Part shown: one piece after another, positions 1 through 64,000 of the stretch | Layout: each line of letters starts with the position of its first letter | How positions within the stretch are numbered: the first letter of the stretch is position 1 | From: Candidatus Woesearchaeota archaeon | GTDB taxonomy: Archaea; Nanobdellota; Nanobdellia; Woesearchaeales; WJKR01 | Length of the DNA stretch: 64,000 nucleotides | Direction: 5' to 3' | NCBI GenBank assembly: GCA_016927245.1 | Contig: JAFGNA010000011.1 | Location: 29,330 to 93,329 of the forward strand | Notes under the pieces: generated by a model | What the model was told of the DNA's origin: nothing | Database searches by the model: none | Seen by the model: the letters and a program-made list of their open reading frames with translations, nothing else | Translations under genes and position numbers: made by a program

Positions 1-3000
1 GGCAGGATTTGTGGAGAATTTCTCGTCGTCGATGCTAGTGAATGATTCGTCCTCGTTGCAGGAGTAGAATGCGTTGTCATAGAAGAGGATGTGCGGCCAG
101 TGGGCAGTGGAGTGGAACGCTCGCGAGACGGGCATGTCGTCGCCGACGGCCCTGCCCGCCCAGCACGCGGCCACGTTGTCGATGTAGAACTCTGCCTGGT
201 CATAGGAGGTGCTCTTGGTGTCCGCGCCGCAGCAATAAGTGCCGGTCCACGTCGTGGTGAACTGCTCTTCGCAGGCGTGGGCGTACGGCACCACTTCTTC
301 TGCGGATGCTTCTTCAGGATTGGGGGGCTCGAGTCCGCGCACCCAGGTGCGGTGGTCGCCGGCGCAAAACCATTCCTGCTCCTCATCTTCTTCGTGGAAG
401 ACGAAGTTGTCGGTGTAGACGGTGACATCGCCGCTTCCAGGGGTGCTCGTCCTTGCGAAGACGATGTTCGCCCCGGTGATGTCATAACGGTAGAACAGGC
501 CCTGATTCTCGATGGGGATGGTGAACTTGTTCCAGATGCCTGATGGCAAGGTGTTGATGATGGCGATGTCCTTTAGTGCGAAGGAGCCCACGTTAGTAGT
601 TGAGGAATAGAAATCGATGCTCTCCGGTCGTAGGAGGCCTGCTGGATCATCATATTTCATCTCGAAGCTGATGCTGTCGAAACGCTGCGATGCACGCGAC
701 GGGATGGTGAAGTGGAGGCTGATGGAATGGTCGCCGCTCCCGGAGACGGCGATGGTGTTTTCCCCTGTCAGCTCTCGCAGGAAGGATTGCTCGAGTAGAT
801 CGAAGCTCTCGATGGTGTAGAGGTGGTTGCCTGGGGTGAAGGTCTTGCCGTTGTCCTCGCCGAGGTAGTCTCCGTCCCAGAGGAACGCGTTCTGGCAGTT
901 CTCATTGGAGCAGCACTCACCAAAGGCGGATTCCCCGTAGATGTCCTGGTAGCACATGATCGCCTCGTTCGGTCGAGGTTCGAAGATGACCGCGTTGCCG
1001 ACGTCATAATCCAGTTTTCCCAAGCAACAGTCGGCCTCGGTCATTCCCAGGGCTTGGACCTCATAGGGCTGTCCTTCAGGGACGTCGCCTCGCAAGCACG
1101 TGAGCCCCGTCCCGGTGGTGACCATGCCGCCGAGCGCCTCGCATGTCTCTTCTTCTGGCAGCTTGCAGTGGCCGTTCAAGCAGCAACGTTCCGTGCCGCC
1201 CGAGGTGGAGACCTCTCTTCCGTCGCCGCTGAAAAAGACGCAGTGCTCTTCTTCTTCGCAGACTTCTGTGTGGGTGATGGCGGATGAGAGTTCTTGACAT
1301 GTTCTCTCCTCGAAGGATGCTGTTCCGCTGGTGGGGCCACGAGCGTCATCCTCATCGGCGAAGCCACTACCACCGCCACCATCACCGTCACTGCCGCCAG
1401 GGAGGTTCTCCTGGTCTTGTTTGCAGACCAAGCTGGAACACTCTCTACCGAAAAGCGAAGGTTTGAAGAAGGTGTAATAATCGTTCGTGACGTAAGAGAG
1501 GCCCGCGCCCGCGGAGGACGCCTCGAAACCACTCGTCGGCTCGAAGTCGTTAGGTATGCCGCCTTCGTACTCGCAGCAACCGATGAAGGAATCCTTGAGC
1601 TCTTTCTTCTCCTCATCGGTGAGGTCCGCGCCGAGCGAGTCGACATAAGTGTCATAGGCCATGCGGGGATCGTCCGTGTTCCATACAGGCATATCGCATT
1701 CGCTCGCCAGGATGTAGTTGAACCATTTCTGCTGGGTCCTATCAGAAGGGTCTGGATTGATGAGCGCGTAGTCGGTGATACCGGGGTGGCAGGAATCATC
1801 GCCGTAGAAGATGCCTGTAAGCGTTGTTGGCGGAAGTAGTTCATAATTGCTGAGGACGATGTCTTCTGATGATTCCGCTCCTCCTATCACGTCGCAGGAG
1901 AACCATTTCTCGCCGTTGGAGATGAAATCGACTTCCCCATCAGGGTGGATGGTGTACTCTTGCTCGTACGCGTCCCACCATTGCCATTGCCCGTCCTGTA
2001 TTGCGATGTGTTGTGGTTCTTGGTTGCCATCATAGTCATTCAGGCAGAGGTAGTCTTCTTCTATGTGGCCGTAATCATCTGTCCCGTCAGTAATGGGTGT
2101 CCAAGTGCAGGTGACGTCAGGGCAGGCGGCCTGGGTGATGTAAAGCGAGCATGGCGTGGTCTCGAGTTCTCCTTCGCATTCTTCTGATACAATCACCTGC
2201 ATGCTTGGGGAAGGCTCGCAGCTGTAGGAGGGGACGTACCCCATTTCATCGCTCCAGTAAGAGTCTGCGACAGCTACGCATCCGGCGTTGTGCCCTTGTT
2301 CATCGCAACCGTCAGGAATGTCTCCTGCGTATACTTCATGTTCTTGGCAGTACGCTTGGGGGTCTGCCGAGGTGACCTTCCACGAGCATTGGTCCACGGT
2401 GTCGCAGTCTTGCTGGTTAGTGATGGATGAGCAGCTGGAAACGTCGCTGGGCCTGCAGGCGAAGTTCGCATCATCGCCGCAGCAACCGTCGCTACCGTCG
2501 GTTATTTCGCCTATACTGTACCAGGGAACCGCGGTGGAGAAGCTCTGGTAGACATTAGGCCCTGCTCCCTCCACGTTGCTTGCACAGTATCGTTCCTCTT
2601 CTCCGGTCTTCCAGCCTCCAGTGGTGCAGTAGTGTGTATTGCCCGAGTCGTCAGTATAGCTGAGTATTCCTATCTCATTCTCGTCATCGCCGCAGCAATG
2701 ATAGCTCTTGTCAGGAAGGGTCATCCTTTCCGAATCATAGTATTTTCCTCCTGCGTATTCGCAGAACTTCTGGTTCTCGTCACCGTCATAGACAAGGAGA
2801 AAATCATCTTGGTTGAGGAACCTGTTATATACAGGAAACTCTGATATGCGGTTCACAGTGTCTGCATTCAGGGTCCAATGCTCATAAATGTTGACTTGCG
2901 CGTTCTCGTCGCGGGAATAGGTGTCATCCCCTTGCATCCTGACCATCATGGTCAAGAAGTAGACTCCTTCTGGAAGGGTGGAGAAGTCGTACGTGTCATC

Positions 3001-3714
3001 GGTCGTGGTATGCCACCCAGAATCGCCGGCACGGTTGTCCAAGTACCTGAAATCATGGAGAAAGACGTCATGACTATTCACTTTCGTAGGCCCGCCAGAA
3101 AAATCTACCTTTCCGGTAAGGTGATTAACGTCGAATACCATGAGATCGAACACTGCGAGTTCGCAGTCGTGATAGTTATCTTGCCATGCGCGCCAGTTGA
3201 AGCCGATGTTGTTGAGATCCGGTACACTATCGTCAAGGTCGTGGTAGAAGTACGCCCCGACGATGAAGATGCCACCGTCTTCCTGCCGGGTTATCTTCAA
3301 GGAAGTGTCCTGAACGCAGTTCAGGACGCAGCCTGGACAGTACCCTCGCTCAAGATAGTAGCTGGCGTACGGATTGAAATATTCAGAAACCTGACTCTTA
3401 TAGAAGGATACATAATCATCATAGGCCTTATCGCCTGGAACTGCTCCTTCGAGGGAATCCTTCACATCAGGACATCCAGTATCCAAAAAGCCACCGTTTA
3501 TGTGTATAGGGGGAAAAGGAGCCTCGAGCAGCACGATGAGGGATGTTTCGAGGTTGTCACCAGGTTTCACACCTCCCTGGCAAGACTCGCTTCCTAGGCC
3601 ATCATTGCCGCCTGAGTTCGAGATGAGTGTGACCGTGGCGTGCGCTGAGGGTGCAATCGCCAAGAGCACTACTAACAGTAGTAGCGATAGTGTCCCATTT
3701 GCTCGTCCATCCAT
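1..3714 (-). CDS. Large secreted cysteine-rich surface protein, >1237 aa. N-terminus is inside the window and the C-terminus lies beyond position 1.
   Basis: Minus-strand frame is open from the ATG at 3714 to the window edge. Spot translations at 3601-3714, 1801-1860 and 1-60 show no stops. The track lists no minus ORF in this frame because no stop falls in the window. N-terminus MDGRANGTLSLLLLVVLLAIAPSAHA is a signal peptide. There are many Cys, including repeated CCGDD and CxC motifs. Plus-strand ORFs across this region are antisense artefacts. Confidence 0.7.
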   Translation of the reverse strand, partial: MDGRANGTLSLLLLVVLLAIAPSAHATVTLISNSGGNDGLGSESCQGGVKPGDNLETSLIVLLEAPFPPIHINGGFLDTGCPDVKDSLEGAVPGDKAYDDYVSFYKSQVSEYFNPYASYYLERGYCPGCVLNCVQDTSLKITRQEDGGIFIVGAYFYHDLDDSVPDLNNIGFNWRAWQDNYHDCELAVFDLMVFDVNHLTGKVDFSGGPTKVNSHDVFLHDFRYLDNRAGDSGWHTTTDDTYDFSTLPEGVYFLTMMVRMQGDDTYSRDENAQVNIYEHWTLNADTVNRISEFPVYNRFLNQDDFLLVYDGDENQKFCEYAGGKYYDSERMTLPDKSYHCCGDDENEIGILSYTDDSGNTHYCTTGGWKTGEEERYCASNVEGAGPNVYQSFSTAVPWYSIGEITDGSDGCCGDDANFACRPSDVSSCSSITNQQDCDTVDQCSWKVTSADPQAYCQEHEVYAGDIPDGCDEQGHNAGCVAVADSYWSDEMGYVPSYSCEPSPSMQVIVSEECEGELETTPCSLYITQAACPDVTCTWTPITDGTDDYGHIEEDYLCLNDYDGNQEPQHIAIQDGQWQWWDAYEQEYTIHPDGEVDFISNGEKWFSCDVIGGAESSEDIVLSNYELLPPTTLTGIFYGDDSCHPGITDYALINPDPSDRTQQKWFNYILASECDMPVWNTDDPRMAYDTYVDSLGADLTDEEKKELKDSFIGCCEYEGGIPNDFEPTSGFEASSAGAGLSYVTNDYYTFFKPSLFGRECSSLVCKQDQENLPGGSDGDGGGGSGFADEDDARGPTSGTASFEERTCQELSSAITHTEVCEEEEHCVFFSGDGREVSTSGGTERCCLNGHCKLPEEETCEALGGMVTTGTGLTCLRGDVPEGQPYEVQALGMTEADCCLGKLDYDVGNAVIFEPRPNEAIMCYQDIYGESAFGECCSNENCQNAFLWDGDYLGEDNGKTFTPGNHLYTIESFDLLEQSFLRELTGENTIAVSGSGDHSISLHFTIPSRASQRFDSISFEMKYDDPAGLLRPESIDFYSSTTNVGSFALKDIAIINTLPSGIWNKFTIPIENQGLFYRYDITGANIVFARTSTPGSGDVTVYTDNFVFHEEDEEQEWFCAGDHRTWVRGLEPPNPEEASAEEVVPYAHACEEQFTTTWTGTYCCGADTKSTSYDQAEFYIDNVAACWAGRAVGDDMPVSRAFHSTAHWPHILFYDNAFYSCNEDESFTSIDDEKFSTNPA

Positions 3715-3795
3715 GCAGTGCCCTCAAACCCTCTTTTCAGAGGTATCCTTGCAGCAGGTAGTTTAAAAAGTTTGCTTTTTTGTCGAGAATGTTCG

Positions 3796-4359
3796 TCACA
3801 GCATTTCAAGAAAGTGTGCTCGTTCTTTCGGCGCGCGTACGCGGAGCGGTGTCGTGGCGAACGAGCTGGTCTGCGTGGCGGCGCCGTAGTTGCGTATGAT
3901 GCGCTTGTTCTGCTGCATCCTTCCGAGCACGCGCGCCTGGTCGGGGTTTCCTAAGAGCAGTGAGAGGTCGAAGCAGTACGTCTTCTTCTTCTCTGCGAGT
4001 ATCTTGGCGAGCACGTGGTTCATGCCGCTTCCGCGGTGGTGCGTCTTGTCCTTGTCCTCGAGCGTCTCCGCGCCGTGCAAGTACCGCACCTGCTTGCTTT
4101 CCGCTACGTCTCTCGTCGCGGTCCCGATGAGTTCGTCGTAGTGCTGCGCGTATTTCTGCGCTTCTCGTGCGTCTTTGATGAGGAGCGCTTTGCGGAGCTT
4201 GGCGTCCTTCACGCCTTCTTGGAGCTCTCTGAACGCGTCGTCGTTGGTCTTGTCGTGCTTCTGGAAGGCTATGAGGAGTTCTTTGGTGCCGAGCGACGCG
4301 GCGAACAGCGCGGTCTCGGTCGTGTTCTTGGCGTCGGTGTAGAGGATGATGTCTTGCAT
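3796..4359 (-). CDS. rnp3: RNase P protein component 3 (Rpp30)
   Basis: C-terminal half aligns with Pyrococcus Rpp30: G(M/I)(N/D)HVLAKIL..KK...FDLSLLL..NP..RA..LGRM. TATA TATTTAAAT lies about 30 nt upstream. Confidence 0.7.
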   Translation of the reverse strand: MQDIILYTDAKNTTETALFAASLGTKELLIAFQKHDKTNDDAFRELQEGVKDAKLRKALLIKDAREAQKYAQHYDELIGTATRDVAESKQVRYLHGAETLEDKDKTHHRGSGMNHVLAKILAEKKKTYCFDLSLLLGNPDQARVLGRMQQNKRIIRNYGAATQTSSFATTPLRVRAPKERAHFLEML

Positions 4360-4512
4360 GTGGTGGTCGTGGAAGCGAGAGGACTATTTAAATCATGCTC
4401 TCGTGCCCGGAAAAACTACTGGACAGGTGGAGGGTGAGGCTTTATAACGCCGCGTGCGTTCGCACGTATTCGACCGAAAGAAATAAATAATAATTATACT
4501 TATGTATAATTC

Positions 4513-4752
4513 ATGGTGGGGAAGATAACGCTGACAGGAACCATCCTCAAATGGGGGAACTCCTACGGCATCCGCATCAACAAGGAAGAAGTGGAAAGGA
4601 TGAGACTGCAGGAGAAGCAACAAGTCGAGGTAGCCATCAAGCCCATCAAGAACCCTCTGCTCGAACTCTGGGGATCAGCAAAGGACAACCCCATAACCAA
4701 GGAGGACTTTCTCAGGATACGAAGAGAGCTAGAAGGTGAATTCGGAAAATGA
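4513..4752 (+). CDS. vapB: AbrB/MazE (SpoVT-AbrB) type antitoxin, VapB-like
   Basis: KWGNSYGIRINKEEVERMRL is a swapped-hairpin motif like MazE KRWGNSPAVRIP. 79 aa. Overlaps the downstream PIN gene by 4 nt. Confidence 0.7.
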   Translation: MVGKITLTGTILKWGNSYGIRINKEEVERMRLQEKQQVEVAIKPIKNPLLELWGSAKDNPITKEDFLRIRRELEGEFGK

Positions 4753-5111
4753 AACTGTGCCTGGACACCTATGCTCTCGTCGAGATAGAGAAGAACACAC
4801 CCACATACCGTTCCATAATAGAGGAGGAATTCATCATCACCGCAGCAGCTCTAGGAGAATTCTACTATCTCATGGCACGATTGAAAGGCGCAAGAACCGC
4901 GGAGTACTGGGCCAAGCGCCTGCTGCCATTCACCGAGGACGTTGACAAGCACCTATGGGTGGAGTCGATGCGATTCAGAGCAGAGCACTACAAGGAGAAG
5001 CTGTCGGTCATCGACGCGCTCAGCTACACCTACGCGAGGAAGCACAAGCTCTTGTTCGTCACGGGCGACGCCGCGTTCAAGGACAAGCCAGGAGTCAAGC
5101 ACATCGCCTAG
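4749..5111 (+). CDS. vapC: PIN-domain ribonuclease toxin VapC
   Basis: N-terminal LDTYALVE with conserved acidic residues and C-terminal LLFVTGDAAF are typical of PIN/VapC. 120 aa. Translationally coupled to the AbrB-type gene. Confidence 0.75.
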   Translation: MKLCLDTYALVEIEKNTPTYRSIIEEEFIITAAALGEFYYLMARLKGARTAEYWAKRLLPFTEDVDKHLWVESMRFRAEHYKEKLSVIDALSYTYARKHKLLFVTGDAAFKDKPGVKHIA

Positions 5112-5875
5112 GCGACGCCGAGCGCCTTGCGCAACCCGAAGCTGAGCGCGACGCTGAACAAGATGTAGATGCCGATCCACCCCCAGTTCCCTACTAACGG
5201 GAAGCCCTCCAGCGGCTTGATCTTCTCGTTGCTCAGCGTGACGGCGCTGAAAGGCGCCACTTTCACCTTCTCGAACGGCGGCGCGTACTGGCCAGTCTCA
5301 GAGGAGATGACGACCTCCTTGGCAGTGCTCGCCCCCGAGGCGTGCGTGAAGGCCAACTGGTACGTCCCCTCCTCACCCATCAAGGTCCACGACGCCACCC
5401 CATCAATCACTTCCTTGGTCCACGTGTCATTCCTGTGCAAGCCCAGCTCAGGAATGGTGTCCAAGGTGACCTCGCCCGCAGCCCCTTTCTGGAGCTGCAT
5501 CGTGACGGTGAACGGCTCTCCCGGCAGCAGCGGCTCGTACGCCATGTGCGCGTTCAACCAGCCGAAGATGATGATGATGGGGATGAGCGTGTACAAGGTG
5601 GGCTTGAAGCTCTGCTTCATGATCTCCATGTTCTTGCCCATCATCTCCTGCTGGACCTTCATAGCCTTCTTCGGGTCAGTCTTAGAAAGCTCCTTGACCT
5701 TCTTCTGATACCCTTTCATCTCCGCCTTCAACGCCTTCATCCGCTGCTGGTCGGTCAAGTACTTATACGCAATCGTGGTCAGTGTGGTGATGACCACGCT
5801 GATGACGAGGATGGCGAGCCAGCTCGGCAAAGCCAATAGCGGCGAGAAGACCGGGTCGAGGAAGCTCCCTACCAT
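5108..5875 (-). CDS. DUF106 / EMC3-TMCO1-like membrane protein (archaeal Oxa1/YidC-superfamily insertase homolog)
   Basis: Coiled-coil Lys-rich segment KALKAEMKGYQKKVKE..KKAMKVQQEMMGKNMEIMKQSFKPTLYTLIPIIIIFGWL matches DUF106 architecture. TM helices. Located next to secY as in many archaea. Confidence 0.55.
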   Translation of the reverse strand: MVGSFLDPVFSPLLALPSWLAILVISVVITTLTTIAYKYLTDQQRMKALKAEMKGYQKKVKELSKTDPKKAMKVQQEMMGKNMEIMKQSFKPTLYTLIPIIIIFGWLNAHMAYEPLLPGEPFTVTMQLQKGAAGEVTLDTIPELGLHRNDTWTKEVIDGVASWTLMGEEGTYQLAFTHASGASTAKEVVISSETGQYAPPFEKVKVAPFSAVTLSNEKIKPLEGFPLVGNWGWIGIYILFSVALSFGLRKALGVA

Positions 5876-5962
5876 GGAAGGACGGGAACACCAAGCCTAT
5901 TTAAAGATAGTGGAAGAATACCGGATACGCCACGACGAGGGAGCAAGGAAAGGCCTATAATA

Positions 5963-7294
5963 TCATCCGCCCATGAACTTCCTCATCATCGGGTTCATGT
6001 CGTACATGTGCTGCTTCGCGATCTCCTCGTACAAGCGGTACACGATCATGACGGTGAGCAGGATGCCCGTCCCCGAGCCGATAGCCCCGGTGAGGTCAGC
6101 CACCCCTGCCAACAACCCGATGGCGATGCCACCCATGATGGTCAATGGCCCGATGTACCTTTGCAGCAACCGCTCCAGGACGCGCTGGTCCTTCCTGAAC
6201 CCTGGTATGGACAAGCCAGAGGCCATGATCTGCTTGGCCTGCGACCGAGCGTCCAGCCCCGACGTCTGCACCCAGAACCAGCTGAACAAGACTGAGCCGC
6301 CGACCATGAGGAGGAGGTAGACCGCTCCTTGCGCGAGCTGCAAACCTGACAGCGTGCCGGTGATGACGCTGTTAAGGAGGTTAGGGGCGCGCACCCACGC
6401 GGCTATCCCCGTCTCCGCGCTGCCCGTGATGAGGTTGGCCATGAGCTGGATGTTCGCGAGCAAAGCCGCGACGAGGATGACTGGGATGTTCGAGGTGTAG
6501 AGGAAGTTGAGCGGCCACCGTATACCATGACCCCTGATGCGGCCGAAGCTGAGCGGTATCTCGACCTTCATGGCCTGGACGAACACGACGAACGCGAACA
6601 CGGCGATGGTGGCGAGGATGGCACCGAGAGCGAGCCCCGCAGCGGCGCTGTCGAGGTTGAGGAATGACTGGAATATCTGCCAGACCTTGCCCACGGCGTA
6701 CTGCCCCTGCTCCTTGAGCGGGCTGAAGAGCTGGATCACGATGGACTTCGACACCCCTGCTGCGATGAACAAGCTGATGCCCGAGCCGAAGCCCCATTTC
6801 GAGACGACCTCGTCCATGAACATGATCATCAAGCCGCCGAGGAAGAGCTGGAACACGAGGAGCGATGAGGACACGCCCGGCTCCGGCGAGATGCCGCCTA
6901 GGTTGACGTAGATGAACGATTCGAGGATGATGAAGAAAACGCTGAGGAGCTTCTGGAACCCTTGGAAGCGCTTCTTGCCATCAGGCGTGGTGAGGTCGAA
7001 CTTGAACAACCCGCTCCCATTGAGGAGCTGGAGGATGATGCTCGCCGTCACTATAGGCCCGATGCCGAGGCTGATGATGCTGCCGAACTCCGCGCCGAGC
7101 ACGATGCTCATGAACTCGAGCTGGAGCCTCGTCTCCTCAGAGGCGCCGAAGACAGGGATGAGCCCGAGCACGAAGTAGATGATGAGGACGGTCAGCGTCC
7201 AGGTGAGCTTCTGCTTGAAAGCGAGCTTCTTCTGCGTGGGATGAGCGACTTCAGGAAGGTTCGTCAAGAACTTGTCGTACCAAGCCATAGTCAA
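5963..7294 (-). CDS. secY: Preprotein translocase subunit SecY
   Basis: 443 aa polytopic membrane protein with SecY signature regions. Last gene of the ribosomal protein operon. Confidence 0.9.
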   Translation of the reverse strand: MTMAWYDKFLTNLPEVAHPTQKKLAFKQKLTWTLTVLIIYFVLGLIPVFGASEETRLQLEFMSIVLGAEFGSIISLGIGPIVTASIILQLLNGSGLFKFDLTTPDGKKRFQGFQKLLSVFFIILESFIYVNLGGISPEPGVSSSLLVFQLFLGGLMIMFMDEVVSKWGFGSGISLFIAAGVSKSIVIQLFSPLKEQGQYAVGKVWQIFQSFLNLDSAAAGLALGAILATIAVFAFVVFVQAMKVEIPLSFGRIRGHGIRWPLNFLYTSNIPVILVAALLANIQLMANLITGSAETGIAAWVRAPNLLNSVITGTLSGLQLAQGAVYLLLMVGGSVLFSWFWVQTSGLDARSQAKQIMASGLSIPGFRKDQRVLERLLQRYIGPLTIMGGIAIGLLAGVADLTGAIGSGTGILLTVMIVYRLYEEIAKQHMYDMNPMMRKFMGG

Positions 7295-7770
7295 GCGTCC
7301 TCTGCAGTGGCGGGTGCTGTGCCTTCTCCGGGACCAACAGCGAGGGTGACGGTGCCGCCCGCCTTCTTAACCTTTTCTATGGCGCGCGGCGTCGCCGCGG
7401 CGACGGTGATAGCCCACTTCCTGCTCGGCTTGCCCGTGGCGAGGAGCTTGGTGTACCCTGCCTTGGCGAGGTCGATGGACTCGCCGATGAGGAAGCCTTC
7501 TTCTCGCAACGTGACGGCGTGCGACTCGAGGTGGGCTATGGTGACGGGCGATCGCGGGGAGCGGTGCTTGCTGATGAATCCTCGCTTGCCCGCGTAGTTG
7601 GTGCTGCGCCAGATGCTCGGCTTCTTCGCGTCACCTCTTTTTCCGGAGCCGGCGGCGCCGCGGCCGCCGCGGTGGCCCGCTCCTCGGTGCTTCTTCATGG
7701 CGCCCCAGCCGTGCGTCTTGCTGCCTCGCTGCCGGGTGTTCTTCTTGCGCTTGTGGTCCATGGTGATCAC
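7291..7770 (-). CDS. rpl15: Ribosomal protein uL15
   Basis: GRGxGSGxGKTxGRG Gly/Arg-rich N-terminus. Position between L30 and secY. Confidence 0.9.
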   Translation of the reverse strand: MITMDHKRKKNTRQRGSKTHGWGAMKKHRGAGHRGGRGAAGSGKRGDAKKPSIWRSTNYAGKRGFISKHRSPRSPVTIAHLESHAVTLREEGFLIGESIDLAKAGYTKLLATGKPSRKWAITVAAATPRAIEKVKKAGGTVTLAVGPGEGTAPATAEDA

Positions 7771-8159
7771 GTCATCCTCTTGATGAGCTCGTCCATGCGC
7801 TCCTTGCGGTCGCCAAGGGCTCCTCCTGTCGAGAAGGGCTTCTTGATGCCTTTGCGCTCGAAGCCGCCGCGAGGGGGGTGAAGGGCGAAGGCTTGCTGCT
7901 CCTCGCCGGCGCCCCGCCGCTTGGCGAGCTCTCGATAGGTCTCGTCGGCGATGGCGCCCCAGGTGATGGCGTCCTTGGCCTTGCGGAGCATGCCCCTCGT
8001 CGACGCGTCATCCTTGAGGATGACGCACGCGTGCTTCTTCTTGAGGCCGAGGAGGTCGAGGGTGCGCTTGACGTCGCGGTGGAGCCCTATCCTGCCCCTG
8101 ATGAGCACGGCCACCAACCGTTGGTCGCCTTGTCGATGCGGTTGCTTGTTCTCAGTCAT
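7767..8159 (-). CDS. rpl30: Ribosomal protein uL30
   Basis: LIRGRIGLHRDVKRTLDLLGL motif. Operon position. Confidence 0.85.
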   Translation of the reverse strand: MTENKQPHRQGDQRLVAVLIRGRIGLHRDVKRTLDLLGLKKKHACVILKDDASTRGMLRKAKDAITWGAIADETYRELAKRRGAGEEQQAFALHPPRGGFERKGIKKPFSTGGALGDRKERMDELIKRMT

Positions 8160-8947
8160 GCGTCCTCACCTGTGGGCGTTGCTTCTTCGGCCTCGGCTCC
8201 CTTTTTCGGCGTTCTTCCTTCGATGATGCTGAACTGTTCTATCTGGTCATGCTTGACTTTCATCTTGGAGAGCCGCTTGAGGGCTTGCTCTACGGCCTTG
8301 ACGAGGTTGACCTTGTTCTTTGACTGCCCGCGCGTCCTCGCCCAGCAGTCCTTGATGCCCGCCAGCGCGAGGATCTTCGCCATCTCTTTCTCCACGACGA
8401 GACCTTTGCCTTTCGGCGCGGGCATGAGCTTGACGACGACGCTGCCGCACTTGCCCTCGACGGCGAAGGGGATGCTGTGGGGTTCTGACGAGGAGTCCTC
8501 CCAGCTGCCCGCGCCTCTTCGTATCTTGAACAATGCCAGCTTGGCGTTCCGCACGGCCTTCTCCCGCGCGGGGATGGTCTCCTTGCTCTTGCCAAGGCCG
8601 AGGCCGATGTAGCCGTCCTTGTTGCCGACGACGGCGTACGCGCTGAAGGTCGGCTTGTTGCCTTCCATGGTCTTCTTCTGCGTCTGCCTGAAGACTCGTC
8701 GCTGGCCGCCACCGAACTTTCCCTTGCTCTGGCCGATGAGGATGAGCTCTGATTCCAGGTCGAGGAGGGTGTCCGCTATCTCTGGCTCGAGGACTCGGAG
8801 GCCGTTGTCGAGTATCTGGTCGATGTCGGTGATTTCCTTCGCCTGGACTTTCCTGCCGAGCTCGGTCTTCGGCTGCCAATCGGCGAGGTATGCCTTCGGG
8901 TCTATGTCTTCCCGTCGTCTTCGTGGTTGTCTTGGTCTGGGTGCCAT
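8156..8947 (-). CDS. rps5: Ribosomal protein uS5
   Basis: S5 dsRBD and C-terminal domains (GRRxxFxALVVVGNxxGxVGxGxGKA-like). Likely start MAPRPRQ at 8947; the track ORF over-extends to 9085. Confidence 0.85.
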   Translation of the reverse strand: MAPRPRQPRRRREDIDPKAYLADWQPKTELGRKVQAKEITDIDQILDNGLRVLEPEIADTLLDLESELILIGQSKGKFGGGQRRVFRQTQKKTMEGNKPTFSAYAVVGNKDGYIGLGLGKSKETIPAREKAVRNAKLALFKIRRGAGSWEDSSSEPHSIPFAVEGKCGSVVVKLMPAPKGKGLVVEKEMAKILALAGIKDCWARTRGQSKNKVNLVKAVEQALKRLSKMKVKHDQIEQFSIIEGRTPKKGAEAEEATPTGEDA

Positions 8948-8951
8948 GTGA

Positions 8952-9470
8952 TCATGCTCCTTTCGTGATGGCTTCCTTGAGCTTGCTGAACGCTTCGGCG
9001 ATCGGCGCTCCTTGGACGTGCTTGCCGATGAGCCTGTCTTCCGGCGGGAAGACTTCGTCCGATGCGGGGACGTCAAGCCCGCCATCGATGGCTCCTTTGA
9101 GGGCTGCGTACAGCCGTGATCCTTTGATGGGTGTCTGGAGGCCGAGGTCGAGCACGGCGTGGGCGACCTCGTGCTCCTTGGCGGCGCGTGCGAGGAGGAG
9201 TCCTGTGAGGTAGCACGCGGGGAGGTTCTTGGCGGAGTGCTTCCAGCCCATGCCTTCGAGCTTCTTGCTGCTCACCCCGATGATGACTCGGTCGCCGTCG
9301 GGGTGGTAGTCGACGATCTGCATGATGAGATGCTTGTTCGTCCTCCTGATGACGAGCCGGTGCGTCCTTCCCTTGAGGAGCTCCAGCCGTTTCTTGTAGT
9401 TCGTCTTCCCTTCCCGCTTGCGGCGGTAGGGGACGGTCCTCCTCGTCGTGCTCTTCGTCATGGTGATCAC
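8952..9470 (-). CDS. rpl18: Ribosomal protein uL18
   Basis: RRRxRxGKTNYxxR N-terminus typical of archaeal L18. Confidence 0.9.
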   Translation of the reverse strand: MITMTKSTTRRTVPYRRKREGKTNYKKRLELLKGRTHRLVIRRTNKHLIMQIVDYHPDGDRVIIGVSSKKLEGMGWKHSAKNLPACYLTGLLLARAAKEHEVAHAVLDLGLQTPIKGSRLYAALKGAIDGGLDVPASDEVFPPEDRLIGKHVQGAPIAEAFSKLKEAITKGA

Positions 9471-9919
9471 TCTTTCTTGGTGAGCCTGTGCTCGTCGATG
9501 TAGATCTTGATGTGCTTCTTGCTCCTGAAGAACCCTCCTTTCGCCTTGCGGTAGAGGCCGGTGAAGGTCCGGGTGTCGATGCGGCCCTTGGTCTTGAGTT
9601 CTTTGAGGAAGTCCCGCTGCGCCCTGATGCGCCTCATCCAGGATTCTTTCTTCGGCGCGTGCGCGGTCTTCTTGCCTTTCTTGCTCCCCGCGCCTTTGCG
9701 GAGGCCTTTTCCTCGTTGCGCCTTCCCCTTGTTCGCGCGTGCGCGCGACACGCCCTTCTTCTGGACCTTGGTGATGGCGCCGTCGCCTATCAGTCCTCTG
9801 AGGTCTGTCTTGGTGATGGCTTCTTTGAGGTCTTCTGCCCGTGACGGGTCTACCTTGACGCGCTTCGGGCTGACCTTGAGGATCTTGGCCGCGGTCTTCT
9901 TCTGGTTGTCGAGCTTCAT
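9467..9919 (-). CDS. rpl19e: Ribosomal protein eL19
   Basis: KLxNQKRLAAxILKVGxxRVWxDP-like N-terminus. Confidence 0.9.
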   Translation of the reverse strand: MKLDNQKKTAAKILKVSPKRVKVDPSRAEDLKEAITKTDLRGLIGDGAITKVQKKGVSRARANKGKAQRGKGLRKGAGSKKGKKTAHAPKKESWMRRIRAQRDFLKELKTKGRIDTRTFTGLYRKAKGGFFRSKKHIKIYIDEHRLTKKE

Positions 9920-9926
9920 GGTAGGG

Positions 9927-10523
9927 TCACATGCCTTTCTTGCTGGTCAGGACCTTGTCCTGCTCCTTCTTCGCTTCCTGCTTCTTCTCCTCGTCGCTCT
10001 TGGCGGCTTCGTCCTTGGCGGCTTCCTCGGCTTTCTTCGCCGCCCGCTTCTCTGCTTCCTTGAGCTTCTTGTCCTTGGCCGCTTGTCGCTCTGCCTCTCT
10101 GCGCTTCTTGTCTTCCTTCTCCTTGAGGAGCGCCTTGGTGCGTTCTTGGTACGCCGCGACGGGGAGGTTGGTGATCGCGAGTCCTTTCTTCTTCGCCGCT
10201 TCTATGAGTTGCTCCTTCTTCTTCCTGCCCGTGTTGGCGAGCAGCGCCGCTTGCGTCTTGGGGTCGAGCGCTTCGAGCTCGGCCAGGGTGCTCACGGCGG
10301 TGATGGCTTTGCCCGTCGCGTCCTTGCCGCGCAGGGCTGATGGGGTGCCATGACCGGTCTTGACGACGTCCTTGTAGCCTTTCTTCCGGAGCCGCATCTT
10401 GTTGTGGAGCCCTTTCGGGCGTCGCCAGCCTTCGTTGAGGCGTCGTTTCTTGTGGCTGTCGGCCCTCGTGAACGACGGGTTGGCCGCTTTCTTGTCTTGT
10501 TTTGCCTTGAGGAGCTTCTCCAT
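9927..10523 (-). CDS. rpl32e: Ribosomal protein eL32 with K/E/A-rich C-terminal extension
   Basis: FxRxDSHKKxRLxEGWRRPKGLHNKMR core. About 75 aa of low-complexity Lys/Glu/Ala tail. Confidence 0.85.
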   Translation of the reverse strand: MEKLLKAKQDKKAANPSFTRADSHKKRRLNEGWRRPKGLHNKMRLRKKGYKDVVKTGHGTPSALRGKDATGKAITAVSTLAELEALDPKTQAALLANTGRKKKEQLIEAAKKKGLAITNLPVAAYQERTKALLKEKEDKKRREAERQAAKDKKLKEAEKRAAKKAEEAAKDEAAKSDEEKKQEAKKEQDKVLTSKKGM

Positions 10524-10529
10524 GCGTGA

Positions 10530-11075
10530 TCACATCATTTTTCCTGCTTTCTCGGTGATGTAGATGCCGTCTTGGAAGACGCGCTTGTCGAACCCTGACC
10601 GCTTGGTGAGCTGTTCGATGTCAGCGGCGACTTGTCCTGCCCGTTCCTTGTCGGGGCTCGTCACGGTGATGACGTCGCCGTCTATCTTGACGTCGGCTCC
10701 TTCCTTGAGTGAGAGGACGCGGGGCACCTTTTCGCCGATGAAGTTCTTGACTTCGAGCTTTCCGTCCTTGATAGTGATGCTCATGGGGAAGTGGCCTGAG
10801 CATATCTTGAGCTTGTACGTGAACCCTTCTTTGGCGCCCGTTGCCATGTTCTTGATGTGCGCCTTGTAGGTGAATAGCTTGTTCTTCTGCAGCTTGGTCA
10901 TGTTCTTCCCTGCTAGGGTGACTGCGCCGTCGTTGACGGTTATGGCGAAGGCTCTCGCGGGGAATCCTCGGGATATCTCTCCTTTCTCGCCCTTGAGCGA
11001 GAGGACGTCTCCTTGCTTCGTCGCCTTGACGCCTTCGGGGAGTTCGATGGTTTCGTTGATGTCGAGCCTTGCCAT
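10530..11075 (-). CDS. rpl6: Ribosomal protein uL6
   Basis: Two-domain L6 pattern. Operon position. Confidence 0.9.
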   Translation of the reverse strand: MARLDINETIELPEGVKATKQGDVLSLKGEKGEISRGFPARAFAITVNDGAVTLAGKNMTKLQKNKLFTYKAHIKNMATGAKEGFTYKLKICSGHFPMSITIKDGKLEVKNFIGEKVPRVLSLKEGADVKIDGDVITVTSPDKERAGQVAADIEQLTKRSGFDKRVFQDGIYITEKAGKMM

Positions 11076-11102
11076 GTTCCTCTTCCTTCGCTTGTTTATC
11101 CT

Positions 11103-11504
11103 TTAGTAGCAGTAGCTGATGAGCGTTCCGCCGATGCCTTGCGCTTTCGCTTCCTGATGGGTCATGAGCCCTTTGCTGGTGCTGATGATGATGATGCCGA
11201 AGTCCTTGCTGGGCAGGAAGCGCTGCTCGTACTTCTCGTAGCCGTCTTTGCCGATGCGGAACCGCGGCTTGATGACGCCGCACTGGTTGATGGCGCCGAT
11301 GAGGTGTATTTCGAGCAGGTTTCCTTTGCTGTCTTCGTGTTCCTCGTGGCTGCCGAGGTAGCCGTTGTCCTGCATGATCCGCAGCACGCCTTTGATGAGC
11401 GTCGAGTTCTGCGCAGTCCTGACCGCTTGCTTGCCTTTGCGCTCATAGTTGAGGATGTGGCTGAGGACGTTCGCGAGTGGGTCGTTGTTGGTCATCAATG
11501 TCAC
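11103..11504 (-). CDS. rps8: Ribosomal protein uS8
   Basis: DPLANVLSHILNYERKGK start. 133 aa. Confidence 0.9.
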   Translation of the reverse strand: MTLMTNNDPLANVLSHILNYERKGKQAVRTAQNSTLIKGVLRIMQDNGYLGSHEEHEDSKGNLLEIHLIGAINQCGVIKPRFRIGKDGYEKYEQRFLPSKDFGIIIISTSKGLMTHQEAKAQGIGGTLISYCY

Positions 11505-11507
11505 CTG

Positions 11508-11738
11508 TTAGCTGTACTTCTTGAAGCCGAGTTCTTTCGCCGTCTCTCGGAAGCATTGCCGGCACAGGTTGAGCCCGTACTTGCTGATGTGCGCGCCTGT
11601 TCGGCCGCAGCGAGTGCACTTCTTCGCGCTCTCGCCGAACTTGCGGTCCTTTGGCTTGTTGTGCTTCTCGTACTTCTCCCGCTTGGCTTTCTTGTGGCCT
11701 ATCTGCTTGAGTGTCTTGGCGTGGTCTGACGTGGTCAT
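11508..11738 (-). CDS. rps14: Ribosomal protein uS14 (zinc-binding type)
   Basis: [25 protein letters not shown] CxxC...CxxC. Confidence 0.9.
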
Positions 11739-12262
11739 GCTGCTTCACCGCCGACTGTTATCTTGAACTGTTCTTTCATGAACGCTATGGCGTCCTGCTT
11801 GTTGACGAGGTGGTGCTTGCCTATCTTCCGTTTCTGCCGCTTGCGCTTCTTGACCCTGTAGCCGGGCCTGTCGAGCGTGATGCTGGCTTGGAGCCCGATG
11901 ATGCCGATGTCCGGGTCGTACTTCGCTCCTTGGATGTCGACGTATTCGGGTATGCCGAAGCTGATGTTGCCGTGCTCGTCGAAGCAGCTGCTGCTGAGGG
12001 CGTTGTCCTTCGCTGAGAGTATCCTGGGGATGAGCGCTTCTGCCTCTTTTCCTCGCAGCGTGATCTTGACGCCTATGGGCAGCCCTGGCCTGAGGCTCCA
12101 TCCTTGTATGCGTTTCTGGGTGATGGTGCGCACCGGGTCGATGCCGGTGATGTTCTTGAGGAGCCTCTCGCCTTTCTTGAGCAGGTTCTCGTCCTTGCCG
12201 GCCCCGATGTTCAGGGTGACTTTCTCTATCCTGATGGCTCGCATGTCGGTCATGGTGAACAC
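11735..12262 (-). CDS. rpl5: Ribosomal protein uL5
   Basis: KVTLNIGAG..., [12 protein letters not shown] motifs. Confidence 0.9.
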
Positions 12263-12942
12263 GTGATCGCTGGTTGCTGCTCGCCGGTGATGTACACGTA
12301 GGCGCGCTTGGTGCCGAACTCTTTGTCCTCGGTCTTGATGACGGCCGCGTCGCCGCTGATCCCTTGAAGCGTGCCGGTCATGCCGGCGTGCTTGCCTTTG
12401 TACACGATGATGCTGGCGCCTTCCTTGAGCGCGAGGCGTTGCTTTACTTCTTGCTCGGGGAGGGTGATGAGTAGTGAGTCGCCGACGGCGTACTCGTCCT
12501 TGTCGGTGATGATCGTCCGGCCGTCGCTGAGCTGGATCTGCGTCTTGCCCTTGCTCACGGTCCGCTTGCCGTCTATCCGCGCGATCTTAAGCTTTGCTTC
12601 CTTCTCGGGGATGGGTATCGCTTGGAGCTTTCCCTTGGCTGAGAAGCCGAGCCGGTAGTGCTGCTTGGTCTTGGGGAAGCTAATGACGTCCATGAACCCG
12701 ACGTTGTAGCGCTCGTCGTGCCGTCGCTTGCCGTCGACGAGGACTTCCTGCTCCTTGATGATGCGCTTTGCCTCCTTGCGGGTGTCAGCGACGCGGGCCA
12801 GTTCTTTCATGAACGTGTTGAGGCTGGTGCTGTGCGTGAGGGGGTGGGCTCCTGGGTTTGGGCGCGTGATGAACACGTGTCGCTTCCTGAGGATGTCCCA
12901 TGTCTTCGGGGCGGCTATCCGTTTGAGATGGTGCTGTGCCAT
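12250..12942 (-). CDS. rps4e: Ribosomal protein eS4
   Basis: HLKRIAAPKTWDILRK N-terminus, KOW-like region. Confidence 0.9.
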   Translation of the reverse strand: MAQHHLKRIAAPKTWDILRKRHVFITRPNPGAHPLTHSTSLNTFMKELARVADTRKEAKRIIKEQEVLVDGKRRHDERYNVGFMDVISFPKTKQHYRLGFSAKGKLQAIPIPEKEAKLKIARIDGKRTVSKGKTQIQLSDGRTIITDKDEYAVGDSLLITLPEQEVKQRLALKEGASIIVYKGKHAGMTGTLQGISGDAAVIKTEDKEFGTKRAYVYITGEQQPAITCSP

Positions 12943-13340
12943 TATCGCTTTGCTCCTTGTGCTTGTCGTTCGAGCTTTGCCTTGCGCTTCTTGTCATCAA
13001 GGTTGAGCTCGGTGATCATGAGGTTTGAGGGGTGGAATGCTTGTTGGACCTTGTTCCCGTCGGGCTTGGTGCGCTCCACCTTGAGGAGGTAGACTTTGGT
13101 GCGCTTGAGGTCTACTTTCTCCACCTTCGCTTCTTTTCCTTTGTTGCTGCCCCTGAGCACCTTGACCTTGTCGCCTTCGCGCAGCCTGGCTGAGCGCTTG
13201 CCGTGCTTCTTCTTGAGCTCTTCCGAGAGGTGCGCTGAGAGGAATCGTCCCTTGACGTGGTACGGCGCGTTGTGCGCGTACTTGCGCTGCTTGCGTCGCT
13301 GCTCGCTCCTGTTCCAGGTGGTTGCGAATGCTGGTTTCAT
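12942..13340 (-). CDS. rpl24: Ribosomal protein uL24
   Basis: KOW motif GDKVKVLRGSNKGKEAKV. Confidence 0.9.
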   Translation of the reverse strand: MKPAFATTWNRSEQRRKQRKYAHNAPYHVKGRFLSAHLSEELKKKHGKRSARLREGDKVKVLRGSNKGKEAKVEKVDLKRTKVYLLKVERTKPDGNKVQQAFHPSNLMITELNLDDKKRKAKLERQAQGAKR

Positions 13341-13347
13341 GTTGTCG

Positions 13348-13749
13348 TCACACGATGATGTTGGCTACCTTCGCGATGCCCGACCATCTGGTCGTGGCCT
13401 CCTTCGCGATGGGCCCTTTGAAGATGGTGCCTTTGGGGTTTCCCTTCTCGTCCTTGAGGACGACCGCTGCGTTGTCTTCGAACTTGATGCGGGTGCCGTC
13501 GGGGCGCCTGTACTCTTTTCGTTGGCGGACGATGACGGCGAACACGACTTGCTTGCGCATGTCAGGCCTTCCCTTGACCACGCTTGCCTGGACGAGGTCG
13601 CCGATGCCTGCGGCGGGGCTCTGGCCCTTGACGGTCTTGTGGCCTTTGACGCTGAATATCTTGAGGACCTTGGCGCCGCTGTTGTCGCAGGTCTCTATCC
13701 TGCTGCCTAGCGGGAGCCCTTTGGTGATCGTGGCGTTGACCGCTTTCAT
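13348..13749 (-). CDS. rpl14: Ribosomal protein uL14
   Basis: LxVCDNSGAKxLxII-like start (IETCDNSGAKVLKIF). Confidence 0.9.
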   Translation of the reverse strand: MKAVNATITKGLPLGSRIETCDNSGAKVLKIFSVKGHKTVKGQSPAAGIGDLVQASVVKGRPDMRKQVVFAVIVRQRKEYRRPDGTRIKFEDNAAVVLKDEKGNPKGTIFKGPIAKEATTRWSGIAKVANIIV

Positions 13750-14156
13750 GCTTGTTCACTCTTCTCGGCCTTCTTCTTCGGGGCGGCCTTCTTCTTCGGG
13801 GTCTTCTTCGGAGCGGCCTTCTTCTTGGCTGCTCGCTTCGCGGATTGCTCCTTCTTGGGTGCCTCTTTAGGGGCTGCTGGCGCTTCTTCTGCTTCTTCTC
13901 CGCCGAGCTTCTTGATGATGGTGAAGCGCTTGGTCTTGCTGAGCGGCCTCGTCTCCATGATGATGACCTTGTCGCCGGTGCGCGCGTCGATGTCGTCCGG
14001 GTTGTGTGCCTTGACCTTGGTGCGCCGCTTCTCGTACCGCTCGTACTTAGGGATGTAGTGCCTCCTATTCCATTCGACCGTGACGGTCTTGCTCATCTTG
14101 TCGCTCGTCACGATGCCGATGAAGGTGCGTCCGCGCGTGCTGGTCTTGGTGTTCAT
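13746..14156 (-). CDS. rps17: Ribosomal protein uS17 with Lys/Ala/Pro-rich C-terminal tail
   Basis: OB-fold core (GIVTSDKMSKTVTVE). About 55 aa AKKKAAPKK-type extension. Confidence 0.9.
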   Translation of the reverse strand: MNTKTSTRGRTFIGIVTSDKMSKTVTVEWNRRHYIPKYERYEKRRTKVKAHNPDDIDARTGDKVIIMETRPLSKTKRFTIIKKLGGEEAEEAPAAPKEAPKKEQSAKRAAKKKAAPKKTPKKKAAPKKKAEKSEQA

Positions 14157-14392
14157 GGTCTGTTCCCTTTGATGCGTTCCGTTGGTGTCTTGGTGATGTC
14201 CTTCCCTCGGATGATGTCTCCCTCGACGTTGAGGGTGACGTGGTCCTTGATGAAGGTCTTGTCGTCGATGGTGATGGTGTTCTTCGTCTCGTCGGTGATG
14301 ACGCCTTCCTTACCGGTGAGCGTCGGGTTGGTGCTACTCGTGATGCGCGCATGCCTGCCTATCAAGGGCTTCCTCTTCTCGGCTCCTCTCAT
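14153..14392 (-). CDS. rnp1: RNase P protein component 1 (Rpp29/Pop4)
   Basis: LIGRHARITSSTNPTLTGKEGVITDETKNTITI matches the Rpp29 Sm-like barrel. Classic position between L29 and S17. Confidence 0.75.
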   Translation of the reverse strand: MRGAEKRKPLIGRHARITSSTNPTLTGKEGVITDETKNTITIDDKTFIKDHVTLNVEGDIIRGKDITKTPTERIKGNRP

Positions 14393-14715
14393 CGTCGGAG
14401 GTGGGCGTTCACGATCTCGATGGTGTCAGGGGCGAAGCCGAGCTTGACGAGCTCGCTCTTGATGTCCTTGGCGTGGTTGCCTTGGAGCTCGATGAAGCCG
14501 TCCTTCGCGGTGCCGCCGCACGCGAACTTCGCTTTGAGCTTCTTTGCCAGGTCCTTGATGTCGATCTCGTGCTCATTGATGCCTTCTACCACGGTGTAGG
14601 GTTTGCCGAACTTCTTCTTGGTGAGGGACACGGTGACCTTCTGGTTCTCCTTTGCGAGGCTCTCGAACGTGCCCAGCTCCTTGGGAAGCCCGGTGATGGG
14701 ATCAATTTCCGGCAT
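14389..14715 (-). CDS. sui1: Translation initiation factor aSUI1 (eIF1 homolog)
   Basis: GKPYTVVEGINEHEIDIKDLAKKLKAKFACGGTAKDGFIELQGNH matches the SUI1 signature. Confidence 0.85.
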   Translation of the reverse strand: MPEIDPITGLPKELGTFESLAKENQKVTVSLTKKKFGKPYTVVEGINEHEIDIKDLAKKLKAKFACGGTAKDGFIELQGNHAKDIKSELVKLGFAPDTIEIVNAHLRR

Positions 14716-14920
14716 GCTGTTGCTGTACCTCCTTCTGTTGTTGTGTGCGCAGGGTGTGTATCCTTGCGATGATCTTCTTGAACTGCTTGATCTGGCCGGG
14801 GCTCTTCGGCGCGGTACCCGTGGCCACTTGTGATTGGAGTTTGATGAGCTCGGCGCGGACCTCTTTCTCCTTCTTGTCGAGGTCTTCAGGCCTCATCGCG
14901 GAGAGCTCTGCGTACTTCAT
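14702..14920 (-). CDS. rpl29: Ribosomal protein uL29
   Basis: 72 aa helical protein, ELxKLxxxxATG-like. Operon position. Confidence 0.85.
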   Translation of the reverse strand: MKYAELSAMRPEDLDKKEKEVRAELIKLQSQVATGTAPKSPGQIKQFKKIIARIHTLRTQQQKEVQQQHAGN

Positions 14921-15657
14921 TGCCTGTCACCTGTTTCTTGCTCTTTCTCTGCCTTCCCTGACGATCCTCCTGGCTTCTCGTCCTTCGCGGGCGTTTCTTC
15001 CTCGGTCGCTTCTCCTGCGGGTGTCGCTTGCTCTTCTGTCTCTTCGACCATGGTCTGCGGCTGGTTGAGGAGTTCTACGCTGTCAGGGAGCTTGGTGTCT
15101 CCTGGCATGATGCTGACTTTGATGCCGACAGCCCCTGTCTTGAGGAACGCGGTGGTGTACGCCACGTTGACGCCGGTGAGGGCGATGTCGCCGCACTTCT
15201 TGAGGTAGCCTTCGTAGAAGCGCCAGTTCTTGGCTCGTTGGCTGGGGACCTTGCCGCTGATGATGATCTCGACGCCGAGCGCTCCTGCTTGCATGACGCC
15301 TCGCAATGCCTTGTAGCCGGCGCCCTTGAACTGCTTGGTGCCGAACCGCTCCATGGATGAGGCGATGCTCTCCGCGACGATGGAGGGGTCGAGGAAGACT
15401 TCTTGTATCTCCTCTATCTCTATCTGCGGGTTCTCGAGGTCGAAGTGCTCTTTGAGGTCCTTGGTGAGCTTCTGGATGTTGCTGCCTGCTCGTCCGACGA
15501 CGAGTCCTGGCCTGCTCGCGCTCACCACGATTTTCTCTCCGAGGGGGGTCCGCTGGAGCTTGACTTCGCTGAGGCCTACTCTGTTGAGGTGGCTGGCGAC
15601 GAATTCCTTGATGCGGAACTCCTTCATGTTTTCCGAGACGAATTTCCTTTCTATCAT
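14917..15657 (-). CDS. rps3: Ribosomal protein uS3 with acidic/T/P-rich C-terminal tail
   Basis: KH-domain GRAGSNIQKLTKDLKE plus S3 C-terminal domain. Confidence 0.9.
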   Translation of the reverse strand: MIERKFVSENMKEFRIKEFVASHLNRVGLSEVKLQRTPLGEKIVVSASRPGLVVGRAGSNIQKLTKDLKEHFDLENPQIEIEEIQEVFLDPSIVAESIASSMERFGTKQFKGAGYKALRGVMQAGALGVEIIISGKVPSQRAKNWRFYEGYLKKCGDIALTGVNVAYTTAFLKTGAVGIKVSIMPGDTKLPDSVELLNQPQTMVEETEEQATPAGEATEEETPAKDEKPGGSSGKAEKEQETGDRQ

Positions 15658-16394
15658 GGTTGCGCGTTCTCCTTTGCTCCTGGTGTGGGTGCTGCTTGTT
15701 CCTTGTCGTCCTTGCCTGCGGTCTTCTTCGTCGCTTCTGGCTTCGGCTTCGCCGCCTTCTTGGGTTGTTCGGCCTGTTTCGGTGTTGGCTGCTTCCCGGG
15801 CGCGTCTTCCTTGGCGGTCTCAGGCTTCTCCTTGGCCGCTGCTGGCGTGGTCGTTGCGCTCCTGCTCGTCCCTGCTTCTTCTTCGGGTCGTTCTGGCGCT
15901 TCCTTCTTCGTGGCGGGTGGTTGCGCGGTCTTCGTGGCTTTCTTTGCTTTCCGCTTCGCGCCCGGCGCCTCTACCACGACAATCTCGACGTGCGTCCGCT
16001 TGGTCTGCCGTCGTCGCTGCCTGCCGAAGTGGAACGGCCTGCTTGCGAGGTGCGCTGCGAGGTGCTTGATGAGGAGGTCTGTTGCCAGTCCTTGCTGGCT
16101 CGCGTTGGCTTCTGCCATGTTGATGAGGTCTATGAACGCCTTGCTCGCTTTCTCCGGGTACCTGCCCGCGGCGATGCCTCGCTTGTGGCCGACGCCGTTG
16201 GTGAACCGTTTGAACGGGAGGGCTTCTTGCCGTTTGATGACTCGTTCGAGGTATGCTTTTGCCGCGTCGGTCCGCTTGCCTCGGAGGTGGTTGCAGAGTT
16301 CTATGGCTGCTTTGGTGCTGATGGGCGCGTCCTTGAGGACCGCTCTCGCAGCGTCTTGTCCCGATCCTTGGTATGCGTAGGTGTAATCAGCCAT
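15654..16394 (-). CDS. rpl22: Ribosomal protein uL22 with about 90-aa Lys/Ala/Pro/Glu-rich C-terminal extension
   Basis: L22 core about 155 aa. Tail is PAAAKEKPETAKEDAPGKQPTPKQAEQPKKAAKPKPE.... Confidence 0.9.
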   Translation of the reverse strand: MADYTYAYQGSGQDAARAVLKDAPISTKAAIELCNHLRGKRTDAAKAYLERVIKRQEALPFKRFTNGVGHKRGIAAGRYPEKASKAFIDLINMAEANASQQGLATDLLIKHLAAHLASRPFHFGRQRRRQTKRTHVEIVVVEAPGAKRKAKKATKTAQPPATKKEAPERPEEEAGTSRSATTTPAAAKEKPETAKEDAPGKQPTPKQAEQPKKAAKPKPEATKKTAGKDDKEQAAPTPGAKENAQP

Positions 16395-16401
16395 TTTCTT
16401 C

Positions 16402-16788
16402 TTATCTCACTGACGCGGCGGCGCTGCTCTTCGTGGCGCCTACGCCTGGCCCTCCGTGCTTGACGATCTTCCTGGTGAGGGCGAGTTGTCCGAGGCGCAT
16501 GCCGATCATCTCTGGTTGGACGTGCACGTCGTTGTATCCTTTGCCGTTGTGCACCTTGATGACCTTGCCTACCATGTGGGGGAACACGATCATCTCTCGG
16601 TGGTGCGTCTTGACGTTGTCCTTTCGCTTGGTCTTCTCGTATAGTTGCTTGAGCTCTTCGCTCATCCTATTGGCGGTTCGTCGCTCCCTCGTCGGGAGGA
16701 GCTCGACGAAGCCGTCGAAGTCCAGGTCATTGAGCTGCTCGACGGTGTAGCCTCGGTACGTGAATTCCTTTCTTGCCATGATCATCAC
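16402..16788 (-). CDS. rps19: Ribosomal protein uS19
   Basis: KEFTYRGYTVEQL..., IVFPHMVGKVIKVHNGKGY. Confidence 0.9.
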   Translation of the reverse strand: MMIMARKEFTYRGYTVEQLNDLDFDGFVELLPTRERRTANRMSEELKQLYEKTKRKDNVKTHHREMIVFPHMVGKVIKVHNGKGYNDVHVQPEMIGMRLGQLALTRKIVKHGGPGVGATKSSAAASVR

Positions 16789-16789
16789 T

Positions 16790-17491
16790 TCATCGTTTCC
16801 TGCCGGTCCTCCTCGCGGCGATGGCGCCGACCTTCCTGCCGGGCGGCGCGTTCCTGCTCGTCGGCTTGGCTTTCGACTTCCTGAGCGATCGTTTGTTGCC
16901 GAATGGGTGGGCGACGGCGTTCATCGCGCTGCCTGATACTGAGGGGTAGTACTTGTTCCTCGCCTTCATGGCGTGGTGCCGCTTGCCCGCTTTGAGGAAT
17001 GGTTTCTCCGTCCTGCCGCCGCCGGCGACGATGCCGATGATGGCTCTGCAGTTGGGGTTGAAGGTCTTGCTCTTCTTGCTGGGGAGCTTGACCGTGACTC
17101 CTGTGTCTGACCGGGCGACGAGCTTTGCCGCGCCGCCGCTGCTCCTGACGAATCGTCCGCCGTCTCCTGGTTTGAGCTCGATGTTGAAGACGGGGGTGCC
17201 TTCAGGGATTGCTTTGAGGGGGAGGACGTTGCCGTGGCTGATGGGCGCCTCTGCGCCCATGGGGTAGGTCTTGCCGACGTAGATGCCTTCCGCTGCGATG
17301 ATGAGCCCGTGGGTGTTGTCGTCGTACTTGACCCGTGCGAGGGGGGCGCTGTGGCCTGTGCTGTGGAGGAGGTCTATCACCTCGTATGATTGCTTTGGCT
17401 GCACCGTTGCTTCGCCTGCGGATGCGAAGCTCTTGGCGCGGAACCTGCCGCTTCCTTTTCCTCTTCGTTGCTGGATGAGGTTCTTGCCCAT
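16790..17491 (-). CDS. rpl2: Ribosomal protein uL2
   Basis: GGGRTEKPFLKAGKRHH..., SGSAMNAVAHPFG motif. Confidence 0.9.
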   Translation of the reverse strand: MGKNLIQQRRGKGSGRFRAKSFASAGEATVQPKQSYEVIDLLHSTGHSAPLARVKYDDNTHGLIIAAEGIYVGKTYPMGAEAPISHGNVLPLKAIPEGTPVFNIELKPGDGGRFVRSSGGAAKLVARSDTGVTVKLPSKKSKTFNPNCRAIIGIVAGGGRTEKPFLKAGKRHHAMKARNKYYPSVSGSAMNAVAHPFGNKRSLRKSKAKPTSRNAPPGRKVGAIAARRTGRKR

Positions 17492-17505
17492 GTTCTTTTT
17501 TCTCC

Positions 17506-17757
17506 TTACATGAGGCCGAGCTTGGTGGCCACGTCTATCGCGGGGGTTTCTTTGTTGAACGTGATGTACGCTCGTTTCTTGTTGTCGTGCGTGTTGAGGG
17601 TCCTGACGTCGTCGACCTTGACGTTGAACGCTTCTTCGATGGCTTGTTTTATCTGTGGCTTGGTCGCTTGTTGGTCGACGATGAAGATGAGCTGGTTCTG
17701 GCTTTCCATGAGCCTGATGCTCTTCTCCGTTGAGAGAGGGTACTTGATGATGTTCAT
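17506..17757 (-). CDS. rpl23: Ribosomal protein uL23
   Basis: IIKYPLSTEKSIRLME start. Confidence 0.9.
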   Translation of the reverse strand: MNIIKYPLSTEKSIRLMESQNQLIFIVDQQATKPQIKQAIEEAFNVKVDDVRTLNTHDNKKRAYITFNKETPAIDVATKLGLM

Positions 17758-18692
17758 GCGCTCACCTCAGGCTTCGCTGCGGCTTTGGGCGCGTCCGCAT
17801 GCTTGGCTTGCTTTGCTTGCTTGGGTGCGGGTTTCTTCGCCGGCGCTTCTTCCTCTGACGGCTTCTTTGCCTGCTTGGCTCGTTGCTCGGTGAACAGCTT
17901 GTCCTTTCCTAGTCTGTCGATCGCTGCTTGGGTGTACAGGGTCATCCTGCCGGGCGCGGCTCCTGGTGCGAGGATCTCGGCGTTGAGCTCGTCCACTTTG
18001 GTCGCTTCGACGCCGGGGATGTTGTCTGCCGCGTTGAGGAGCGGGCAGTCATCACTGGTGACGATGAGGATGCTCGTCGCTCGCTTGTACTTGCGGCCGC
18101 GCATGGTGCCTCTGCCTGCTCGTACCTTGCGGTTCTCCGCTCGTGCGAGGTCGTCAGCTAGTCCTATGTCGCGCAGCGCTTGTTCGAGGTCTTTGGTCTT
18201 CTTGAGTTGTTCGAAGTCGTCGGTGATGATGAAGGGGTACGTCTCAGGCGTTTTGTGTCCTCGTGCGCTGACGAGGTCCTTGTCCATGGTGGCCGCCATG
18301 GCTGACCGTATGGCTTTCCGTCGTTCCTTGTCGTTGATCTTGATGGCGGTCTGCTTGTCCGCTTTGGGGGGGTGCGCTCGTCGGCCGCCGACGGTTTGCG
18401 GGGCGAACGCGCCGGTCCAGTTGAACCTGGTGCCTCGGTAGCTCATGGCTTTCCTTGGGGTTCTTGATTGGCCGATGCCGTACGTTCCTCGGTAGTCGTG
18501 CCGTCGTTTGCTGATGCGGACGCTGGCGCGCTTGCCCGCTCCGGGGTCTGCGCCGTGGCGTTCCTTCCTGGCTGCTTGTAGGGCGAGGACTGCTCGTTTG
18601 ATGAGGTCTGGCCGGACCGCTTCTTGGAATTGCGCTGGCAGGGTCGTCTTGCCTTTGTTCGTGTTGTCCGGTGCGATGATGGCGAGTTGCAT
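17754..18692 (-). CDS. rpl4: Ribosomal protein uL4 with Lys/Ala/Pro-rich C-terminal extension
   Basis: L4 core plus about 60 aa AKKPSEEEAPAKKPAPKQAKQAK tail. Confidence 0.9.
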   Translation of the reverse strand: MQLAIIAPDNTNKGKTTLPAQFQEAVRPDLIKRAVLALQAARKERHGADPGAGKRASVRISKRRHDYRGTYGIGQSRTPRKAMSYRGTRFNWTGAFAPQTVGGRRAHPPKADKQTAIKINDKERRKAIRSAMAATMDKDLVSARGHKTPETYPFIITDDFEQLKKTKDLEQALRDIGLADDLARAENRKVRAGRGTMRGRKYKRATSILIVTSDDCPLLNAADNIPGVEATKVDELNAEILAPGAAPGRMTLYTQAAIDRLGKDKLFTEQRAKQAKKPSEEEAPAKKPAPKQAKQAKHADAPKAAAKPEVSA

Positions 18693-18695
18693 GGC

Positions 18696-19673
18696 TTATC
18701 TTCCTTGCTTGCTGTCCTTGTTGATGGCTTTCACGGTCGGTGCGGGTTGCTTCTTCTTCTGCCTGATGGCTTTTGCCATGATGACTAGTCGTTTCTTCGG
18801 TCCTGGCACCGTGCCTTTGATGAGGAGGTAGGTGTTCTTGACGTTGCCGTAGTGGGTGATGCCGCCTGCTTGGTTGACTTCTTCCGGGGCGTCGCTTATC
18901 TTGAGGATGGCGTTGTTGTATTGTGTTCGTTGGTGGTAGCCCATCTGTCCCGCGTGGGCGATGCGGTACATGAAATGCGCTTGGCCTGACCAGCCGCCGA
19001 GCGAGCCGGGGGTGCGTCGTCCTTTCTCGCTCTTGTGTGGTTTGAGGCCTATGCCGAACCGCTTGACGGCTCCTTGGAATCCTTTGCCGGTGGTGATGGC
19101 GTGGAGGTCTATGAGGTCTCCTTCTCGGAGGAGGTCTTGCGCGGTTATCTCTTTGTTGGCGTGCTCTTTGACGTAGGCGAGTTTTTCCTCGTTGGTCCCT
19201 CCTAGTTTGATCTCGAAGAGGTCTGGCTTCTTCTTGAAGCCTATCTTCTTGGGCTGGGTGTACGCGATGATGGTGATGTCTTTCGCTTCTTCGGGGTTGA
19301 TGGCGTTGATGTCGTGCTTGGCGTTCTTGGGGATGGTGAGCTTGCGTGCGAGGTCTTTGTCCGTGTTGATGATGACTTCCTTGCTGACCGCGACGCCGTA
19401 GCCGTGGGGCTTGTAGGCGCGTACGCTGTATATCCTCATGGGCGGGCATTCGATGATGGTGACGGGGATGGTGATTTCTTGGTTCTTGGAGGTCGAGGAT
19501 TTGCGGTTGTCCGTCGCGGTGATGTGGGTCATGCCTGCTTTGTAGCCGGCGAACGCGAGGGGCTTGGCGTCTTTGGCCGTGGCCCATGACCGCACCCTGG
19601 CTACTGGTCTCTTGGCTCGTTTCCGGGGCCAGTATTGCATGCTGCCGAATCGTGGTCGTTTCGCCTTTGGCAT
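18696..19673 (-). CDS. rpl3: Ribosomal protein uL3 (first gene of the operon)
   Basis: FAGYKAGMTHI..., FQGAVKRFG signature. 325 aa. Confidence 0.9.
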   Translation of the reverse strand: MPKAKRPRFGSMQYWPRKRAKRPVARVRSWATAKDAKPLAFAGYKAGMTHITATDNRKSSTSKNQEITIPVTIIECPPMRIYSVRAYKPHGYGVAVSKEVIINTDKDLARKLTIPKNAKHDINAINPEEAKDITIIAYTQPKKIGFKKKPDLFEIKLGGTNEEKLAYVKEHANKEITAQDLLREGDLIDLHAITTGKGFQGAVKRFGIGLKPHKSEKGRRTPGSLGGWSGQAHFMYRIAHAGQMGYHQRTQYNNAILKISDAPEEVNQAGGITHYGNVKNTYLLIKGTVPGPKKRLVIMAKAIRQKKKQPAPTVKAINKDSKQGR

Positions 19674-19971
19674 GGTGTCGTCCTTGTGAGTGCAGCCTTT
19701 TGCTGGAGCATCCCTTGAGAATACGCTCTTCGCGTACTGAAAAGGGGCTTCTTTTCAGGCTGCTGGTGTGTTCGTCACAATCCTTTGAAGGTGACGTGTG
19801 GTGGGGGAGAACGTGAAGGGTTTTTTAAAGCTATCGTGTGGAAAAGAATGTTAAAAAAATTAGTTTCCATATAGTAATTTCTATAAGGAACATAATCTGT
19901 CAGCATACCCAAAAAGAAATAAATTCTATAAAGAAAATAATTCGGGGAAAACAAAGAGAGAACAAAAAGAC
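19674..19971 (-). promoter_or_regulatory. Ribosomal-protein operon promoter and leader. Elements are a leader hairpin (~19737-19763), a TATA-like TTTTTTAAAG (~19821-19830) and a tandem palindromic upstream motif (19863-19896).
   Basis: AT-rich region upstream of rpl3. Motif gtTTCCATATAGtaatTTCTATAAGGAAcataat is shared with the pheS and rpl34e promoters. Inverted repeat tgaaaagGGGCTTCttttca lies in the leader. Confidence 0.5.
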
Positions 19972-20856
19972 TCACCGCACATAACTCTCAACGAGTCCGA
20001 CTAGCTCCTCAGGCGTCTCGACGATGTGACGAAAGTACGCCTGGCCAGAATCAGTCTTCACACCCTCCATAAGGACATCCCTGCCGTCAAAGCCCCACGC
20101 GACCCCGACGGGGACGAGCCGCTCCTTCCTGTAACTCCCCGTCCGCGCGACGTCAGTGCACGCCTGCAAATCAGAGAGCGTGTCGCCGACGAACATCGTC
20201 GCCTCGCCAGCCGCGCCCAAGACGCTCAAGGAGAGCGCGACCGCTATCTTGGACGGCTTCATGATGGCCTGGCTGTTCCCATTCGCGTCGTACCGCTTAA
20301 GCGTCTCCGCCGTGACGAAGGAATCGAAACAACACAAAAGGCCATGATGAGAAAGGTCGCGGTAGATGGACTTCCAGCTATTCGTCGTGTTGATCGCGAG
20401 CCGTACGCGCTGGTTGAATGAGGCATCCTCCTGGAGGTGGCCGAGCTCCCAGACCCGCTTGACCGCCTGCGGCATGCCGTCGAAAGCAGGGGCGACGTAC
20501 GCCTCCTTGAACCGCTCATAATGCTTCCAGACCGGGTGCGCGTGGTCGCTCATGTCGCAAGGGAGCCCGAACGCGTCGTACAAGAACTGCCCGCCGCCGA
20601 CGTTGTAGAGATGATTGTACACTTGGAGGAACCCTTGGAAGTCGACCGGCACGACCCGCTCGCCAGGGCTGTCCTCGAGCGCGACGCGACGCTCCTTCGT
20701 GAGCTCCTCCTTCTCCCCCACCGCGGCGAAACGTGAGAAGTAAGCAAGGGGCGCATCGCCGTTGCTATGCTTGTTCCAGTACAAGAACCACTCGTACTGG
20801 CGCATGGACGTGTCCCCTATCGTGCCGTCATAGTCGAAGATGATCGCGTCGAGCAT
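19972..20856 (-). CDS. HAD-superfamily hydrolase
   Basis: MLDAIIFDYDGTIGDT (motif I DxD), KPSK, GDTLSDLQA (motif IV). Likely start at 20856; the track ORF to 21009 overlaps the primase gene. Confidence 0.7.
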   Translation of the reverse strand: MLDAIIFDYDGTIGDTSMRQYEWFLYWNKHSNGDAPLAYFSRFAAVGEKEELTKERRVALEDSPGERVVPVDFQGFLQVYNHLYNVGGGQFLYDAFGLPCDMSDHAHPVWKHYERFKEAYVAPAFDGMPQAVKRVWELGHLQEDASFNQRVRLAINTTNSWKSIYRDLSHHGLLCCFDSFVTAETLKRYDANGNSQAIMKPSKIAVALSLSVLGAAGEATMFVGDTLSDLQACTDVARTGSYRKERLVPVGVAWGFDGRDVLMEGVKTDSGQAYFRHIVETPEELVGLVESYVR

Positions 20857-20896
20857 CACGGGGAGAGAAGCGAGAAAGGATATATATTGTTTTTCC

Positions 20897-22423
20897 TCAT
20901 GAGTGGTCCTCTCGCGCTTTCTGCCGCTCACGATACGCCCGCCGCATCGCCTTCTGCTCATCGGTGAGCTTCGCGCGTCCGCCCTTCCCCCTCCCTTGCG
21001 AGTGCTCATATTTCAGCCTCGCGTACTGCAACGGGTTCTTGATGCGGTCGCAGAACTCGTCAGGCCTGCACACCCCGAAGTCCTGGTAGTACCGCTTGCA
21101 GTTGTGCGGCGGCGCGGCGTCCTTCTTAGCCCGCTCGTAACGCAACCGCCCCTTGATGATCACTTGCCGCAAAGGCTCCTCGTTCTGCTGGTTCCACTCG
21201 TCCAATCGGTCTTCTATCTGCTCGAAGCTCCAACCAGCGCCGCGCAGGAAGTTGATGAGGGTGAAGAGCGCTCGCTTGCGCCCGTCTTTCAGACCGGAAA
21301 GCATGGCATGGATGCAAGGAGGAAAGTATTCTTCTGGGATGGCCTCTTCGGGGATGGCGTACTCTTTCTTCTCCGCGACGTCCTCTTCCAGTTTGGGATC
21401 GGAGTCGTACGCGGCGATGAGGAGCTTCGTCGCCTCTTCGGGCACGGCCGCTGAGCGGTCGAGGAAGGGAATGGAGAAGTCCACAGCATCGGGTTCGGCC
21501 TGTGATTTCTTGAACGAGAGCACCCTGTCCTTGTCGACGGGCACGCTCACCAGTTCGGACTTCTCATGGAAGCTGTAGGGCATGCGGTAGAGGTGCCGGT
21601 GCGCCAATAAGATGGTGTCAACCTCGATGATGGTGAGCGGGTCGAACCTGGCAGGGCCCTCCCTCCGCCGCTGCCGCGTGACGTGCTCCTGCATGATCGC
21701 GCCGCACGACGGGCACAGGTTCGTCCCTCCTTCCTGGTCCGTCTTGGCGATGAGGCCGCACGACGGGCAGAGCAAGTGCACCTTGCGCTCCTCCTCCTGC
21801 GCGGTGGTGAGATCCTCGACGCGCTTCCCGAGGCGCTTCGCCAATCGCTCCTTGCTAATCCGGTACTGCCCGTCGAACAAGAGGTGGTCGTCGCGCTCTT
21901 CCAAGTAGTGCTCAACGAGGTAGTCGAGGAGGTAGTACGCGATCCTCCTCGGCGCTTCCGGGAACAAGTCCTTCGTCTTTTGTCCTTGGAACATCTCAGG
22001 GAATGACTGGAACGGGACGGCGACGTGGAATCCTTTGTTCCCGCTGAACTTCGCCGTGACCGCGGCGATGCCGTGCGCCTCCAGCGCCTTGATGAAGAGG
22101 TGGGTGATGAGCTTGGACAACGGCCAGTACGGGCAGTCCACGTCGAGGATGAGATCCCACCCTGTCCGGAGCTCCTCGACGTCCTTCCTACCCATACCGG
22201 TCTGGATGAGCAAGGGGTTGCTCCACAACTCCTCAGAGCAGTGAAACGAAGAGGCTTTCTTCTTCGCGAGCTCGAGCACGTCGCCCTCATTGAACAACGC
22301 GTCGGGGCGCTTCCCGAAAAAGGTCTGGAACCGCACCGAGACCTCCTTGTCACGGGCCTGCTCGACGAGGGCTCGCCGCACCTCGGGCAGCTTGTAGAAT
22401 GAGAGCGTCTTGGCGATGAACAT
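20897..22423 (-). CDS. priSL: Fused DNA primase: PriS catalytic domain, then zinc ribbon, then PriL C-terminal Fe-S domain
   Basis: PriS motifs LILDVD (DxD), FSGNKGFHVAVPF (SGxRGxH) and RHLYRMPYSFHEKSELVSVPVD. Zn ribbon CPSCG..x11..CPSCG. C-terminus FPPCIHAML plus three further Cys (NCKRYY..GVCRPDEFCDRIKNPLQY) match the PriL-CTD 4Fe-4S domain. No PriL N-terminal domain. Confidence 0.75.
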   Translation of the reverse strand: MFIAKTLSFYKLPEVRRALVEQARDKEVSVRFQTFFGKRPDALFNEGDVLELAKKKASSFHCSEELWSNPLLIQTGMGRKDVEELRTGWDLILDVDCPYWPLSKLITHLFIKALEAHGIAAVTAKFSGNKGFHVAVPFQSFPEMFQGQKTKDLFPEAPRRIAYYLLDYLVEHYLEERDDHLLFDGQYRISKERLAKRLGKRVEDLTTAQEEERKVHLLCPSCGLIAKTDQEGGTNLCPSCGAIMQEHVTRQRRREGPARFDPLTIIEVDTILLAHRHLYRMPYSFHEKSELVSVPVDKDRVLSFKKSQAEPDAVDFSIPFLDRSAAVPEEATKLLIAAYDSDPKLEEDVAEKKEYAIPEEAIPEEYFPPCIHAMLSGLKDGRKRALFTLINFLRGAGWSFEQIEDRLDEWNQQNEEPLRQVIIKGRLRYERAKKDAAPPHNCKRYYQDFGVCRPDEFCDRIKNPLQYARLKYEHSQGRGKGGRAKLTDEQKAMRRAYRERQKAREDHS

Positions 22424-22480
22424 GGAGTGGTCGGAAAGGAATAAACTATTTATGCGTTGCGCGCGCGTGACCCGTGGGCA

Positions 22481-22945
22481 TCAGTCGTCAAGCAGCGCCC
22501 ATCGCAGCGTCTCCTTCCGGAGGTTGCCCGTCGTGCGGACACGCTCGAAGCGCGTGACGGCGTGGCCCTCGAAGCAGGCGGACACGCGCTCAGCCCCGAC
22601 GTCCTCGTAGTAGTAGCACCTGACCTTGTTCGCGGGGTGCTGGCCTTCTACCAAGTCAAGGTATGGATGGAGCTCGCGCGCCACGTCCTGCATGGCCAGT
22701 TGCGGCATGACCGTGTCTTCGCGGTCTTCGACGTACTCATGCAGCACGGTGAACGTGGTGTTCTCCTCGTACGATCCCTGCTCGTTGAACTCCTCCAATC
22801 CCGTGTCGGCCGCGTACTGCCGCGCCCGGTACTCGTAGGGTGGGTCGAGCGCCGCCAACTCGTCCCTGAGCGTGACCTGCCTTGGAGGGCTGCACGCCGC
22901 TGAGAGGGATGAGAAGAGGAGCAAGGAGAGGAGGAACAAGCGCAT
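22481..22945 (-). CDS. Small secreted lipoprotein, function unknown
   Basis: MRLFLLSLLLFSSLSAAC lipobox-type signal peptide. 154 aa from the Met at 22945. Confidence 0.5.
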   Translation of the reverse strand: MRLFLLSLLLFSSLSAACSPPRQVTLRDELAALDPPYEYRARQYAADTGLEEFNEQGSYEENTTFTVLHEYVEDREDTVMPQLAMQDVARELHPYLDLVEGQHPANKVRCYYYEDVGAERVSACFEGHAVTRFERVRTTGNLRKETLRWALLDD

Positions 22946-22947
22946 CT

Positions 22948-23172
22948 TCACACGAGTCGCTCGCCGGTCTCGTTGTCCATGATGTGGATGACGCCGACGG
23001 GGCACGCCTCCGCCGCGGCCTTGTTCGCGGCCAACTCGTCCTCCTCGATGTCTCGCTTGAGCACGTCCGCCTTGCCATCAGTACCCATCCGCCAGTTCGC
23101 CTCGTTCTCGCTGACGCACGCGGCGGCGCCGATGCACCCGTCGCGGTCGAATGTTATCGTGTACTTCGCCAT
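22948..23172 (-). CDS. fdx: Single-cluster ferredoxin (Pyrococcus Fd-like)
   Basis: DGCIGAAAC...EACPVGVIHI. Compare P. furiosus Fd CIGDAIC...EACPVSAI. 74 aa. Confidence 0.7.
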   Translation of the reverse strand: MAKYTITFDRDGCIGAAACVSENEANWRMGTDGKADVLKRDIEEDELAANKAAAEACPVGVIHIMDNETGERLV

Positions 23173-23227
23173 GAGTCCACCACCTCCTCATCAGTCAATG
23201 GCTGAGAGGGTTTATATGGGTTGCGGT

Positions 23228-26200
23228 CTAGCGATAGTGGACGCGCTCGGCGAGGGCGCCGGCCGCTGCGCATCGCCATGACTGGTGGTCAACGACGCCT
23301 TCGAGGAGCCGCTCGGTGAGCTCTGGGGTGATGAGGGATGAGAGGTGGTTGCGGATCCTTGCCCGTTGCTTCTCCAGGTAGAGGTCCCAGTCAGGCCTGG
23401 CTTCGTTCACTTGTAGGAGGTAGACCCGTGTCTGCTTATTGTTGCTGCGCTCCAGGGCGTACGGCCTGCCGGTCTGCTCGTCGACGTGCATGTCCTGCGC
23501 GTCCGGCCTGTGTTTGGAGAAGCCGCTGAAGGGGTGGTAACTGATGCCGGGGGGCAGCTTGGTCCGGAAGTGGAGTTCTTCGCCGTCTTGGAGGAGTGTG
23601 TAGCGGTCCGAGGCTTTGCTGTAGAGCAACAGTTCTTCTGGTGGCAGGCGTCTCTCCGCGACGTTGTTGTAGCCGTCGATGATGGCTTCTAATGCTTGCT
23701 CGAACCGTCCTGCGATGATGCCTTGATAGAATCCTTGGAATTGTCGCATCTCGTTCATGTTGAGGTGGTGCGCGGGGTGGTCGACTATCTTTATTCCTTT
23801 GTAGTGGCCGTGGATGGTGGTGTAGAGCTGCTGGTCGCCTATGAGGTGGTTGCCCGCTTCTGAGAGCTTAGTGTCGTGGGTGATGAGCGCCTCTTCGAAG
23901 GTGTGGATGATGGGGTGCGCTCCTTCGTATTTCTCCAGGAATGATGAGGGGTCTCCTTGGAGGTAGAAGTAAGGGCCTTCTTGGTGTATCATTCTCAAGC
24001 CATGTTCTTCTGCTACTCGCTTCGCGCTGCGCACCATTCGTTCCAGTCGCGTCTTCGCTTCCTCGTATGTTGTTTGGAATTGTTGTTCGAACTTGTACTT
24101 GGCTTTTGCGAGCTTGCTCTCGTTGTTGAGGAGGTATCGGAGGTCTTCTGCGTCTATTTCTTCGTGGGCACGCAGGGCGAACGGGGCTGCTGCCACTGCC
24201 CGCTTGAGCGCTTCTTCGCTGATCGAGCCGTGGAAGAGGTCGTTGCTCGTCGTCTTGTTGTGGTTCTTGAGGAGTCTTTGGTAGTACCTAATGGTTTCTT
24301 GGTATCGGGGGCTTTCTTTGGACACTTTTTGTCGTTTCCGTTCCAGTCCTCGTCGTAGCTTGTCGACCCGTTCGTAGTCTGCTATGAGCCATTCCGCGAG
24401 GGCGTTGCCGTACCTGCTGAGCAGGACGCGGTCTTCCTTGCTCCTGGGGCGCTCGTTGAAGATGACGGCCGCTTCCGGGTTGGTCTTGACGAGGAGGTCT
24501 TTGAGGGCGTGGCCGTAGCGGAGCATGAGGAGGTGCACTTGCACGTAGAGCCCTGGCTCAGCCCTCGTGTTCCCGAGCCTTTCGAGCGTCTTCCTGAATC
24601 CTTGCTTGTTCTCCGCGTATTCCGCTCTCATTTGTTGGCTGCTGCGGAAGAGCTTGTCGTACTCCGCTCCTGTCGTCTTGAGGAATGCTCGTTCGTTCGT
24701 CTTCTGCACTGCTCTTGAGGAGTAGGCGAGGTGCTCTATCGGCAGGTTGAGCCTGTCCGCGAAGTTGGTGACGCGGTCGAGGAAATTGGTGAATGTCGGC
24801 GAGGCCCGCATCTTCGCGAGGATGGCGACGTCCTTGCCCGCGTACGACGCTATCTTCCTCGCCGCTTCCTCGCTCTCTCGTTGGATGTCATTGAGGGTCT
24901 TCCCTTGCATGAGGAGTACTTCTTGTATGTGCTCGTTGTCCTTGATGCGGTGGTATTGCCTCGCCTTCTCTTCCAATAGTTCCATCTCGTCATACGTCAG
25001 TTCCTTGTCGAACGCTTTTTCTCCGAGCATGACCTTGGCGACGAGCGATAATTTCTTGTTCGGCAGCCAGTCGTATTGTATCTGCGCGAACCGCAGGAAG
25101 TCTATGAGCAGCCTGCTCTTGACGCCTATGCGTTCGAAGAACCTCGTCGTGGCCTCGTGGACTGGTTGGTGCTGGTCTTCCTCGTCGGGGGTGAATGATT
25201 CTTCCAGGCTCTTGAGCTCTTCCGCGTCTCGTAGGTTGATGTAGTCGAACTTGCCGTTGTGCGCGGTCATGAGCAACGGGTCCTCTCGCCTGATGCTCTC
25301 CTTCACCCCTAGCAACAGCTTGGCGATGTCTCCTTGGTAGTCGATGACGTCGTGGTCCGCGAAGGTTGGTTGGCCGGTGCCGCTCGCGGTGTGCATCTCT
25401 TGCTTGTACACTTCTCCTTCTCGTTCGTAGTGGATGACGACCCAGCTGGTCTCGGGCTTGTCCGTCTTCCAGCCGGGTATCTCGATGTCGAGGTGCGCCC
25501 ATGTGTGGTCGATGAGTTCTGTGTGGCTGGGAGTCCTTGCGGGCCAGAGGAGGCTTGTGTCTTGGAGGAGTAGTTCCAGCTCTCCTTCCCTCATGACAGG
25601 GGTCATGCCTCTTGCTTGCTCGAGCGTGGTGTAAAGCTCTTGGAGCTCGTCCCGTTCCTTGATGAGGTGTTCTGGGAGGTGCTTGAGGTAGGCGTTCTGC
25701 TCTGCTAGTTTGCTGGTTGGTTGCTTGTCCATCGCCGCCTTGTCGAGCTCGTTGCTCATCCTCGTCACGTACGCCTTGTTCTTCCCTTTTGCGTGCGCCC
25801 GTAGCTTCTCCTTGAGCGCTCTTCGCCTCTCGTTGTAGAGCTTCGCCATGGCGATGCTTGTCTTGAGGCCTGTTCGTAGCGCGAGTACCGTGCCGGGGTT
25901 GCCGTAGTGCTCCCTGGCGGTCCGCGTGTAGTTCTTGGTGTCGAAGTTCGTTCCTTGCCGTTCCCGCAGCAGTGGTGCGATGCTCGGCGGCCCGGCGAGT
26001 TGTATGACGTTGAATGAGTGGTTCTCGTGCTTGTTCTTCTTGCGGTAGGTGATGCTGATGCCAGGGATGGTTTGGACGTCTGCGAGGACGTCTTCTAGCG
26101 CTTTGTGGGTTGAGAAGTGCCTGCTGGTGAAGACGTGTTCTCGTAGCGGTACGAGCAGCGTTCCTGTGTTCTTGAGGTAGAGTTCCGCTACGTCGTGCGT

Positions 26201-26293
26201 CGGTCTTGCTTTGATGTCGGTGAGTATCCTCTCGACGACGTCACTCCTGCTCATGGTTGGTGGTGAAGCTGGTCGAGCATATAAGCGTTTCAC
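23228..26293 (-). CDS. Family-B DNA polymerase-like protein. 3'-5' exonuclease motifs are present; polymerase catalytic motifs are not recognisable.
   Basis: Exo I AHLDIEIPGW (DIE). Exo II MTAHNGKFDYINL..RDAEEL (hNGxxFDxxYL). Possible Exo III LTYDEMELL. The C-terminal 500 aa has only degenerate counterparts of motif A (EPGLYVQV), motif B (LLSRYGNAL) and motif C (YLQGDPSS), with no DxD or DTD. Size and domain order match a PolB. Confidence 0.55.
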   Translation of the reverse strand: MKRLYARPASPPTMSRSDVVERILTDIKARPTHDVAELYLKNTGTLLVPLREHVFTSRHFSTHKALEDVLADVQTIPGISITYRKKNKHENHSFNVIQLAGPPSIAPLLRERQGTNFDTKNYTRTAREHYGNPGTVLALRTGLKTSIAMAKLYNERRRALKEKLRAHAKGKNKAYVTRMSNELDKAAMDKQPTSKLAEQNAYLKHLPEHLIKERDELQELYTTLEQARGMTPVMREGELELLLQDTSLLWPARTPSHTELIDHTWAHLDIEIPGWKTDKPETSWVVIHYEREGEVYKQEMHTASGTGQPTFADHDVIDYQGDIAKLLLGVKESIRREDPLLMTAHNGKFDYINLRDAEELKSLEESFTPDEEDQHQPVHEATTRFFERIGVKSRLLIDFLRFAQIQYDWLPNKKLSLVAKVMLGEKAFDKELTYDEMELLEEKARQYHRIKDNEHIQEVLLMQGKTLNDIQRESEEAARKIASYAGKDVAILAKMRASPTFTNFLDRVTNFADRLNLPIEHLAYSSRAVQKTNERAFLKTTGAEYDKLFRSSQQMRAEYAENKQGFRKTLERLGNTRAEPGLYVQVHLLMLRYGHALKDLLVKTNPEAAVIFNERPRSKEDRVLLSRYGNALAEWLIADYERVDKLRRGLERKRQKVSKESPRYQETIRYYQRLLKNHNKTTSNDLFHGSISEEALKRAVAAAPFALRAHEEIDAEDLRYLLNNESKLAKAKYKFEQQFQTTYEEAKTRLERMVRSAKRVAEEHGLRMIHQEGPYFYLQGDPSSFLEKYEGAHPIIHTFEEALITHDTKLSEAGNHLIGDQQLYTTIHGHYKGIKIVDHPAHHLNMNEMRQFQGFYQGIIAGRFEQALEAIIDGYNNVAERRLPPEELLLYSKASDRYTLLQDGEELHFRTKLPPGISYHPFSGFSKHRPDAQDMHVDEQTGRPYALERSNNKQTRVYLLQVNEARPDWDLYLEKQRARIRNHLSSLITPELTERLLEGVVDHQSWRCAAAGALAERVHYR

Positions 26294-26394
26294 TCATGAG
26301 TGGTCATCGATTCTTTCAGCGGGTTATTCCTCGTCGAGGAGGTATAAAAAAGCCTTGCTAAAGCCTTAAATACGACTGGTTCTTCTCCGACGGG

Positions 26395-26640
26395 ATGGAG
26401 GTCGCGTACATCCTCGTCCAAGCCCGTCACGGCAAGCTCAAAATAGCGTCTGCGGCGCTGCGCAAGTATGAGGAGATTGAGGAGCTTCACGAGATCTACG
26501 GCAGGTATGACATCATCCTCAAGGTGGTGTGCGCGGACCGGTCAGAGATGAAATCGTTCATGCAGAACAAGCTGCACATCACCGAAGGCATACGCGCGAC
26601 GGAGACATTGGTGGTGAATGACCTGCAGAGCGGGGAGTGA
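26395..26640 (+). CDS. Stand-alone Lrp/AsnC C-terminal ligand-binding (RAM) domain protein
   Basis: AYILVQARHG...YGRYDIILKVVCADRSEM...GIRATETLVV matches the AsnC_trans_reg domain. 81 aa. Confidence 0.7.
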   Translation: MEVAYILVQARHGKLKIASAALRKYEEIEELHEIYGRYDIILKVVCADRSEMKSFMQNKLHITEGIRATETLVVNDLQSGE

Positions 26641-26734
26641 GTTCATTTAACACCGTGTTAGTATTTGCGCCTTGGCAACTGCAACCACTTCAAGCGTCGT
26701 CCTTTGAATCAAATAAAAGACACACAAGAAGCTA

Positions 26735-27046
26735 TTATTTATTATACACTTCATCAGGAAAACAACAAGCCGAGCACGATTGTCCGCTACTGCAAGTTTT
26801 ATGATAAGGCCAAGAGTTACCAGGCATTTTGCACATGCAATAATTATCCCCTGTTGAAAACGACGGCAAGCTTCTCGCGTCCCCGACGACGTTGCCCTCT
26901 TCATCAACTACTACTATCTCGCCGCCATAAGAACTCGCCGACGCAGCGTTATTATGTTGCAGCATCACCAAGCTCACCAGTCCGACGACCGCCACGATGG
27001 CGACCATTGCGATGAGCGCGAACGCCTGGTTGTTCTTCTCTGCCAT
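26735..27046 (-). CDS. Small membrane-anchored or secreted Cys-rich protein; 3' half lies in an AT-rich patch
   Basis: MAEKNNQAFALIAMVAIVAVVGLVSLVML hydrophobic N-terminus (pilin-like without the canonical G). C-terminus CMCKMPGNSWPYHKTCSSGQSCSACCF. Codon usage switches to AT-rich in the last ~50 codons. Confidence 0.35.
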   Translation of the reverse strand: MAEKNNQAFALIAMVAIVAVVGLVSLVMLQHNNAASASSYGGEIVVVDEEGNVVGDARSLPSFSTGDNYCMCKMPGNSWPYHKTCSSGQSCSACCFPDEVYNK

Positions 27047-27094
27047 GAATGCAACACCTCGCACAAAGGTTGTGAAGTGTCCATCAAAGAAATA

Positions 27095-29305
27095 CTATTT
27101 AAACCTTTCTAGTGAATACGCCGCTTCCAACAAGTCCCGTATGGCTTTCGCCTTCTTCTCCCCTATGAGCTCGACCTCCTGCAATTCTTCCGAAGACGCT
27201 TCCAGCACGCCTCTCACCGACCCGAACCGTTCCAAGAGCGGCTTGGCGAGCCTGGGCCCGATGCCTGGCAACGAAGAAACAACGTATTCTTGCTGTTCGC
27301 GCAGCGACCAAGGCTTGCTCGTGTGCGGGTGGTAGTACGGGTCCTCATCCTTGTGCGCCCGCCGCGCCAAGGCCAGGAGCACGCCTGCCGTGTCCACGGG
27401 AGAAGTGGTGCGCAGCAGGGGGATGTGGTAGGACGTCACGATGGTGGCGAGCATGCCCCTGATGGCGGCGGGGTTGACGCGCCGCTGCGCGTACAGGTCT
27501 TCGAGGCCTTCGATGATGAGCACGGGCTTGTACACGGTGCGCAGCTCTGACAACTGCCCGAGCAAGCGGCCGTCGACGATGCTGTCCACGAAGTCCTTGA
27601 CCGTCTTGTACTCCACGACGACGTCATCGCTGATCCTGTAATCGCCGACGCGGAGCTGCTCGAGGTCTAGCTTGGCGTCCTGGGCCAGCAATGATTTCAT
27701 CACGGGCGAGCCCTTCTCGCGGTAATCGACGGTGATGGTAAGTTCCTGCGCGCCGCCGCCGTAGTCCTGCAAGGTCGGCTGCTCGTTCGCAGTGGGCGTG
27801 AATGATCGCTGCAGCTGCTCGATGGCGCGGTACATGCGCTTCTCCTTGTGGTGAGCGCTCCACCGGTAGCCCTCATCCCGAGTCCCCTTTGTGATGAGCA
27901 AGTACACCTTGCCCGCCTCTTGGCGTCCCGTGCGTCCCCGCCGCTGCACCGTCCTTATAGCGGAGGGGATGGGCTCGTAGAACACGACCGCGTCCACGGC
28001 GGGGATGTCCAGCCCTTCCTCGGCCACGGACGTCGCTATCAGTACTTGGAAGTCGCCGTCACGGAACCGTTGCAGCATTGCTTGCTGCTGCTTCTGCGAC
28101 AGGCCGGTGCCGTTCCGCTTCGCCTGGCCGACGAAGACCTCCGCTGATGCTATCTCTTGGAGCCGTCGCTTGAGCACGGCCGCGGTGTCACGGAACTGGG
28201 TGAACACGATGAGCTTCTTCTTGTCGTCTTCCAAGAGCTCCTGCGTCACCAATGACTGCAGGGCGGTGACCTTTGGGTGCTCCTCTCCTTGTCCGAGCAG
28301 GCGGTCGGCGATGATAGCGGCTGATTTGAAGTCAGGGTCCTTGACCAGGTTCTGGACGGCTTTCACCTTGGTCTTCTCGGCTTGCCGCCGGAGCGATTCC
28401 AAGTATGCTGACAGGGCGGCCACGGTCTGCGTCTCGCACAGTTCCAGGGCGTGCTGCACCTTCAACGCCTCTGCTAGCAGGCTGATGGTCTTCAGGACTT
28501 CGTAGCCTTTCTCTCCTTGCGCGGTCTTGGCGTGCAACGCGGCTTGCGCCCTGAGCAGCCCTGTCTTGTTCAGCTCTGATACTTTCAGGACGCCCATCGC
28601 TTGTGCGTCCGCTAATTTGTTGTCGTGGCAGCGCTGGAGGTGGCCGCGCAGCTTGAGGAGGTCTTCTGAGAGCGGGACGTTCTTGAACGTGATGTCGAGG
28701 TCCTGGACGTACTGCGCCACGTCAGGGTCTTCCTGGGAGCGCACTTCGATGCGGTCGATGAACAGGTTCTGGCACACTGCCTTGATGGTCTCCTCGTCCG
28801 ATCCTGGCGACGCGGTCAGGCCGAGGATGCGCTCGTGCAGGGCGTGCTTGTGGTAGTGCTGGGCGATGAAGACGTACGCGTAGTCTCCGAGGGCTCGGTG
28901 CGCCTCATCGAAGACGAGCAAGGCCACGTCGTCCAAGTGTAGCCGCCTGCTGATGAGGTCGTTCTCCATGCCTTGCGGCGTGCTGAAGACGAACGTCGCC
29001 TCCTTCCACAGCTTCGCCCTTTTCTCAGGGGGGACGTGACCGGTGAACAGTGCGAACGAGTCATCGGGGAAGTCGAACAATGACCTGAACGTGTCGAGGT
29101 GTTGCTGCGCCAACGGCTTGGTCGGCGCGAGGAACACTATCTTGCCGTGGGCGTGCTCGTCCAGGCGGTGCGCCGCCAGCAAAGCCGCGATGGCGGTCTT
29201 GCCCATCCCTGTGGGGAGCACGACGAGCGTGTTCTGCTGCGCCGCCGATGAGAGGATGGTCTCTTGGTAGCGTCGCGGCGAGAATCCTGGCTTGAGAAGT
29301 ACCAT
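27095..29305 (-). CDS. hef: Hef helicase-nuclease (SF2 helicase, XPF-type nuclease, HhH2)
   Basis: N-terminal DEAH-type helicase (PTGMGKT, DEAH). C-terminal nuclease VDYREKG...GDYRISDDVVVEYKTVKDFVDSIVDGRL. HhH2 LPGIGPRLAKPLLERFGSV. The nuclease motif reads EYK instead of the canonical ERK. Confidence 0.85.
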   Translation of the reverse strand: MVLLKPGFSPRRYQETILSSAAQQNTLVVLPTGMGKTAIAALLAAHRLDEHAHGKIVFLAPTKPLAQQHLDTFRSLFDFPDDSFALFTGHVPPEKRAKLWKEATFVFSTPQGMENDLISRRLHLDDVALLVFDEAHRALGDYAYVFIAQHYHKHALHERILGLTASPGSDEETIKAVCQNLFIDRIEVRSQEDPDVAQYVQDLDITFKNVPLSEDLLKLRGHLQRCHDNKLADAQAMGVLKVSELNKTGLLRAQAALHAKTAQGEKGYEVLKTISLLAEALKVQHALELCETQTVAALSAYLESLRRQAEKTKVKAVQNLVKDPDFKSAAIIADRLLGQGEEHPKVTALQSLVTQELLEDDKKKLIVFTQFRDTAAVLKRRLQEIASAEVFVGQAKRNGTGLSQKQQQAMLQRFRDGDFQVLIATSVAEEGLDIPAVDAVVFYEPIPSAIRTVQRRGRTGRQEAGKVYLLITKGTRDEGYRWSAHHKEKRMYRAIEQLQRSFTPTANEQPTLQDYGGGAQELTITVDYREKGSPVMKSLLAQDAKLDLEQLRVGDYRISDDVVVEYKTVKDFVDSIVDGRLLGQLSELRTVYKPVLIIEGLEDLYAQRRVNPAAIRGMLATIVTSYHIPLLRTTSPVDTAGVLLALARRAHKDEDPYYHPHTSKPWSLREQQEYVVSSLPGIGPRLAKPLLERFGSVRGVLEASSEELQEVELIGEKKAKAIRDLLEAAYSLERFK

Positions 29306-29358
29306 GGACTAGGAAAAGCGGAGAACGTTTAAATGCGTTGTGACGTCGTGGCCAGTGC

Positions 29359-29589
29359 TTATTTGCGTCCTCTGGCCATCGGCGCCCTGCTCACATCGCC
29401 GTCCTTGTCGACGAAGTACAGGTAACCGGACTCCTTGCGCGCACCGACAGAGGCGACTTTCTCAGCGTTGCCGCCTCCTCTCGAGCCGCCGCGTACCATC
29501 GGCGCCCTGCTCACATCGCCGTCCTTGTCGACGAAGTACAGGTAACCGGACTCCTTGCGCACGCCTGCGCGGGCTACTTTTTCTGCCAT
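29359..29589 (-). CDS. Small protein built from two 40-aa repeats of AEKVAxxGxRKESGYLYFVDKDGDVSRAPMxRG
   Basis: Likely start MAEKVA at 29589 with TATA ATTTAAAT at ~29647. Contains a perfect 65-bp direct DNA repeat (29376-29440 and 29496-29560, period 120 bp). SH3/Sul7d-like beta-hairpin pattern (YxFxDKDGxxxRAxM). Confidence 0.5.
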   Translation of the reverse strand: MAEKVARAGVRKESGYLYFVDKDGDVSRAPMVRGGSRGGGNAEKVASVGARKESGYLYFVDKDGDVSRAPMARGRK

Positions 29590-29724
29590 TGTTGATCCAC
29601 CACCCCCTTCCGTAGAAGGATATCGGTTGCTTCCTAGACGCAATCGTATTTAAATGTTGCGCTTTTCTCGTCGGGGAGAAGCCCTGGAGAAAGCTTTTTT
29701 ATTCTCACCCCGTTCCCTTAGACC

Positions 29725-29994
29725 ATGCTCCTACTCAAGTTCTTCGGCATCATGGACTTGTACAGCGCCGCGGTGATGGTCCTCGTGCAGACAGGGGCGG
29801 CGCCGTGGCGCATCATCATCACCGCCGCTGCTTGGCTCCTCTTGAAGGGGTGGGTGTTCCGGGGCGAGCCTGCGAGCATGATCGACACGGCCATTGGCGT
29901 CTACCACCTCCTCATGTTCTTCTTGCCCGTCCCGGTCTTGACGTTCGTGTTCGCGGGTTACCTCGTCATCAAGGGCGTGCTGTCCTTGTTCTAG
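29725..29994 (+). CDS. Small integral membrane protein (3 TM), unknown
   Basis: 89 aa, hydrophobic helices. Host-like codon usage. Confidence 0.4.
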   Translation: MLLLKFFGIMDLYSAAVMVLVQTGAAPWRIIITAAAWLLLKGWVFRGEPASMIDTAIGVYHLLMFFLPVPVLTFVFAGYLVIKGVLSLF

Positions 29995-30710
29995 GCGTCG
30001 AGGTGGTTGCGGTAGATCCAGAGGAGGAACAGGCCGAACGCGGTGGCGACGACGTAGCTGAACACCCCTGCGATGAGGATGAGCCCGAAGTACGCGGCGA
30101 CGAACGCCACGCTGAAGAACCAGAGTCCTCGTCGGTAGTAGAGGATGTGGAACGCTTCTGTGTCGCTGAACGGGAGGAGGATGCCGAAGAACGCGATGGC
30201 CGCGACGGTCTTGATGACGAGGTCGAGGCCGGGGCCGGGGGCTGCCAGGGCGAACGGCTTGAGGAACGCCATGAGGAGGACGCACGTGGCCGGGGCGGCG
30301 AGTCCTATCATGGCGAGGTGCTTGAGGTTGAGGAGGTAGCGGTGCGCGCCGAGCCTGAGGCGTTTGGATTCCTGGACGTGGATGGCGCCTGGTGCGACCA
30401 GGGGGACTGCGCCGTAGATGAACACGGTGAGGAAGAAGCCGAGGGGGAGCCACCACTTGTGCAGGGTGTACGTGGCGTGGTAGCCTGCTTGGTACGCCAC
30501 CCATTTCTGCGCGGCGACGCGGAGGAGGAGGACTGCGAGCGCGGTGAGGAAGACGATGAGGTACGATGCGAGGAACTCGTCGAGGGGTATCTCCACTTGC
30601 ACGTACCAGTTCCTGAAGTTCATCACGATGCCGATGGCCGCGGCGGTGATGAGCGCGTGTAGGAGCTCTTTACGCTTGAACCTGCGGAACGCTGGCGGGT
30701 CGTCGTTCAT
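29991..30710 (-). CDS. Polytopic membrane protein, unknown
   Basis: About 6 TM helices. Likely start MNDDPPAF at 30710. The longer track ORF reads through the end of the TraB gene. 4-nt ATGA overlap with TraB. Confidence 0.5.
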   Translation of the reverse strand: MNDDPPAFRRFKRKELLHALITAAAIGIVMNFRNWYVQVEIPLDEFLASYLIVFLTALAVLLLRVAAQKWVAYQAGYHATYTLHKWWLPLGFFLTVFIYGAVPLVAPGAIHVQESKRLRLGAHRYLLNLKHLAMIGLAAPATCVLLMAFLKPFALAAPGPGLDLVIKTVAAIAFFGILLPFSDTEAFHILYYRRGLWFFSVAFVAAYFGLILIAGVFSYVVATAFGLFLLWIYRNHLDA

Positions 30711-31402
30711 GCGCCTTCCTTGGCGCGCCGCCTTAATAATGTTATGGTTTCCTCGAATGCTCTTCGCAGGCCGTTGAGGTGGCCTGCGCCGACGATGACG
30801 AGGATGCGTTTGTCCTGTTCCTGGAGTGCCGCTGCGGCGAGCTTGCGGGCCATGTAGTGGTTGCGGTCCTCGACCAAGACTTTGTGGAATGAGGGGTAGC
30901 GGTCTTTGAGCTGTTCTAATAGTGTGGTGATGAGTTTTGCTTCGGGGACTTTCTTGAGGTCTATCCTGATCTTGGGCTGCTTCTTCCACCGGCCGAAGAG
31001 GAGGTCTGATAGGAAGCGTCGTTTCTCCTTCTTGGTGAGGGTGTGGGAGAGCTTGCGCAGCGTGACTTGGATGTCTTGGTCGAGGAGGAGAAGCGGTAAT
31101 TGGTGCTGTCTTGCGAGGTCTGCCGCCGCTTTCATGTCCGCGCCTGGCCGCATCCCGACCGCCCTGCCTAGCTTTTGCTGGAAGTAGCTGCCGATGACGG
31201 CGAAGAGGTAGCCGCTGATGCCGACGTGCTTGATGATCCTTGGGGAGTAGCTGGGCTTTTGGTTGCTGAGGAGCGCGTGGAGCCGTTGCCGGTCGAGCTC
31301 GACGGCGATGATGTCGGGCTTGGTCTCCTCTACCGCTTTTGTGATGGCGTTGACGGATTGCTCGGCGATGTGGCTGGTGCCGAGGAAGGTGATGTGGGTC
31401 AC
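30707..31402 (-). CDS. TraB/PrgY/GumN family protein
   Basis: ITFLGTSHIAEQSVNAI...PDIIAVELD N-terminal signature and GAGHLNGL C-terminal motif of the TraB family. Confidence 0.65.
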   Translation of the reverse strand: MTHITFLGTSHIAEQSVNAITKAVEETKPDIIAVELDRQRLHALLSNQKPSYSPRIIKHVGISGYLFAVIGSYFQQKLGRAVGMRPGADMKAAADLARQHQLPLLLLDQDIQVTLRKLSHTLTKKEKRRFLSDLLFGRWKKQPKIRIDLKKVPEAKLITTLLEQLKDRYPSFHKVLVEDRNHYMARKLAAAALQEQDKRILVIVGAGHLNGLRRAFEETITLLRRRAKEGA

Positions 31403-31427
31403 TGAGTGGTGGAATGCGGCCTCGTTT

Positions 31428-32144
31428 TTAAGGGTTCAGTTCTGGCAGCGGCTCGCCGATCACGCGGTGGTGCTTGTAGAGGTAGTTGTAGAACTTGGCC
31501 GCGCGCTCAGCCCTTGTCTCGTTGAGCGCCGCGTATTCCTTGAATCGTGCCGGTAGCTCGTGGCTGTAGCGTCGGAAGTACCTGCTCGTGCTGTGGTCTT
31601 TTTCTATCATGTTGAGGAGGTCGTGCTTGTCCTTGTCCCTGCCGGTGAAGAGCTTGGTGCAGAACAGGTCTGCCGGGCAGGGTGTGTAGAGGGTTATGCG
31701 GCTGCCGAAGAGCTTCCTTGTGTGCAGGTGCTTGACGTGGCCGTCTGGCATCGCCCATTTGATGCGCTTGATCTTGTGCGCGCGCTCGGCGAAGTCTTGG
31801 GGGAGGTTTGCTGAGGGGAGGTTGAGGCCGAAGTTCTGTACGGTGGCGTTCGGGCTGAGCGTGATTCGCTGGTCGACCTTGCCGTCCTTGAGTATCTCGA
31901 TGGCTACTTCTCCGTTTGCTATCTTGCGGTTGATCTCCTTGGGGATGCCTTGGAACCGGCCGTCGCGGTTGAGGCAGATGATGTCGACGTCTTCCGAGCC
32001 GTACTCGCGCATCCCGAGCACGGTGAGTGCTGAGCCGCCGATGAGGCACAGGTCTGTGTGCACTGGCACGAACGGCGTGAGCTTCCAGATGATCCGGGAG
32101 AGCATGGGCTCATCGATGGTGTTCTTCTTCGGGCCTTCGTACAT
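31428..32144 (-). CDS. Nucleotidyltransferase of the AbiEii/DUF1814-like family
   Basis: LIGGSALTVLGMREYGSEDVDII (GS...DxD minimal NTase) and C-terminal GRDKDKHDLLNMI resembling the AbiEii RDlyDl motif. No AbiEi-like partner is visible. Confidence 0.4.
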   Translation of the reverse strand: MYEGPKKNTIDEPMLSRIIWKLTPFVPVHTDLCLIGGSALTVLGMREYGSEDVDIICLNRDGRFQGIPKEINRKIANGEVAIEILKDGKVDQRITLSPNATVQNFGLNLPSANLPQDFAERAHKIKRIKWAMPDGHVKHLHTRKLFGSRITLYTPCPADLFCTKLFTGRDKDKHDLLNMIEKDHSTSRYFRRYSHELPARFKEYAALNETRAERAAKFYNYLYKHHRVIGEPLPELNP

Positions 32145-32260
32145 GGTGGTGGTGCTGGCACGGGGTGATTATAAATCTTTTTCTTGGGGTGGTTGTTCGT
32201 CTGCCTTGTCGGAGGGAAACTTATTAATAGGGGTGTTTCGATGGTGTTGTCGGTGATACT

Positions 32261-32581
32261 ATGAGCATCAAGCGGTTGGAGAAGAAGCTTATTGATGAGT
32301 ATGAGGATGTCATCTTGGATGAGATCAAGAAGGGCGATGTCAAGCAGGTGTCTGATTGGGTGAAGGATTTCTTGAGCAAGTTCGGCGATTACTTGGATCA
32401 CCGGTTCATGCGGAACAATGTGGATATCGGCGGGTTGCACATCGAGTTCGGGACTCATTATCGTTCCGAGCATCATCTTTCTATCAAGCGGGAGGTGCAG
32501 AGCGCCTATCAGAAGATTCTTGACGCGGTCAAGGAAGCAGGGCTGGCGGACTCGTTGAACGAGGAGTTGAGGAAGCGCTGA
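32261..32581 (+). CDS. Hypothetical protein (106 aa), divergent from the NTase gene
   Basis: ORF with acceptable codon usage. 3' end overlaps the convergent HExxH gene by about 50 nt. Confidence 0.3.
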   Translation: MSIKRLEKKLIDEYEDVILDEIKKGDVKQVSDWVKDFLSKFGDYLDHRFMRNNVDIGGLHIEFGTHYRSEHHLSIKREVQSAYQKILDAVKEAGLADSLNEELRKR

Positions 32582-33314
32582 TGTTGGCGTAGCGCGTGAG
32601 CATCTCGTGGGATACCCGTCGCTCTTGGTTGCTCGTCCGCTCTAGGTGGTGGAGGAGTAGGTAGTCGTGGTCGCTGATGCCGTGCTCGTTCGCGATCCTT
32701 TTCGCGCGTTGCTCGACGGCTAGTTCCTCTTCTAAACTGCCTTTCTCGTGTCCATTCACTTCGTTGTGCGCTTCTTCGTGCGCGAGTATGGCGCCGATGA
32801 AGGGTGATTGCGGATTGGTGAAGAGCTGATGTCTTCGCAGCTCTGGGCGGGCGAGGTCTGTGTAGGCTTGCATGACGTCGAGGTAGGTCTGTCTGAGATA
32901 GAGGTCTCGGCGGATGTTGGCGGCGGCGTTGGTGAACGGGGCGTTCGCGGAGGTCTCGTGGATGAGTAGGGTGTACTTCGTGGCCTTGCCTGATGGGTAG
33001 GTGTACGTCATGGGTTGTTTGCGTGCCTTGATGAACTGGCCGTAGAAGCTGTACGCTACCTCTTCATCAGTGTCGAGGATGATGCCTGCGTCTATGGGGT
33101 TGTCGTGCTCGCGGGGCTGCGCGTCCTTCATGAGCTCGTTCAGGAAGTTTGTGTTCTTGAGCAGTGCGCGTATCTCTTCAGGGTTGAGCTCGAGGTCTTG
33201 CACGACGTACGTGAGCAGGGTGCTGTGCGGGGTTTCTTTGATGTCTTCGATGCTCTTGAGAGGGGTGAAGGTTATTTCGTCGCGATAATTCAAGGGGTTC
33301 AGTGTTGGTCGCAT
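32529..33314 (-). CDS. Putative zinc metalloprotein with HExxH..H motif
   Basis: AILAHEEAHNEVNGHEKG near the C-terminus. Family uncertain (DUF45/WLM/SprT-like or ImmA-like). The last ~30 aa of the track ORF may be read-through. Confidence 0.35.
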   Translation of the reverse strand: MRPTLNPLNYRDEITFTPLKSIEDIKETPHSTLLTYVVQDLELNPEEIRALLKNTNFLNELMKDAQPREHDNPIDAGIILDTDEEVAYSFYGQFIKARKQPMTYTYPSGKATKYTLLIHETSANAPFTNAAANIRRDLYLRQTYLDVMQAYTDLARPELRRHQLFTNPQSPFIGAILAHEEAHNEVNGHEKGSLEEELAVEQRAKRIANEHGISDHDYLLLHHLERTSNQERRVSHEMLTRYANISASSTPRSTSPPALLP

Positions 33315-33349
33315 GGTCGCTTCCTCTCAGCGAGAATGGTGTTGGGGGG

Positions 33350-34153
33350 TCATGCCTTGACCTTGATCTTATCCCATGCTAGGTCGAACAGTTGCTCGAG
33401 CGCTTGCGCGAAGAGCTGCGTGTTCACCCAGACGCCGACGTCGTAGGAGGGGTGTACTTCTGTGTCGTCGGCGAGCATGAACAGGACTTGCGTGGTGTCG
33501 ATGATCATGAACCGCGCGTTGAGTCCTTTGAGGTCTTTGACTTCCGCGAACTCGCTGATGGCCTTCGCTCCTTCCATGTTCTTCTCGGTCAGGGGTGCGG
33601 CGACCCGTACTTGCACGCCTCTTTCCGCGGCTTTCTTGAGCTGGCGGAGCAGGGCGTCTCCTTTGCGGTTGAGGCCTCCTTCGCTCGTGATGAGGGTGAT
33701 GCGTTCCTCTGCTTCTTTTATCATGAGGTTGAGGTGTTCGTAGATGTTGTTCTGGCCTTTCACGCTGCCGGTGAGGTCTTCGGGCTCGACGGTGTCGATG
33801 CCGTTGTTGTGTAGTTGTGTTAGTTCTTTGAGGACGTCGCTGCCGTATAGCTCGTCCATGGTTTTCAGCGTGGCCGCTGTTTCTTCGTGTACGCGTTTCT
33901 TTACTCGTTCCACGACTTCTTCTGGGGGCACGGCTATGTACTTGATGGGCTTGCCGAGCTTCATGATGATGAATCCTTTCTTCTCCAATGATTCTAGGAT
34001 GTCGTAGGATCTTGATCGTGGCACGTTGCTGATGTCTGAGAGTTCGCCTGCTGTCGCGACGCCTCGTGAGAGCAGCGCAGTCCATATCTTCGCTTCGTAG
34101 GTGTTGAGGCCGAAGTCTTTTATTTTTTTGAGGAAGTCTTGTTGTACAATCAT
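33350..34153 (-). CDS. trmB: TrmB-family transcriptional regulator (paralog 1)
   Basis: N-terminal wHTH LNTYEAKIWTALLSRGVATAGELSDISNVPRSRSYDILESLEKKGF plus TrmB C-terminal domain. About 65% identical to the paralog at 60852-61661. Confidence 0.85.
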   Translation of the reverse strand: MIVQQDFLKKIKDFGLNTYEAKIWTALLSRGVATAGELSDISNVPRSRSYDILESLEKKGFIIMKLGKPIKYIAVPPEEVVERVKKRVHEETAATLKTMDELYGSDVLKELTQLHNNGIDTVEPEDLTGSVKGQNNIYEHLNLMIKEAEERITLITSEGGLNRKGDALLRQLKKAAERGVQVRVAAPLTEKNMEGAKAISEFAEVKDLKGLNARFMIIDTTQVLFMLADDTEVHPSYDVGVWVNTQLFAQALEQLFDLAWDKIKVKA

Positions 34154-34656
34154 CTTGTGAGAGGAATACTCGAGGTTTTATATAGTTTTCTAAATGTTAC
34201 TATTATAAAGTAAATACAATTTTGTGAGTTATCTCCAACCCAATCATTTCCTGTAGAAATTGTGAAAGGAAGGGTGGAGGTTGGGTGTACTCGTCAATGA
34301 TTTCTTGTTTTTCAGTGCTGTGAATAAACCAAATATAAAGAATATTTTCAAAAATATATTATTATAATTATATTTTATAAAAAAATAATCTATATAGAAA
34401 TTAATTGGTGGTGGTAAGAAACCACCGTCGAGAAAAGAAATACCTACACAACACACCTCTAACCAACACAAACCCCACATCACACACCAACACTCCACAC
34501 GAATAAAAGGGGTGAGGCTTATCGTTTCCAATACAACCATCCAGAAACCACACATCCCCATACCACATAACAAGAGTGCAAAAAACTTAAAAACAACCCT
34601 CTTTTCCTTTGGAAACGTATTGTAGGGGTGCACAAGTGGTCAACAACAACCTAACG
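34154..34656. promoter_or_regulatory. oriC: Putative chromosomal replication origin (oriC) upstream of orc1/cdc6
   Basis: About 500-bp non-coding AT-rich region. ORB-like elements: TTTCCTGTAGAAA...GGGTGG (~34247-34285), CTCCACACGAATAAAAGGGGTG (~34493-34515) and TTCCTTTGGAAACgtattgtaGGGGT (~34605-34629). 80-bp >90% AT DUE (~34330-34410). Hairpin GGTGGT..ACCACC (~34408-34426). A/C-only tract (~34441-34500). Confidence 0.6.
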
Positions 34657-35850
34657 ATGTTCTTCGAGAAGTTCCTCACCAAGGAATCACTCTTCAAAGA
34701 CAAGAAAGTACTCCAATCAACCTATATCCCAGACGAAATAAACCACCGAGACGAGCAAATAAACACCATCGCACAGATACTCGCACCAGCGCTCCGCAAA
34801 GAGAAACCAAGCAACCTCTTCATCTACGGCAAGACCGGCACAGGAAAGACCCTAAGCATCCGCTACACCGCAGAGCAGATGGAACAAGTCGCCAAGCAGC
34901 AAGAAGTCCCACTCTCAGTGTTCTACCTCAACTGCAAGCTCAAGAAGATAGCAGACACCGAGTACCGCCTCATCGCCGAGCTCGCGAGATTCTTCGGGAA
35001 AGCAGTCCCCCCAACAGGCCTCCCCACAGACGAAGTCTACAACATCTTCTTTAAAGCGCTCGACAGCGAAGAACGAGTCGTCCTCCTCATCCTCGACGAG
35101 ATAGACCAACTCGTCAAGAAAGCAGGTGACGAGATAATCTACAACCTCACCCGCATCAACGCCGAGCTCAAAAGGAGCCACGTCAGCATCATCGGCATCA
35201 GCAACGACCTCATGTTCGCGAACAACATCGACCCACGAGTCAAGTCATCGCTATCAGAGGAAGAGATAGTCTTCCCCCCATACAACGCCCTCCAGATACA
35301 AGACATCCTGCACAAGCGGTCATCCCAAGCGTTCAAGGACAGCATCATCACCGAAGGCGTCATCGCCAAGTGCGCCGCCTACGCGGCGAGAGAGCACGGA
35401 GACGCGAGACGAGCTCTCGAACTCCTCCGCGTAGCAGGAGAGCTAGCAGAAAGGAAAGGAGACACCACCATCATGATAACGCATATCGACGACGCGGAGG
35501 AGAAGATAGAACGCGACCGCATCCTCGACATCGTCAAGACCCAGCCAAAACAATTCCAAGCGACGCTCTACCCCATCCTGATGACCCACCAGAAGAAGAA
35601 AGGGCTCGTCTACACAGGAGAGATATACGACGTCTACAAGGACCTCTGCGAGAAGATAGGGCTACGGCCCCTCACCCAAAGGAGGATCAGCGACATCGTC
35701 GCAGAGCTCGACATGCTCGGCATCATCAACGCCAAAGTCATCAGCAAGGGACGATTCGGCAGGACGCGCGAGATAGCGCTCGCCATCCCCTCACAAGTAG
35801 AGCCGAAGATAAGGAAGATACTCGAGGAAGACCTCGGGGTCGCAGCATGA
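34657..35850 (+). CDS. orc1: Orc1/Cdc6 replication initiator
   Basis: AAA+ Walker A GKTGTGKT, Walker B LILDEID, sensor and a C-terminal winged helix. ATG at 34657; the track TTG start at 34609 lies inside the ORB. Confidence 0.9.
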   Translation: MFFEKFLTKESLFKDKKVLQSTYIPDEINHRDEQINTIAQILAPALRKEKPSNLFIYGKTGTGKTLSIRYTAEQMEQVAKQQEVPLSVFYLNCKLKKIADTEYRLIAELARFFGKAVPPTGLPTDEVYNIFFKALDSEERVVLLILDEIDQLVKKAGDEIIYNLTRINAELKRSHVSIIGISNDLMFANNIDPRVKSSLSEEEIVFPPYNALQIQDILHKRSSQAFKDSIITEGVIAKCAAYAAREHGDARRALELLRVAGELAERKGDTTIMITHIDDAEEKIERDRILDIVKTQPKQFQATLYPILMTHQKKKGLVYTGEIYDVYKDLCEKIGLRPLTQRRISDIVAELDMLGIINAKVISKGRFGRTREIALAIPSQVEPKIRKILEEDLGVAA

Positions 35851-35863
35851 GCACCAAACCCAA

Positions 35864-37390
35864 ATGACCCTGACAGGGTATGCGGGAGGACAGGTGGCAA
35901 GCCACATGGTATCAGTACAAGAGCTCCTGGACAACGGCGTCCTCATCGACCCAGGACTCGTAGAGCAGGGAATACCAGGAACAGTCCTCGGGCGGATACT
36001 CGAGAAGTACGGCGAAGACCTCGTAGTCATAGAGAAAGACATGGTCGAAGAATGCGCCGACCCCCAAGAGACCGGCGGCGCGAACGTCGAGGTCATCTGG
36101 TCCTACGATCAAGAGCCGAAGAAGCGCACCTACGACGACTTCGTAAAGCTCCTCCAAACACGTTTCCGTGAGCTTGAACACCTGCTCAAGACGCGGCAAG
36201 AACTCGCCTCGACGACCTCCATCAACAGGATAAAAGCAAAGCAGGACCGCGACCACGTCAGCGTCATCGCCATGGTCAAAGACAAGTCCGAGACCGCGAA
36301 CAACAACATCATGCTCGTCCTAGAAGACTTCTCAGGAACCATCAAAGCGCTCATATCATGCAAGAAACAGGAATTGTTCGACCTCGCCAAGGACGTGCAA
36401 CTCGACGAGGTCCTCGGCTTCACCGGCATGGGAGCGGGCGACATCATCTTCGTGGACAACATCATCTTCCCCGACATACCACTCACCAAGGAGCTCAAGA
36501 AGGCACCAAGGGAAGAGTACGCGGCGTTCATAGGCGACCCGCACTTCGGCAGCAAGGCTTTCCTCAAGGACGACTTCGAGCGCATGCTCCTCTGGCTACA
36601 AGGGAAAGCAGGGAACGACGAGCAGAGAGCCCTCGCCGCGAAGGTGAGATACGTGTTCATCACCGGCGACCTCGTCGAAGGAGTAGGCGTCTACCCCGGA
36701 CAAGAAAACGACCTCACCATCAAGGACATCAAGGAGCAATACGCAGAAGCCGCCGAGTACCTCTCACGCATACCACCCCGCATGCGCATCATCCTCTTCA
36801 CCGGCAACCACGACGCCGGCCGCCTCTCAGAGCCGCAAGAGCCCATCATGCGCGAGTACGCCCCGCAGCTGTACCACCACCCGAACATCACGATCACGAG
36901 CAACCCATCCATGGTGAACATCGGCGCCGCCGACGGCTTCCCAGGCCTCGACTGCCTCCTCTACCACGGCGGCAGCTTCATCTACTACGCAGACACTATC
37001 CCCAGCATCAGGGCGGCAGGAGGCCAGAAACGAGTCGATCTCATCATGCGCTACCTCCTGCAACGACGACACCTAGCCCCGACGCACAACGCGGCCATGA
37101 CCATCCCCACTACTGACAAGGACTGGCTGCTCATCGACCGAGTCCCAGACCTGTTCATCAGCGGCCACATCCACCGCGTGAGCGTCAGCAACTACAGGAA
37201 CGTGACGTGCATCAACGCAGGTTGCTGGACAGAGATAACTGAGGACCAGGTGAAGCGAGGCCTGGAGCCGCAGCCGAGCAAGCTCATCATCATCGGCCTG
37301 CACAACAGGCAAGTAAAATTGATGAACTTCAAAAAGGAACGATCAGCGCCCGCTAAGAGGACGAGCGATGAAGAACAGGAGGATCCCTGA
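35864..37390 (+). CDS. dp1: DNA polymerase II (PolD) small subunit DP1
   Basis: Calcineurin-like phosphoesterase motifs GDPHFG, GNHD, GHIH. OB-fold N-terminal region. 508 aa. Confidence 0.9.
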   Translation: MTLTGYAGGQVASHMVSVQELLDNGVLIDPGLVEQGIPGTVLGRILEKYGEDLVVIEKDMVEECADPQETGGANVEVIWSYDQEPKKRTYDDFVKLLQTRFRELEHLLKTRQELASTTSINRIKAKQDRDHVSVIAMVKDKSETANNNIMLVLEDFSGTIKALISCKKQELFDLAKDVQLDEVLGFTGMGAGDIIFVDNIIFPDIPLTKELKKAPREEYAAFIGDPHFGSKAFLKDDFERMLLWLQGKAGNDEQRALAAKVRYVFITGDLVEGVGVYPGQENDLTIKDIKEQYAEAAEYLSRIPPRMRIILFTGNHDAGRLSEPQEPIMREYAPQLYHHPNITITSNPSMVNIGAADGFPGLDCLLYHGGSFIYYADTIPSIRAAGGQKRVDLIMRYLLQRRHLAPTHNAAMTIPTTDKDWLLIDRVPDLFISGHIHRVSVSNYRNVTCINAGCWTEITEDQVKRGLEPQPSKLIIIGLHNRQVKLMNFKKERSAPAKRTSDEEQEDP

Positions 37391-40300
37391 TGGCCAAGGA
37401 TGGCATGGCGTGCAGCCCCGCCATCAAGGCGTACTTCGACGATATCGAACGCAAGACGAAGAAAGCCTTCGAGGCGGCCACGGAGGCACGCCAACAAGGA
37501 TACGACCCTGAACGATTCGTAGAGGTCAAGCTCGCCAAGAACATGGCTGAACGAGTAGTAGGCATCATCAGCGTCGCGGCCCCGCAGATCATCGGCAGCG
37601 GCGTGACCGAGCGCATCATCGAGCTCGAGAAGGAGTACGGCCTCCAGGACTGGCGAGTCGCGTTCGTCATCGCGCTCGAGATAGCGCGGCAACGACACTG
37701 CTCCTTCAAGGACGAGCTCGAGGCGATAGAGGTAGGCGTCAGGACAGGGTTCGCGTACGTCACGGTGGGCGTGGTCTCCTCCCCGCTAGAAGGGCTGACG
37801 AGCATCGACATCAAGCGTCGCAGGGACGGCCGAGGAAGCTATTTCTGCCTGAACTACGCAGGCCCCATCAGGAACGCTGGGGGGACCGCCGCCGCAGTCT
37901 CAGTCCTCATCGCTGACTACGTTCGCAAGCACCTAGGCTACGCAAAGTACGACCCTGATGAGAAAGAGGTGCAGCGCTGCTACGCCGAGCTCGAGGACTA
38001 CCACCAATACGTCGCCAACCTGCAATACTACCCGTTCAAGGAGGAGTCCGAGTTCCTCATGCGGCACATCCCCGTAGAGATAGCCGGCGACCCGTCTGAG
38101 AAGCGAGAGGTGTCCAACGTCGGCGTCAAGGACCTCCCGCGCGTGCAGACCAACCACCTCCGCAGCGGCTACTGCCTCATCCACTCATCATGCATCCCGC
38201 TCAAGGCTCCCAAGCTATGGAAGCAGATCTCCAAGTGGAAGGAAGAGATGGGCATGGAGGACTGGGAATTCCTCGAAGAGCACATCAAGCTGCAGAAGGA
38301 GCTCAAGGCGAAGCAGGCAGAGCAGACAGCCCAGCACCAAGAGAGCGACGCGAAGATCAAGCCTGACGGCACCTTCGTCGCAGACCTCGTCGGCGGCCGA
38401 CCAGTACTCGGACACCCGATGAGGAGCGGCGGCTTCCGCCTCCGGTACGGCAGGAGCAGGGCTTCCGGCTACTCAGGACAAGCGACACACCCGGCAACCC
38501 TCGCCATCCTGAACGGGCTCATCGCCACGGGCACCCAGCTCAAAGTGGAACGGCCAGGGAAAGCCGCGGCGTTCACCACGTGCGACACCCTCATGGGGCC
38601 CATCGTCAAACTCGATGACGGCAGCGTGGTGTCGTTGCGGGACGAGGCGACCGCTCGTGAACTCTCCCCGCGCGTCAAGGAGATACTCTACCTCGGCGAC
38701 GCCCTCATCAACTATGGCGATTTCTTCGACCGCGCCCACGTCCTCGTCCCCCCAGGCTACGTCGAGGAGTTCTGGGCGCTCGAGGCCGAGGAGTCGTTGC
38801 GAGAGCACGGCGATGAGCCAGACGCGCGGCTACGGGAAGCGATCAATAACCCGCTCTCCACCAAGGTGTCTTTCTCAGAGGCAAAGTCATGGTCCTCTTC
38901 TTACGGCTTGCCGTTGCACCCCTCGCACCTGTTCTTTTACGCCGAGGTCGACAAGGAGCAGTTGCTCGCCCTCGCGTCCTGGCTTGGCAAGGCGTCGTTC
39001 ATGCTCGGAGGCTCCCCCAGCGTATCGCTCCCGCTCCCTCACCCTGGGAAGCGCACGCTCGAGCTGCTCGGCGTGCCGCACCGCGTCGAGGATGGCCTCG
39101 CAGTCGTGTCCGGCGACGACGCCCTCGCGCTCACGGCCACGTTGCGGGTGAGGAGTAAGGAGGAGGCGTCATCGCTCGAGTCGTTCGTCAAGGACGCGGA
39201 GGGCTCAGCGCTCAGCATCGTGCAGGAGCGAGCATCGTTCATCATCAAGGACAAGTCAGGATTGTTCATAGGGGCGCGCATGGGACGGCCGGAGAAGGCG
39301 AAGATGCGTAAGATGACAGGCAGCCCGCACACGTTGTTCCCCGTCGGCGCTGAGGGCGGCCGGCTCCGCAGCTTCCAGTCAGCGTTGGAGAAGGGGCTCG
39401 TCACCGCGGAGTTCCCCGTGTTCCTCTGCCCTGAGTGCGGTCATCGCTCCCCTTTCTCTGTGTGCGACAAGTGCGGCGCTCTCGGCGTTCGCCAGAAGGT
39501 TCATCCGCGAACTGAGGATCTCGTGCCGCCCGGGGCTGCTGAGGAATCAGGGATCGAGTTCCTTGACTTCAAGCGGTGGGGCGTGCCTATCAGGGACCTC
39601 TTCGACTATTGCTTGCGGCGCATGGGCACGAAGGTGTACCCTGACTTGGTCAAGGGCGTTCGCGGCACGGTAGGCAAGGACCACACCCCCGAGCACCTCC
39701 TCAAAGGCATCTTGCGGGCGAAGCACGACGTCTACGTGAACAAGGACGGCACGGTGCGGTACGACGCGTCAGAGGTCGCCCTGACGCACTTCAAACCGAA
39801 AGAGGTCGGGACGCCTGTCGCTCGTCTGCGAGAGCTCGGCTACACCAAGGATAATAAGGGGGAGGAGTTGCGGCGCGATGACCAGGTGCTTGAGCTCCGC
39901 GCCCAGGACGTCGTCCTGCCCGCCTGCCCTGACAGCCCTGATGAGGGGTCTGACAAGGTGCTCGTGAGCATAGCGAAGTTCCTGGACGAGCTGCTCGTCA
40001 CGTTGTACGGGCTCCCGCCGTTCTATAATGTCTCTTCTCGCGATGACCTCGTCGGCCACATCGTCGTGGGGTTGGCGCCGCACACCAGCGCAGGGGTGGT
40101 GGGGCGTATCATCGGCTTCAGCAAGACGCAAGGGTTCTTCGCGCACCCGTTGTACCACGCCGCTATGCGACGGGATTGCGATGGTGACGAGTCGTGCTTC
40201 TTCCTCCTCATGGACGCGTTCATGAACTTCTCCCGCCGCTTCATGTCAACGTCTCGCGGTAGCACCATGGACGCTCCTTTGGTGTTGACTACCTTGCTCA

Positions 40301-40932
40301 ACCCGGCAGAGGTGGATGACATGGCGTTCAAAATGGACATCGCTGATCATTACCCGCTCGAGTTCTACCGTGCGTGCCAGGAGTACAAGATGCCGTGGGA
40401 TGTTTCTGTCAGGAAGATCGGCGACGTCCTCTTCACCCCCGCGCAGTTCGAGGGTATGCGCTTCACGCACGGCACTGATGACATCAACGCAGGGGTGTTG
40501 TGCAGCGCGTACAAGCTCTTGCCGTCCATGGGGGAGAAGATTGCCGCTCAGATGGACTTGGCGGAGAAGCTGCGCGCGGTGGACACCGCTGATGTCGCTC
40601 GCTTGGTCATCGAGAAGCACTTCATCAGGGATACCAAGGGCAATCTGCGCAAGTTCTCATTGCAGCAGTTCCGGTGCGTGCAGTGCAACGAGAAGTTCAG
40701 GCGTCCTCCTCTGAACGGCCGGTGCTCCTCGTGCGGCGGCAAGGTCATCTTCACGATTTCTGAAGGATCAGTCACCAAGTACTTGGAGCCGTCGTTATTG
40801 CTCGCGGAGAAGTACGACCTGGACGCGTATTTGCGGCAGACGCTGGAGCTGACCAGGGTGCGTGTCGAGTCGTACTTCGGCAAGGAGAAGGAGAAGCAGA
40901 CAGGGTTAGCGGGCTGGCTGGGCGGCGGGTGA
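37390..40932 (+). CDS. dp2: DNA polymerase II (PolD) large subunit DP2
   Basis: 1180 aa. Conserved DP2 regions including Zn-binding CPECG..CDKCG and the catalytic region. No intein (canonical length). Confidence 0.9.
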   Translation: MAKDGMACSPAIKAYFDDIERKTKKAFEAATEARQQGYDPERFVEVKLAKNMAERVVGIISVAAPQIIGSGVTERIIELEKEYGLQDWRVAFVIALEIARQRHCSFKDELEAIEVGVRTGFAYVTVGVVSSPLEGLTSIDIKRRRDGRGSYFCLNYAGPIRNAGGTAAAVSVLIADYVRKHLGYAKYDPDEKEVQRCYAELEDYHQYVANLQYYPFKEESEFLMRHIPVEIAGDPSEKREVSNVGVKDLPRVQTNHLRSGYCLIHSSCIPLKAPKLWKQISKWKEEMGMEDWEFLEEHIKLQKELKAKQAEQTAQHQESDAKIKPDGTFVADLVGGRPVLGHPMRSGGFRLRYGRSRASGYSGQATHPATLAILNGLIATGTQLKVERPGKAAAFTTCDTLMGPIVKLDDGSVVSLRDEATARELSPRVKEILYLGDALINYGDFFDRAHVLVPPGYVEEFWALEAEESLREHGDEPDARLREAINNPLSTKVSFSEAKSWSSSYGLPLHPSHLFFYAEVDKEQLLALASWLGKASFMLGGSPSVSLPLPHPGKRTLELLGVPHRVEDGLAVVSGDDALALTATLRVRSKEEASSLESFVKDAEGSALSIVQERASFIIKDKSGLFIGARMGRPEKAKMRKMTGSPHTLFPVGAEGGRLRSFQSALEKGLVTAEFPVFLCPECGHRSPFSVCDKCGALGVRQKVHPRTEDLVPPGAAEESGIEFLDFKRWGVPIRDLFDYCLRRMGTKVYPDLVKGVRGTVGKDHTPEHLLKGILRAKHDVYVNKDGTVRYDASEVALTHFKPKEVGTPVARLRELGYTKDNKGEELRRDDQVLELRAQDVVLPACPDSPDEGSDKVLVSIAKFLDELLVTLYGLPPFYNVSSRDDLVGHIVVGLAPHTSAGVVGRIIGFSKTQGFFAHPLYHAAMRRDCDGDESCFFLLMDAFMNFSRRFMSTSRGSTMDAPLVLTTLLNPAEVDDMAFKMDIADHYPLEFYRACQEYKMPWDVSVRKIGDVLFTPAQFEGMRFTHGTDDINAGVLCSAYKLLPSMGEKIAAQMDLAEKLRAVDTADVARLVIEKHFIRDTKGNLRKFSLQQFRCVQCNEKFRRPPLNGRCSSCGGKVIFTISEGSVTKYLEPSLLLAEKYDLDAYLRQTLELTRVRVESYFGKEKEKQTGLAGWLGGG

Positions 40933-40984
40933 TCTGGAGGGTTTTTCTTTCTGGGTATGATTACTGTTAACACTCGAGCTTGGT

Positions 40985-41120
40985 CGATTTTCGTAGAAAA
41001 TCAGACGGAGCTGCAAGCGAAGTGACCAAGGTCGTGTTTAGCTCTTCCGAAGCCGCAGGCTGAGAGGACGCAGTCCGTGGGTCGAGGAGAACTTTTGTTC
41101 GACGACGAAGTCACTGTTCC
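40985..41120. repeat. Non-coding repeat element, copy A of a ~150-nt family
   Basis: ttcgtagaaaatcagacggagctgcaagcgaag...cgtgggtcgaggagaacttttgttcgacgacgaag is about 70-75% similar to copies at 41893-42045 and 42048-42090. Confidence 0.4.
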
Positions 41121-41213
41121 TATAACAAAAAAGAGAGAGTTGCCGCCGCTCATTCGTACCTTTTTAAACCAAAAACCAGAAGGTTTTTATAGTTATACAA
41201 ACTTATATACCTT

Positions 41214-41492
41214 ATGCCGCAAGCACTAGCAAAAAAAGAAATTCTACATTATCCTCGATTAGACACTGTTCTAATGGTTGAGGAGCTCATCAAAGAACAC
41301 TCAGGCGAGTACAAAAAAAAGGCACTTTGGGAGTCACTTCCAAAAGGAATGATGTATCAAACATTCTGTGTGGTCTTTGATTACTTGCTAGATTCAGGAA
41401 AAATCGCTCTAGATAAAGAAGGACACATCGCATGGATCTGGAATCCAGAACTCGTAAAAAAATACTTGTCAAAACCAGAACTTTGGGTGTGA
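41214..41492 (+). CDS. Putative antitoxin partner (92 aa, possible winged-helix)
   Basis: Small ORF ending 4 nt before the RelE-like gene start. Low GC. No recognisable RelB/Phd motif. Confidence 0.3.
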   Translation: MPQALAKKEILHYPRLDTVLMVEELIKEHSGEYKKKALWESLPKGMMYQTFCVVFDYLLDSGKIALDKEGHIAWIWNPELVKKYLSKPELWV

Positions 41493-41495
41493 ACC

Positions 41496-41825
41496 ATGGA
41501 GTCAAAGGTAACATTTGGAGATATAAAGCTCAAAGAAGCATATACTAAATTGAAGACTTCAAAAACTGAAGATCAAATGCTTTACAAATGGATAACAAGA
41601 GCAATAGATGATCTAAAAGTAAATGCCTTTTGTGGAACGCAAGTTCCAAAGAGAGTCATCCCAAAAATCTACACTGAGAAATACGAGACGGACAATCTTT
41701 GGAAATATGACTTGCCAAAAGGATGGAGACTCATCTACACTATAGCAAATGGCGAAGTACTTATCATTTCAATAATTCTAGAATGGATGACTCACAAAGA
41801 CTACGAAAAAAGATTCAAATACTAA
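41496..41825 (+). CDS. relE: RelE/ParE-family toxin (mRNA interferase)
   Basis: C-terminal KGWRLIYTIANGEVLIISIILEWMTHKDYEKRF matches the archaeal aRelE pattern (GDYRVIYSV....V.IL.L.PRG) and overall fold pattern. Confidence 0.5.
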   Translation: MESKVTFGDIKLKEAYTKLKTSKTEDQMLYKWITRAIDDLKVNAFCGTQVPKRVIPKIYTEKYETDNLWKYDLPKGWRLIYTIANGEVLIISIILEWMTHKDYEKRFKY

Positions 41826-41892
41826 AAAAGGCGGCAACTCTCTCAAAAACAATAAATAACAGTGATTGAGCTATACATCGGGCTTAAGGAGA

Positions 41893-42095
41893 GTTTCGAC
41901 TGAAAGGAGAAATTCGGGCGGAGTCTGCAAGACGAAGCTCTTTAAGCCCTGTTAAGTCGCCCCGAGCAATTTATTGCGAGAGCCTGCAAGGCGTGGGTCG
42001 GAGTAAAACTTGTTTTACGTAGAAGTAAAATTTGAGCTCTTAATATTCATTCGACTGAAGGGAGTCAAAATGTGCGGAGCACTAGTGGAAGCTTA
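41893..42095. repeat. Non-coding repeat element, copies B1 (full) and B2 (partial) in tandem; possible small structured RNA
   Basis: TTCGACTGAA(A/G)GGAG..GCGGAG repeated about 155 nt apart. B1 contains ggagtctgcaagacgaag and gagcctgcaaggcgtgggtcggag, matching copy A. About 45% GC. Confidence 0.4.
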
Positions 42096-42650
42096 TTAAA
42101 ATAATGAATCCTTAAAATAATCTTTGTAGTATATTGATCTTGAATTGCTAATTAATTTGTCATTATTATAATTAATTATTTCTAATGCTAGTTCTACATC
42201 ATAAAAATTTCTTTCAAAATATATTTCATTATTCTTGCTCCTATCATCAAAATATCCTAACCGTATTTGTTTTTGTTTTTCAATATCCTTTTCTCCTTTG
42301 AAAAGTTTAACTTGTATTTTTTGTTCAAGTGTTATTGGACTATAGAAACCTTCAAATACTAATTTTTTAATAGGTACTGTTTTTTTCGCAGGTACAACAT
42401 CTAAAATATATTTAGTTATCATACCACATTGAATATTTTGGACTGTAATCATATCTCCATAGATATCATCAAAACGTTTACCATCTTGTCCAATTGTTTC
42501 CCCATTATGATCTAGTGAGACTATCTTGATTGATTGGTGAACTATTTGAGATTCTGTAAGTATGTGTGCTATTTTAAATTCTTCAGTAACTATTAAATCT
42601 GAAATGCTTTTGTAAACTCGTTTCTTTGAATCCATATTATTGGAATTCAA
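42096..42650 (-). CDS. Hypothetical protein, about 30% GC, apparently foreign origin
   Basis: 184 aa. Strongly AT-biased codons unlike host genes. No recognisable motifs. Confidence 0.4.
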   Translation of the reverse strand: MNSNNMDSKKRVYKSISDLIVTEEFKIAHILTESQIVHQSIKIVSLDHNGETIGQDGKRFDDIYGDMITVQNIQCGMITKYILDVVPAKKTVPIKKLVFEGFYSPITLEQKIQVKLFKGEKDIEKQKQIRLGYFDDRSKNNEIYFERNFYDVELALEIINYNNDKLISNSRSIYYKDYFKDSLF

Positions 42651-42848
42651 TTTATCTATAAAAAGTTTTCCGCAGCTTTCACTTTTTGTTTCTTTTTTTT
42701 AAAAAGAAAGAGAGCTCAAATTTTATTCGACTTAACACGTATTTAGCGACCTTTTGGGAGCATAAAACGTGTTATGATTGCCGCGTAGCGGATGCTTTCC
42801 GGCTTCTTAGCTGTCATCGTTTTGAATTACTCTCTTTTTTGTTCCTTC

Positions 42849-43658
42849 ATGGATTATATGGCTCGTTTGCAGGAGGAGTGTGATCTTCGTGGTTTTAGCC
42901 GTCAGACTAAGAAGACTTATGCGTGTGTCGTCTCTTCTTTCCTCTGTTTTGTTGAGAAAAGAGGTTTAACCCTTGACAAGGTGGGTGTTAAGTCGTATTT
43001 GCTCTCCTTGCAGGTCTCTGCTAACGCCGCTCGCCTCTATCACGCCGCGCTCAAGTTCTTCTTCGCCAGCGTCCTCGATGACCCTTTCTCTGACGTGGAA
43101 GTCCCTAAGAAGCGGAAGCCTAAGATCCTTCCCAAGGTCCTCTCTAAGGAGCAGATCAAGAAAATCATTGATTCCACGGAGAACCTCAAGCATCGCCTTG
43201 TCATCAAGCTCCTCTACTCGTCTGGTTTGCGCCTCCAAGAACTCATCAATCTCAAAAGGGCGCATGTCGACTTCGACAGGGGTCTTATCAACGTCGTCCA
43301 AGGCAAGGGCAAGAAGGATCGGGTCACCCTCCTCTCAAATGAACTCCGGTTGGACCTCCTCAAATACTACAGCTTAACAACTTTCCAGACGCCGTACGTG
43401 TTCGAAGGACGAAAAGGCAAGTACAGCAAGAAGTCCGTGCAGAAGGTCTTGGAGAAAGCGGGGAAAGCCATCGATGCAGAGCTCACCCCGCACATGCTCC
43501 GCCATTCCTTCGCCACGCACCTCTTGGAGGCTGGCGTCGACATCCGTTTCATACAGAAACTTTTAGGTCACGCTGATGTGAAGACGACCGAGGTCTACGC
43601 GTACGTCTCCAATCAGTCGCTCGCCGCTATCGAGAACCCGTTGGATCGCTTGGCTTAG
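42849..43658 (+). CDS. Tyrosine recombinase/integrase (XerA/XerC/D-like)
   Basis: C-terminal catalytic HMLRHSFATHLLEAGVDIRFIQKLLGHADVKTTEVYAYV (H..R, H, Y) and N-terminal SAM-like domain. About 50% GC with T-ending codons (gat, cgt, ctt, ttt) unlike host C-ending usage. Likely start at 42849. Confidence 0.8.
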   Translation: MDYMARLQEECDLRGFSRQTKKTYACVVSSFLCFVEKRGLTLDKVGVKSYLLSLQVSANAARLYHAALKFFFASVLDDPFSDVEVPKKRKPKILPKVLSKEQIKKIIDSTENLKHRLVIKLLYSSGLRLQELINLKRAHVDFDRGLINVVQGKGKKDRVTLLSNELRLDLLKYYSLTTFQTPYVFEGRKGKYSKKSVQKVLEKAGKAIDAELTPHMLRHSFATHLLEAGVDIRFIQKLLGHADVKTTEVYAYVSNQSLAAIENPLDRLA

Positions 43659-44068
43659 ATCTTGCTCGTGAACGTGTAGCGGGCGCCGCACGCTTGGCAT
43701 TTGAAGTAGTAGATGTCGCCTTCTTTTGACAGTTTCGTGTCGGGCTTGTGGCATTCCCTGCAGATGACGAACTCGTCCGCGTAGCTTTGCAGCTTCTCGT
43801 TGATCTTGCTGGCGGGGATCTTGCTGCCGAAGATGATGAGTTGGTTGACTTGTTCTGCGGTGGTGGCGAGCTCTCGGGAGAGGTATTTGAGGAGGTGCTT
43901 TATGGGTCTGTGCAGGGCGTCCGCTATCTGGTGCAGGTTGCTGATGATGGTCTTGGTGCCTTGCTGGTGGCCTTTGACTTTGGGCAGTTGGAACCGTTCT
44001 TCAGCGTGGTTGATCTCGGGCAGGGCTTCTTTTGCCTGTTTGAGGAGTTGGTGGTAATCGGGAGGCAT
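43655..44068 (-). CDS. eif2b: Translation initiation factor aIF2 beta subunit
   Basis: C-terminal zinc ribbon CRECHKPDT...KCQACGA and N-terminal helix region typical of aIF2-beta. Confidence 0.85.
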   Translation of the reverse strand: MPPDYHQLLKQAKEALPEINHAEERFQLPKVKGHQQGTKTIISNLHQIADALHRPIKHLLKYLSRELATTAEQVNQLIIFGSKIPASKINEKLQSYADEFVICRECHKPDTKLSKEGDIYYFKCQACGARYTFTSKI

Positions 44069-44149
44069 GCGTGCTGAGAACCAGCGGTGTTTTATAAAGC
44101 TGTTGGGTCCTCTAGTTTTTTAAAGGGAAGGTGTTTTCTCGGTGTCCGC

Positions 44150-44223
44150 GGGCTCTTAGCTCAGCCTGGTAGAGCGCAACGTTCGCAACGTTGAGGCCGC
44201 GGGTTCGAATCCCGCAGAGTCCA
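44150..44223 (+). tRNA. tRNA-Ala: tRNA-Ala (anticodon CGC), no encoded CCA
   Basis: Cloverleaf derived by hand. Acceptor GGGCUCU/AGAGUCC with G3:U70 Ala identity pair. D-arm GCUC-AGCCUGGUA-GAGC. Anticodon stem CAACG/CGUUG, loop UUCGCAA. T-arm GCGGG-UUCGAAU-CCCGC. Discriminator A. Upstream TATA TTTTTTAAA at about -30. Confidence 0.85.
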
Positions 44224-44262
44224 TCGCTTCTCTTTTTTGGTTTTGTTCTTGGGGTTTTTTCT
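44224..44262 (+). terminator. T-rich terminator tract downstream of tRNA-Ala
   Basis: tcgcttctcttttttggttttgttcttggggttttttctc. Archaeal terminators are oligo-T runs. Confidence 0.5.
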
Positions 44263-44596
44263 CGTCGGGTTGTTTGGTGGTCAATGATTTTGTTTCACTA
44301 TAGTATTTACTATATTGCAAATAAATAATTTGAATTAATTTCATTAAGGAAAATTATTCTCTCGTACTCACAACCTATAAATACGAGTTATGCAACCAAG
44401 ATCAATGATGGACAGCAGGCACGCTTGGATGACGTACGTCATTGTCCGAGACTGCGTGCTGTTCGCCAAGCGATCCGCGTGCTAGGGCAACACCAAGAAC
44501 CGGTGGTGCACGAGCGCGCGGACAACAAGGTTCTCCGAAGCTCTGCACCGCCAGCGACGGCGCTGTCCCGCACACGGACCGCATGAAGCAACAGCC

Positions 44597-45004
44597 ATGG
44601 AGGTGGTGAAATTGTACAGCTGTGTGGAATGCGGGGAGGTCATCACCAACCCCATCAGCGAGCAGCGCCTCGCCCTCGAGTTCAGGGCGTGGCTGGCAGA
44701 GATGGACGGCGCTTTGGAAGAGCGGTTCTCCGAAGAGTACGTCTCGCGCGCCGACTTCATCGACGAAGAATGCGTCGGCCAGGAGTGCATCCTGACCAAG
44801 CGGAAGATGGATGTCTGCCCGTATTGCGTCGCCGCACAGCTCATCGACTGGCTGCACAGCGCCACGTTCGACCCGGTCGTCCTGGATGCAGCCCTGGATT
44901 TCTTCGTCGCCCGCCAGGATGAGCCGTACGTCCTGCAGCGGTTGCGGGCGAAAGGATGTGGCGTGAGGATCATGCTGACGCGAACCCAGCGGCTCATGGC
45001 ATGA
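44597..45004 (+). CDS. Hypothetical CxxC...CxxC zinc-ribbon protein
   Basis: YSCVECGEV...DVCPYCVAAQ. GC3-rich host-like codons. The overlapping 297-aa minus-strand ORF (44402-45295) is judged antisense noise. Confidence 0.45.
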   Translation: MEVVKLYSCVECGEVITNPISEQRLALEFRAWLAEMDGALEERFSEEYVSRADFIDEECVGQECILTKRKMDVCPYCVAAQLIDWLHSATFDPVVLDAALDFFVARQDEPYVLQRLRAKGCGVRIMLTRTQRLMA

Positions 45005-45050
45005 CTGTTTTTCCTTTTTTTTCCATCTGCATTCGGTTCTTTTCCAGGCA

Positions 45051-45102
45051 TCCCCTCCACAGCGCCTCTCCCCCGCAAATCTCCACAGGAAATGAAAGGG
45101 TG
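45051..45102. promoter_or_regulatory. ORB-like element(s) between the Zn-ribbon gene and tbp
   Basis: CTCCACAGGAAATGAAAGGGTG (~45081-45102) closely matches the oriC element CTCCACACGAATAAAAGGGGTG. A second CTCCACAG half lies at ~45054. An AT-rich stretch follows. Confidence 0.4.
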
Positions 45103-45239
45103 AAAAAACTATACTGTTGTATTTTTTACCAGATATTTTTAAACTTCGCTCGACGAGAAGCGCCCAACTAGTCTTTTCCATGAGAAACGGAGGGGGTTCC
45201 GCCTCCGCAACACACATTTCCTCATATCTAGTTTGATTT

Positions 45240-45342
45240 AAAAAAAGATTTATAAAGGGGAAGTGTTTTCCCCTTAAAAGAGACCCGCAGTTCATCTGGT
45301 GTGGGGGATGAAACCAAGAAGGTCTTCCGAAGGTGATACCCT
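45240..45342 (+). promoter_or_regulatory. tbp promoter: TATA TTTATAAA preceded by an A-rich BRE region, with downstream palindrome GGGGAAgtgtTTTCCCC
   Basis: aaaaaaagatttataaaggggaagtgttttcccc lies about 60-95 nt upstream of the tbp ATG. Confidence 0.5.
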
Positions 45343-45900
45343 ATGGCAGCAACCAAGGAACCCAAACCGCAAGACATCCAAGTGGTAAACATCGTCGTCT
45401 CCACCAGCCTAGGACACGACATCCCCTTGGAGAAGATGGCAGCCACCCTGTCCAACACTGAGTACAACCCAGAACAATTCCCAGGACTGGTCATCAGGAT
45501 AAAAGACCCCAAGACCTCCGCCCTAGTCTTCAGCAGCGGCAACGTCGTGTGCACCGGTGCGCGCAGCATTCCCAAAGTAGAAGAGAGCATCCAGAAGATC
45601 ATCGAATCCCTGGAGAAGATCGGCATCACCATCACCATCAAGCCGAAAATCAACATCCAGAACATCGTCGCCTCAGGCAACATCGGCACAGACCTCAACC
45701 TGAACACCCTGGCGATGAAGCTGGACAACACGGAATACGAGCCGGAACAATTCCCAGGACTCGTCCTCAAGCTGAAAGAAGCAAAAGCGACGTTCCTGCT
45801 CTTCAGCAACGGCAAGGTCGTGTGCACCGGTACCAAATCGGAAGCCATGGTACACGAGGCACTGGACAAGCTGGTGGAAAAGCTTAAGACCGTGATGTGA
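45343..45900 (+). CDS. tbp: TATA-box binding protein
   Basis: Two TBP repeats: QNIVASGNIGTDLNL, EYEPEQFPGLVLKL, KVVCTGTKS. 185 aa. Downstream hairpin plus T-run terminator at about 45903-45935. Confidence 0.95.
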   Translation: MAATKEPKPQDIQVVNIVVSTSLGHDIPLEKMAATLSNTEYNPEQFPGLVIRIKDPKTSALVFSSGNVVCTGARSIPKVEESIQKIIESLEKIGITITIKPKINIQNIVASGNIGTDLNLNTLAMKLDNTEYEPEQFPGLVLKLKEAKATFLLFSNGKVVCTGTKSEAMVHEALDKLVEKLKTVM

Positions 45901-45974
45901 TTCCCTCCTGCATGCCAGGAAGGGCTTTTTTATACGTGATAAACCTCTTGATGAAGTAGTGCGAACCAGGTGGT

Positions 45975-48002
45975 GTGATGGACGCGACAGCGCAAGTGAC
46001 GAAGTTCAGCGAGTTCTTCGAGAGCGTATGCTACGAGGACCTAGTCAAGGCGGTCAGCAAGGGGAACAAGCACATCATCATCCCCTTCAACGAGCTCTCC
46101 CAATTCCACGTCGAACTCGCAGAAGACCTCCTCGACGACCCGGAGAACGTCCTCCTGGCGGCCAGGCACACCATCGAGCAGATGGACCTCGGCGGCGACA
46201 CCAAAGGATTCGAGGTACGATTCTCCAACCTGCCGCAAACCACGCATATCAAGGTCAGAGACATCAGGAGCAAGCACATCGGCAAGTTCCTCCAGATGGA
46301 AGGCATCGTCCGCCAGAAATCAGACGTCCGCCCGCAAGTCACCTCTGCCCGTTTCGAATGCCCGAGCTGCGGCAACATCATCCCAGTCCTCCAGCTCGAC
46401 CAGAAATTCAAGGAGCCGCACACGTGCGCGTGCGGCAGGAAAGGTCAGTTCCGGCTCATCCACAAGGAGCTCGTCGACGCCCAGAAGATAGTCCTAGAAG
46501 AGGCACCAGAGGACATGGAAGGAGGAGAGCAGCCTAAAAGGCTGAACATCTTCCTCAAGAACGACCTCGTTTCCCCCATAACCGACAAGAAGACCAACCC
46601 GGGCAGCAAGGTCCGCCTCACAGGAATCGTCAAGGAAATCCCCATCATCCTCGCCACGGGCGGCAAGTCCATCAGGTTCGACCTAGTGTGTGAGAGCAAC
46701 CATGTCGAGCCCGTGCAGGAAGAGTTCACCAACATCGTCCTGAAGCCGGAAGAGGAGGAGCGCATCAAGGAGCTAAGCAAGGACCCCAACGTCTTCGACA
46801 TCCTCGCCAAGTCATTAGCGCCGACCATCTACGGCCACGAGCGCATCAAGGAAGCCCTACTCCTGCAATTGTTCGCCGGCGTGAAGAAGACCAGCGACGA
46901 CGGCGTCTCGCGAAGAGGAGACATCCACATCCTGCTCATCGGGGACCCGGGCGCGGGGAAAAGCCAGTTGGTGCGCCGCATGAGCGTCGTGGCGCCGAAG
47001 AGCCGGTTCATCAGCGGCAAGGGCGCCTCCGGCGCCGGCATGACCGCCTCCGTCGTGAAGGACGAGTTCCTCCGTGGCTGGGCGCTGGAAGCAGGGGCGT
47101 TAGTGCTCGCCAACAAGGGCATCGCCTGCATCGACGAGATGGACAAGATGAGCCCCGAGGACACCAGTGCCATGCACGAGGCGCTCGAACAACAAACAGT
47201 CACCATCAGCAAGGCGAACATCCAAGCGACGTTGCGGTGCGAGACGACCGTCCTCGCAGCCGCCAACCCGAAGCTCGGCCGCTTCGACCCGTACGACCTG
47301 ATAGCCAAGCAGATCGAGATGCCCTCAACGCTCATCAACCGCTTCGACCTCATATTCCCCATGAAGGACCTCCCAGACCCTGAGCGCGACGACCAAATGG
47401 CCTCATTCATCCTCAACCTCCATCGTGGCGAAGCAGGAGAGAAGCAGGAAGGATTGCTCGAGACCGACTTCGTCAGGAAATACATCGCGTACGCCAAGCA
47501 GCACATCAGACCAGAGCTCACGGACGACGCGCTAGCAGAGATCAAGAAGTACTACGTGCAGATGCGCAACCAAGGCACCAACGAGGGAGCGATCTCCGCC
47601 ATCCCCATCTCCGCGCGCCAGCTCGAGGCATTGGTGCGTCTGGCAGAGGCGAGCGCGAAGTCCCGCCTCTCCCCCAAGGTGACCAAGAAGGACGCGCAGC
47701 GAAGCGTCGAGCTCGTCCACTACTGCCTCCGCCAGATAGGCATGGACCCTGATACGGGAAGGATGGACATCGACCGCATCACCACCGGCATCACCGCCTC
47801 GCAACGGAGCAACATCGCCATCGTCAAGGAAGTCATCTCGGAACTGGAGAGCGCGCTCGGCAAGATGATACCTGTGGATGACGTCGTGCGCGAGGCAGAG
47901 ATCAAAGGCGTGTCACAGGACAAGACGACGGAGATCGTGGAGCGGTTGAAGCGGAGCGGCGACCTCTTCAGCCCGAAGAACGGGTTCATCAGCAAGATAT
48001 GA
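45975..48002 (+). CDS. mcm: MCM replicative helicase
   Basis: Zn finger CPSCG..C.C. Walker A GDPGAGKS, Walker B CIDEMDKM, arginine finger SRFDL. C-terminal wH. 675 aa, no intein. Confidence 0.95.
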   Translation: MMDATAQVTKFSEFFESVCYEDLVKAVSKGNKHIIIPFNELSQFHVELAEDLLDDPENVLLAARHTIEQMDLGGDTKGFEVRFSNLPQTTHIKVRDIRSKHIGKFLQMEGIVRQKSDVRPQVTSARFECPSCGNIIPVLQLDQKFKEPHTCACGRKGQFRLIHKELVDAQKIVLEEAPEDMEGGEQPKRLNIFLKNDLVSPITDKKTNPGSKVRLTGIVKEIPIILATGGKSIRFDLVCESNHVEPVQEEFTNIVLKPEEEERIKELSKDPNVFDILAKSLAPTIYGHERIKEALLLQLFAGVKKTSDDGVSRRGDIHILLIGDPGAGKSQLVRRMSVVAPKSRFISGKGASGAGMTASVVKDEFLRGWALEAGALVLANKGIACIDEMDKMSPEDTSAMHEALEQQTVTISKANIQATLRCETTVLAAANPKLGRFDPYDLIAKQIEMPSTLINRFDLIFPMKDLPDPERDDQMASFILNLHRGEAGEKQEGLLETDFVRKYIAYAKQHIRPELTDDALAEIKKYYVQMRNQGTNEGAISAIPISARQLEALVRLAEASAKSRLSPKVTKKDAQRSVELVHYCLRQIGMDPDTGRMDIDRITTGITASQRSNIAIVKEVISELESALGKMIPVDDVVREAEIKGVSQDKTTEIVERLKRSGDLFSPKNGFISKI

Positions 48003-48012
48003 GGTTCGTGCG

Positions 48013-48648
48013 ATGGCAGACGAGCGACCGGTGAAGCGGCAGACCGCGCATCCCTGCTCCGCGAGCGTCATCGCCCAAGGGACGTACGTGCGCCACGAAG
48101 GATGGGAGCCCAACTTCCTCGCCACCCCCCTCGGCGCGCTCTCACGGGTGAGCATGGCAGGGGTGATCGTGCAGCAAGAGCATTCCCAGGCGTCATTGGA
48201 CGACGGCACCGGCACCGTGGTGCTGCGATCGTTCGATGACGACCTCTCCTCATTCTCCGTGGGCGACACGGTCCTCGTCGTCGGGAGGCCGCGCGTGTAC
48301 GCCGAGCAGACTTACATCCTCATAGAGATTATCAGGCGTTTGGGCTCCCGAGCGTGGCTCAAGTACCACGCGGAGCGGCGGGAGCTGCTCCAACGCCACA
48401 TCCCGCCTGTGCCCGTTTCCGAGGCGCCTTCGCGCCCGGCGCCCCCCGCGCTGCCAGTCCAGGGACGGGCGCCCAGCGCCGCTCCTTCACTCATCACCGT
48501 CATCCGCGAGCTTGACCGGGGAGAAGGCGCCCCGACCGACGAGGTGCTGCGTAAGGCAGGTCCTGGCGCTGAGGAGAAGCTGCGCTCCTTGATAGCGGAG
48601 GGCGAGGTGTTCGAGCTCCGCGCCGGCAAGGTCAAGGTGTTGGAGTAA
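48013..48648 (+). CDS. OB-fold protein with C-terminal winged-helix (RPA32-like architecture), immediately downstream of mcm
   Basis: Central beta-rich region GTGTVVLRSFDD...VGDTVLVVGRPRVY suggests an OB fold. C-terminus LITVIRELDRGEGAPTDEVLRKAG...EGEVFELRAGKVKVLE is wH-like. Family assignment tentative. Confidence 0.4.
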   Translation: MADERPVKRQTAHPCSASVIAQGTYVRHEGWEPNFLATPLGALSRVSMAGVIVQQEHSQASLDDGTGTVVLRSFDDDLSSFSVGDTVLVVGRPRVYAEQTYILIEIIRRLGSRAWLKYHAERRELLQRHIPPVPVSEAPSRPAPPALPVQGRAPSAAPSLITVIRELDRGEGAPTDEVLRKAGPGAEEKLRSLIAEGEVFELRAGKVKVLE

Positions 48649-48862
48649 ACCTTAAATATGAGAGGTGTCCTGTTCTTCTCCTGATGGTACCCCGACGTTC
48701 AGGAACGGGTTCATTCTTTGCTTTCACGTACTGCTATTTTCGGTGAGCGATCCCTCGCCCGCCTCAACTCCTTTCATGGTCTTCTTGCCTGGGACGAACC
48801 ACGGGCGATCACTGGCAAGATAGACCTTTTTTTCCCAGGACTCATCATGGAGGTTATTCATC

Positions 48863-49183
48863 ATGGAACTCAAGGAAGCATTATCTGGTGTCCTCGGGTA
48901 TGACGGAGGCGTTTCTGCCAACACGTGCCCGGAGGTCGTAGGCCATTGCTTGGAAGTGATTACGTGCCAGCTCGCGGTGCTGCGCGAGCACGATGACGAC
49001 AAGGGGTTGTCTCGATCACTCTATCGTCAAGCAACGAGCGTCATCGGCGTGAAGGGGTACGTCTTGCTGCGTGCCCTCGGCGTTGAGCATCCCGAGCGGG
49101 TGTCCGTCGTGGTCGATGAGCATGTTGATTACCGGAGCCTTGCAGGGGTGATGGGCGTCGCTGCGTGGTACGCGCACCGCTAG
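48863..49183 (+). CDS. Hypothetical protein (106 aa)
   Basis: Longest GC3-rich ORF in the 48650-49190 gap. Competing antisense ORF at 48724-49002. No motifs. Confidence 0.25.
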   Translation: MELKEALSGVLGYDGGVSANTCPEVVGHCLEVITCQLAVLREHDDDKGLSRSLYRQATSVIGVKGYVLLRALGVEHPERVSVVVDEHVDYRSLAGVMGVAAWYAHR

Positions 49184-49464
49184 TGGCGTTTGGCTTTTCG
49201 CTCGACGACAATCCTTTCATGAACGCCGAGGTAGACGAGTCCTGCAACCACGACGAGCGCGATGGTCGCCCAGAGCAGGACGTTCATCGACGCTATCTCC
49301 TCTGGCAGCGGCGCTCCCGGCTCGGTCATGCCGATGCCGCCGTCTTCCCGGAAGTACATGGCTTCTCCAGTGGCGTCGCGGTAAGTCTGCATGTTCGCGC
49401 TGAGCGAGAGGATGCTGAATAATCCCAGGACGACCAGGACCACGTGGATGGTTTTCTTGTGCAT
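49180..49464 (-). CDS. Small membrane protein (2 TM)
   Basis: 94 aa. Two hydrophobic helices flanking a short acidic loop. Confidence 0.4.
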   Translation of the reverse strand: MHKKTIHVVLVVLGLFSILSLSANMQTYRDATGEAMYFREDGGIGMTEPGAPLPEEIASMNVLLWATIALVVVAGLVYLGVHERIVVERKAKRH

Positions 49465-49479
49465 GTTTTTTTCCCTCTC

Positions 49480-50334
49480 TCAAAAGATGATGGGTGTCAC
49501 CCATACCTCGAGCACGGCCGCGATGACGAGCAGTCCGAAGCTGACGAGGAAGAGGTCTGCGCTGTCGAGGAGTATGTGCTCGAACTTCCTCGTGCCGAAG
49601 TCGTGTCGTATGATGGCGATGCTGATGATGCCGCCCGCGAGCCCGGCGGTGAAGTATGCGAGTATCTCGGGAACGCCGTGGATGACGTATTTCAGCAATC
49701 CTATGCCGATGATGCTGAAGTACTGCGCGGCCTTCTCGATGCCGATGAGGTGCGCGTAGCTGGCGAGGTTGCCCCGTATGAAGTTGCCGATGGCCACTCC
49801 TATCACCGAGGCGTTCCAGGTGAGGATGAAGATGGCGCCTGCGCCGTACAGCACGGAGAAGATGCCGCAGAAGATCATGACTTTGATGTTGTTGAGGAAG
49901 ATGTGCGTGAACACGGCGAGCTGCTCTTGGAACGTCTGCCCGGTGATGCTGCCGTTGATGTTGTTGATGGTGTTGGTCTGGCTCTCGAACAGGGTGCCGA
50001 CCGTGTCGACGGGCAGCACGGTGTACCATAGCACGCACGCGATGGTCATGCCGAGGAAGAGGTACATGAAGAAGCTGAGGGCTTTGCCGTGCTCCTGCAG
50101 CAACGCCCTCTCCGGGAGGTCCTTGAGGTCTTTCTCTTCTTCGTACTTGATCGTGTTGTACATTAGTGGCACGGCTGCTATCGCGGCGAGGAAGACGAAT
50201 ATCATGCTCGCGTAGCTGTAGAACACCCAGAGGCCGAGGCCGATGGCGACGCTGGCGTACAGGAACCCGTACAGGACCATCCTGCCAGGGGTCTTCTCTG
50301 CCTTGGCGGGGTTGATGAGGGATTCGAGGACCAT
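49480..50334 (-). CDS. SpoIIM/DUF95-like polytopic membrane protein
   Basis: GIFSVLYGAGAIFILTWNASVIG and the overall 6-TM topology resemble the stage II sporulation protein M family (PF01944) that is widespread in archaea. Confidence 0.45.
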   Translation of the reverse strand: MVLESLINPAKAEKTPGRMVLYGFLYASVAIGLGLWVFYSYASMIFVFLAAIAAVPLMYNTIKYEEEKDLKDLPERALLQEHGKALSFFMYLFLGMTIACVLWYTVLPVDTVGTLFESQTNTINNINGSITGQTFQEQLAVFTHIFLNNIKVMIFCGIFSVLYGAGAIFILTWNASVIGVAIGNFIRGNLASYAHLIGIEKAAQYFSIIGIGLLKYVIHGVPEILAYFTAGLAGGIISIAIIRHDFGTRKFEHILLDSADLFLVSFGLLVIAAVLEVWVTPIIF

Positions 50335-50412
50335 GCCTTTTCCGTGACGACGCTGTTTATATAGTTTTTCTTCGCGGAATCTTTAAATGTCATTCGTGTT
50401 CCTCTTGTTTCC

Positions 50413-50604
50413 ATGCGGGTCCTTATCGAGCCGGCAGGGGAGGAGTTGTCTTCCTTCGCGCCTGATGTGCGCTCCTTATTGGAGGAGCATTCCTTGCATC
50501 CTTCCTCGGTGCTCGTGGTGCGTAACGGCGTCTTGGTCACTGAGGACGAGCCTTTATTGCCTGACGATGAGGTCAGGTTGTTGCGTGTCATGAGCGGCGG
50601 CTAG
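50413..50604 (+). CDS. ThiS/MoaD-fold small ubiquitin-like sulfur carrier ending in Gly-Gly (SAMP/TtuB-like)
   Basis: 63 aa, C-terminus ...DEVRLLRVMSGG then stop. Beta-grasp pattern. Confidence 0.7.
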   Translation: MRVLIEPAGEELSSFAPDVRSLLEEHSLHPSSVLVVRNGVLVTEDEPLLPDDEVRLLRVMSGG

Positions 50605-50643
50605 CAGTGATATTTATAAACTTCCGGTGCTTCTTGGGCGTCC

Positions 50644-51507
50644 ATGGAGTGCGCGGTGTGCGGCGGGAAGGCGGTGTTCTCTGCTCCCGCGCTCTGCGAG
50701 GAGCATTTCTGCGAGCACGTCGAGTTGGTGGTGCGGGAGACTGTGGAGCGGTACGGGTTGTTCACCAGGGACGACCGGGTGTGCGTCGCCGCGTCCGGCG
50801 GCAAGGATTCCTCTGTCGCGTTGCACGTCTTGCAAGCGCTCGGCTATCGCGTCGAGGCGTTGGCAGTGGATGAGGGCATCGCTGGCTATCGCGAAAGCAC
50901 CCTCGCTTGCTTGCGCTCGCTCTGCGATGAGCGAGGTATCCCTCTCCGGGTCGTCTCTTTCGCGGAGGAGGTCGGTGCGCCGCTGGATGACTTGGTCAAG
51001 GGTCGTCGCCCGTGCAGCGTGTGCGGCGTGTTCAGGCGTTCCTTGCTGAACAAGCACGCGAAGGGGTGCGACGTCCTCGTGACCGGGCACAACTTGGATG
51101 ACGAGTCGCAGTCAGTGCTGATGAACCTGGTTAAGGCGAGCGGCGGCCGTTTGCGGAGGGGCTATCTTCGTTCCCCCTCTGCCGAGGGTTTCGTCCCGCG
51201 TGTCAAGCCTCTCGCGCGCTTGTCTGAGCGTGAGGTGTTGGCGTACGCCTTCTTGCAGGGGTTGCCGTCCTCGTCAGGGGTGTGCCCGTACGCGCGTTCC
51301 TCGCTCCGGTTCCGGGTGCGCGACGTCTTGGACGAGTATGAGGCGGCGCGCCCTGGCATGAAGCGTTCTTTGGCGGACGCGGCGCTGCGCGTCTCTGCGC
51401 CTGTCGCGAGCTCGTTCTCCGCGTGCCCGGTGTGCGGCGGCCCTGCCGCTGGTGGGGTGTGCCGTGCGTGCTCGTTGCGCGAGGAGTTGCTGGGTGATGC
51501 TCCTTGA
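50644..51507 (+). CDS. ttuA: PP-loop ATPase of the TtuA/Ncs6/NcsA tRNA 2-thiolation family
   Basis: SGGKDS PP-loop. N-terminal CAVCG...C..C, central CSVCG, C-terminal CPVCGG..x..CRAC zinc/Fe-S Cys clusters. Directly after the GG carrier gene. Confidence 0.75.
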   Translation: MECAVCGGKAVFSAPALCEEHFCEHVELVVRETVERYGLFTRDDRVCVAASGGKDSSVALHVLQALGYRVEALAVDEGIAGYRESTLACLRSLCDERGIPLRVVSFAEEVGAPLDDLVKGRRPCSVCGVFRRSLLNKHAKGCDVLVTGHNLDDESQSVLMNLVKASGGRLRRGYLRSPSAEGFVPRVKPLARLSEREVLAYAFLQGLPSSSGVCPYARSSLRFRVRDVLDEYEAARPGMKRSLADAALRVSAPVASSFSACPVCGGPAAGGVCRACSLREELLGDAP

Positions 51508-52259
51508 CTCGTTCGTGGGATCGTCGTTGGCGTATCTTCAAGGATTCGGTGCACCTCGAGCTCAGCGTTATGCGTCACAAGTTGTCAGATCAAGGCTTGC
51601 TCTCGTCGTTCTTCAAGCTCGTCCTCATAGTCTTCCTTCTCTTCTTCGTCGGCTCGGTCGTGACGTTCTTGTTCACGGATCAGGCGCACCTCTCATCGTT
51701 CGTCTCTTCCGCCGGCGCGTGGGGGCCGCTCCTCATCATCGGGTTCATCATCCTCGAGGTGGTGTTGGCGCCTGTTCCTGGCACGTTCATCATGGTCGCT
51801 GCCGGCGCGTTGTACGGTACTTGGCTGGGCGCGTTGTACAGCTATGCTGGTAACGTGCTTGGCTCCTTGCTCGCGTTTTTCCTCGCGCAGCGGTTCGGTC
51901 GGCCGTTCGTGGAGCGCATCATCTCGCACAGCAATCTCCGCCGCTATGACCGGTTCTTCAAGGACAACCGTCATTGGGTATTGTTGTTCTACATGCTGCC
52001 GGTCATCCCGGTGGACATCTTGAGCTTCACGTGCGGCTTGTCATCGTTGCGTTGGCGGCGCTTCCTCACGGTCATCATGGTCGGCTTCATCCCGAACACG
52101 CTTATCCTTGCGTTCTTGGGCGAGCAGCTTGCGGGCTTGAGCTTGGTCGCTATGGTGTTCTACACCTTGCTGTTCCTGCTCGTGTTCTCGTTGCTGTCCT
52201 GGTTGTTCCGCTTGCTGGTCAAGCGGCACAAGCAGCGAAGGATGGAGAAAGATATTTAA
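51504..52259 (+). CDS. DedA/SNARE-associated (TVP38/TMEM64) family membrane protein
   Basis: VLAPVPGTFIMVAAGALYG, FFLAQRFGRPFVERI motifs. 4-nt overlap with the ttuA-like gene. Confidence 0.6.
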   Translation: MTRSWDRRWRIFKDSVHLELSVMRHKLSDQGLLSSFFKLVLIVFLLFFVGSVVTFLFTDQAHLSSFVSSAGAWGPLLIIGFIILEVVLAPVPGTFIMVAAGALYGTWLGALYSYAGNVLGSLLAFFLAQRFGRPFVERIISHSNLRRYDRFFKDNRHWVLLFYMLPVIPVDILSFTCGLSSLRWRRFLTVIMVGFIPNTLILAFLGEQLAGLSLVAMVFYTLLFLLVFSLLSWLFRLLVKRHKQRRMEKDI

Positions 52260-52282
52260 ACTTCTTTTTTTGTGTCAGGGTT

Positions 52283-52561
52283 ATGAGGCGTTTCTTGTTC
52301 TGGGCCGGCGGGTTGGTCTTGGTCTTGGTGCTGCTCTCGTCGTTCGCTTCCGGCTTGTTCCCGAGGCACGTCGCGTGCGAACAGTACTACGGGTCGTATG
52401 CTAACCCGGTGAGCGCTCCGGAGCAGACCTCTACGGCCGTGGCGCCTGATTGGTTTATCCTTGCTGAGTGCCAGGGCGTGCAGAATGACTTGTACTTGGC
52501 GTATTATTTCATCGCGGTCGGCGCGGCGCTGGTCGGTATCGGTTTCGTGACGGGGAGGTGA
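52283..52561 (+). CDS. Small secreted/membrane protein
   Basis: MRRFLFWAGGLVLVLVLLSSFASG signal-like N-terminus and C-terminal TM. ATG at 52283 with TATA about 27 nt upstream. Confidence 0.35.
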   Translation: MRRFLFWAGGLVLVLVLLSSFASGLFPRHVACEQYYGSYANPVSAPEQTSTAVAPDWFILAECQGVQNDLYLAYYFIAVGAALVGIGFVTGR

Positions 52562-52791
52562 GTTTTTTTTTGTCGATTCCTTTCGAGCAATCGTTGGTGA
52601 ATTGGTTGTTGCTGGGCGGCGTGGTCGCGATACTGTACGGGTTGCGGTATTTGGTCTTGCTGGAGCGGCGGTTGGCGTCGGTCGAGGAGAACATCCGGGA
52701 GGTGCTTCGTAGGTTGGAGTTGGATGAGCGTGAGATCTTGTTGCGGGAGAAGCTCATCGAGAAGGCGGTGCTGAAGCGGTCTCGGAAGTGA
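52558..52791 (+). CDS. Small membrane protein with C-terminal coiled coil
   Basis: 77 aa, one TM then LERRLASVEENIREVLRRLELDERE. Overlaps the previous gene by 4 nt. Confidence 0.35.
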   Translation: MSFFLSIPFEQSLVNWLLLGGVVAILYGLRYLVLLERRLASVEENIREVLRRLELDEREILLREKLIEKAVLKRSRK

Positions 52792-52804
52792 TGGTTGGGT
52801 CTTG

Positions 52805-53080
52805 CTATAGTTGGTTGACGATGTAGAGGTAGGTCAGGGTCGCTTCACCGTCGTTGCGGACGTCGTGTTCCTGTTCTTTTTTGATGTAGTGCGTCTCTCC
52901 TCGTGTTATGGTCGTCGTGTTCCCTTCTTCCAGCACGGTCGCCGTCCCTTCGAGGATGACGAGGATTTCTTCCTTGTTCTCGGTCGTGTGCGCGCCTACG
53001 TTCTCGCCCGGTCGTAGCGTGACTCGTCCTGCTTTGAGCCGTTCGCTTCGTGGTGGTTTGATGATGCTGTCGCTTTCCAT
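52805..53080 (-). CDS. Cupin-domain protein
   Basis: LRPGENVGAHTTENKEEILVILEGTATVLEEGNTTTITRGETHYIKKEQEHDVRNDG matches the cupin_2 pattern (G.H.H...E..yvl.G). Confidence 0.6.
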   Translation of the reverse strand: MESDSIIKPPRSERLKAGRVTLRPGENVGAHTTENKEEILVILEGTATVLEEGNTTTITRGETHYIKKEQEHDVRNDGEATLTYLYIVNQL

Positions 53081-53768
53081 CTTCTTGCAATCCCTCTTTT
53101 TCTTTCTTCGTTAATGGTCGCCAGGTGCCTTCTGGGATGTTTAGCCTGACGTCGCCGATGGCGACGCGTTTCAGGTCTTTGACGTGGTATCCGAGCGCGT
53201 GGCAGTATTTCTTGACGATCTTGTTCCTGCCTTCGTGGATGGTGAGTTCGATGAGTTTTGGCTTGATCTTCCGTAGCTTTGCTTGTACGCGCCTGCCTTC
53301 TATGGTGATGCCTTTCCTCGTCCTTGCCATGGCTTCTTTGGTGAGTGGCTTGTCCAGGGCTGCTTGGTAGGTTTTCGTCGTCTTGTTGCTTGGGTGCATG
53401 ATTCGTTGGGCGAAGTCGCCGTCCGAGGTGAGGAGGAGCAGTCCTCTCGCGTCCCTGTCGAGCCGCCCGACGGGGTAGACTGGTCTCGGTACGCCTTTGA
53501 GGAGTTCCATGACGTTCTTGCGTCCCCAGAGGTCTGTTCTCGTGGTGAGGTAGCCTGATGGTTTGTGCAGTGCGAGGTAGAGGTGTGCTTCTTGCGTTAT
53601 CCGTTGTTTCCCGGCCATGATGGTGTCTTTGTCGGGGTCTGCTTGGTCGCCGAGGGTTATCTTCTGCCCGTTCACCGTGACTTTGCCTGCGGCGATGAGC
53701 TCTTCGGCTTTGCGTCTGCTGCAGAATCCTGATGCGGCGATGATTTTCTGGACGCGTTGCCTGTGCAT
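52845..53768 (-). CDS. rsuA: RsuA/RluB-family rRNA pseudouridine synthase (bacterial type) with a ~75-aa Arg/His-rich C-terminal read-through tail
   Basis: S4 domain (RVQKIIAASGFCSRRKAEELIAAGKVTVNG) and catalytic VGRLDRDARGLLLLTSDG. After ...GTWRPLTKKEKEGL the frame stays open 236 nt into the cupin gene in another frame. Confidence 0.7.
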   Translation of the reverse strand: MHRQRVQKIIAASGFCSRRKAEELIAAGKVTVNGQKITLGDQADPDKDTIMAGKQRITQEAHLYLALHKPSGYLTTRTDLWGRKNVMELLKGVPRPVYPVGRLDRDARGLLLLTSDGDFAQRIMHPSNKTTKTYQAALDKPLTKEAMARTRKGITIEGRRVQAKLRKIKPKLIELTIHEGRNKIVKKYCHALGYHVKDLKRVAIGDVRLNIPEGTWRPLTKKEKEGLQEDGKRQHHQTTTKRTAQSRTSHATTGRERRRAHDREQGRNPRHPRRDGDRAGRREHDDHNTRRDALHQKRTGTRRPQRR

Positions 53769-53897
53769 GTCTTTTTGTTGTTGTCTTGGTGTTTTTAATG
53801 TTTTGGATATTTCTTTTCATTATGGTAATTTCTATATGGAACTTAATTTTTTCCCCCACCCGAACCTTTATAAACACGCTGTTGTTCTCCACCCACC
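53769..53897. promoter_or_regulatory. Divergent promoter region with the conserved palindromic motif GGTAATTTCTATATGGAACTTAAT (53825-53848) and TATA TTTATAAA (~53867) for rpl34e
   Basis: The same motif is found upstream of the rpl3 operon and pheS. Confidence 0.45.
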
Positions 53898-54161
53898 ATG
53901 CAGCACAAGCAGAAATCAAGGACGCTGGCGAGGAAGCAGGTCAAGACGCCCGGCGCGCGCGTCGTCACGCACTACGTCAGGCGCAAGCCCAAACAAGCCA
54001 CCTGCGCCCAGTGCGGCGCCAAGCTGAAGGGCGTGCCGCGAGGCAGGCCCGCGCAGATAAAGGCGACGCCGAAATCATCCCGCAGGCCTGAGCGCCCATA
54101 CGGCGGCGTCCTCTGCAGCGCGTGCACGCGTGCGAAGCTGAAAGGAGCTGCGAGACAATAA
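53898..54161 (+). CDS. rpl34e: Ribosomal protein eL34
   Basis: KTPGARVVTHYVRRKPKQATCAQCGAKLKGV...RPYGGVLCSACTR Zn-ribbon L34e signature. Confidence 0.9.
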   Translation: MQHKQKSRTLARKQVKTPGARVVTHYVRRKPKQATCAQCGAKLKGVPRGRPAQIKATPKSSRRPERPYGGVLCSACTRAKLKGAARQ

Positions 54162-54244
54162 GACACCGAGCAGCCTCTCCAGGTGCGGCCGGCGACGGGC
54201 ACCGATCCTTCTGGGAGGGAGGCTTATTCGGAGGTGAACCAACC

Positions 54245-54709
54245 ATGTTCGACATCGGAAGAGTGTGCGTGAAGATAGCAGGGAGGGACGCCGGCAAGCA
54301 ATGCGTCATCATCCAGAAATTGGACGGCGGCATGGTCGTCATCGACGGCCAGACCAGGAGGAGGAAGTGCAACGTGCGCCACCTCGAGCCAACAGATGCC
54401 ACGGTAGAACTAAAAGAGAACGCTCCGGCAGCAGAGGTCAAGAAGGCGTTCTCGAAGCTCAACATAGAGGTTCGAGAGACCAAGCCGAAGCAGGCGGGCG
54501 AGAAGCCGAGGAAGCAGAAGGCGAAGAAGATCCTTGCCGAGGAGAAGCAAGCCAAGAAGGAGCCCTCAAAGAAGCCTCGAGCGCCGAAGGCGGAGACGCC
54601 ACTGGCCGACGCTGATGAGGTCGCGAAGGAGCTCGCAGGAGGCAAGGCGTCAAGACCTACTGAGAAGGAGCAAGAACCATCCGCGGGCCCCGCGGAGAAG
54701 AAGCAATAA
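54245..54709 (+). CDS. rpl14e: Ribosomal protein eL14 (KOW) with Lys-rich C-terminal extension
   Basis: MFDIGRVCVKIAGRDAGKQCVIIQKLDGGMVVIDGQ KOW-like start. About 70 aa K/E/A/P-rich tail. ATG at 54245; the track ORF from 54122 over-extends. Confidence 0.85.
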   Translation: MFDIGRVCVKIAGRDAGKQCVIIQKLDGGMVVIDGQTRRRKCNVRHLEPTDATVELKENAPAAEVKKAFSKLNIEVRETKPKQAGEKPRKQKAKKILAEEKQAKKEPSKKPRAPKAETPLADADEVAKELAGGKASRPTEKEQEPSAGPAEKKQ

Positions 54710-54723
54710 CACTTTTTTTTCCC

Positions 54724-56424
54724 TTACAGCTTCACTTCCTTGTCCACCAATGAGAAGATGAGCGCGACGTCCAGCTCGAACGCCGCCGCCGGCATGCCCA
54801 GCTCGAACCCTTCGAGCACTTCAGGGCTTATTTCCCCGATGGAGCCGAGCTTCTCTCCCTTAATGGAGATGGTGCCTGCCCTCCCCGTGATGAAATGGCT
54901 TGACTCATGCGCGTGCACCTCTGCCTTGAACGACAACGCCTCGCACAACGAGTCCAGCACCTGCCGTATCTTCGTGTACTCTGCGTCCTCGCCGCACACC
55001 AAGACCGACAATCGCATCCCTTCACCCACCCCTGTCTCCTGCTCGTCGTCCTGCCAGAACACGTCGCCGAGCTCGAAGACGTTCTGCGGGTACTCATGAT
55101 GCTTGTTCCGTTGCAGGACGCGCAGCCCGGAAGGCAGCAGCAGTTTCCTGAGCGTGTCGTACTCCTTTGACGCAGCACCCGCCACCCGTACCAGGTCTTC
55201 ATCACCGTTCCTGAACAGCGCGGTCTGCTCTTCCTTGGCGGTGAGGTTGTAGTTCTTGATCTCTATGAGGCCGAGGCCTGAGAGTATCTCGCGCAGCTTC
55301 GCCTTGAACCCTTCGAGGGCGTCCTCCTCGCCCACCGTGGCGACGTCGGGAATGACTGATGCTATGTTCTCCATGCCGTGCGCGATGGCCAAGTCTTCGA
55401 CGAGGTCGATGGGGTGGATGATGTCCGTTCGGTAGGACGGGATGAGCGCGACGAGATCGTTGCCGTGGCTGCCTTCCTCGCACCCGATGCCCATCCTTCC
55501 CAGGAGTTTCCGCGTAGTGCCCTCATCAAGGTCGTAGCCCAAGTACTTGTTGACATAGCCGCGCTTAAAAGGCAATCTCCAAGGGGTCATCTGCGGGCTC
55601 TCGCGCAGACCGCCCAGCGCCTTGGGATACTCGATGCGCATCTCCTCGGCCTTGCCACCCATGTCGATCATGGCAGCGGTGATGATGCTGATGGCGCCGT
55701 GCACCACGTGCCAAGAGAACCCTGAACACTCGATGAACACGTCCCTCGTCTTCTCCGTTATCTTCCCTGTCTTCTCGGAGTTGATGATGGGCGGCATGCT
55801 CAGCACCTCTCCTTTCGCGTCCATGAAGACAGGGAACCGCTCCTCTCCTTCGAGGAGGCGCCCGTACTCCCTGCCTGCCGGGTGCTGCGACAGTATCTGG
55901 GGCCCGGTCAGCTCTTCTGATGATTCCAAGGGCTGGAACCTGATGTCTTCTGGCTTGCGCGCTGCGTACGTGATGGGCAGGGTGATGTGCTCCAACGGAT
56001 AGATGCCGATGGCGCACCGTTTCCTGTTCCTGCCGTACGTGACGTGCAATTTCTCTTGTACCTGGATGACGTCCTTGATGTGCTGGTCCGTGAATGTCAT
56101 GCCTTTGATGATGGCGCACGCCGTGTACGGCCTGACATCCTTCACGGACGGGTCGATGATGACTCGTGCGTCCTCACCGCCTTTTTTCACATGGTACTTC
56201 TTCAGGCCTGCTCGGTCGCCGACGAAGGCGGTGAAGGCTCGTTCGAAACCTTGCTGGCTGAGCAGGTCCGGCCTGTTAGGGAATATCTCGACGTCGATGT
56301 CGTCGCCGTCGATGCGCTCCAGGTCTGTCCCGAGGAATGCTATCCTGTCTCGCAGTTCCTCGTCTGTCAGTTTCTTTTTCAGCGCTGCCTGCAGGGCTTT
56401 CTTGGAGATGGTGATGGTGGGCAT
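54724..56424 (-). CDS. pheT: Phenylalanine--tRNA ligase beta subunit (archaeal type)
   Basis: 566 aa. B3/B4 and B5 domains plus the catalytic-like C-terminal module typical of archaeal PheT. Confidence 0.9.
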   Translation of the reverse strand: MPTITISKKALQAALKKKLTDEELRDRIAFLGTDLERIDGDDIDVEIFPNRPDLLSQQGFERAFTAFVGDRAGLKKYHVKKGGEDARVIIDPSVKDVRPYTACAIIKGMTFTDQHIKDVIQVQEKLHVTYGRNRKRCAIGIYPLEHITLPITYAARKPEDIRFQPLESSEELTGPQILSQHPAGREYGRLLEGEERFPVFMDAKGEVLSMPPIINSEKTGKITEKTRDVFIECSGFSWHVVHGAISIITAAMIDMGGKAEEMRIEYPKALGGLRESPQMTPWRLPFKRGYVNKYLGYDLDEGTTRKLLGRMGIGCEEGSHGNDLVALIPSYRTDIIHPIDLVEDLAIAHGMENIASVIPDVATVGEEDALEGFKAKLREILSGLGLIEIKNYNLTAKEEQTALFRNGDEDLVRVAGAASKEYDTLRKLLLPSGLRVLQRNKHHEYPQNVFELGDVFWQDDEQETGVGEGMRLSVLVCGEDAEYTKIRQVLDSLCEALSFKAEVHAHESSHFITGRAGTISIKGEKLGSIGEISPEVLEGFELGMPAAAFELDVALIFSLVDKEVKL

Positions 56425-56427
56425 GCT

Positions 56428-56772
56428 TTATTCGCACCTTTTCATGATGGTCTTCTCTCCATCGCTCTTTATTATCATCGTGTCCTCATCAGGGAATCTT
56501 ATCCGTGCAGTTCCGTTCGCGCTGCCCGGCGGCTGGTTTTCCATGATGACCGTTCTTCCTTTGAGGGTGTAGCTCCCTGTGGCGAAGTTTATCCTCGTGC
56601 TCCCGTTGAGCAAAGACCAGATGACTTCTCCTTGTTCGGTGAAGGTGATCGTTGTTCCTGATACGTTCCGTTGCTCGTCTTGCCAGCACCCTATGAGGTC
56701 TTCTTGTTGCGCGCCGCAACCGGCGGTGATGGCTCCTATCGCTATGATGCTCACTATTAAGAGTGCTTTCAT
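56428..56772 (-). CDS. Small lipoprotein, unknown
   Basis: MKALLIVSIIAIGAITAGC lipobox-type signal. 114 aa beta-rich. Confidence 0.45.
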   Translation of the reverse strand: MKALLIVSIIAIGAITAGCGAQQEDLIGCWQDEQRNVSGTTITFTEQGEVIWSLLNGSTRINFATGSYTLKGRTVIMENQPPGSANGTARIRFPDEDTMIIKSDGEKTIMKRCE

Positions 56773-57461
56773 CGTCTTTCCTCTTTTTTTCTCTGCTTCA
56801 TGTTCCTCTCACTCGCGGACTCGCGCTTCGCCGGCTTCTTCTTGACCTTAGGGTTCACTCGTAGCTTCCAGTTCTGATGCTTCTCGTGCTCGAGCATCTC
56901 GAGGTCGTGCGCGGTCTGTTGCTTGGTCTGGTTCTTGATGAGCTTCAGCAGCAGTTCGACCGCTTCTTCTGCTGAGTCCGCGCCGTAGATCTTCTGGGTC
57001 TTGCGGATGTCGAAGTACGTGTCGCTGATCTCTTTCGCCATGCCTCCTGAGGGGGTGACGCACACGGTCGGCTTGCTCTGCATGTACGCGTACGTCACCT
57101 CGTTCAGCGTTCCTGCGCCGCCGCCGACGGCGATGGCGCCGTCGCAGCTGTTCAGGTTGATGCTGTTCCTGCTCCACCCGATGCCGGTCGCGACGACGTA
57201 GTCCGCGTAGTCGTTCACGCGTGACTTGTCCTCCCAGGGGATGATGGCGAGGGTGGTGCCGCCGTACTTCTTCGCTCCTTTCATGGCCGCTTCCATGACG
57301 CCCAGCCCTCCTCCGGTGATGACGACGCAGTCCCTCTTCGCGAGCTCTTCTCCTGCTTTCTCGGCGTAGGCGTACGCCTTCTTGGTGCAGATGACCTTGC
57401 TGCTTCCCAGCACTGCTACCTGGATTTTTTTCATGGTCTCTTCCCTCATTCTTTTTTTCAC
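56769..57461 (-). CDS. LOG/TIGR00725-like Rossmann-fold protein (SLOG superfamily)
   Basis: KKIQVAVLGSS...VVITGGGLGVMEAAMKGA...TLAIIP...AIAVGGGAGTL pattern of the LOG / lysine-decarboxylase-like family. Lys-rich C-terminal tail. Confidence 0.55.
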   Translation of the reverse strand: MKKRMREETMKKIQVAVLGSSKVICTKKAYAYAEKAGEELAKRDCVVITGGGLGVMEAAMKGAKKYGGTTLAIIPWEDKSRVNDYADYVVATGIGWSRNSINLNSCDGAIAVGGGAGTLNEVTYAYMQSKPTVCVTPSGGMAKEISDTYFDIRKTQKIYGADSAEEAVELLLKLIKNQTKQQTAHDLEMLEHEKHQNWKLRVNPKVKKKPAKRESASERNMKQRKKEERR

Positions 57462-58987
57462 TTGATGAAGTTCTTCATCCTCCGTAGTTGCTTGAGATCG
57501 TTCTGGTAGAGCTCACGGATGTCTGTGATGCCGTAATGGGGCGCGATGATGCGCTCTAATCCCAGCCCCCAGGCGAGGACCGGTATCTCCTCTCCGATGA
57601 GCGTCTTGGTGACTTCTGGCCGGAAGATGCCTGCGCCGCCCATCTCGACCCATTCCTTCTTGGCAGGGTGCCATACTTCTGGTTCTACTGAGGGCTCGGT
57701 GTAGGGGAAGTGTCCTGGCCGCATCCTCACCTTCGGGAATCCCATTTTCTTGTAGAATTCCTCGAGGTAGCCTTTGAGGTGTCGGAGGTTTGCGTTAGGG
57801 TCGATGACGATGCCGTCGACCTGGTGGAACTCGAAGAGGTGTTTCCAGTCCAGCGATTCGTTCCGGTAGACCTTGCCGATGACGAAGTGTTTTGCGGGGA
57901 TGCCTGTTTCCTTGACGGTCCTGAGCGTCCTTGCTGACAGGACGGTGGTGTGCGTCCTGAGCACGTTGCGCAGCGCCACTTCCTCGTCGAATGGGGTGCG
58001 CCACCCTTTGCTTCCTGTGTCGCCGCCGTGCTCGTGCGCTGCCTTGACGCGTTCCCATGCTTCCTTGTCGGTCACCTTGCCTTTCATGGGGTGCTTGAGG
58101 TAGTAGGTGTCCTGCATCTCCCTTGCTGGGTGGTCTTGCGGGACGAAGAGCGCGTCGAGGTCCCAAAAAGCTGTCTGGACGTGCGTGCCGGTCATCTCTT
58201 TGAATCCCATGTCCAGCCAGATGCGCTTGGCGTACTGCGTGGCCTCGTTGATGAAGTGCTGTCTGCCCCTGTTGATGCGGGGCACGTTGATGCTGACGTC
58301 GTACGGCCTGAATCGCTTCTTCTTCCACGAGCCGGTCTCGAGCATCCTTGGCGTGAGCCGGTCGACTCCTCCTTCTGCGTCGATGCCTTCTCTGAGGAGG
58401 GCGGCTCCTGCTTTTGTAATCGTCGCTCTCACGGTCTTCTTGGTCTCGACTTTGATGATGTTCTTCCGTGTCTTGAGGCTGGTGAGGGCGAATAGCTCTT
58501 CTGGCTTGAGTTGCTTGGTGGGGATTGGGAATTCTTGTTGGAGGAATAGTTCTTCTAGGGAGGGTTTTTCCAGGAGCTTCTTGCCCGTGCCGTTGAGGGT
58601 GAGGGTGAGGTGGTTGTCTTCCTTGCTGATGTCGATGGCCGCCTTTTTTTTCAGGGAGCCGATGATGATGTCGATCTCTTCCGGGGCGATGCCTGCTTCG
58701 GTGAGGGCTGGGACGCTCTTGCTGCCGTCTTTGAGGAGTTCCAATGCCCTTCTTTCCGGCAGTCCTTGTTCCTTGTATCGGCGCCCGTTCGTGTCGAGGG
58801 TGACGAGTTCTTCCTTCTCTTCGTGGAGGGTGACGAGCTTTTTGTTGCTGAGCCATTGCAGGGCGCGCATGGTTTCTACTTCTTGGAGCTTGCTGGCTGC
58901 TGCCAGGTCGTGCAGCTCTGGGTGTTTCTCGACGAGGGGGAGTGTTTTTCGTTCGAGCGCGTGTAGGCTCTCGCCTAGGTTTCTCAT
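57458..58987 (-). CDS. pheS: Phenylalanine--tRNA ligase alpha subunit
   Basis: Class II aaRS motifs (FRPEVT..., GLGLERI). Archaeal-type N-terminal wH repeats. Start MRNLGES at 58987 with TATA GTATATATAAG about 29 nt upstream; the track ORF to 59263 over-extends. Confidence 0.9.
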   Translation of the reverse strand: MRNLGESLHALERKTLPLVEKHPELHDLAAASKLQEVETMRALQWLSNKKLVTLHEEKEELVTLDTNGRRYKEQGLPERRALELLKDGSKSVPALTEAGIAPEEIDIIIGSLKKKAAIDISKEDNHLTLTLNGTGKKLLEKPSLEELFLQQEFPIPTKQLKPEELFALTSLKTRKNIIKVETKKTVRATITKAGAALLREGIDAEGGVDRLTPRMLETGSWKKKRFRPYDVSINVPRINRGRQHFINEATQYAKRIWLDMGFKEMTGTHVQTAFWDLDALFVPQDHPAREMQDTYYLKHPMKGKVTDKEAWERVKAAHEHGGDTGSKGWRTPFDEEVALRNVLRTHTTVLSARTLRTVKETGIPAKHFVIGKVYRNESLDWKHLFEFHQVDGIVIDPNANLRHLKGYLEEFYKKMGFPKVRMRPGHFPYTEPSVEPEVWHPAKKEWVEMGGAGIFRPEVTKTLIGEEIPVLAWGLGLERIIAPHYGITDIRELYQNDLKQLRRMKNFIK

Positions 58988-59270
58988 GGGTGTTTGGGTG
59001 CTTGGTGGGCGTATATATAAGTGTTCCTTCTCAAAATTGTTTTCTATATGGCATATAATTTTTTTGTTCATAACCCCTTTCCGAACAAGACACCCACACG
59101 CATCAGAACACCAAGAAAGAAGCATCGATTCTCTGACGACTTCATCCCCGGAGAAGCCACCTGATGACGCCTCGCCCCGAGTAAACCCCAACAACCACCA
59201 ACGGGCTCCCAGCACGGGAGCGTACGGAAACTCAGGAAAAAGAGAACGAGCGGCTCGGCACAAGGAACGC

Positions 59271-60809
59271 TCACGAGCAGCCCACGCGCTGCCGGCTCAC
59301 CACGACGTTATCAAGGTACACATGGATAGGCGTCAAGCCGAAGTCGCCATCATAATAACCACCAAGCTTCAAGTAGTCAAGCTTGCCACCGTCCCCGACC
59401 ACCACTCCTGACTGATCATACACGCCTACGTCATCCACCCACAACCGCACCGCGCCGTTCGCCGCGCCGTCATCGTTCGCGAGCACCTCCTGCTCGATAC
59501 AGTACCAATGACCGTTATCCAACACCCTACTCGTCACCTGCTCAGAACCATCAACGACCAGAGACAGCCGACCCTTGGCATCATCGCCCTGCCACCTCCT
59601 GATAAGCAGCTCGACCCCCCAATCATTCTCCTCCCCGAACAGGAACAAGCTCAGCCCATCCACGGGGTGGATGAAGTCCTCCTCGAAATACACGTAGTAC
59701 CGGAGGAACAAGTCACGACTCTCGGCCAGCGCGGTGTCAGCGTACTGGTCCTTCTTCAAGGAAGTGCTGCCCGACATGTAAATCAAGTCGAGCCCGTACT
59801 GGCCGCTGTACGGCATGTCCTGATTCACTTTCGAATTAGGGTTGAGGTAGTCCCACGTGTTCGCCGTGCCGCTCTCGAAGCCATCATAGAAGATGACTTC
59901 AGGGGTGCCACAAGCCGCGTACTGGAACGTGTTATCGCAACAATACCCCTCATACCTGCTCGTGCCGCCGCACACACACCCCGTTCCCGGGATAGATCCC
60001 TCCCCGCACTGATCGCACTCCAAGTCCTGCCCATCGCAGTCCTGGTCCTTGCCATCACCACACACCTCCGTGGCCGCGGGATGGACCTTGCTGTCGCTGT
60101 CATCGCAATCGTTCGCGAGGAGGTAGCCGTCCAAGTCGAGGTCATCATCCCTCGTCGTCTCATCGCAATCATCATCGACGCCATTGTACGGCACCTCCGC
60201 CATCCCAGGATTGACGCTCGCATCGTCATCGTCGCAATCAAGCTCGGAGAAGATGCAGTCAACGCTGTTCGTCACGCCGTACAAGTCACCATCGCTGTCA
60301 GGACAAACCACCAGGGCCTCGCTCTCCAGGTCAACGCCCTGCACGTGCCAGTAGCCGCAATCAGCAGGCTCCTTGCACCCGCACCTCCACTCATCATCCA
60401 CGCCCTTGCACACCCACGCACCGATATAGAAATCATCCCCTTCCCGCAGCGTGAACGAGGCGTACTCTCCCTCTATCGTTATGGCCGCGCTGCCGCCCAA
60501 CCACTCATCCCCTGGGAGGACTGCTCGTCGCCAGCCGCCTGCAGTGTAGTAATAGAGATGGTGATAAATCATGCCGTTCGCCTCGGCGATAGCGACGTCC
60601 ACCTCGAATGATTCAGCATCTGATTGGCGGTGTGTGAGGGAGATGATCTTCTGCCCGGTGAACGCGTCATAGGGAGGAGCGAACTGATCAGTGTCCTCTG
60701 ACTGCAGCACCGCGTGTCCGGTCAGCGACGGCCCCGCCTCGATGAGGAAGAGGAGTGCCACGAACAGGAAGGCCCACTGCCAGTACAGGATCCGCGCAAC
60801 TCGTTGCAT
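59271..60809 (-). CDS. Secreted protein with MopE-type putative metal-binding Cys/Asp repeats and a C-terminal jelly-roll (lectin/lyase-like) domain
   Basis: Signal peptide MQRVARILYWQWAFLFVALLFLIEAG. Repeats CPDSDGDLYG..., DCDDSDSKVHPAATEVCGDGKDQDCDGQD match the C-x-D-x-D...C-D-G-x-D-x-D-C-D-G motif. Beta-rich C-terminal 200 aa. Confidence 0.6.
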   Translation of the reverse strand: MQRVARILYWQWAFLFVALLFLIEAGPSLTGHAVLQSEDTDQFAPPYDAFTGQKIISLTHRQSDAESFEVDVAIAEANGMIYHHLYYYTAGGWRRAVLPGDEWLGGSAAITIEGEYASFTLREGDDFYIGAWVCKGVDDEWRCGCKEPADCGYWHVQGVDLESEALVVCPDSDGDLYGVTNSVDCIFSELDCDDDDASVNPGMAEVPYNGVDDDCDETTRDDDLDLDGYLLANDCDDSDSKVHPAATEVCGDGKDQDCDGQDLECDQCGEGSIPGTGCVCGGTSRYEGYCCDNTFQYAACGTPEVIFYDGFESGTANTWDYLNPNSKVNQDMPYSGQYGLDLIYMSGSTSLKKDQYADTALAESRDLFLRYYVYFEEDFIHPVDGLSLFLFGEENDWGVELLIRRWQGDDAKGRLSLVVDGSEQVTSRVLDNGHWYCIEQEVLANDDGAANGAVRLWVDDVGVYDQSGVVVGDGGKLDYLKLGGYYDGDFGLTPIHVYLDNVVVSRQRVGCS

Positions 60810-60851
60810 GCTATGCTCCCCAGGACAGGAACGAGGAAAAAATAAGGGACG

Positions 60852-61661
60852 TCACTTGACCTTGACGGGCTTCATGCTCTTCCAGCCGAGCTCGAACAAT
60901 TGTTCCAGCGCCGCTGCGAAGAACGGCGTGTTGATCCAGATGCCGATGTCATACGTCGGGTGCACATCCTCGTCATCCATGACCATGAACACCAACTCCT
61001 TGCCGTCAACGACGACGAACCGGGCCTTGGTCAGCGTGTTACGCACCTCTGCCACGTCCTCGAGGTCCTTGGCCACGTCCTCGGTGTCCTTGTTCATCGG
61101 CGCGGCGATGCGTATCTTGACGCCGCGCTTCTTGAGCTGATCGAACACCGGCTTGAACCCCTCGACCTTGCGCAAGAATCCCTGACTGGTCGTCATGATG
61201 GTGACCGTCTCTTCAGCGTTCCTGATGGTGAGTTCAAGATGGTTGTACAAGTTGTGCCTGCCTCGAAGGCTGCCGGACAGGTCGCTCGGCTCCACGAGCT
61301 CGACGCCTTGCGTGTGCAGTGAGTTGAGCTCGCCGATGACATCCGTGCCCTTGAGCTCCTCCAGCTTCTTCACCTGTTCGTCAGCATCCTCCTTGACGTG
61401 CTTCTTCACACGCTCCAGGACCTCCTTCGGCGACACCGCGATGTACTTGATGGGCTTGCCGAGCTTCATGATGACGAAACCCTTCTTCTCCAATGATTCC
61501 AGGACGTCATAGGACCTGGACCGCGGCACATTCGCGATGTCAGAAAGCTCGCCCGCCGTGCTGACGCCTCGCGAGAGCAACGCAGTCCATATCTTGACCT
61601 CGTACAAGTTCAGCGAAAAATACCTACGCAGCTTGGTCAGAAACTCTTCTTTCACTATCAT
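60852..61661 (-). CDS. trmB: TrmB-family transcriptional regulator (paralog 2)
   Basis: About 65% identical to 33350-34153 over the full length (LNLYEVKIWTALLSRGVSTAGELSDIANVPRSRSYDVLESLEKKGF...). Confidence 0.85.
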   Translation of the reverse strand: MIVKEEFLTKLRRYFSLNLYEVKIWTALLSRGVSTAGELSDIANVPRSRSYDVLESLEKKGFVIMKLGKPIKYIAVSPKEVLERVKKHVKEDADEQVKKLEELKGTDVIGELNSLHTQGVELVEPSDLSGSLRGRHNLYNHLELTIRNAEETVTIMTTSQGFLRKVEGFKPVFDQLKKRGVKIRIAAPMNKDTEDVAKDLEDVAEVRNTLTKARFVVVDGKELVFMVMDDEDVHPTYDIGIWINTPFFAAALEQLFELGWKSMKPVKVK

Positions 61662-61826
61662 TGCTCACTACCCCCCACTCAAGGGACGTATTCACCCCTT
61701 TTTAATGCAGACTAGTTTCCACTACTATAAATATGTTACGATTTTTTTTCATCGTGCAATGGTATATCTCATTCGTCATAAGATAAAAGTGAAATCACGC
61801 GAGAAACCTTCCTGCTTTTGCAGACA

Positions 61827-62672
61827 TCATCGTGAGAGCTCGTAGAACTCCTCGTCACCGAAGACGAACCTGTCCCACCCAGCCCTTTTTTCCTTGAGGA
61901 AGCGCGTGAACCAGTTGTCCTCGTTGCCAGTCCTAAACGACCGGCCGCCGATGCTCCTCGTGGAGAAGCTGATGATAATCCTACGCACCCACTTGTTCCC
62001 CAGCAAGGCCTCGATGACCTTCTTGGACAGGTCCCGCTCCTGTGATTCCAGCGTGTCCACGAGCTTGAGCAGCAACGCGGTGTCGGCCCTTGTCCTCTTG
62101 AGCCGTTCCCTCGCCGCTTCTCGTGAGAGGTCGCAGACGTACGCCTCGCCGTCGATGCTCTGCTGCTCGAAGAACGACCGCACGAACGCCATGTCCTCCT
62201 CGCTGACATCGCAGCACGTGTACGCCGGCTTGCCAGGCAGCCACCGGTACGCGAGGGGGTTCATCCCGCACCCGATATCAAGGACGCGCCGCGGCGGGTC
62301 GCGCGCGAACAGCCGTCCGTATAACTCTCGGTAATGGTCCTGCCGCTCACCAGTGGACTTGTGGGTGTTGAGGAGCTGACCGATGATGCGCCGCTCCTCG
62401 TCAACGCCATGAGCCGCTCCCAGACGGACGAGGAGCTGCTCGCGCTTCTCATTGCTGGAATTCTGGAACACGCCATAGATCTCGCGCAGCTCCGCCCTGA
62501 CCTCCTTGACCGACCGGCGATACTCCCTCGACTTCTCATTGTAACCATTGTCCTCGAGTGCTTTTGCCGTCTTCTCGTGGCGGTCGAGATAGGCCTGCAC
62601 GTGCCTCTCGACGAATGCGTCCGGGAGCGATGAAAGCTCTTTCTTGTCCTTGACGCTCTCAGCGAGTTTCAT
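61827..62672 (-). CDS. Class I SAM-dependent methyltransferase of the FmrO / ArmA-Rmt family (16S rRNA m7G1405 MTase homolog)
   Basis: VLDIGCGMNPLAYRW (motif I). C-terminal ALLLKLVDTLESQERDL...IISFSTRSIGGRSFRTG closely parallels RmtB/ArmA ALIFKLLPLLEREQAG...AVSFPTRSLGGRGKGME. Start MKLAESV at 62672. Confidence 0.55.
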   Translation of the reverse strand: MKLAESVKDKKELSSLPDAFVERHVQAYLDRHEKTAKALEDNGYNEKSREYRRSVKEVRAELREIYGVFQNSSNEKREQLLVRLGAAHGVDEERRIIGQLLNTHKSTGERQDHYRELYGRLFARDPPRRVLDIGCGMNPLAYRWLPGKPAYTCCDVSEEDMAFVRSFFEQQSIDGEAYVCDLSREAARERLKRTRADTALLLKLVDTLESQERDLSKKVIEALLGNKWVRRIIISFSTRSIGGRSFRTGNEDNWFTRFLKEKRAGWDRFVFGDEEFYELSR

Positions 62673-62980
62673 GCGGCGACCATCGCCTTGAGTAGCCGTG
62701 GAAAGAATATGACGATGATGATGAGCACGAAGAACCCCCACAATGCCAAGGCCATCATGATGTCCGCTCGTTGCCGCGTGCGTTCCAAGCAGTACTCCAT
62801 CCTGTTAGCCTTTCCAAGCCCTGATATCATCAAGATGGTCGCTGCGGCGATGATGGAGAGGCCGACGATGATGAGCTTGCCAGCGGAGGGGTCGCCATAG
62901 ATGTCCATCATCAAAGGGACGAGTATGAGGGCGAGGATGCCGATGACCATGGTGGCCGTGACAAGCCTGTCTGCTCCCAT
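62669..62980 (-). CDS. Small membrane protein (3 TM), translationally coupled upstream of the MTase gene
   Basis: 103 aa hydrophobic. Stop overlaps the MTase ATG (ATGA). Confidence 0.4.
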   Translation of the reverse strand: MGADRLVTATMVIGILALILVPLMMDIYGDPSAGKLIIVGLSIIAAATILMISGLGKANRMEYCLERTRQRADIMMALALWGFFVLIIIVIFFPRLLKAMVAA

Positions 62981-62984
62981 ATGC

Positions 62985-64000
62985 CTACCACCTCCGTAGC
63001 CCAGCGATGCCTCCTAGGCCGTCCAGCTGCTTCATCGATTCCTTGCTCGCGACGATGGTTATTAAGGCTTTCCCTTGCTCGGCTGCCTTCATGACCTGCT
63101 CTACCCGTACGAAGTCCCCTCGCTCCCGCTCCTGCATCATGAAGGAGTCGCTCACCAGCAAAGTCTTGAGGCAACCCTCATTCGCCTTGCGTTCGACCTC
63201 GTCGATGCCGTAAGCCGCCTGGTCCTTCGCTACCGCTCCCAGCAGTTCCTGGACGAGCTGGTCCTCCTGCGCGCCCCGGTCCTCCCGCAATGCCTGCTTG
63301 ACCTCTGGTCTGCGGAGGAGTTCCTGCAATGACTGCTCATTCGTGCTTGACACCGTGGCGTACACGGCCTTCTTCGCCAAGTCCTCGGGCAGCGATTCCT
63401 TGAGGTAGTCCTTCCAGAAAGCCGGGCTCGCGGCGATGATGCTCCTCGGCTGGTAGCGCTGGTCGTACTCTGACGCTTGGCGAGCGATGGCCTTCCAGAA
63501 ATCGCTGACCGAGACGCCTTCCTCGCCCTTCTTCGACACCTCTCCCTTGATGCGGGAGAGGACGTCATGGCCGGTGTTGGTGAGCCTGCAGAACAACGCC
63601 TCTTCGCGGTCGAAGAGGACGACGATGATGTTCTCCTCGCTCCGCTCAGTGGCTTCTTGGAGCTTGTTGAGCTGCCACCCCTGCCATTCCTTGGTGATCA
63701 TGAGCTCATCGCCCGGCTGGATGGTGATGGCGTGATGGTCTCCTTTGGCGACTTCGTCAGGTCCGTCGGTGATAGTGCCGAGGACGCGGAGGGAGTCATG
63801 CTCGTACGTCGCCTTCTCTGCCCGGAGGGTGAGGGTCATCTTCTTCCTGACCACTTTCTGGTTGCGGTCGTCCTCTCCTCCCAGCTTGAGCTTGCGCTCC
63901 GTGCTGCCCTTGACGGCGTCGCCCGGCCCTATAAGCCTGCTGAGCAGCCAGAGGTCTTCTGGCGCGTCAGCCTTGACGTGGAGGAATCCTTCCTTGCGGT
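62985..64000 (-). CDS. pelA: Pelota (Dom34 homolog), N-terminus beyond the window edge
   Basis: Frame is open to position 64000. Upstream translation ...LHVKADAPEDLWLLSRLIGPGDAVKGSTERK matches the Pelota N-domain. C-terminal eRF1-like domain with LDGLGGIAGLLRW. Confidence 0.85.
   Translation of the reverse strand, partial: RKEGFLHVKADAPEDLWLLSRLIGPGDAVKGSTERKLKLGGEDDRNQKVVRKKMTLTLRAEKATYEHDSLRVLGTITDGPDEVAKGDHHAITIQPGDELMITKEWQGWQLNKLQEATERSEENIIVVLFDREEALFCRLTNTGHDVLSRIKGEVSKKGEEGVSVSDFWKAIARQASEYDQRYQPRSIIAASPAFWKDYLKESLPEDLAKKAVYATVSSTNEQSLQELLRRPEVKQALREDRGAQEDQLVQELLGAVAKDQAAYGIDEVERKANEGCLKTLLVSDSFMMQERERGDFVRVEQVMKAAEQGKALITIVASKESMKQLDGLGGIAGLRRW

Follow-up and report, generated by a model that had tools for sequence, protein, structure and literature searches.

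The 64,000-nucleotide stretch of Woesearchaeota DNA analysed here (the window) carries a low-GC span between polD-large and aIF2-beta, with a tyrosine recombinase gene at its edge, which raises the question of what was inserted there and by what means. In 200-nt windows the GC content falls from 56–67% in polD to 21–45% over 41100–42800, and the genes within show the same bias (antitoxin 39% GC, GC3 0.36; toxin 34%, 0.35; ORF184 26%, 0.16; neighbouring host genes, GC3 0.76–0.84). Colinearity with the closest relative, the MAG Bin_423 (L005), extends over 36.4–52.2 kb of the window; that MAG wholly lacks 40954–43630, its polD-large and aIF2-beta being 143 bp apart. These data agree with the initial annotation, which had described a low-GC insertion adjoining a tyrosine recombinase and not targeted to a tRNA; the sole tRNA of the window, tRNA-Ala(CGC) at 44150–44223, lies past aIF2-beta, 492 bp beyond the recombinase stop. 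The same annotation had taken the whole as one genomic island with its own foreign integrase, and had proposed a search for short direct repeats at the borders, which found none flanking the 2.7-kb span as a whole. Using comparison sequences that are metagenome assemblies throughout, we find instead that 40972–42736 is probably an integron-like array of two cassettes, occupying a site directly upstream of an Xer-family recombinase gene in this woesearchaeote (DPANN).

The reading as a single 2.7-kb foreign island, inserted with its own tyrosine integrase between polD-large and aIF2-beta, draws on the absence of the recombinase together with the rest of the span from the Bin_423 locus, and on a recombinase GC content below that of the neighbouring core gene in each of three related lineages. 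The foreign codon usage ascribed to the gene is, however, weak: its GC content is 51.7% and its GC3 (0.67–0.69) falls inside the host range, at its low end (other long ORFs of the window, 0.65–0.70). The recombinase also diverges about as much as aIF2-beta does (74–77% against 78–82% DNA identity among the three lineages), and its family comprises thousands of DPANN homologues, about 59–65% identical among the matches listed. At the protein level it shares 84% identity with its counterparts on L102 and on L002, a contig binned with Bin_423, and aIF2-beta is 78% identical to that of Bin_423; searches for exact protein matches to aIF2-beta and to the recombinase (269 aa) returned none. The xerA–aIF2-beta junction, where the two stop codons overlap by 4 nt in the window, is found again in L102 with a different cassette upstream, and in the other lineages examined the downstream neighbours of xerA are constant within a lineage (in P0051, the core gene PolB) and the upstream side alone varies. 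Judged by these relationships, the recombinase is the lineage's conserved Xer-type gene of DPANN archaea, not a foreign integrase. The low-GC part itself splits into two units, each with matched ends, and a single island is improbable.

The best match of the recombinase in the PDB is XerA of P. abyssi (4a8e, E 7e-48), which has the same two-domain size (~270–290 aa) and with which the conserved catalytic motifs align. The protein scores 219.3 bits against a cut-off of 220 for the NCBIfam equivalog XerA_Arch (NF040815) and 192 bits against a cut-off of 265 for the integron integrase profile TIGR02249. Its alignment with VchIntIA (2a3v) falls into two pieces, with residues 172–194 opposite IntI 179–248, and about 47 residues of the IntI-specific insert around patch III are missing. 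The enzyme may be no more than the chromosome-dimer resolvase. That it might prove to be a universally syntenic chromosomal XerA had been considered from the start; XerA-like it is, but the chromosomal position of xerA varies.

The att sites, left unclear in the initial annotation, can be placed at ATT-N6-AAC boxes (Table 1), a motif common to 14 boundaries. Each cassette begins just past such a box with a palindrome of about 90 nt that forms a three-way junction. The distal box lies 28 nt past the polD-large stop and is followed directly by element A, and homology between the second element, B, and its counterpart in L101 begins directly past the box at the junction of the two cassettes. The ~150-nt non-coding element for which three copies had been counted has two true copies, A (40972 to ~41125) and B (41877 to ~42040); the stretch 42651–42848 is leader plus recombinase-proximal site and shares with B no more than the AAC box and an inverted repeat of 29 nt. 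The proximal site is conserved as DNA upstream of xerA in both L002 and L102, from the AAC box exactly, with two compensatory changes; its fold z is about -3.

Table 1. Coordinates of the array and of the adjoining recombinase gene in the window
Feature	Position	Strand	Basis
Distal end of array, box ATTACTGTTAAC, predicted crossover after C40971	40960–40971	+	ATT-N6-AAC motif
Cassette 1, toxin-antitoxin, 905 bp	40972–41876	+	AAC boxes at both ends
Folded site A, three-way-junction palindrome ending in R' box TGTTTAGCTC	40972–41044	+	Covariance model
Inverted repeat, left arm, cassette 1, GAGAGAGTTGCCGCC	41133–41147	+	Perfect 15-nt match with 41830–41844
Putative antitoxin, 92 aa	41214–41492	+	Weak HTH-like match; TATA-like box 41182–41192
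Putative YoeB/ParE-like toxin, 109 aa	41496–41825	+	Sub-threshold Pfam matches
Inverted repeat, right arm, cassette 1	41830–41844	+	Pairs with 41133–41147
Right-end box of cassette 1, ATTGAGCTATAC, junction with cassette 2	41865–41876	+	ATT-N6-AAC motif
Cassette 2, ORF184 cassette, 860 bp	41877–42736	+	Matched ends
Folded site B, three-way-junction palindrome and R' box	41877–41959	+	Covariance model
Inverted repeat, left arm, cassette 2	42012–42040	+	29 nt, 86% complementary to 42711–42738
ORF184, ORFan payload, 26% GC	42096–42650	-	TATA-like box 42651–42665 (minus strand)
Inverted repeat, right arm, cassette 2, holding right-end box ATTCGACTTAAC (42725–42736)	42711–42738	+	Pairs with left arm
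attI-like proximal insertion site and xerA leader, hairpin ACGTATTTAG...CATAAAACGTGTTA at 42737–42778	42737–42848	+	DNA conservation
Xer-family tyrosine recombinase, 269 aa	42849–43658	+	Profile, structure and homologue matches

The inverted repeats noticed earlier around the toxin-antitoxin unit are a perfect 15-nt pair, and those of cassette 2 share a perfect 15-nt core. A transposon or MITE with terminal inverted repeats was rejected, as each cassette has its own repeats, which recur nowhere else in the window, no duplication flanks them, and homologous toxin-antitoxin units elsewhere lack them (homology of the cassette 1 payload to other loci covers 41180–41825 only). The pdif modules of Acinetobacter plasmids are gene modules, often toxin-antitoxin, lying between inverted XerC/D sites, and the present cassettes resemble them in being small, often toxin-antitoxin modules that are bracketed by inverted repeats and tied to Xer recombination. 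Here, however, the inverted repeats are unique to each cassette and show no common Xer-binding consensus, and what is conserved for recombination is the AAC box, which lies outside the repeats; this candidate too was rejected. The idea that the reverse complement of 41124–41147 had been split by inversion or insertion was also dropped, the shared bases being promoter-proximal leader motifs and cassette-specific inverted repeats.

The putative toxin matches the Pfam families YoeB (E 6e-4, 20.2 bits, cut-off 27) and ParE (E 9e-4, 20.2 bits, cut-off 23) below threshold and has no meaningful match among solved structures. It has 363 homologues; those that are named come from DPANN archaea, some are called Txe/YoeB or carry PF06769, and in every contig inspected a gene of 92–93 aa (115 aa in two contigs) lies directly upstream. 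The toxin assignment proposed at the outset draws on these sub-threshold matches, with support from the Txe/YoeB names and PF06769 matches of several homologues. ORF184, for which NCBI gives 179 aa from an ATG at 42635, matches nothing in Pfam, NCBIfam, PHROG or PADLOC, and PHROG and PADLOC searches were negative for all three payload proteins. Its designation as an orphan ORF holds: among 5.8 billion proteins there is one homologue, 87% identical, and the ORF184 cassette recurs in L101 (87% protein identity) beside a different cassette. A TATA-like box, TTTTTATAG, precedes the start codon by about 25 nt in both the toxin-antitoxin unit and ORF184.

The palindromes, 87–152 nt long, are closed by TAACA...TGTTA, and comparison between lineages reveals a conserved structure. 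An alignment of nine copies from five of the lineages shows double-sided changes at 22 of its 30 pairs. Paired cells make up 91.8% of the total, compared with 68.6% after shuffling; in 500 shuffles, no run attained the observed value of any of five measures, and sliding the alignment by 1–3 columns left 30–51% paired. The 13 G-U cells (one pair is G-U in 8 of the 9 copies) outnumber the 3 A-C cells, which favours folding of the + strand. Only some copies, e.g. ACTTAAC / GTTAAGT, have the full RYYYAAC/GTTRRRY consensus. Most copies escaped a strict TAACAY...TGTTA pattern scan, and nhmmer and a covariance model, built without helix P3, were used instead. The model matches the window, L101, L021 and the lineages P0036, P0051 and P0089, upstream of xerA only and always on the xerA strand. 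Site A is matched over 40960–41046 (60.6 bits, E 2.7e-11), with compensatory pairs relative to B and other copies, and site B, which also shows covariation, over 41865–41961 (86.3 bits, E 1.2e-17). The model found no copies elsewhere in the window and one marginal match on 80 distant Xer loci; the negative set comprised relatives 33–47% identical, the sole yield of a metagenome scan with the recombinase. Two pattern scans of a viral collection gave, respectively, three 17-mer matches that lacked covariance-model support, consistent with chance, and zero. Directly after site B (41960–42011) runs a conserved linker with further conserved hairpins, and the linker hairpins have GNRA-like loops (GCAA, GAAA). 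Folded alone as RNA, elements A and B are unremarkable (z -0.75 to -1.2), and the fold signal appeared solely with comparative data and on reconstruction of circle junctions.

Such reconstruction follows from the way in which the two ends of a cassette match. Across 13 cassettes from six lineages, the far end of each cassette is 8–10 of 10 complementary to its own R' (TGTTA) box, against 5–7 of 10 for the adjacent end (11 cassettes computed by script, which did not catch the register of the two from L105; these gave 10/10 and 9/10 by hand). In the window, the right end of cassette 1, GAGCTATACA, agrees at 9 of 10 positions with the reverse complement of its own R' box TGTTTAGCTC (41035–41044), and that of cassette 2, CGACTTAACA, is fully complementary (10/10) to its own box TGTTAAGTCG (41950–41959); the neighbouring end scores 5/10 in either case. 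That the far end, more than the adjacent one, complements the R' box of the same cassette implies circular intermediates with crossover at AAC, and cassette circles would accordingly be expected to exist. When the two circle junctions were reconstructed and folded with DNA parameters, z was -9.4 for the ORF184 cassette and -7.6 for the toxin-antitoxin cassette, and in both folds, including that of cassette 1 with its perfect repeat, the inverted repeat and the R box are paired.

Read on the + strand, each cassette has the following order: a folded site, a conserved hairpin linker, the left arm of a cassette-specific inverted repeat, the payload, the right arm and the ATT-N6-AAC box. The first of these, whose three-way-junction palindrome is closed by TAACA/TGTTA, starts right past the predicted crossover point, and the payload is in either orientation, with its own promoter. 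In a free circle the two ends would join to give one folded att site of about 190–230 nt; for cassette 1, the left arm would form one side of the stem that closes this composite site. The recombinase would then exchange strands at AAC between the att site of the circle and the site proximal to its gene, so that a cassette is inserted or excised. The recombinase is the presumed catalyst and the folded + strand the presumed substrate; that the enzyme is linked to the cassettes by position only counts against this reading. With a slash marking the crossover, the predicted circle junctions are TTCGACTTAAC/ATCGGGCTTAAGG and TGAGCTATAC/ACTCGAGCTTGG, or, at greater length, ...AAATTTTATTCGACTTAAC/ATCGGGCTTAAGGAGAG... 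for the ORF184 circle and ...GTGATTGAGCTATAC/ACTCGAGCTTGGTCG... for the toxin-antitoxin circle; the empty site is predicted to read ATTACTGTTAAC/ACGTATTTAGCG, at greater length ...GGTATGATTACTGTTAAC/ACGTATTTAGCGACC....

Empty and occupied sites occur naturally. The contigs of lineage P0051 have an identical XerA protein and a common xerA–PolB downstream context; upstream of xerA the site is empty in L110 and L114, and the others hold a 2247-bp cassette with RE_MjaI and a methyltransferase. Insertion is exactly at ...CTACTAAC/ACCTATT..., i.e. TAAC/ACC, the exact phosphate being beyond the resolution of sequence. L102 has a different cassette upstream of its 84%-identical xerA, and L002 has xerA with its site and no cassette, an observation that weighs against reading the gene as a cassette platform. 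The cassettes measure 0.4–2.2 kb. Besides toxin-antitoxin and restriction-modification genes, their payloads include a transporter, a cyclodipeptide synthase and a tRNA-synthetase-type gene; both the TrpRS-type payload and RE_MjaI lie on the opposite strand.

These breakpoints and matched ends bear on whether the ~150–200-nt elements might instead be structured RNAs (e.g. regulatory or antisense), with the cassettes moving by other means and the link to xerA indirect. Strong covariation and the placement of all copies on one strand would fit an RNA, as would the GNRA-like linker hairpins and the conserved G-U pair, which to that extent count against a recombination platform. However, an Rfam scan of 40000–45500 (E up to 1) returned tRNA-Ala and a chance miRNA match only, and the element, whose payload genes may be on its own strand or the other, is thus not a consistent UTR. 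An RNA would also leave unexplained why cassette ends 0.5–2.2 kb apart are complementary and adjacent ones are not, and why the AAC box is the exact point of insertion. We regard this explanation as highly improbable.

The elements known as IMEX in Vibrio (the CTX and TLC phages) use the host XerCD at dif, where tandem arrays form at one site, and the substrate of the CTX phage is a folded single strand mimicking dif. By analogy, with the CTX phage as the nearest case, recombinase-free mobile DNA could here be hijacking the dimer resolvase XerA at a chromosomal dif that happens to lie beside xerA. The XerA-like enzyme, the lack of any recombinase encoded in the cassettes, the tandem arrangement at one site and the precedent of a folded-strand substrate all accord with such a scheme. 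The position of the array, 6–8 kb from the predicted origin and not in the terminus, is in itself neutral to it. In contrast to the Vibrio elements, however, these are cassettes of 0.4–2.2 kb and not phages, each att has cassette-specific stems, and no dif-like duplex core is evident: reading by eye found no 11-6-11 dif-type palindrome at the crossover, either in the window or in lineage P0051. The N6 of the box differs between cassettes and co-varies with the R' box, which argues for structure-specific rather than sequence-specific dif recognition. The dif known from Thermococcales, a 28-bp 11-6-11 palindrome, lies in the termination region and away from xerA, and no cassettes are reported for it (Cortez et al. 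2010, PMC2958812), whereas the present site is hairpin-type, holds cassettes and abuts xerA near the predicted origin. Hijacking of dif is accordingly unlikely.

The integron-like reading draws on several parallels. The insertion site lies immediately upstream of a tyrosine recombinase gene, with small cassettes arrayed outwards from there; the site is an imperfect palindrome with AAC/GTT triplets (here TAACA...TGTTA) whose structure is kept over its sequence; the crossover would fall at the AAC/GTT triplet, the outer box being partly donated by the neighbouring cassette; and the payloads are of integron type, namely toxin-antitoxin, restriction-modification and ORFs of no assigned function. 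There are also differences. The recombinase lacks the ~47-residue insert that integron integrases need for folded attC and scores at the NCBIfam threshold for XerA, and both points weigh against a platform. So do the cassettes' own TATA-like promoters in either orientation, whereas most integron cassettes are promoterless and one-way under a common Pc. The site, too, is built otherwise: a three-way junction, a hairpin linker and an inverted repeat bracketing the payload make up a composite of ~190–230 nt, and the R-L bubble is a 2-nt bulge, whereas the archaeal attC sequences listed for comparison have a 5-nt spacer after TAAC.

In the integron paradigm it is the IntI-specific domain that enables recombination of folded cassette sites. 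If the reading proposed here is true, a platform run by a plain Xer-type enzyme would mean that such recombination can do without this domain, and the proposal that integron integrases descend from Xer would become testable. We found no published description of such a system. Archaeal integrons and attC clusters without IntI (CALINs) have been described (Ghaly et al. 2022, PMC9668308), and the present recombinase would be a candidate enzyme for the latter. It is quite possible, if a little less likely than not, that cassette capture is widespread in DPANN, with an Xer that lacks the IntI domain recombining large folded att sites beside its own gene, as a sister or precursor of integrons and possibly as the missing enzyme of those archaeal clusters. 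With its 269 aa and its defined structured sites, the recombinase might be usable as a tool as well, and for the DPANN archaea themselves, with their small genomes, such a system would provide a concrete route of gene gain.

The window is archaeal contig DNA of about 57% GC, and the NCBI names of its proteins are those of a Candidatus Woesearchaeota MAG. The low-GC span described in the initial annotation is borne out, as the GC content falls to 21-45% at 41100-42800, and GC3 is 0.36 for the putative antitoxin, 0.35 for the putative toxin and 0.16 for ORF184; that of PolD, aIF2-beta, TBP and MCM is 0.76-0.84. The neighboring Xer-family tyrosine recombinase gene, xerA, had also been credited with foreign codon usage, but with 51.7% GC and a GC3 of 0.67-0.69 it is low yet within the host range. 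No second tyrosine recombinase was found across the window, which has tRNA-Ala as its sole tRNA.

The recombinase scores 219.3 bits against NCBIfam XerA_Arch (cut-off 220) and 192 bits against the integron integrase model TIGR02249 (cut-off 265). Its best solved relative is Pyrococcus abyssi XerA (E 7e-48), followed by Vibrio IntI4 (E 2e-37), which ranks above Thermoplasma XerA; the IntI4 alignment is in two pieces, query residues 172-194 lying opposite IntI4 residues 179-248, so that the recombinase lacks the IntI-specific insert, some 47 residues long. Among 8000 candidate sequences scored, at least 7610 match with E <=1e-10. Once close relatives are set aside, the top 120 of these are ~59-65% identical; most lack a source name, and the rest are labeled mainly as Woesearchaeota, Pacearchaeota or Nanoarchaeota, with a stray few as Diapherotrites, Patescibacteria or Thermotogota.

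Between 36.4 and 52.2 kb the window is colinear with a contig (L005) of MAG Bin_423 (GCA_014729015.1), both having the gene order polD-small, polD-large, aIF2-beta, tRNA-Ala, TBP, MCM. The adjacency of polD-large and aIF2-beta in a relative, raised as a point of comparison in the initial annotation, is found here, with only 143 bp between the two stop codons, and window 40954-43630 therefore has no counterpart in L005. Another contig of the same MAG (L002) encodes a recombinase 84% identical to that of the window, beside a prenyltransferase gene; at 48.6% GC, against 56% in L005, this contig is of uncertain binning and may be mis-binned. In a third lineage (L102), an 84% identical recombinase and aIF2-beta converge in just the arrangement seen in the window, and the low-GC ORF upstream of the recombinase is a different one. 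The distance between the two genes is 8 nt in L102; in the window there is no spacer, and the stop codons of the two strands share 4 nt (43655-43658). Since DNA identity among the three lineages is 74-77% for xerA versus 78-82% for aIF2-beta, the recombinase is a resident gene of the clade with a varying position and no recent foreign arrival. The single island with a foreign recombinase proposed at the outset is unlikely, the recombinase being resident and 40972-42736 consisting of two cassettes.

Homology between the window and L101, the locus of the only ORF184 homologue, starts directly after ATA(A)CAT and stops directly after TTAACAC, and the homology upstream of xerA in the window, L002 and L102 starts at this same TTAACAC/ATAACAC box. 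A motif ATT-N6-(T/A)AAC immediately precedes the boundary at the 14 boundaries examined; one of them has ATC as its first box, and in the window a single box ends in TAC, not AAC. Cassettes of L105 end in AAT or GAAC instead. In the L105 cassette neighboring 638-1067, TAAT/ATTA replaces TAAC/GTTA, and co-variation thus extends to the core triplet.

Coordinates of features in the window and in comparison loci, with the length of the inverted repeat bracketing each payload
Feature	Location	Inverted repeat	Remarks
Putative replication origin	34154-34656		Intergenic; likely assignment
Orc1/Cdc6 gene	34657-35850		
Cassette boundaries	after 40971, 41876 and 42736		
TA cassette	40972-41876	15 nt	Cassette 1
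Element A	starts 40972		Aligns with element B
TA unit with TATA-like box	41180-41825		
ORF184 cassette	41877-42736	29 nt	Cassette 2
Element B	starts 41877		Aligns with element A
Proximal site	42737-42848		Last boundary to xerA start
xerA	42849-43658 (+)		
tRNA-Ala	44150-44223		
AT-rich intergenic stretch	44224-44401		Downstream of tRNA-Ala
Imperfect palindrome	44283-44330		48 nt, inside the preceding stretch
AT-rich intergenic stretch	45005-45342		Upstream of TBP
Conserved segment	45062-45310		Conserved with L005 at translated level
tRNA-synthetase cassette	L110 4500-5910	13 nt	Class-I tRNA-synthetase-type gene (Pfam tRNA-synt_1b)
ORF-less cassette	L105 638-1067	13 nt	430 bp; no convincing ORF
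Restriction-modification cassette		13 nt	
ORF168 cassette		9-10 nt	
ORF157 cassette	L102	~7 nt	
P0051 proximal site	L110 5911-5960		
P0036 proximal site	L105 1068-1115		
tRNA 3' half-like sequence	L119 ~2430-2590 (-)		

The folded elements of the two cassettes, A and B, align with a copy beside the ORF184 homologue in L101 and with one upstream of a 42%-identical recombinase in L021; more copies lie within the arrays of lineages P0051, P0036 and P0089. The consensus, built from nine copies, has an outer stem TAACA/TGTTA, a 2-nt bulge, an 11-bp helix and a three-way junction bearing two hairpins. Two-sided changes are seen in 22 of its 30 pairs across the nine copies. Paired cells amount to 91.8% in the alignment versus 68.6% after shuffling, not one of the 500 shuffles attained any of five measures, and sliding the alignment by 1-3 columns leaves only 30-51% paired. 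A conserved CCCGA motif lies 3' of TGTTA, followed by more conserved hairpins, one of them centered on a GAGAG...CGTGG motif. The recombinase-proximal sites of the P0051 and P0036 lineages have a GAAA-loop hairpin in common, different from the hairpin of the window; it carries a compensatory change (GTCTACTT/AAGTAGAT versus GCCTACTT/AAGTAGGC), and structure is therefore conserved at the proximal site too.

A covariance model of the element (R1) found the two window copies and no other match over the 64-kb window, and no copies on the aIF2-beta loci or on three representative loci with homologues of the toxin-antitoxin (TA) unit; an nhmmer scan of all TA-homologue loci collected likewise found none. 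A set of 80 loci with Xer relatives of 33-47% identity gave one marginal match and one strong match, the latter in L021, the closest of the 80 (42% identical), whose copy went into building R1. All matches with E <=0.01 share the strand of xerA and, wherever the contig includes xerA, lie upstream of it; in the P0089 lineage the proximal site, nearly a palindrome, gives a weak opposite-strand match (E 0.097). A single consensus pair is G-U in eight of nine copies, and the 13 G-U versus 3 A-C cells over the whole alignment hint that the xerA-coding strand may be the better folder. It is unlikely that the elements act as RNA only; their TGTTA boxes are matched to cassette ends.

In each cassette, the last 10 nt of the right end complement the TGTTA-box decamer of its own left end, with scores in nine cassettes of 9, 10, 9, 10, 10, 10, 8, 10 and 9 of 10, whereas the end now adjoining the TGTTA box scores 5-7 of 10. 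For two cassettes of the P0089 lineage the own end scores 10 and 10 and the adjacent end 5-7, and for two of L105, in a register set by hand, the own end scores 10 and 9. Each of the seven cassettes checked also has its own inverted repeat bracketing the payload. When the right end of each window cassette was joined to its left end and folded with DNA parameters, the inverted repeat, the R box and the three-way junction paired, with minimum free energies of -44.7 and -52.5 kcal/mol (z = -9.4 and -7.6). The simplest account of the matched ends would be a circular intermediate: every cassette would pass through a circle, in which its ends combine into a single composite folded site, and integration would cut this site at AAC. 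From the evidence, all of it comparative and drawn from metagenome assemblies, we infer that the window's recombinase catalyzes the reaction, with a folded strand as substrate and circles as intermediates. The cassettes could instead be IMEX, mobile DNA that carries no recombinase and uses the host Xer at dif, a reading we regard as rather improbable.

Natural variation upstream of xerA is seen in the P0051 lineage, where the identical recombinase protein is encoded on 20 contigs and xerA is followed by PolB in 10 of the 10 places listed. In L110 and L114, xerA is preceded at a distance of 115 bp by a tRNA-synthetase-type gene; in L110 this gene forms a cassette of its own, with a folded element, an inverted repeat (AATTGCCCGCCGC / GCGGCGGGCAATT) and ends matched 10/10, and is unexpected cargo for a mobile cassette. 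Four contigs (L109, L111, L113 and L115) have a 2247-bp insert encoding RE_MjaI and an N4/N6 methyltransferase between ...CTACTAAC and ACCTATTAAG..., with a folded element at its start and ...GCGTTGAAC at its end. L112 has the same restriction-modification payload with a different left flank. The payloads of L112 and L109 are 100% identical from L112 1647 / L109 3850 onward (regions L112 1-1700 and L109 3650-3850). That point is where the left arm of the inverted repeat has its inner edge, and to its left the att element of L112 is a different one, suggesting either exchange at the edge of the repeat or a chimeric assembly. Three more P0051 contigs end ~200 bp upstream of xerA, as would be expected of a heterogeneous site. 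In the P0036 and P0089 lineages the downstream genes are constant across contigs within each lineage, and the upstream sides, where elements are present, vary or are truncated. The ORF-less cassette of L105 has a folded element, matched ends and the repeat TTTTCCAACTGCC / GGCAGTTGGAAAA.

The window's TA unit, with its TATA-like box, is 69-77% identical to units on other DPANN contigs, and because those have neither flanking repeats nor elements, it is a captured unit. A sequence resembling a tRNA 3' half (GGATTCGAACCC...) lies just upstream of its closest homologue, in L119, and may be a split or intron-containing tRNA. Profile and database searches gave no family assignment for ORF184.

Clusters of attC without IntI have been reported in Woesearchaeales and Pacearchaeales (Ghaly et al., PMC9668308). 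Our full-text searches, with most subscription journals outside their scope, turned up no account of DPANN cassette arrays linked to Xer. The system in the window resembles an integron in its recombinase gene, adjoining insertion site and array, in palindromic sites with AAC/GTT boxes, in crossover at the AAC/GTT triplet and in typical cargo. Unlike integrons, the recombinase is negative by the defining IntI-domain test, as are the cassettes by the promoterless single-orientation test, and the sites are larger composite structures. For these reasons we describe the system as working in the manner of an integron but do not file it as one.

The intergenic stretch directly upstream of the Orc1/Cdc6 gene, which is followed by polD-small and polD-large, has 25-45% GC, a switch in GC- and AT-skew and AT-rich palindromes, and is likely a replication origin. 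The cassette array lies about 6.5 kb away, and its + strand would, with an origin here, serve as template for the lagging strand.

Follow-up and report, generated by a model that had tools for sequence, protein, structure and literature searches.

The 64,000-nucleotide stretch analysed here (the window), from Candidatus Woesearchaeota archaeon, poses a simple question: what are the diverged repeats A, B1 and B2 that lie between its genes for DNA polymerase D (polD) and a gene for a tyrosine recombinase? The original prediction took them for a non-coding family, and offered old attL/attR-like duplications or a small structured RNA multiplied by insertion events as explanations. The closest polD genes are those of Woesearchaeota/Nanoarchaeia MAGs, at identities of no more than 69%, the source of the window being a DPANN archaeon. 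The NCBI entry for the recombinase protein is assigned to Candidatus Woesearchaeota, and the locus is contained in sequencing run SRR13394437. Between polD and the recombinase gene the GC content falls from around 60% to 26-45% over a 1.9-kb stretch; the genes beyond the recombinase are eIF2-beta, tRNA-Ala and MCM. A Pfam scan of ten ORFs (35.9-48 kb) noted no IntI gene near the array of repeats. The landmarks of the region are as follows.

35864-40932, plus strand: genes for the small and large subunits of polD.
37390-40932, plus strand: DNA polymerase D large subunit (DP2), with Pfam PolC_DP2 domains (E 1e-77 to 1e-118).
40967-40973, plus strand: distal array junction TTAACAC, in which AAC is 40969-40971 (sequence reading).
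42849-43658, plus strand: xerA-type tyrosine recombinase gene, reading away from the array.

DP2 is a core gene and bounds the array at its far side. At the other side, upstream of xerA, lies a site that we term S. We consider it probable that A, B1 and B2 are structured, attC-like recombination elements, which mark the ends of mobile gene cassettes that have accumulated at S.

The first step is to establish that the repeats are related. A (about 40975-41111) is a homologue of B1 (41880-42045): the Smith-Waterman score of the two is 27, compared with 10.5 ± 1.7 and a maximum of 19 for 1000 dinucleotide shuffles (some 10 SD), and end trimming gives z = 14. Column identity in a MAFFT alignment is 74-79% (estimated originally at 70-75%), and the similarity is not of low complexity. 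The 17-nt block CGGAG(N)CTGCAAG(N)CGAAG is found in the 64 kb only at A and B1, with 0 occurrences expected. Plain BLASTN (word size 7, E < 10) did not report A against B1, so the resemblance is modest at the sequence level; it is carried largely by structure. The two copies diverge by about 25%, with indels throughout and without an identical core. The predicted partial third copy, B2, is also real (42050 to about 42100, matching the B1 head at around 72%, z = 8.4), and a fourth partial copy, inverted and adjoining the recombinase gene at 42709-42752, matches the 3' third of the unit (z = 8). The sub-repeat gagYctgcaagRcg, supposedly internal to every unit, occurs exactly in B1 (41921 and 41980) but not in A, which at the two positions has hairpins of different sequence, GCU-GCA-AGC and GGAC-GCA-GUCC.

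The arrangement of the copies proved to differ from that first proposed, in which they simply flanked a TIR cassette. Cutting out 41112-41864 joins A to 41865-41878, where A resumes beyond the cassette in a stretch collinear with the B1 tail. The toxin-antitoxin (TA) segment therefore lies inside A, not between two att copies, and A, B1 and B2 form one head-to-tail series with that segment within its first member. Coding sequence was ruled out as an identity for the units by 1-nt indels and by stop codons in every reading frame. The sequence has none of the motifs that define DGR template/variable repeats, type III toxin-antitoxin repeats, hammerhead-type ribozymes, origin (ORB) boxes and C/D or H/ACA sRNAs, so these candidates were dropped.

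On the plus strand a full unit comprises two domains: D1, a three-way junction, and D2, a group of small hairpins closed mostly by G-N-A triloops. The same helices are built from unrelated sequences in A, in B1 and in a related unit of another contig. A covariance model (CM) of seven helices, R1, was built from B1 alone. With helices numbered from P1, the parts of the array are:

40979-41030, plus strand: D1 of unit A, a three-way junction (R1 match at 40975-41127, 61 bits, E 6e-11; inverted repeat).
40979-85 / 41024-30, plus strand: P1 of unit A, CTTGGTC / GACCAAG.
40986-41002, plus strand: P2 of unit A, GATTTTC-GTA-GAAAATC.
41010-18, plus strand: P3 of unit A, GCT-GCA-AGC.
41034-41044, plus strand: box a of cassette A, GTGTTTAGCTC, with one mismatch to its complement at 41868-41878.
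41045-41111, plus strand: interior of D2 of unit A, from the alignment to B1 and the CM alignment; hairpins AGCC-GCA-GGCT, GGAC-GCA-GTCC and GAAC-TTTT-GTTC, with the conserved GAGAG and GTGGGTCG.
41112-41864: cargo of cassette A (the TIR cassette of the original prediction), GC 36-39%; outer inverted repeat CACTGTT / AACAGTG, perfect inner 15-nt inverted repeat at 41133-47 / 41830-44; ORFs at 41214-41492 (92 aa) and 41496-41825 (109 aa, a weak ParE/YoeB-like toxin match).
41868-41879, plus strand: reverse complement of box a of cassette A, GAGCTATAC (with TAC as a variant of AAC), then ATC (sequence reading); the junction to the next D1.
41880-41949, plus strand: D1 of unit B1, the seed of R1 (inverted repeat; pairs checked).
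41880-90 / 41939-49, 41891-97 / 41909-15 and 41923-26 / 41930-33, plus strand: P1, P2 and P3 of unit B1, the last with a GCA loop.
41950-41959, plus strand: box a of cassette B, TGTTAAGTCG, with an exact reverse complement at 42728-42737; its GTTAAGT fits GTTRRRY.
41960-42025, plus strand: interior of D2 of unit B1.
41966-69 / 41974-77, 41982-85 / 41989-92 and 42003-08 / 42013-18, plus strand: P4, P5 (GCA loop) and P6 of unit B1.
42026-42040, plus strand: box b of cassette B, TAAAATTTGAGCTCT, with an exact reverse complement at 42711-42725.
42039-42105, plus strand: B2, a relic copy with D1 only, its end overlapping the ORF184 stop codon; helices P1 TTAATA/TATTAA, P2 GACT/AGTC and P3 GTGC-GGA-GCAC.
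42096-42650, minus strand: ORF184, cargo of cassette B, GC 26%, reading away from xerA.
42711-42737, plus strand: proximal cassette end, consisting of the reverse complement of box b (42711-25), TT and the reverse complement of box a (42728-37), with AAC (42734-36) inside the latter.
42734-42777, plus strand: S, the attI-like platform site, AAC|ACGTATTTA (42734-45), 17 nt and TAAAACGTGTT (42763-73), ending GTTATGA.

The fold is conserved well beyond the window. As well as A (61 bits), R1 matches units in four loci of relatives, designated by L numbers: L217 (78 bits), L083 (54), L209 (40 and 34) and L201 (28 and 21). Every match is on the strand of xerA, and the conservation elsewhere for which a covariance-model search had been suggested was found in related units beside xerA of other DPANN lineages. 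With alignments fitted to R1, which inflates pairing, 97.7% of cells pair in D1 (10 copies from 5 populations), compared with 67.5 ± 2.3% in shuffles and 29-57% with slid partners; likewise inflated, the figures for the whole unit (5 copies) are 95.6%, 71% and 28-51%. Both sides have changed in 19 of the 22 pairs of D1 and in 29 of the 43 of the whole unit, so that the search for compensatory changes proposed originally returned strong covariation. P1 in particular is a perfect helix of 7-11 bp but of unrelated sequence in each copy, which alignment fitting cannot produce. On the plus strand there are 14 G.T wobbles and no A.C, in an alignment itself fitted on that strand; this bias suggests that the plus strand (the bottom strand with respect to the cassette ORFs) is the one that folds, presumably as single-stranded DNA. 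It is the strand opposite to ORF184 and to most cargo ORFs. Among the 25 hairpin loops listed, 19 are G-N-A triloops, mostly closed by C-G, a loop best known for extreme stability in single-stranded DNA. The stability of single units did not stand out from that of shuffled sequences (z about -1 to +0.2, with RNA or DNA parameters and on either strand).

Covariation of this kind naturally recalls a structured RNA family, whether an sRNA or a cis element, for example antisense or at 3' ends, that travels with mobile genes and whose fold serves RNA function. Such a family would show the strong compensatory change seen in several helices and wobbles that are G.U only on one strand; equally in its favour, the D2 motifs GAGAG and GUGGGUCGGAG keep their sequence from one lineage to the next and the units are antisense to most cargo ORFs. 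However, no Rfam family matches even at E < 10: in the window only tRNA-Ala exceeded the Rfam 15 threshold, nothing appeared at E < 10 over A or B1, and eight related loci gave no Rfam matches. ARAGORN, too, reported only tRNA-Ala. No archaeal promoter was identified. The predominance of G-N-A triloops also argues against an RNA, as does the position of D1 exactly at cassette junctions, 4 nt separating P1 from the breakpoint mapped below; the rule that these junctions follow would be left unexplained. Thus the structure in the originally suggested small structured RNA stands, very strongly, but the fold is tied to cassette junctions and we therefore argue that it serves recombination. Because fold and wobbles cannot separate RNA from single-stranded DNA, the RNA reading retains some probability, although a small one.

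There are two cassettes between polD and S in the window, A (D1_A, D2_A and the TA pair) and B (D1_B1, D2_B1, the relic B2 and ORF184), with a cargo GC content of 26-39% against about 60% for the genome. ORF184 has no family match, and PADLOC and NCBIfam returned nothing for it or for the TA proteins. Each D1 lies between a box ending in AAC and one beginning with TGTT. The latter, box a, comprises the 9-11 nt after D1 and recurs 0.3-1.3 kb downstream as a reverse complement, exact at 9/11 D1 sites and a near match at the other two; this copy is always followed directly by the next D1 or by S. Box b, of 13-16 nt, ends D2. In the window, L083 and L201 exact reverse complements of both boxes are found beside S, with the cargo in between. 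Perfect inverted repeats of 7-16 nt, sometimes nested, bracket the cargo in every case. Cassettes run in series, with four in L217, three to four in L209/L210 and two in the window, and in L209/L210 a class-I tRNA synthetase gene lies inside a cassette that obeys the rule for boxes a and b.

Read on the ORF strand, a cassette starts TT-a and ends R''(..AAC)-D1-spacer-G, the same order as in an integron cassette and its attC. Both boxes of B1 (ACTTAAC / GTTAAGT) fit the consensus RYYYAAC/GTTRRRY. Most copies have ATAAC / GTTAT, one position off, and two junctions have TAC / GTA; that between A and B1 is TAC/GTA, not AAC/GTT. Its arrangement, xxxTAAC/TAC-ATC(G)-P1, is seen again in L083, L209 and L217. 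B2 fails the cassette rule, and a B2-like variant occurs at L083 1-60. A loose scan for the grammar AAC-stem-GTT performed no better than on shuffles and was dropped.

S is itself conserved upstream of xerA in relatives, where it begins AACAYSTATTWAG and continues with a hairpin or inverted arm. BLASTN matches it at 80% in L080 and 73% in L079, and the same build is seen in L083, L081, L201, L210 and L217. One insertion polymorphism was found there (n = 1). An identical XerA protein is encoded in L210 and L214, in which S is empty, and in L209, L211, L213 and L215, in which it is occupied. The empty site reads TTTCTACTAAC|ACCTATTAAG. The occupied one contains a 2.25-kb restriction-modification (R-M) insert, encoding a MjaI-type endonuclease and an N6/N4 methylase, with the junctions TACTAAC|GTTTGCGG-D1 and GCGTTGAAC|ACCTATTAAG. 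In the flanks of L209 as read, TACTAAC|GTTTGC and GTTGAAC|ACCTAT, only AAC is duplicated by comparison with L210; a dif-type duplication at both insert ends is absent. At its distal end the insert has a D1 of its own; its breakpoint is the one 4 nt from P1, and it entered around 90 nt upstream of the xerA start codon. L205, L207 and L208 were ruled out as a further cassette polymorphism, since they have one arrangement and differ in gene calls.

In the window the 7-mer TTAACAC of the distal junction is present again at the S junction (42732-42738). The whole array (40972-42736) is bounded by these two copies, which fits an ancestral junction of polD, S and xerA; the empty site would have been polD..CTGTTAAC|ACGTATTTAG..xerA. 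A relative with such an empty arrangement was not found. The presence of TTAACAC at both array ends parallels the AAC duplication of L209 versus L210. The general idea behind the original prediction, that recombination-site repeats arose by insertion events near a recombinase, is supported by the D1 boxes, the end complementarity and the duplication of AAC only; its specific form, old attL/attR duplicates of the TIR cassette, is not, there being no target-site or att duplication flanking that cassette.

The distribution of the units ties them to xerA. They are found only upstream of that gene and co-oriented with it, in five DPANN lineages. In related contigs they lie upstream of S in L083, L201/L202, L209-L215 and L217, with diverged forms in L205. 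In all five lineages the arrays adjoin xerA, share the S site and have one orientation, and the XerA proteins of unit-bearing contigs are 42-65% identical to that of the window. R1 gave no matches to 52 polD loci, which cover about 650 kb, nor to 79 loci with distant Xer homologues, and polD relatives in genome contigs, 54-69% identical, have no units and no xerA nearby. A metagenome contig search with XerA yielded matches of 33-47% identity which, apart from L083, served as a negative control. Pattern scans of viral contigs returned only chance or phage-coding matches.

The recombinase has 269 aa counted from MDYM, the longest ORF (a Pfam tyrosine recombinase) starting at 42792. By sequence it looks like a housekeeping XerA: it scores 219.3 bits with NCBIfam NF040815 (XerA; cut-off 220), and its best PDB match is Pyrococcus abyssi XerA (4a8e). 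Its nearest non-Xer family is the integron integrase, represented by TIGR02249, which scores 192 bits in two stretches, below the cut-off of 265, and in the PDB by VchIntIA (2a3v), the second match. The VchIntIA alignment splits in two where the IntI insertion lies, and the protein is without the IntI-specific additional domain near patch III. There are 7071 homologues at E <= 1e-20, and most of the best 120 have identities of 60-65% and lengths of about 275 aa.

The similarity to integrons suggests a further explanation, that this is an ordinary archaeal CALIN served by an IntI encoded elsewhere, its proximity to xerA being incidental or reflecting a dif-like site preference. Archaeal integrons are already known, and the available text of Ghaly et al. 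(2022; PMC9668308) reports, for DPANN genomes (Woesearchaeales, Pacearchaeales and one other order of Nanoarchaeia), only attC clusters without IntI, and these in few genomes of the two named orders. A Nanoarchaeota attC presented there has ATAAC...GTTAT boxes like those seen here (PMC9668308), and the XerA of the window is without the IntI domain. Against this stands the linkage itself: arrays abut xerA with the same S and orientation in five lineages in which XerA is only 42-65% identical, the insertion point lies near the xerA start codon, and no IntI was noted near the array among the ten ORFs of 35.9-48 kb. Moreover, the site architecture is unlike that of the archaeal attCs in the same text, which are simple, single hairpins of 59-97 nt (PMC9668308). 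We regard a CALIN served from elsewhere as unlikely.

Recombination elements at the ends of cassettes accumulated at S next to xerA, our preferred reading of the units, prompt a more specific proposal that we hold with even confidence: DPANN archaea may have a native gene-capture platform, whose recombinase, of XerA type and without the IntI domain, inserts cassette circles beside its own gene by way of a three-way-junction site flanked by AAC/GTT. Read on the minus strand, that of the cassette ORFs, the layout is xerA (pointing away), S, G|TT, cassette, |TT and next cassette, the cassette between G|TT and |TT running box a, box b, cargo, reverse complement of box b, D2, R'' ending AAC, folded D1, spacer and G. 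In a transient circular cassette, box a would pair with the box beside D1, and the plus strand would fold to present D1 flanked by AAC/GTT; D2 may also have a role. The recombinase, most likely XerA, would then exchange strands at the AAC/GTT triplet with the AAC of S. With exchange at that point, new cassettes would enter beside xerA and older ones be pushed outward.

The data contradict two other readings. Non-autonomous transposons of the foldback or TIR-bounded kind (MITE- or MIC-like), with passenger genes, repeats as their terminal regions and a transposase elsewhere, would explain the perfect 7-16-nt inverted repeats around every cargo, but these are wholly different between cassettes and lineages, so that there is no common transposase-binding end; there is no target-site duplication beyond AAC, and insertions occur at one site, in one orientation and beside xerA. 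We consider such transposons very improbable. Least credible of all is that A and B1 are diverged attL/attR-type duplications from integration of the TIR (toxin-antitoxin) cassette, which would place A to its left and B1 to its right as observed, but A continues on the right-hand side (41865-78), where its own pair of box a and reverse complement is completed, B1 is a separate full unit belonging to the next cassette, and the two differ by about 25% with indels throughout and no identical core.

The proposed platform shares much with integrons. In both, a tyrosine recombinase gene reads away from the adjoining insertion site, and cassettes are serial and mostly co-oriented, each with a folded, imperfectly palindromic site at its recombinase-distal end. 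In both, AAC/GTT lies at the crossover and the triplet alone is common to the partner sites; each cassette begins with bases complementary to the R''-like box that belongs to its site; next to the platform lies the newest cassette, and sites within an array resemble one another. The folded strand is the bottom strand in integrons and probably here. The cargo across our arrays (TA, R-M, methyltransferase and small ORFans) is typical of integron cassettes. There are nonetheless clear differences. The recombinase here is XerA-type (269-275 aa), without the additional domain of IntI. D1 is a three-way junction with spacers of 1 and 3-7 nt to its boxes, whereas a canonical attC, one bulged hairpin, has spacers of 5-6 nt. 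The complementary ends comprise 9-11 nt in box a and 13-16 nt in box b, together 25-30 nt, compared with 6-7 nt in integrons. A conserved D2, without counterpart in attC, lies beside the site, and some junctions are TAC/GTA.

Other systems share fewer of these features. CTX-phi, an IMEX that exploits Xer at dif, has a folded single-stranded attP recombined by XerC. As with such elements, a housekeeping Xer-type recombinase would here integrate foreign DNA at one chromosomal site, and the incoming element would have a single-stranded, folded site that shares minimal identity at the crossover. However, dif is a 28-bp site (11-6-11), whereas S, a candidate at most, has 12-nt arms and a 17-nt spacer in the window, and the crossover as mapped is not within the S hairpin; single genes in arrays make up the cargo, not phage genomes, and there are no dif-like flanking repeats. 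The pdif modules of Acinetobacter plasmids resemble the cassettes in being small gene modules, TA pairs among them, with inverted elements on both sides and a link to Xer-type recombination. In that case the sites are conserved 28-bp XerC/XerD sites, while in the present arrays each cassette has inverted boxes of its own, and a folded element of about 70 nt at one side only. Structured small RNAs and REP/BIME palindromes are likewise intergenic, hairpin-rich and repeated, with compensatory changes; the present units differ in occupying one locus type beside xerA, with mapped insertion junctions, on one strand and with no Rfam match.

Xer-like recombinases are the presumed ancestors of integron integrases, and we know of no intermediate that joins a cassette array to a Xer-type enzyme lacking the IntI domain; full-text literature searches found no description of a XerA-linked array. 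If correct, our proposal would make the platform a relative of integrons that is driven by XerA and is either ancestral to them or invented independently. If XerA does drive the arrays, the origin of integrons would become directly testable, the 'integrase-less' attC clusters of DPANN genomes would be explained, and these small-genome, symbiotic archaea would gain a defined route for acquiring TA, R-M and even tRNA-synthetase genes. The D1 model provides a way to find further arrays of this kind, at which metagenome assemblies break up, just upstream of xerA. In L212 the same cargo as in the L209 insert is seen with a different distal part joined to it.

Comparison of two loci encoding XerA homologues suggests, from sequence, that exchange takes place between the attC-like units themselves in addition to exchange at the AAC crossover triplet. 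L212 (1385-1650) and L209 (2664-2850) share one restriction-modification cargo but attach to it different modules of D1, the three-way-junction domain, and D2, the domain of small hairpins, with the breakpoint about 30 nt past box b, which stands at the end of D2. Box a, the stretch directly following D1, is TGTTATGTCT in the L212 module and is also present in L217. Identical XerA proteins are encoded by many metagenome contigs that end 0-230 nt upstream of xerA (L199, L200, L203, L204, L206 and L216 all start there), which suggests that the variable cassette array is where assemblies break.

The cargo genes and enclosing repeats are as follows.

Cargo genes and perfect or inverted repeats (window coordinates unless a locus is named)
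L209 1256-2663 and L210 3503-4910: class-I tRNA synthetase gene (PF00579), in a cassette fitting the end rule (reverse complements of boxes a and b at the far cargo end)
41112-41864: toxin-antitoxin pair of two ORFs, 92 aa and 109 aa long, the latter matching ParE/YoeB weakly
CACTGTT/AACAGTG: outer inverted-repeat pair of the toxin-antitoxin segment
41133-47 / 41830-44: inner inverted-repeat pair of that segment, a perfect 15-mer
L209 2884-95 / 4685-96: third perfect repeat pair around the cargo of that locus, TGGGGCAGGGCG

It is unusual for a core-type gene such as a tRNA synthetase to be carried as cassette cargo. Its box a is TGTTAGTAGA, with the counterpart TCTACTAACA at S, the attI-like site upstream of xerA, and its box b is TAATTGCCCGCCGC, with the counterpart GCGGCGGGCAATTA. 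Separately, L217 1560-1600, at the far end of a four-cassette array, contains the 3' portion of a tRNA gene (GGTTCGAATCC T-arm), within a stretch annotated as coding for a 398-aa protein.

The toxin-antitoxin pair is enclosed by two nested inverted-repeat pairs, and other cargos, such as that of L209 listed above, are likewise enclosed by nested perfect repeats. A 14-nt exact inverted repeat, AACAAAAAAGAGAG (41124-41137 and 42830-42843), connects the left end of the segment with the 5' part of the xerA ORF; it is of low complexity and may be a chance match. The longest recombinase ORF runs from 42792, and homologues begin at MDYM (42849); with this start, S would be located some 70-115 nt ahead of the coding sequence, where an overlap with the promoter of xerA is conceivable.

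A second, shorter type of structured unit is seen at L205 1600-1860, L209 4700-4890 and L217 1640-1730, where the covariance model built from unit B1 did not detect it. It has a GGTGGTCGGGGG motif, C-GAA-G hairpins and 9-bp closing stems (for example CTTTTATCC/GGATAAAAG), and is placed at array ends or between cargo and S.

Within D1, one base pair of helix P2 (alignment columns 14/92) is G.U in eight of the ten aligned copies; read on the opposite strand, this conserved wobble becomes a conserved A.C mismatch.

What the first reader, a model, noticed from the sequence alone, without database searches (positions are those of the whole stretch)
41127..41849. 712-bp cassette bounded by perfect 15-bp terminal inverted repeats carrying a RelE/ParE-like toxin gene pair and no transposase
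GAGAGAGTTGCCGCC at 41133-41147 and its exact reverse complement at 41830-41844 flank two tightly linked small ORFs. The chance expectation of such a repeat pair is about 1e-9. Both repeats are flanked on the outside by A5-6 runs in direct orientation, resembling a target-site duplication. The downstream ORF has a RelE/ParE-like C-terminus and the upstream 92-aa ORF has no known antitoxin signature. A MITE-like element with a TA module as cargo would be an unusual mobile unit.
Basis: seen in the sequence. Interest (0 to 1): 0.7.

Follow-up and report, generated by a model that had tools for sequence, protein, structure and literature searches.

The report
Toxin-antitoxin gene cassette next to xerA
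The inverted repeat is real, but it is probably not the ends of a jumping element: it looks like the base of a folded recombination site belonging to one of two small gene cassettes, this one carrying a toxin-antitoxin pair, inserted integron-style next to a recombinase gene of a DPANN archaeon.

Summary
The perfect 15-bp inverted repeat (41133-41147 / 41830-41844) exists and is not chance. ORF2 has a RelE/YoeB/ParE fold. ORF1-ORF2 is a conserved two-gene module, widespread in DPANN archaea, with its own promoter and palindromic operator. The MITE reading fails: none of about 95 other loci of this module has the repeat, no second copy was found, and the A-runs are an internal loop between the 15-bp stem and a further 8-bp outer stem, not a target duplication.

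The pair lies in a 1.77-kb low-GC insertion between polD and a xerA-type recombinase gene. On the minus strand this reads as two cassettes (42735-41876 with a 184-aa ORF; 41875-40971 with the TA pair). Each ends in an AAC-hairpin-G|TT site, and each begins with a sequence complementary to its own site. The neighbouring cassette has its own perfect 15-bp repeat. Joined end to end, both cassettes fold into the same structure (z -5.8 and -6.8), with the 15-bp repeat as its base.

A second metagenome carries the first cassette with a different downstream neighbour; identity stops at the predicted crossover. Two relatives keep the hairpin beside xerA with another cassette or none. The recombinase lacks the IntI-specific domain. 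Verdict: an integron-like cassette, a new variant. Mobility and the recombinase are inferred.

The parts
40971..41875 (-). Cassette 2 (905 bp), the unit that carries the TA pair. It is read on the minus strand, from the crossover G(41876)|T(41875) to G(40971)|TT(40970-40969).
   Evidence: The 5' boundary is fixed by the abrupt end of about 95% identity with L162 at ...CCCGATG|T. The 3' boundary is inferred from the matching core GAGTG|TTAACAGTAAT. The first 9 nt of the circularised junction (GTATAGCTC) pair 8/9 with the site's own R''-like box GAGCTAAAC.
41133..41147 (.). Left arm of the 15-bp perfect inverted repeat (the finding). It is one strand of the basal stem of the folded cassette junction.
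41830..41844 (.). Right arm of the 15-bp perfect inverted repeat. It starts 4 nt after the ORF2 stop codon.
41111..41118 (.). Outer 8-bp arm TCACTGTT. It pairs with 41858-41865, and a 14/13-nt A-rich internal loop separates it from the 15-bp stem.
41858..41865 (.). Outer 8-bp arm AACAGTGA.
41184..41211 (+). Promoter of the TA module: TATA box TTTTTATA followed by the palindromic operator-like GTTATACAAACTTATATAC. The transcript is probably leaderless.
   Evidence: The motif TTTAAATAGTTATATA..TATATAAC is conserved immediately upstream of ORF1 in the related loci. Its function as promoter and operator is inferred.
41214..41492 (+). ORF1, 92 aa: putative DNA-binding antitoxin (winged-helix-like).
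   Evidence: It lies directly upstream of ORF2 in 85 complete modules. The search found 1767 homologues; the 30 sampled for alignment A5 are 70-90% identical to ORF1. It has a weak Mnd1-HTH match and a low-confidence model.
41496..41825 (+). ORF2, 109 aa: toxin of the RelE/YoeB/ParE superfamily.
   Evidence: AF2 pLDDT 84. Foldseek top hits are only RelE/YoeB/ParE/HigB toxins. Pfam YoeB and ParE matches have E about 1e-3.
40975..41042 (-). Recombination site of cassette 2: hairpin H1(A) (40975-41034) preceded on the minus strand by the R''-like box GCTAAAC (reverse complement of 41036-41042).
41043..41110 (-). Branch X(A): three small hairpins (H2-H4) between the basal stem and the R''-like box. 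It is homologous to X(B), with compensatory changes.
41876..42735 (-). Cassette 1 (860 bp): leader and promoter, the 184-aa ORF (42096-42650; probable start codon at 42638), a degenerate hairpin C (42043-42113), branch X(B), R'' ACTTAAC (reverse complement of 41951-41957) and hairpin H1(B) (41880-41949).
   Evidence: L162 is 88% identical at DNA level over 877 bp. The cassette start TTAAGTCG is complementary to its own R'' region CGACTTAA; with the flanking bases this makes 10/10 pairs.
42026..42040 (.). Left arm of the second perfect 15-bp inverted repeat (TAAAATTTGAGCTCT), the basal stem of cassette 1.
42711..42725 (.). Right arm of the second perfect 15-bp inverted repeat.
42733..42774 (.). 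Platform site J1: a 42-nt imperfect palindrome (TAACACGT..26 nt..ACGTGTTA) upstream of xerA. Cassettes join it at GTG|TTA on the minus strand.
   Evidence: It is conserved upstream of xerA in L079 (with a compensatory G-C to A-T change) and in L165. Homology to the window ends at the same nucleotide in each, and the continuations differ.
42849..43658 (+). XerA-type tyrosine recombinase (269 aa), divergent from the cassette array. It is the candidate recombinase.
   Evidence: NCBIfam recomb_XerA_Arch scores 218.9 bits against a cutoff of 220. The best PDB hit is P. abyssi XerA, E 7e-48. About 47 residues are missing where IntI4 has its specific domain. It is 60-65% identical to the DPANN XerA-like proteins of about 270-295 aa that fill the best-120 list of 4234 significant hits.
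37390..40932 (+). DNA polymerase II (PolD) large subunit: the host gene on the far side of the insertion.
   Evidence: NCBIfam NF003103, 1294.8 bits, above the cutoff.

Best explanation
The ORF1-ORF2 pair is a type II toxin-antitoxin module. ORF2 is a RelE/YoeB-like toxin. ORF1 is a small, probably winged-helix, DNA-binding antitoxin that would repress its own promoter through the palindrome between the TATA box and the start codon.

In this Woesearchaeota genome the module is the cargo of a 905-bp gene cassette. This is the second of two cassettes inserted by site-specific recombination at a conserved hairpin site just upstream of a xerA-type recombinase gene, in the way integron cassettes are stacked next to intI.

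On the minus strand each cassette has the order: crossover G|TT, short element a, arm b, cargo with its own promoter, arm b', a branch of three small hairpins, an AAC box a', hairpin H1, then G. When the cassette ends are joined (the circular form), a pairs with a' and b pairs with b'. The whole 220-245-nt junction then folds into one closed multi-branch structure. The 15-bp 'terminal inverted repeat' of the finding is b/b', the basal stem that separates cargo from recombination site.

Shown: the repeat, the toxin fold, the module's conservation, the cassette architecture repeated twice, the fold statistics, the shared cassette with a different neighbour in another metagenome, and the common junction next to xerA in relatives.

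Inferred: that cassettes excise and insert as circles, that single-stranded folding is the substrate, that the adjacent XerA-type enzyme is the recombinase, and that the TA pair is functional and stabilises the array.
For: (1) The two perfect inverted repeats of at least 15 bp in the 64-kb window (0.11 expected) each frame one of two adjacent low-GC gene units.

(2) The flanks are homologous units of about 160 nt. The consensus fold of the two window units has 35 pairs, 10 of them with changes on both sides. With the L162 copy added it has 39 pairs, 17 with compensatory change. So structure is conserved and sequence is not. With only two or three sequences this is suggestive.

(3) Read on the minus strand, each unit has an RYYYAAC-like box (ACTTAAC; GCTAAAC), then a hairpin of about 60-70 nt, then G|T. 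The first 8-10 nt of each cassette are complementary to its own AAC box (10/10 and 8/9).

(4) Circularised junctions fold with z = -5.8 and -6.8 (0 of 200 shuffles as stable) into the same architecture. The linear units alone give z of only -1.3 to -1.6.

(5) L162, from another sample and with 31% GC, carries cassette 1 at 88% DNA identity. Identity of about 95% runs to ...CCCGATG|T, after which the cargo is unrelated.

(6) The hairpin next to xerA is conserved in L079 (no cassette; compensatory stem change), in L165 (a different low-GC 157-aa ORF pointing away from xerA) and in L162. All four sequences diverge right after GTGTTA.

(7) The strand that would be the 'bottom' strand of the array folds better at both sites (-15.8 vs -11.8 and -14.8 vs -10.9 kcal/mol; RNAalifold -27.9 vs -12.8). 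Bottom-strand folding is a property of attC sites (established knowledge).

(8) TA modules are the commonest annotated cargo of archaeal and bacterial integron cassettes (PMC9668308).

(9) TA identity.
Against: The recombinase is XerA-type and lacks the IntI-specific domain, so this is not a canonical integron.

No attC covariance model was available. The R boxes fit the consensus only partly (GTATAGC and GTTAACA deviate). The spacers between the R-like and L-like stems are 1-3 nt rather than about 5. The bulged bases appear to lie on the opposite arm from canonical attC.

Canonical attC sites have no extra three-hairpin branch and no 15-bp outer stem.

This particular TA cassette was not seen anywhere else. 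Its 3' boundary rests on analogy, not on a second occurrence.

The upstream boundary of cassette 1 in L162 is cut off by the contig end.

The junction core motif alone is not statistically enriched in the window (3 hits against about 1 expected).

Only four related genomes were available. The weak inverted repeat in L165's cassette (10 nt, 90%) shows that a long basal stem is not universal.

L079's xerA-distal flank shows faint AT-rich similarity to the leader of cassette 1, which blurs the exact crossover point.
Confidence: 0.55

Rival explanations
1. One reading: a non-autonomous transposable element (MITE- or MIC-like). Its 15-bp terminal inverted repeats are recognised in trans by a transposase, it carries a TA module as passenger, and it made a 5-bp A-rich target duplication.
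For: There is a perfect inverted repeat with A-runs on the outer sides and no transposase inside. Mobile insertion cassettes with passenger genes are a known class (established knowledge).
Against: No other copy of the arms was found. They are absent from the rest of the window and from 94 TA loci at up to 3 mismatches. The only viral hits are unpaired and at chance level. Two more specific patterns gave nothing: both arms 0-30 nt apart in viral contigs, and the outer 8-mer plus the 15-mer in metagenome contigs.

Complementarity continues beyond the A-runs (8-bp outer stem), so the A-runs are not flanking target DNA.

The neighbouring cassette has an unrelated 15-bp repeat placed at the same position relative to the flanking unit. 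This fits a structural stem, not two different transposons.

The arms have the roughly 50% GC of the site module, not the roughly 36% GC of the cargo.
Confidence: 0.06
2. The ~160-nt units are copies of a structured non-coding RNA (or a cis-regulatory RNA). The 15-bp repeat acts at RNA level, for example as a long-range stem that insulates, processes or stabilises read-through transcripts across the TA module. The genes were inserted between RNA gene copies by unrelated events.
For: There is compensatory variation in several hairpins. There are about 7 G-U pairs on the + strand, whose consensus fold is better than that of the minus strand. DPANN archaea are known to use GC-rich complementary flanks to join split RNAs (established knowledge).
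Against: No Rfam family matches, even at E up to 5. The TA promoter lies inside the repeat, so the TA mRNA does not contain the left arm. No bulge-helix-bulge motif can be drawn between the two stems (sequence inspection). The units alone fold no better than shuffles, whereas the circular junctions do. An RNA-only model does not explain the cassette shared with L162, whose identity ends at G|T, or the common junction at the xerA hairpin.
Confidence: 0.12
3. Xer/dif exploitation in the classical sense (IMEX or 'dif module'). The hairpin beside xerA would be this lineage's dif site, and the cassettes would be double-stranded elements bounded by dif-like XerA core sites.
For: A XerA-type gene is adjacent, and the site beside it is conserved among relatives. 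In bacteria, TA modules occur in dif modules, and CTX phage integrates as a folded single strand using XerCD (established knowledge).
Against: No site of the form 11-bp arm, 4-10-bp spacer, 11-bp arm lies at any cassette border. J1 has 8-14-bp arms separated by 16-26 nt, unlike the described archaeal dif (11-6-11; PMC2958812). In Thermococcales, dif is not next to xerA (same paper).
Confidence: 0.12
4. There is no dedicated mechanism. The island is a hot spot of illegitimate insertions, and the perfect repeats are by-products, such as halves of a pre-existing palindrome split by insertion or inverted duplication during repair.
For: The TA module is found in many unrelated chromosomal contexts without any repeat. 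About 10% of loci show long, locus-specific direct repeats, which suggests messy insertion events.
Against: The host shows no use of long-stem hairpins or terminators. Two independent perfect repeats with the same placement, a/a' complementarity in both cassettes, conserved hairpin structure despite 34% sequence divergence, and a reused junction nucleotide in four genomes are hard to get without a site-specific process.
Confidence: 0.1

Closest known systems
Integron gene cassettes and attC sites, including archaeal integrons and CALINs (Ghaly et al. 2022, PMC9668308)
   Same: Small cassettes (860 and 905 bp) are stacked next to, and pointing away from, a tyrosine recombinase gene. Each ends in a hairpin site bounded by AAC...G|TT boxes. 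The site's structure is conserved but its sequence is not. The cassette start is complementary to its own R''-like box. The same cassette is found with different neighbours. The bottom strand folds better. The cargo is a TA pair with its own promoter.
   Different: The recombinase is XerA-type and lacks the IntI-specific domain. The platform site is itself a hairpin rather than an attI. The cassette sites carry an extra three-hairpin branch and a long basal stem (the 15-bp repeat). The R-box consensus and spacer lengths are only partly met. Both cassettes have their own promoters.
IMEX elements and CTX-phage-type integration by XerCD; Acinetobacter pdif modules
   Same: A housekeeping-type Xer recombinase rather than a dedicated integrase is the candidate enzyme. 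The CTX phage substrate is a folded single-stranded hairpin. pdif modules often carry TA pairs and are bounded by inversely oriented sites.
   Different: No dif-like 11-6-11 core sites lie at the borders. The repeats differ between cassettes. Here the sites are hairpins with AAC/GTT boxes.
MITEs and mobile insertion cassettes (MICs)
   Same: An inverted repeat frames a short unit without a transposase that carries passenger genes.
   Different: There is no family of copies, no target duplication and no cognate IS. The repeat continues as an interrupted stem and is part of a larger folded site.
Type II toxin-antitoxin systems of the RelE/YoeB/ParE superfamily (e.g. YefM-YoeB; P. horikoshii RelBE)
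   Same: The toxin fold matches. The antitoxin gene is upstream, with a 3-nt gap to the toxin gene. A palindrome lies at the promoter. The two genes strictly co-occur.
   Different: The antitoxin matches no known antitoxin family. Both proteins are unusually conserved (70-90% identity to ORF1 and 62-80% to ORF2 in the sampled alignments) across DPANN and other archaea. Catalytic residues and activity are untested.

Membership tests
MITE / mobile insertion cassette | Terminal inverted repeats at the very ends of the element | tested here: inconclusive
   A perfect 15-bp repeat exists. But pairing resumes 13-14 nt further out (8 bp), and the unit defined by comparison with L162 ends 31 nt beyond the right arm.
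MITE / mobile insertion cassette | Target-site duplication flanking the repeats | tested here: not met
   The only candidates are the A6 and A5 runs. These form the internal loop of the interrupted stem.
MITE / mobile insertion cassette | Multiple copies, or a related autonomous element with the same ends | tested here: not met
   None in the window, none in 94 related loci, none paired in viral contigs, none in metagenome contigs with the extended end pattern. The rest of the host genome could not be searched.
Type II TA, RelE/ParE superfamily | Toxin with the RelE/ParE fold | tested here: met
   AF2 pLDDT 84. The top 30 or more Foldseek PDB hits are all RelE/YoeB/ParE/HigB/YafQ toxins.
Type II TA, RelE/ParE superfamily | Conserved adjacent small partner gene in an operon with the toxin | tested here: met
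   ORF1 homologues lie directly upstream of ORF2 homologues in 85 complete modules.
Type II TA, RelE/ParE superfamily | Toxicity neutralised by the partner; autoregulation at the operator | not testable with these tools
   Only the conserved palindrome at the promoter is seen.
Integron | Integrase of the IntI type with the additional domain around patch III | tested here: not met
   In the alignment to V. cholerae IntI4 (2a3v), query residues 173-193 face IntI residues 180-247, so about 47 residues are absent. The protein aligns end to end with P. abyssi XerA.
Integron | attC sites: imperfect hairpins bounded by RYYYAAC and GTTRRRY, with structure conserved rather than sequence | tested here: inconclusive
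   ACTTAAC/GTTAAGT fits 7/7. GCTAAAC fits 6/7, and GTATAGC and GTTAACA fit 5/7. The hairpins covary. No attC covariance model was available, and the spacers and bulge polarity look atypical.
Integron | Cassette boundaries at G|TT, with the same cassette found among different neighbours | tested here: met
   W and L162 lose identity at CCCGATG|T. W, L162, L165 and L079 diverge after GTGTTA beside xerA. This was shown for cassette 1 and for the platform junction, and is inferred for the distal end of the TA cassette.
Integron | Mostly promoterless ORFs, co-oriented and expressed from Pc | tested here: not met
   Both cassettes carry their own TATA-box promoters, and the TA pair is inverted relative to the array. 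This is known to be usual for TA cassettes (established knowledge).
Xer/dif (IMEX, dif modules) | Borders formed by dif-like core sites (two ~11-bp inverted arms with a 6-8-bp spacer) | tested here: not met
   The scan for 11-N(4-10)-11 sites finds none at any border. The definition is taken from PMC2958812.

The most novel reading that the evidence does not exclude
A lineage of Woesearchaeota has an integron-like gene-capture platform built on its XerA-type recombinase rather than on an IntI. A conserved hairpin beside xerA would serve as the docking site. Cassettes would carry large folded recombination sites (an AAC-hairpin-GTT core, a three-hairpin branch and a long basal stem) and recombine at G|TT. 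Such a system could be a living analogue of the step from Xer/dif to integrons. Because the basal stem marks the seam between cargo and site, it could also bear on how cassettes acquire their cargo.
Probability: 0.3. Interest if true: 0.8.

Novelty: new variant of a known kind. Interest (0 to 1): 0.62.

Why it matters
Integrons were reported in Archaea only in 2022. They were found with bacterial models, and very few integrase genes were detected. If small cassettes with atypical folded sites are captured next to a XerA-type gene that lacks the IntI domain, three things follow. Model-based surveys would be missing a class of archaeal gene-capture platforms. DPANN archaea would have a defined route for exchanging accessory genes such as TA modules. 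And the evolutionary link between chromosome-dimer resolvases and integron integrases would become testable with one enzyme and three short DNA substrates. If instead the enzyme acts in trans from elsewhere, the locus is an ordinary, though atypical, cluster of cassettes lacking an integrase, with a TA cargo.

Tried and rejected
1. Other copies of the repeat. The window at up to 3 mismatches gave 4 hits against 3.6 expected, and only the two arms are exact. Viral contigs gave 66 unpaired 15-mer hits, which is chance level. The two arms within 0-30 nt (an intact palindrome) gave no hit in viral contigs. The outer 8-mer plus the 15-mer gave no hit in metagenome contigs.

2. Rfam at gathering and at E up to 5 gave nothing except tRNA-Ala.

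3. Pre-existing terminator hairpin split by insertion. The host has no excess of terminator-like hairpins and no long-stem short-loop palindromes in intergenic DNA.

4. dif-like sites at the borders: none.

5. tRNA-targeted integration. L006's flanking 'direct repeat' is just two different intron-containing tRNA-like genes.

6. Synteny or an empty site via polD-xerA adjacency. The neighbours of xerA differ in relatives. The empty-platform evidence came instead from the xerA-proximal hairpin.

7. L094's 14-bp inverted repeat as a second example. It is within the null range, its upstream flank is coding, and it has no site module.

8. Arm-like sequences at the ends of other TA loci: scattered hits only.

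9. The unit HMM against about 1 Mb of fetched loci hit only the window, its duplicate L001, and L162.

10. The junction core regex is not enriched in the window.

11. The ORF1 structure has too low confidence for a fold search. PDB sequence searches for ORF1 and ORF2 were not significant.

12. A bulge-helix-bulge (archaeal intron) reading of the two stems cannot be drawn from the sequence.
Full report
OBSERVATION. The sequence contains GAGAGAGTTGCCGCC at 41133-41147 and its exact reverse complement at 41830-41844. Between them lie ORF1 (41214-41492, 92 aa) and ORF2 (41496-41825, 109 aa) and nothing resembling a transposase. A perfect inverted repeat of 15 bp or more, with arms within 1.5 kb, is expected 0.11 times per window of this composition. 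The real signal is that the window holds exactly two such repeats. Both are in one 1.8-kb low-GC island, and each frames a gene unit: the second (42026-42040 / 42711-42725) frames a 184-aa ORF on the minus strand. The A-runs next to the arms are real, but pairing resumes beyond them (TCACTGTT 41111-41118 with AACAGTGA 41858-41865). They are therefore an internal loop in an interrupted stem, not a target duplication.

THE GENES. The host is a Candidatus Woesearchaeota MAG with about 58-60% GC. The segment from about 41150 to 42800 has 20-40% GC. It lies between the PolD large-subunit gene and a tyrosine recombinase gene, which is followed by aIF-2 beta and tRNA-Ala. ORF2 has only sub-threshold Pfam matches to YoeB and ParE. 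However, its AlphaFold model (pLDDT 84), built on a 30-sequence family alignment, matches only RelE/YoeB/ParE/HigB/YafQ toxins in the PDB. ORF1 has a weak winged-helix match and a low-confidence model of compatible topology. The two genes occur together, in this order, in 85 complete modules from genomes and metagenomes. The promoter-plus-palindrome motif TTTAAATAGTTATATA..TATATAAC just upstream of ORF1 is conserved in the eight related loci examined in detail. This is a type II TA module of the RelE superfamily whose antitoxin belongs to no described family. Activity is untested.

WHY IT IS NOT A MITE. DNA similarity among loci of this module runs only from about 45 nt upstream of ORF1 to the ORF2 stop codon. 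The arms lie outside that. No other locus has the arms. They do not recur in the window. Pattern scans of public collections found only unpaired, chance-level 15-mers. Elsewhere the module sits among housekeeping genes with no repeat.

THE FLANKS. The non-coding DNA on the two sides of the TA segment (40960-41130 and 41865-42050) is a pair of diverged direct repeats (about 66-70% identity), with a partial third copy and an inverted fragment further right. Their hairpins are kept by compensatory substitutions. The two window units share 35 consensus pairs, 10 of them changed on both sides. With a third sequence there are 39 pairs, 17 with compensatory change. With so few sequences this is suggestive only. 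In both full units the left arm of the long inverted repeat starts right after the unit's conserved ...GAAGT (and sequence inspection). This ties the repeats to the units rather than to the cargo.

THE KEY COMPARISONS. A contig from an unrelated sample (L162, 31% GC) is 88% identical at DNA level to window 42743-41875. That stretch covers the leader, the 184-aa ORF and the following unit. Identity of about 95% runs to ...CTCCTTAAGCCCGATG|T. Beyond that point L162 carries a different leader and a 271-aa ORF, where the window carries the TA segment.

On the other side, the 42-nt palindrome at 42733-42774, just upstream of the recombinase gene, is conserved in the closest relatives of that gene. 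L079 has it with a compensatory stem change and no inserted genes. L165 has it followed by a different low-GC 157-aa ORF pointing away from the recombinase. L162's first 24 nt match it as well. All four sequences diverge immediately after GTGTTA on the minus strand.

Read on the minus strand, the island is therefore two cassettes, 42735-41876 and 41875-40971. Each ends with an RYYYAAC-like box, a hairpin of about 60-70 nt and G|T. Each begins with 8-10 nt complementary to its own AAC box.

WHAT THE REPEAT IS. I joined each cassette's 3' end to its 5' end, as in an excised circle. Both junctions then fold into the same structure: a basal stem (the 15-bp repeat, plus the 8-bp outer stem in the TA cassette), a branch of three small hairpins, and an R''/R' stem stacked on the main hairpin. 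These folds are far more stable than shuffles (z -5.8 and -6.8). The linear units alone are not (z -1.6 and -1.3). Part of this z-score comes from the repeat itself, but the a/a' pairing and the common architecture are independent of it. The strand that would be the array's bottom strand folds better at both sites. The finding's 'terminal inverted repeat' is thus best read as the seam between cargo and recombination site in a cassette.

COMPARISON WITH KNOWN SYSTEMS. The layout is that of an integron: a tyrosine recombinase gene, a docking site, and stacked cassettes with structure-conserved hairpin sites and G|TT junctions. TA cargo is the commonest annotated cargo in archaeal integrons (PMC9668308). 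But the recombinase aligns end to end with P. abyssi XerA and lacks about 47 residues where V. cholerae IntI4 has the IntI-specific domain. It is also 60-65% identical to the many DPANN XerA-like proteins that fill the list of best hits. The docking site is itself a hairpin. The cassette sites have an extra branch and a long basal stem. The R boxes fit only partly. So I do not file it as an integron. It works like one, and membership fails on the integrase criterion.

A classical Xer/dif (IMEX or dif-module) reading fails because no 11-6-11 core sites lie at the borders. The held literature describes no XerA-linked cassette arrays in archaea.

WHAT IS SHOWN AND WHAT IS INFERRED.
Shown:
- the repeats and their rarity;
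- the toxin fold and the conservation of the module;
- the repeated cassette architecture and the fold statistics;
- the shared cassette with a sharp boundary;
- the common junction beside xerA.

Inferred:
- circular intermediates and single-strand folding as the substrate;
- XerA as the enzyme;
- the 3' boundary of the TA cassette;
- the function of the basal stem;
- TA activity and any array-stabilising role.

VERDICT. Novelty: a new variant of a known kind. Interest: 0.62.

Noticed in passing
window 42026-42040 / 42711-42725: A second perfect 15-bp inverted repeat (TAAAATTTGAGCTCT) frames the neighbouring 184-aa ORF. It is the only other repeat of this kind in the window.
   Followed up: yes
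window 42096-42650 (minus); L162 127-663; L163 3150-3686: The 184-aa ORF belongs to a rare family with no known function: 13 hits among 1.8 billion cluster representatives and no Pfam match. More distant members are ordinary chromosomal genes among housekeeping genes. Only the window and L162 carry it as a cassette.
   Followed up: partly
L004 3569-3656 / 4337-4424; L101 613-795 / 1435-1615; L126 652-698 / 1451-1497; L099 1505-1542 / 2199-2237; L154 2583-2634 / 3370-3421: About 10% of loci of this TA family (7 of 66 with enough flank) are bracketed by long, locus-specific direct repeats of 22-183 bp, perfect in L004. The downstream copy starts 0-8 nt after the ORF2 stop in L004, L101, L126 and L099 but 39 nt after it in L154. 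They could be target duplications, successive recombination sites or duplicated leaders. This is unexplained.
   Followed up: partly
alignments A4 and A5 (ORF2 and ORF1 families): Both TA proteins are unusually conserved for a TA pair. Mean column identity is 77%, and the 30 sampled ORF1 homologues are 70-90% identical, across Woesearchaeota, Pacearchaeota, Nanoarchaeota, Aenigmatarchaeota and Thermoplasmata-labelled MAGs. This suggests recent spread or strong constraint.
   Followed up: no
L005 3345-6001: Two complete copies and one partial paralogous copy of the TA module lie in tandem within 2.7 kb.
   Followed up: no
L165 66-539 (minus), 50-64 / 577-592: A third cassette-like unit lies next to the xerA hairpin in a relative: a 157-aa ORF with a weak nucleotidyltransferase (Polbeta) match (E 0.07). 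It has only a weak bracketing repeat (GTGCCCC core).
   Followed up: partly
L080 about 47-95: A more distant xerA relative (65% identity) also has a hairpin (AACATCTA, 24 nt, TAGATGTT) upstream of xerA. A xerA-adjacent palindrome may therefore be a wider DPANN feature.
   Followed up: no
window 41124-41137 / 42830-42843: A 14-bp inverted repeat (AACAAAAAAGAGAG) brackets the whole island. It is low-complexity and not conserved in L079, so it is probably chance.
   Followed up: partly
window 42043-42113: Inside cassette 1 there is a degenerate extra copy of the main hairpin (unit C) without R boxes. It may be a remnant of a fused or decayed cassette site, and it is not conserved as a hairpin in L162.
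   Followed up: partly
L006 3510-3625 and 4325-4400: Two tRNA-like genes on the minus strand, apparently with introns, were missed by ARAGORN and by Rfam at the gathering threshold.
   Followed up: no
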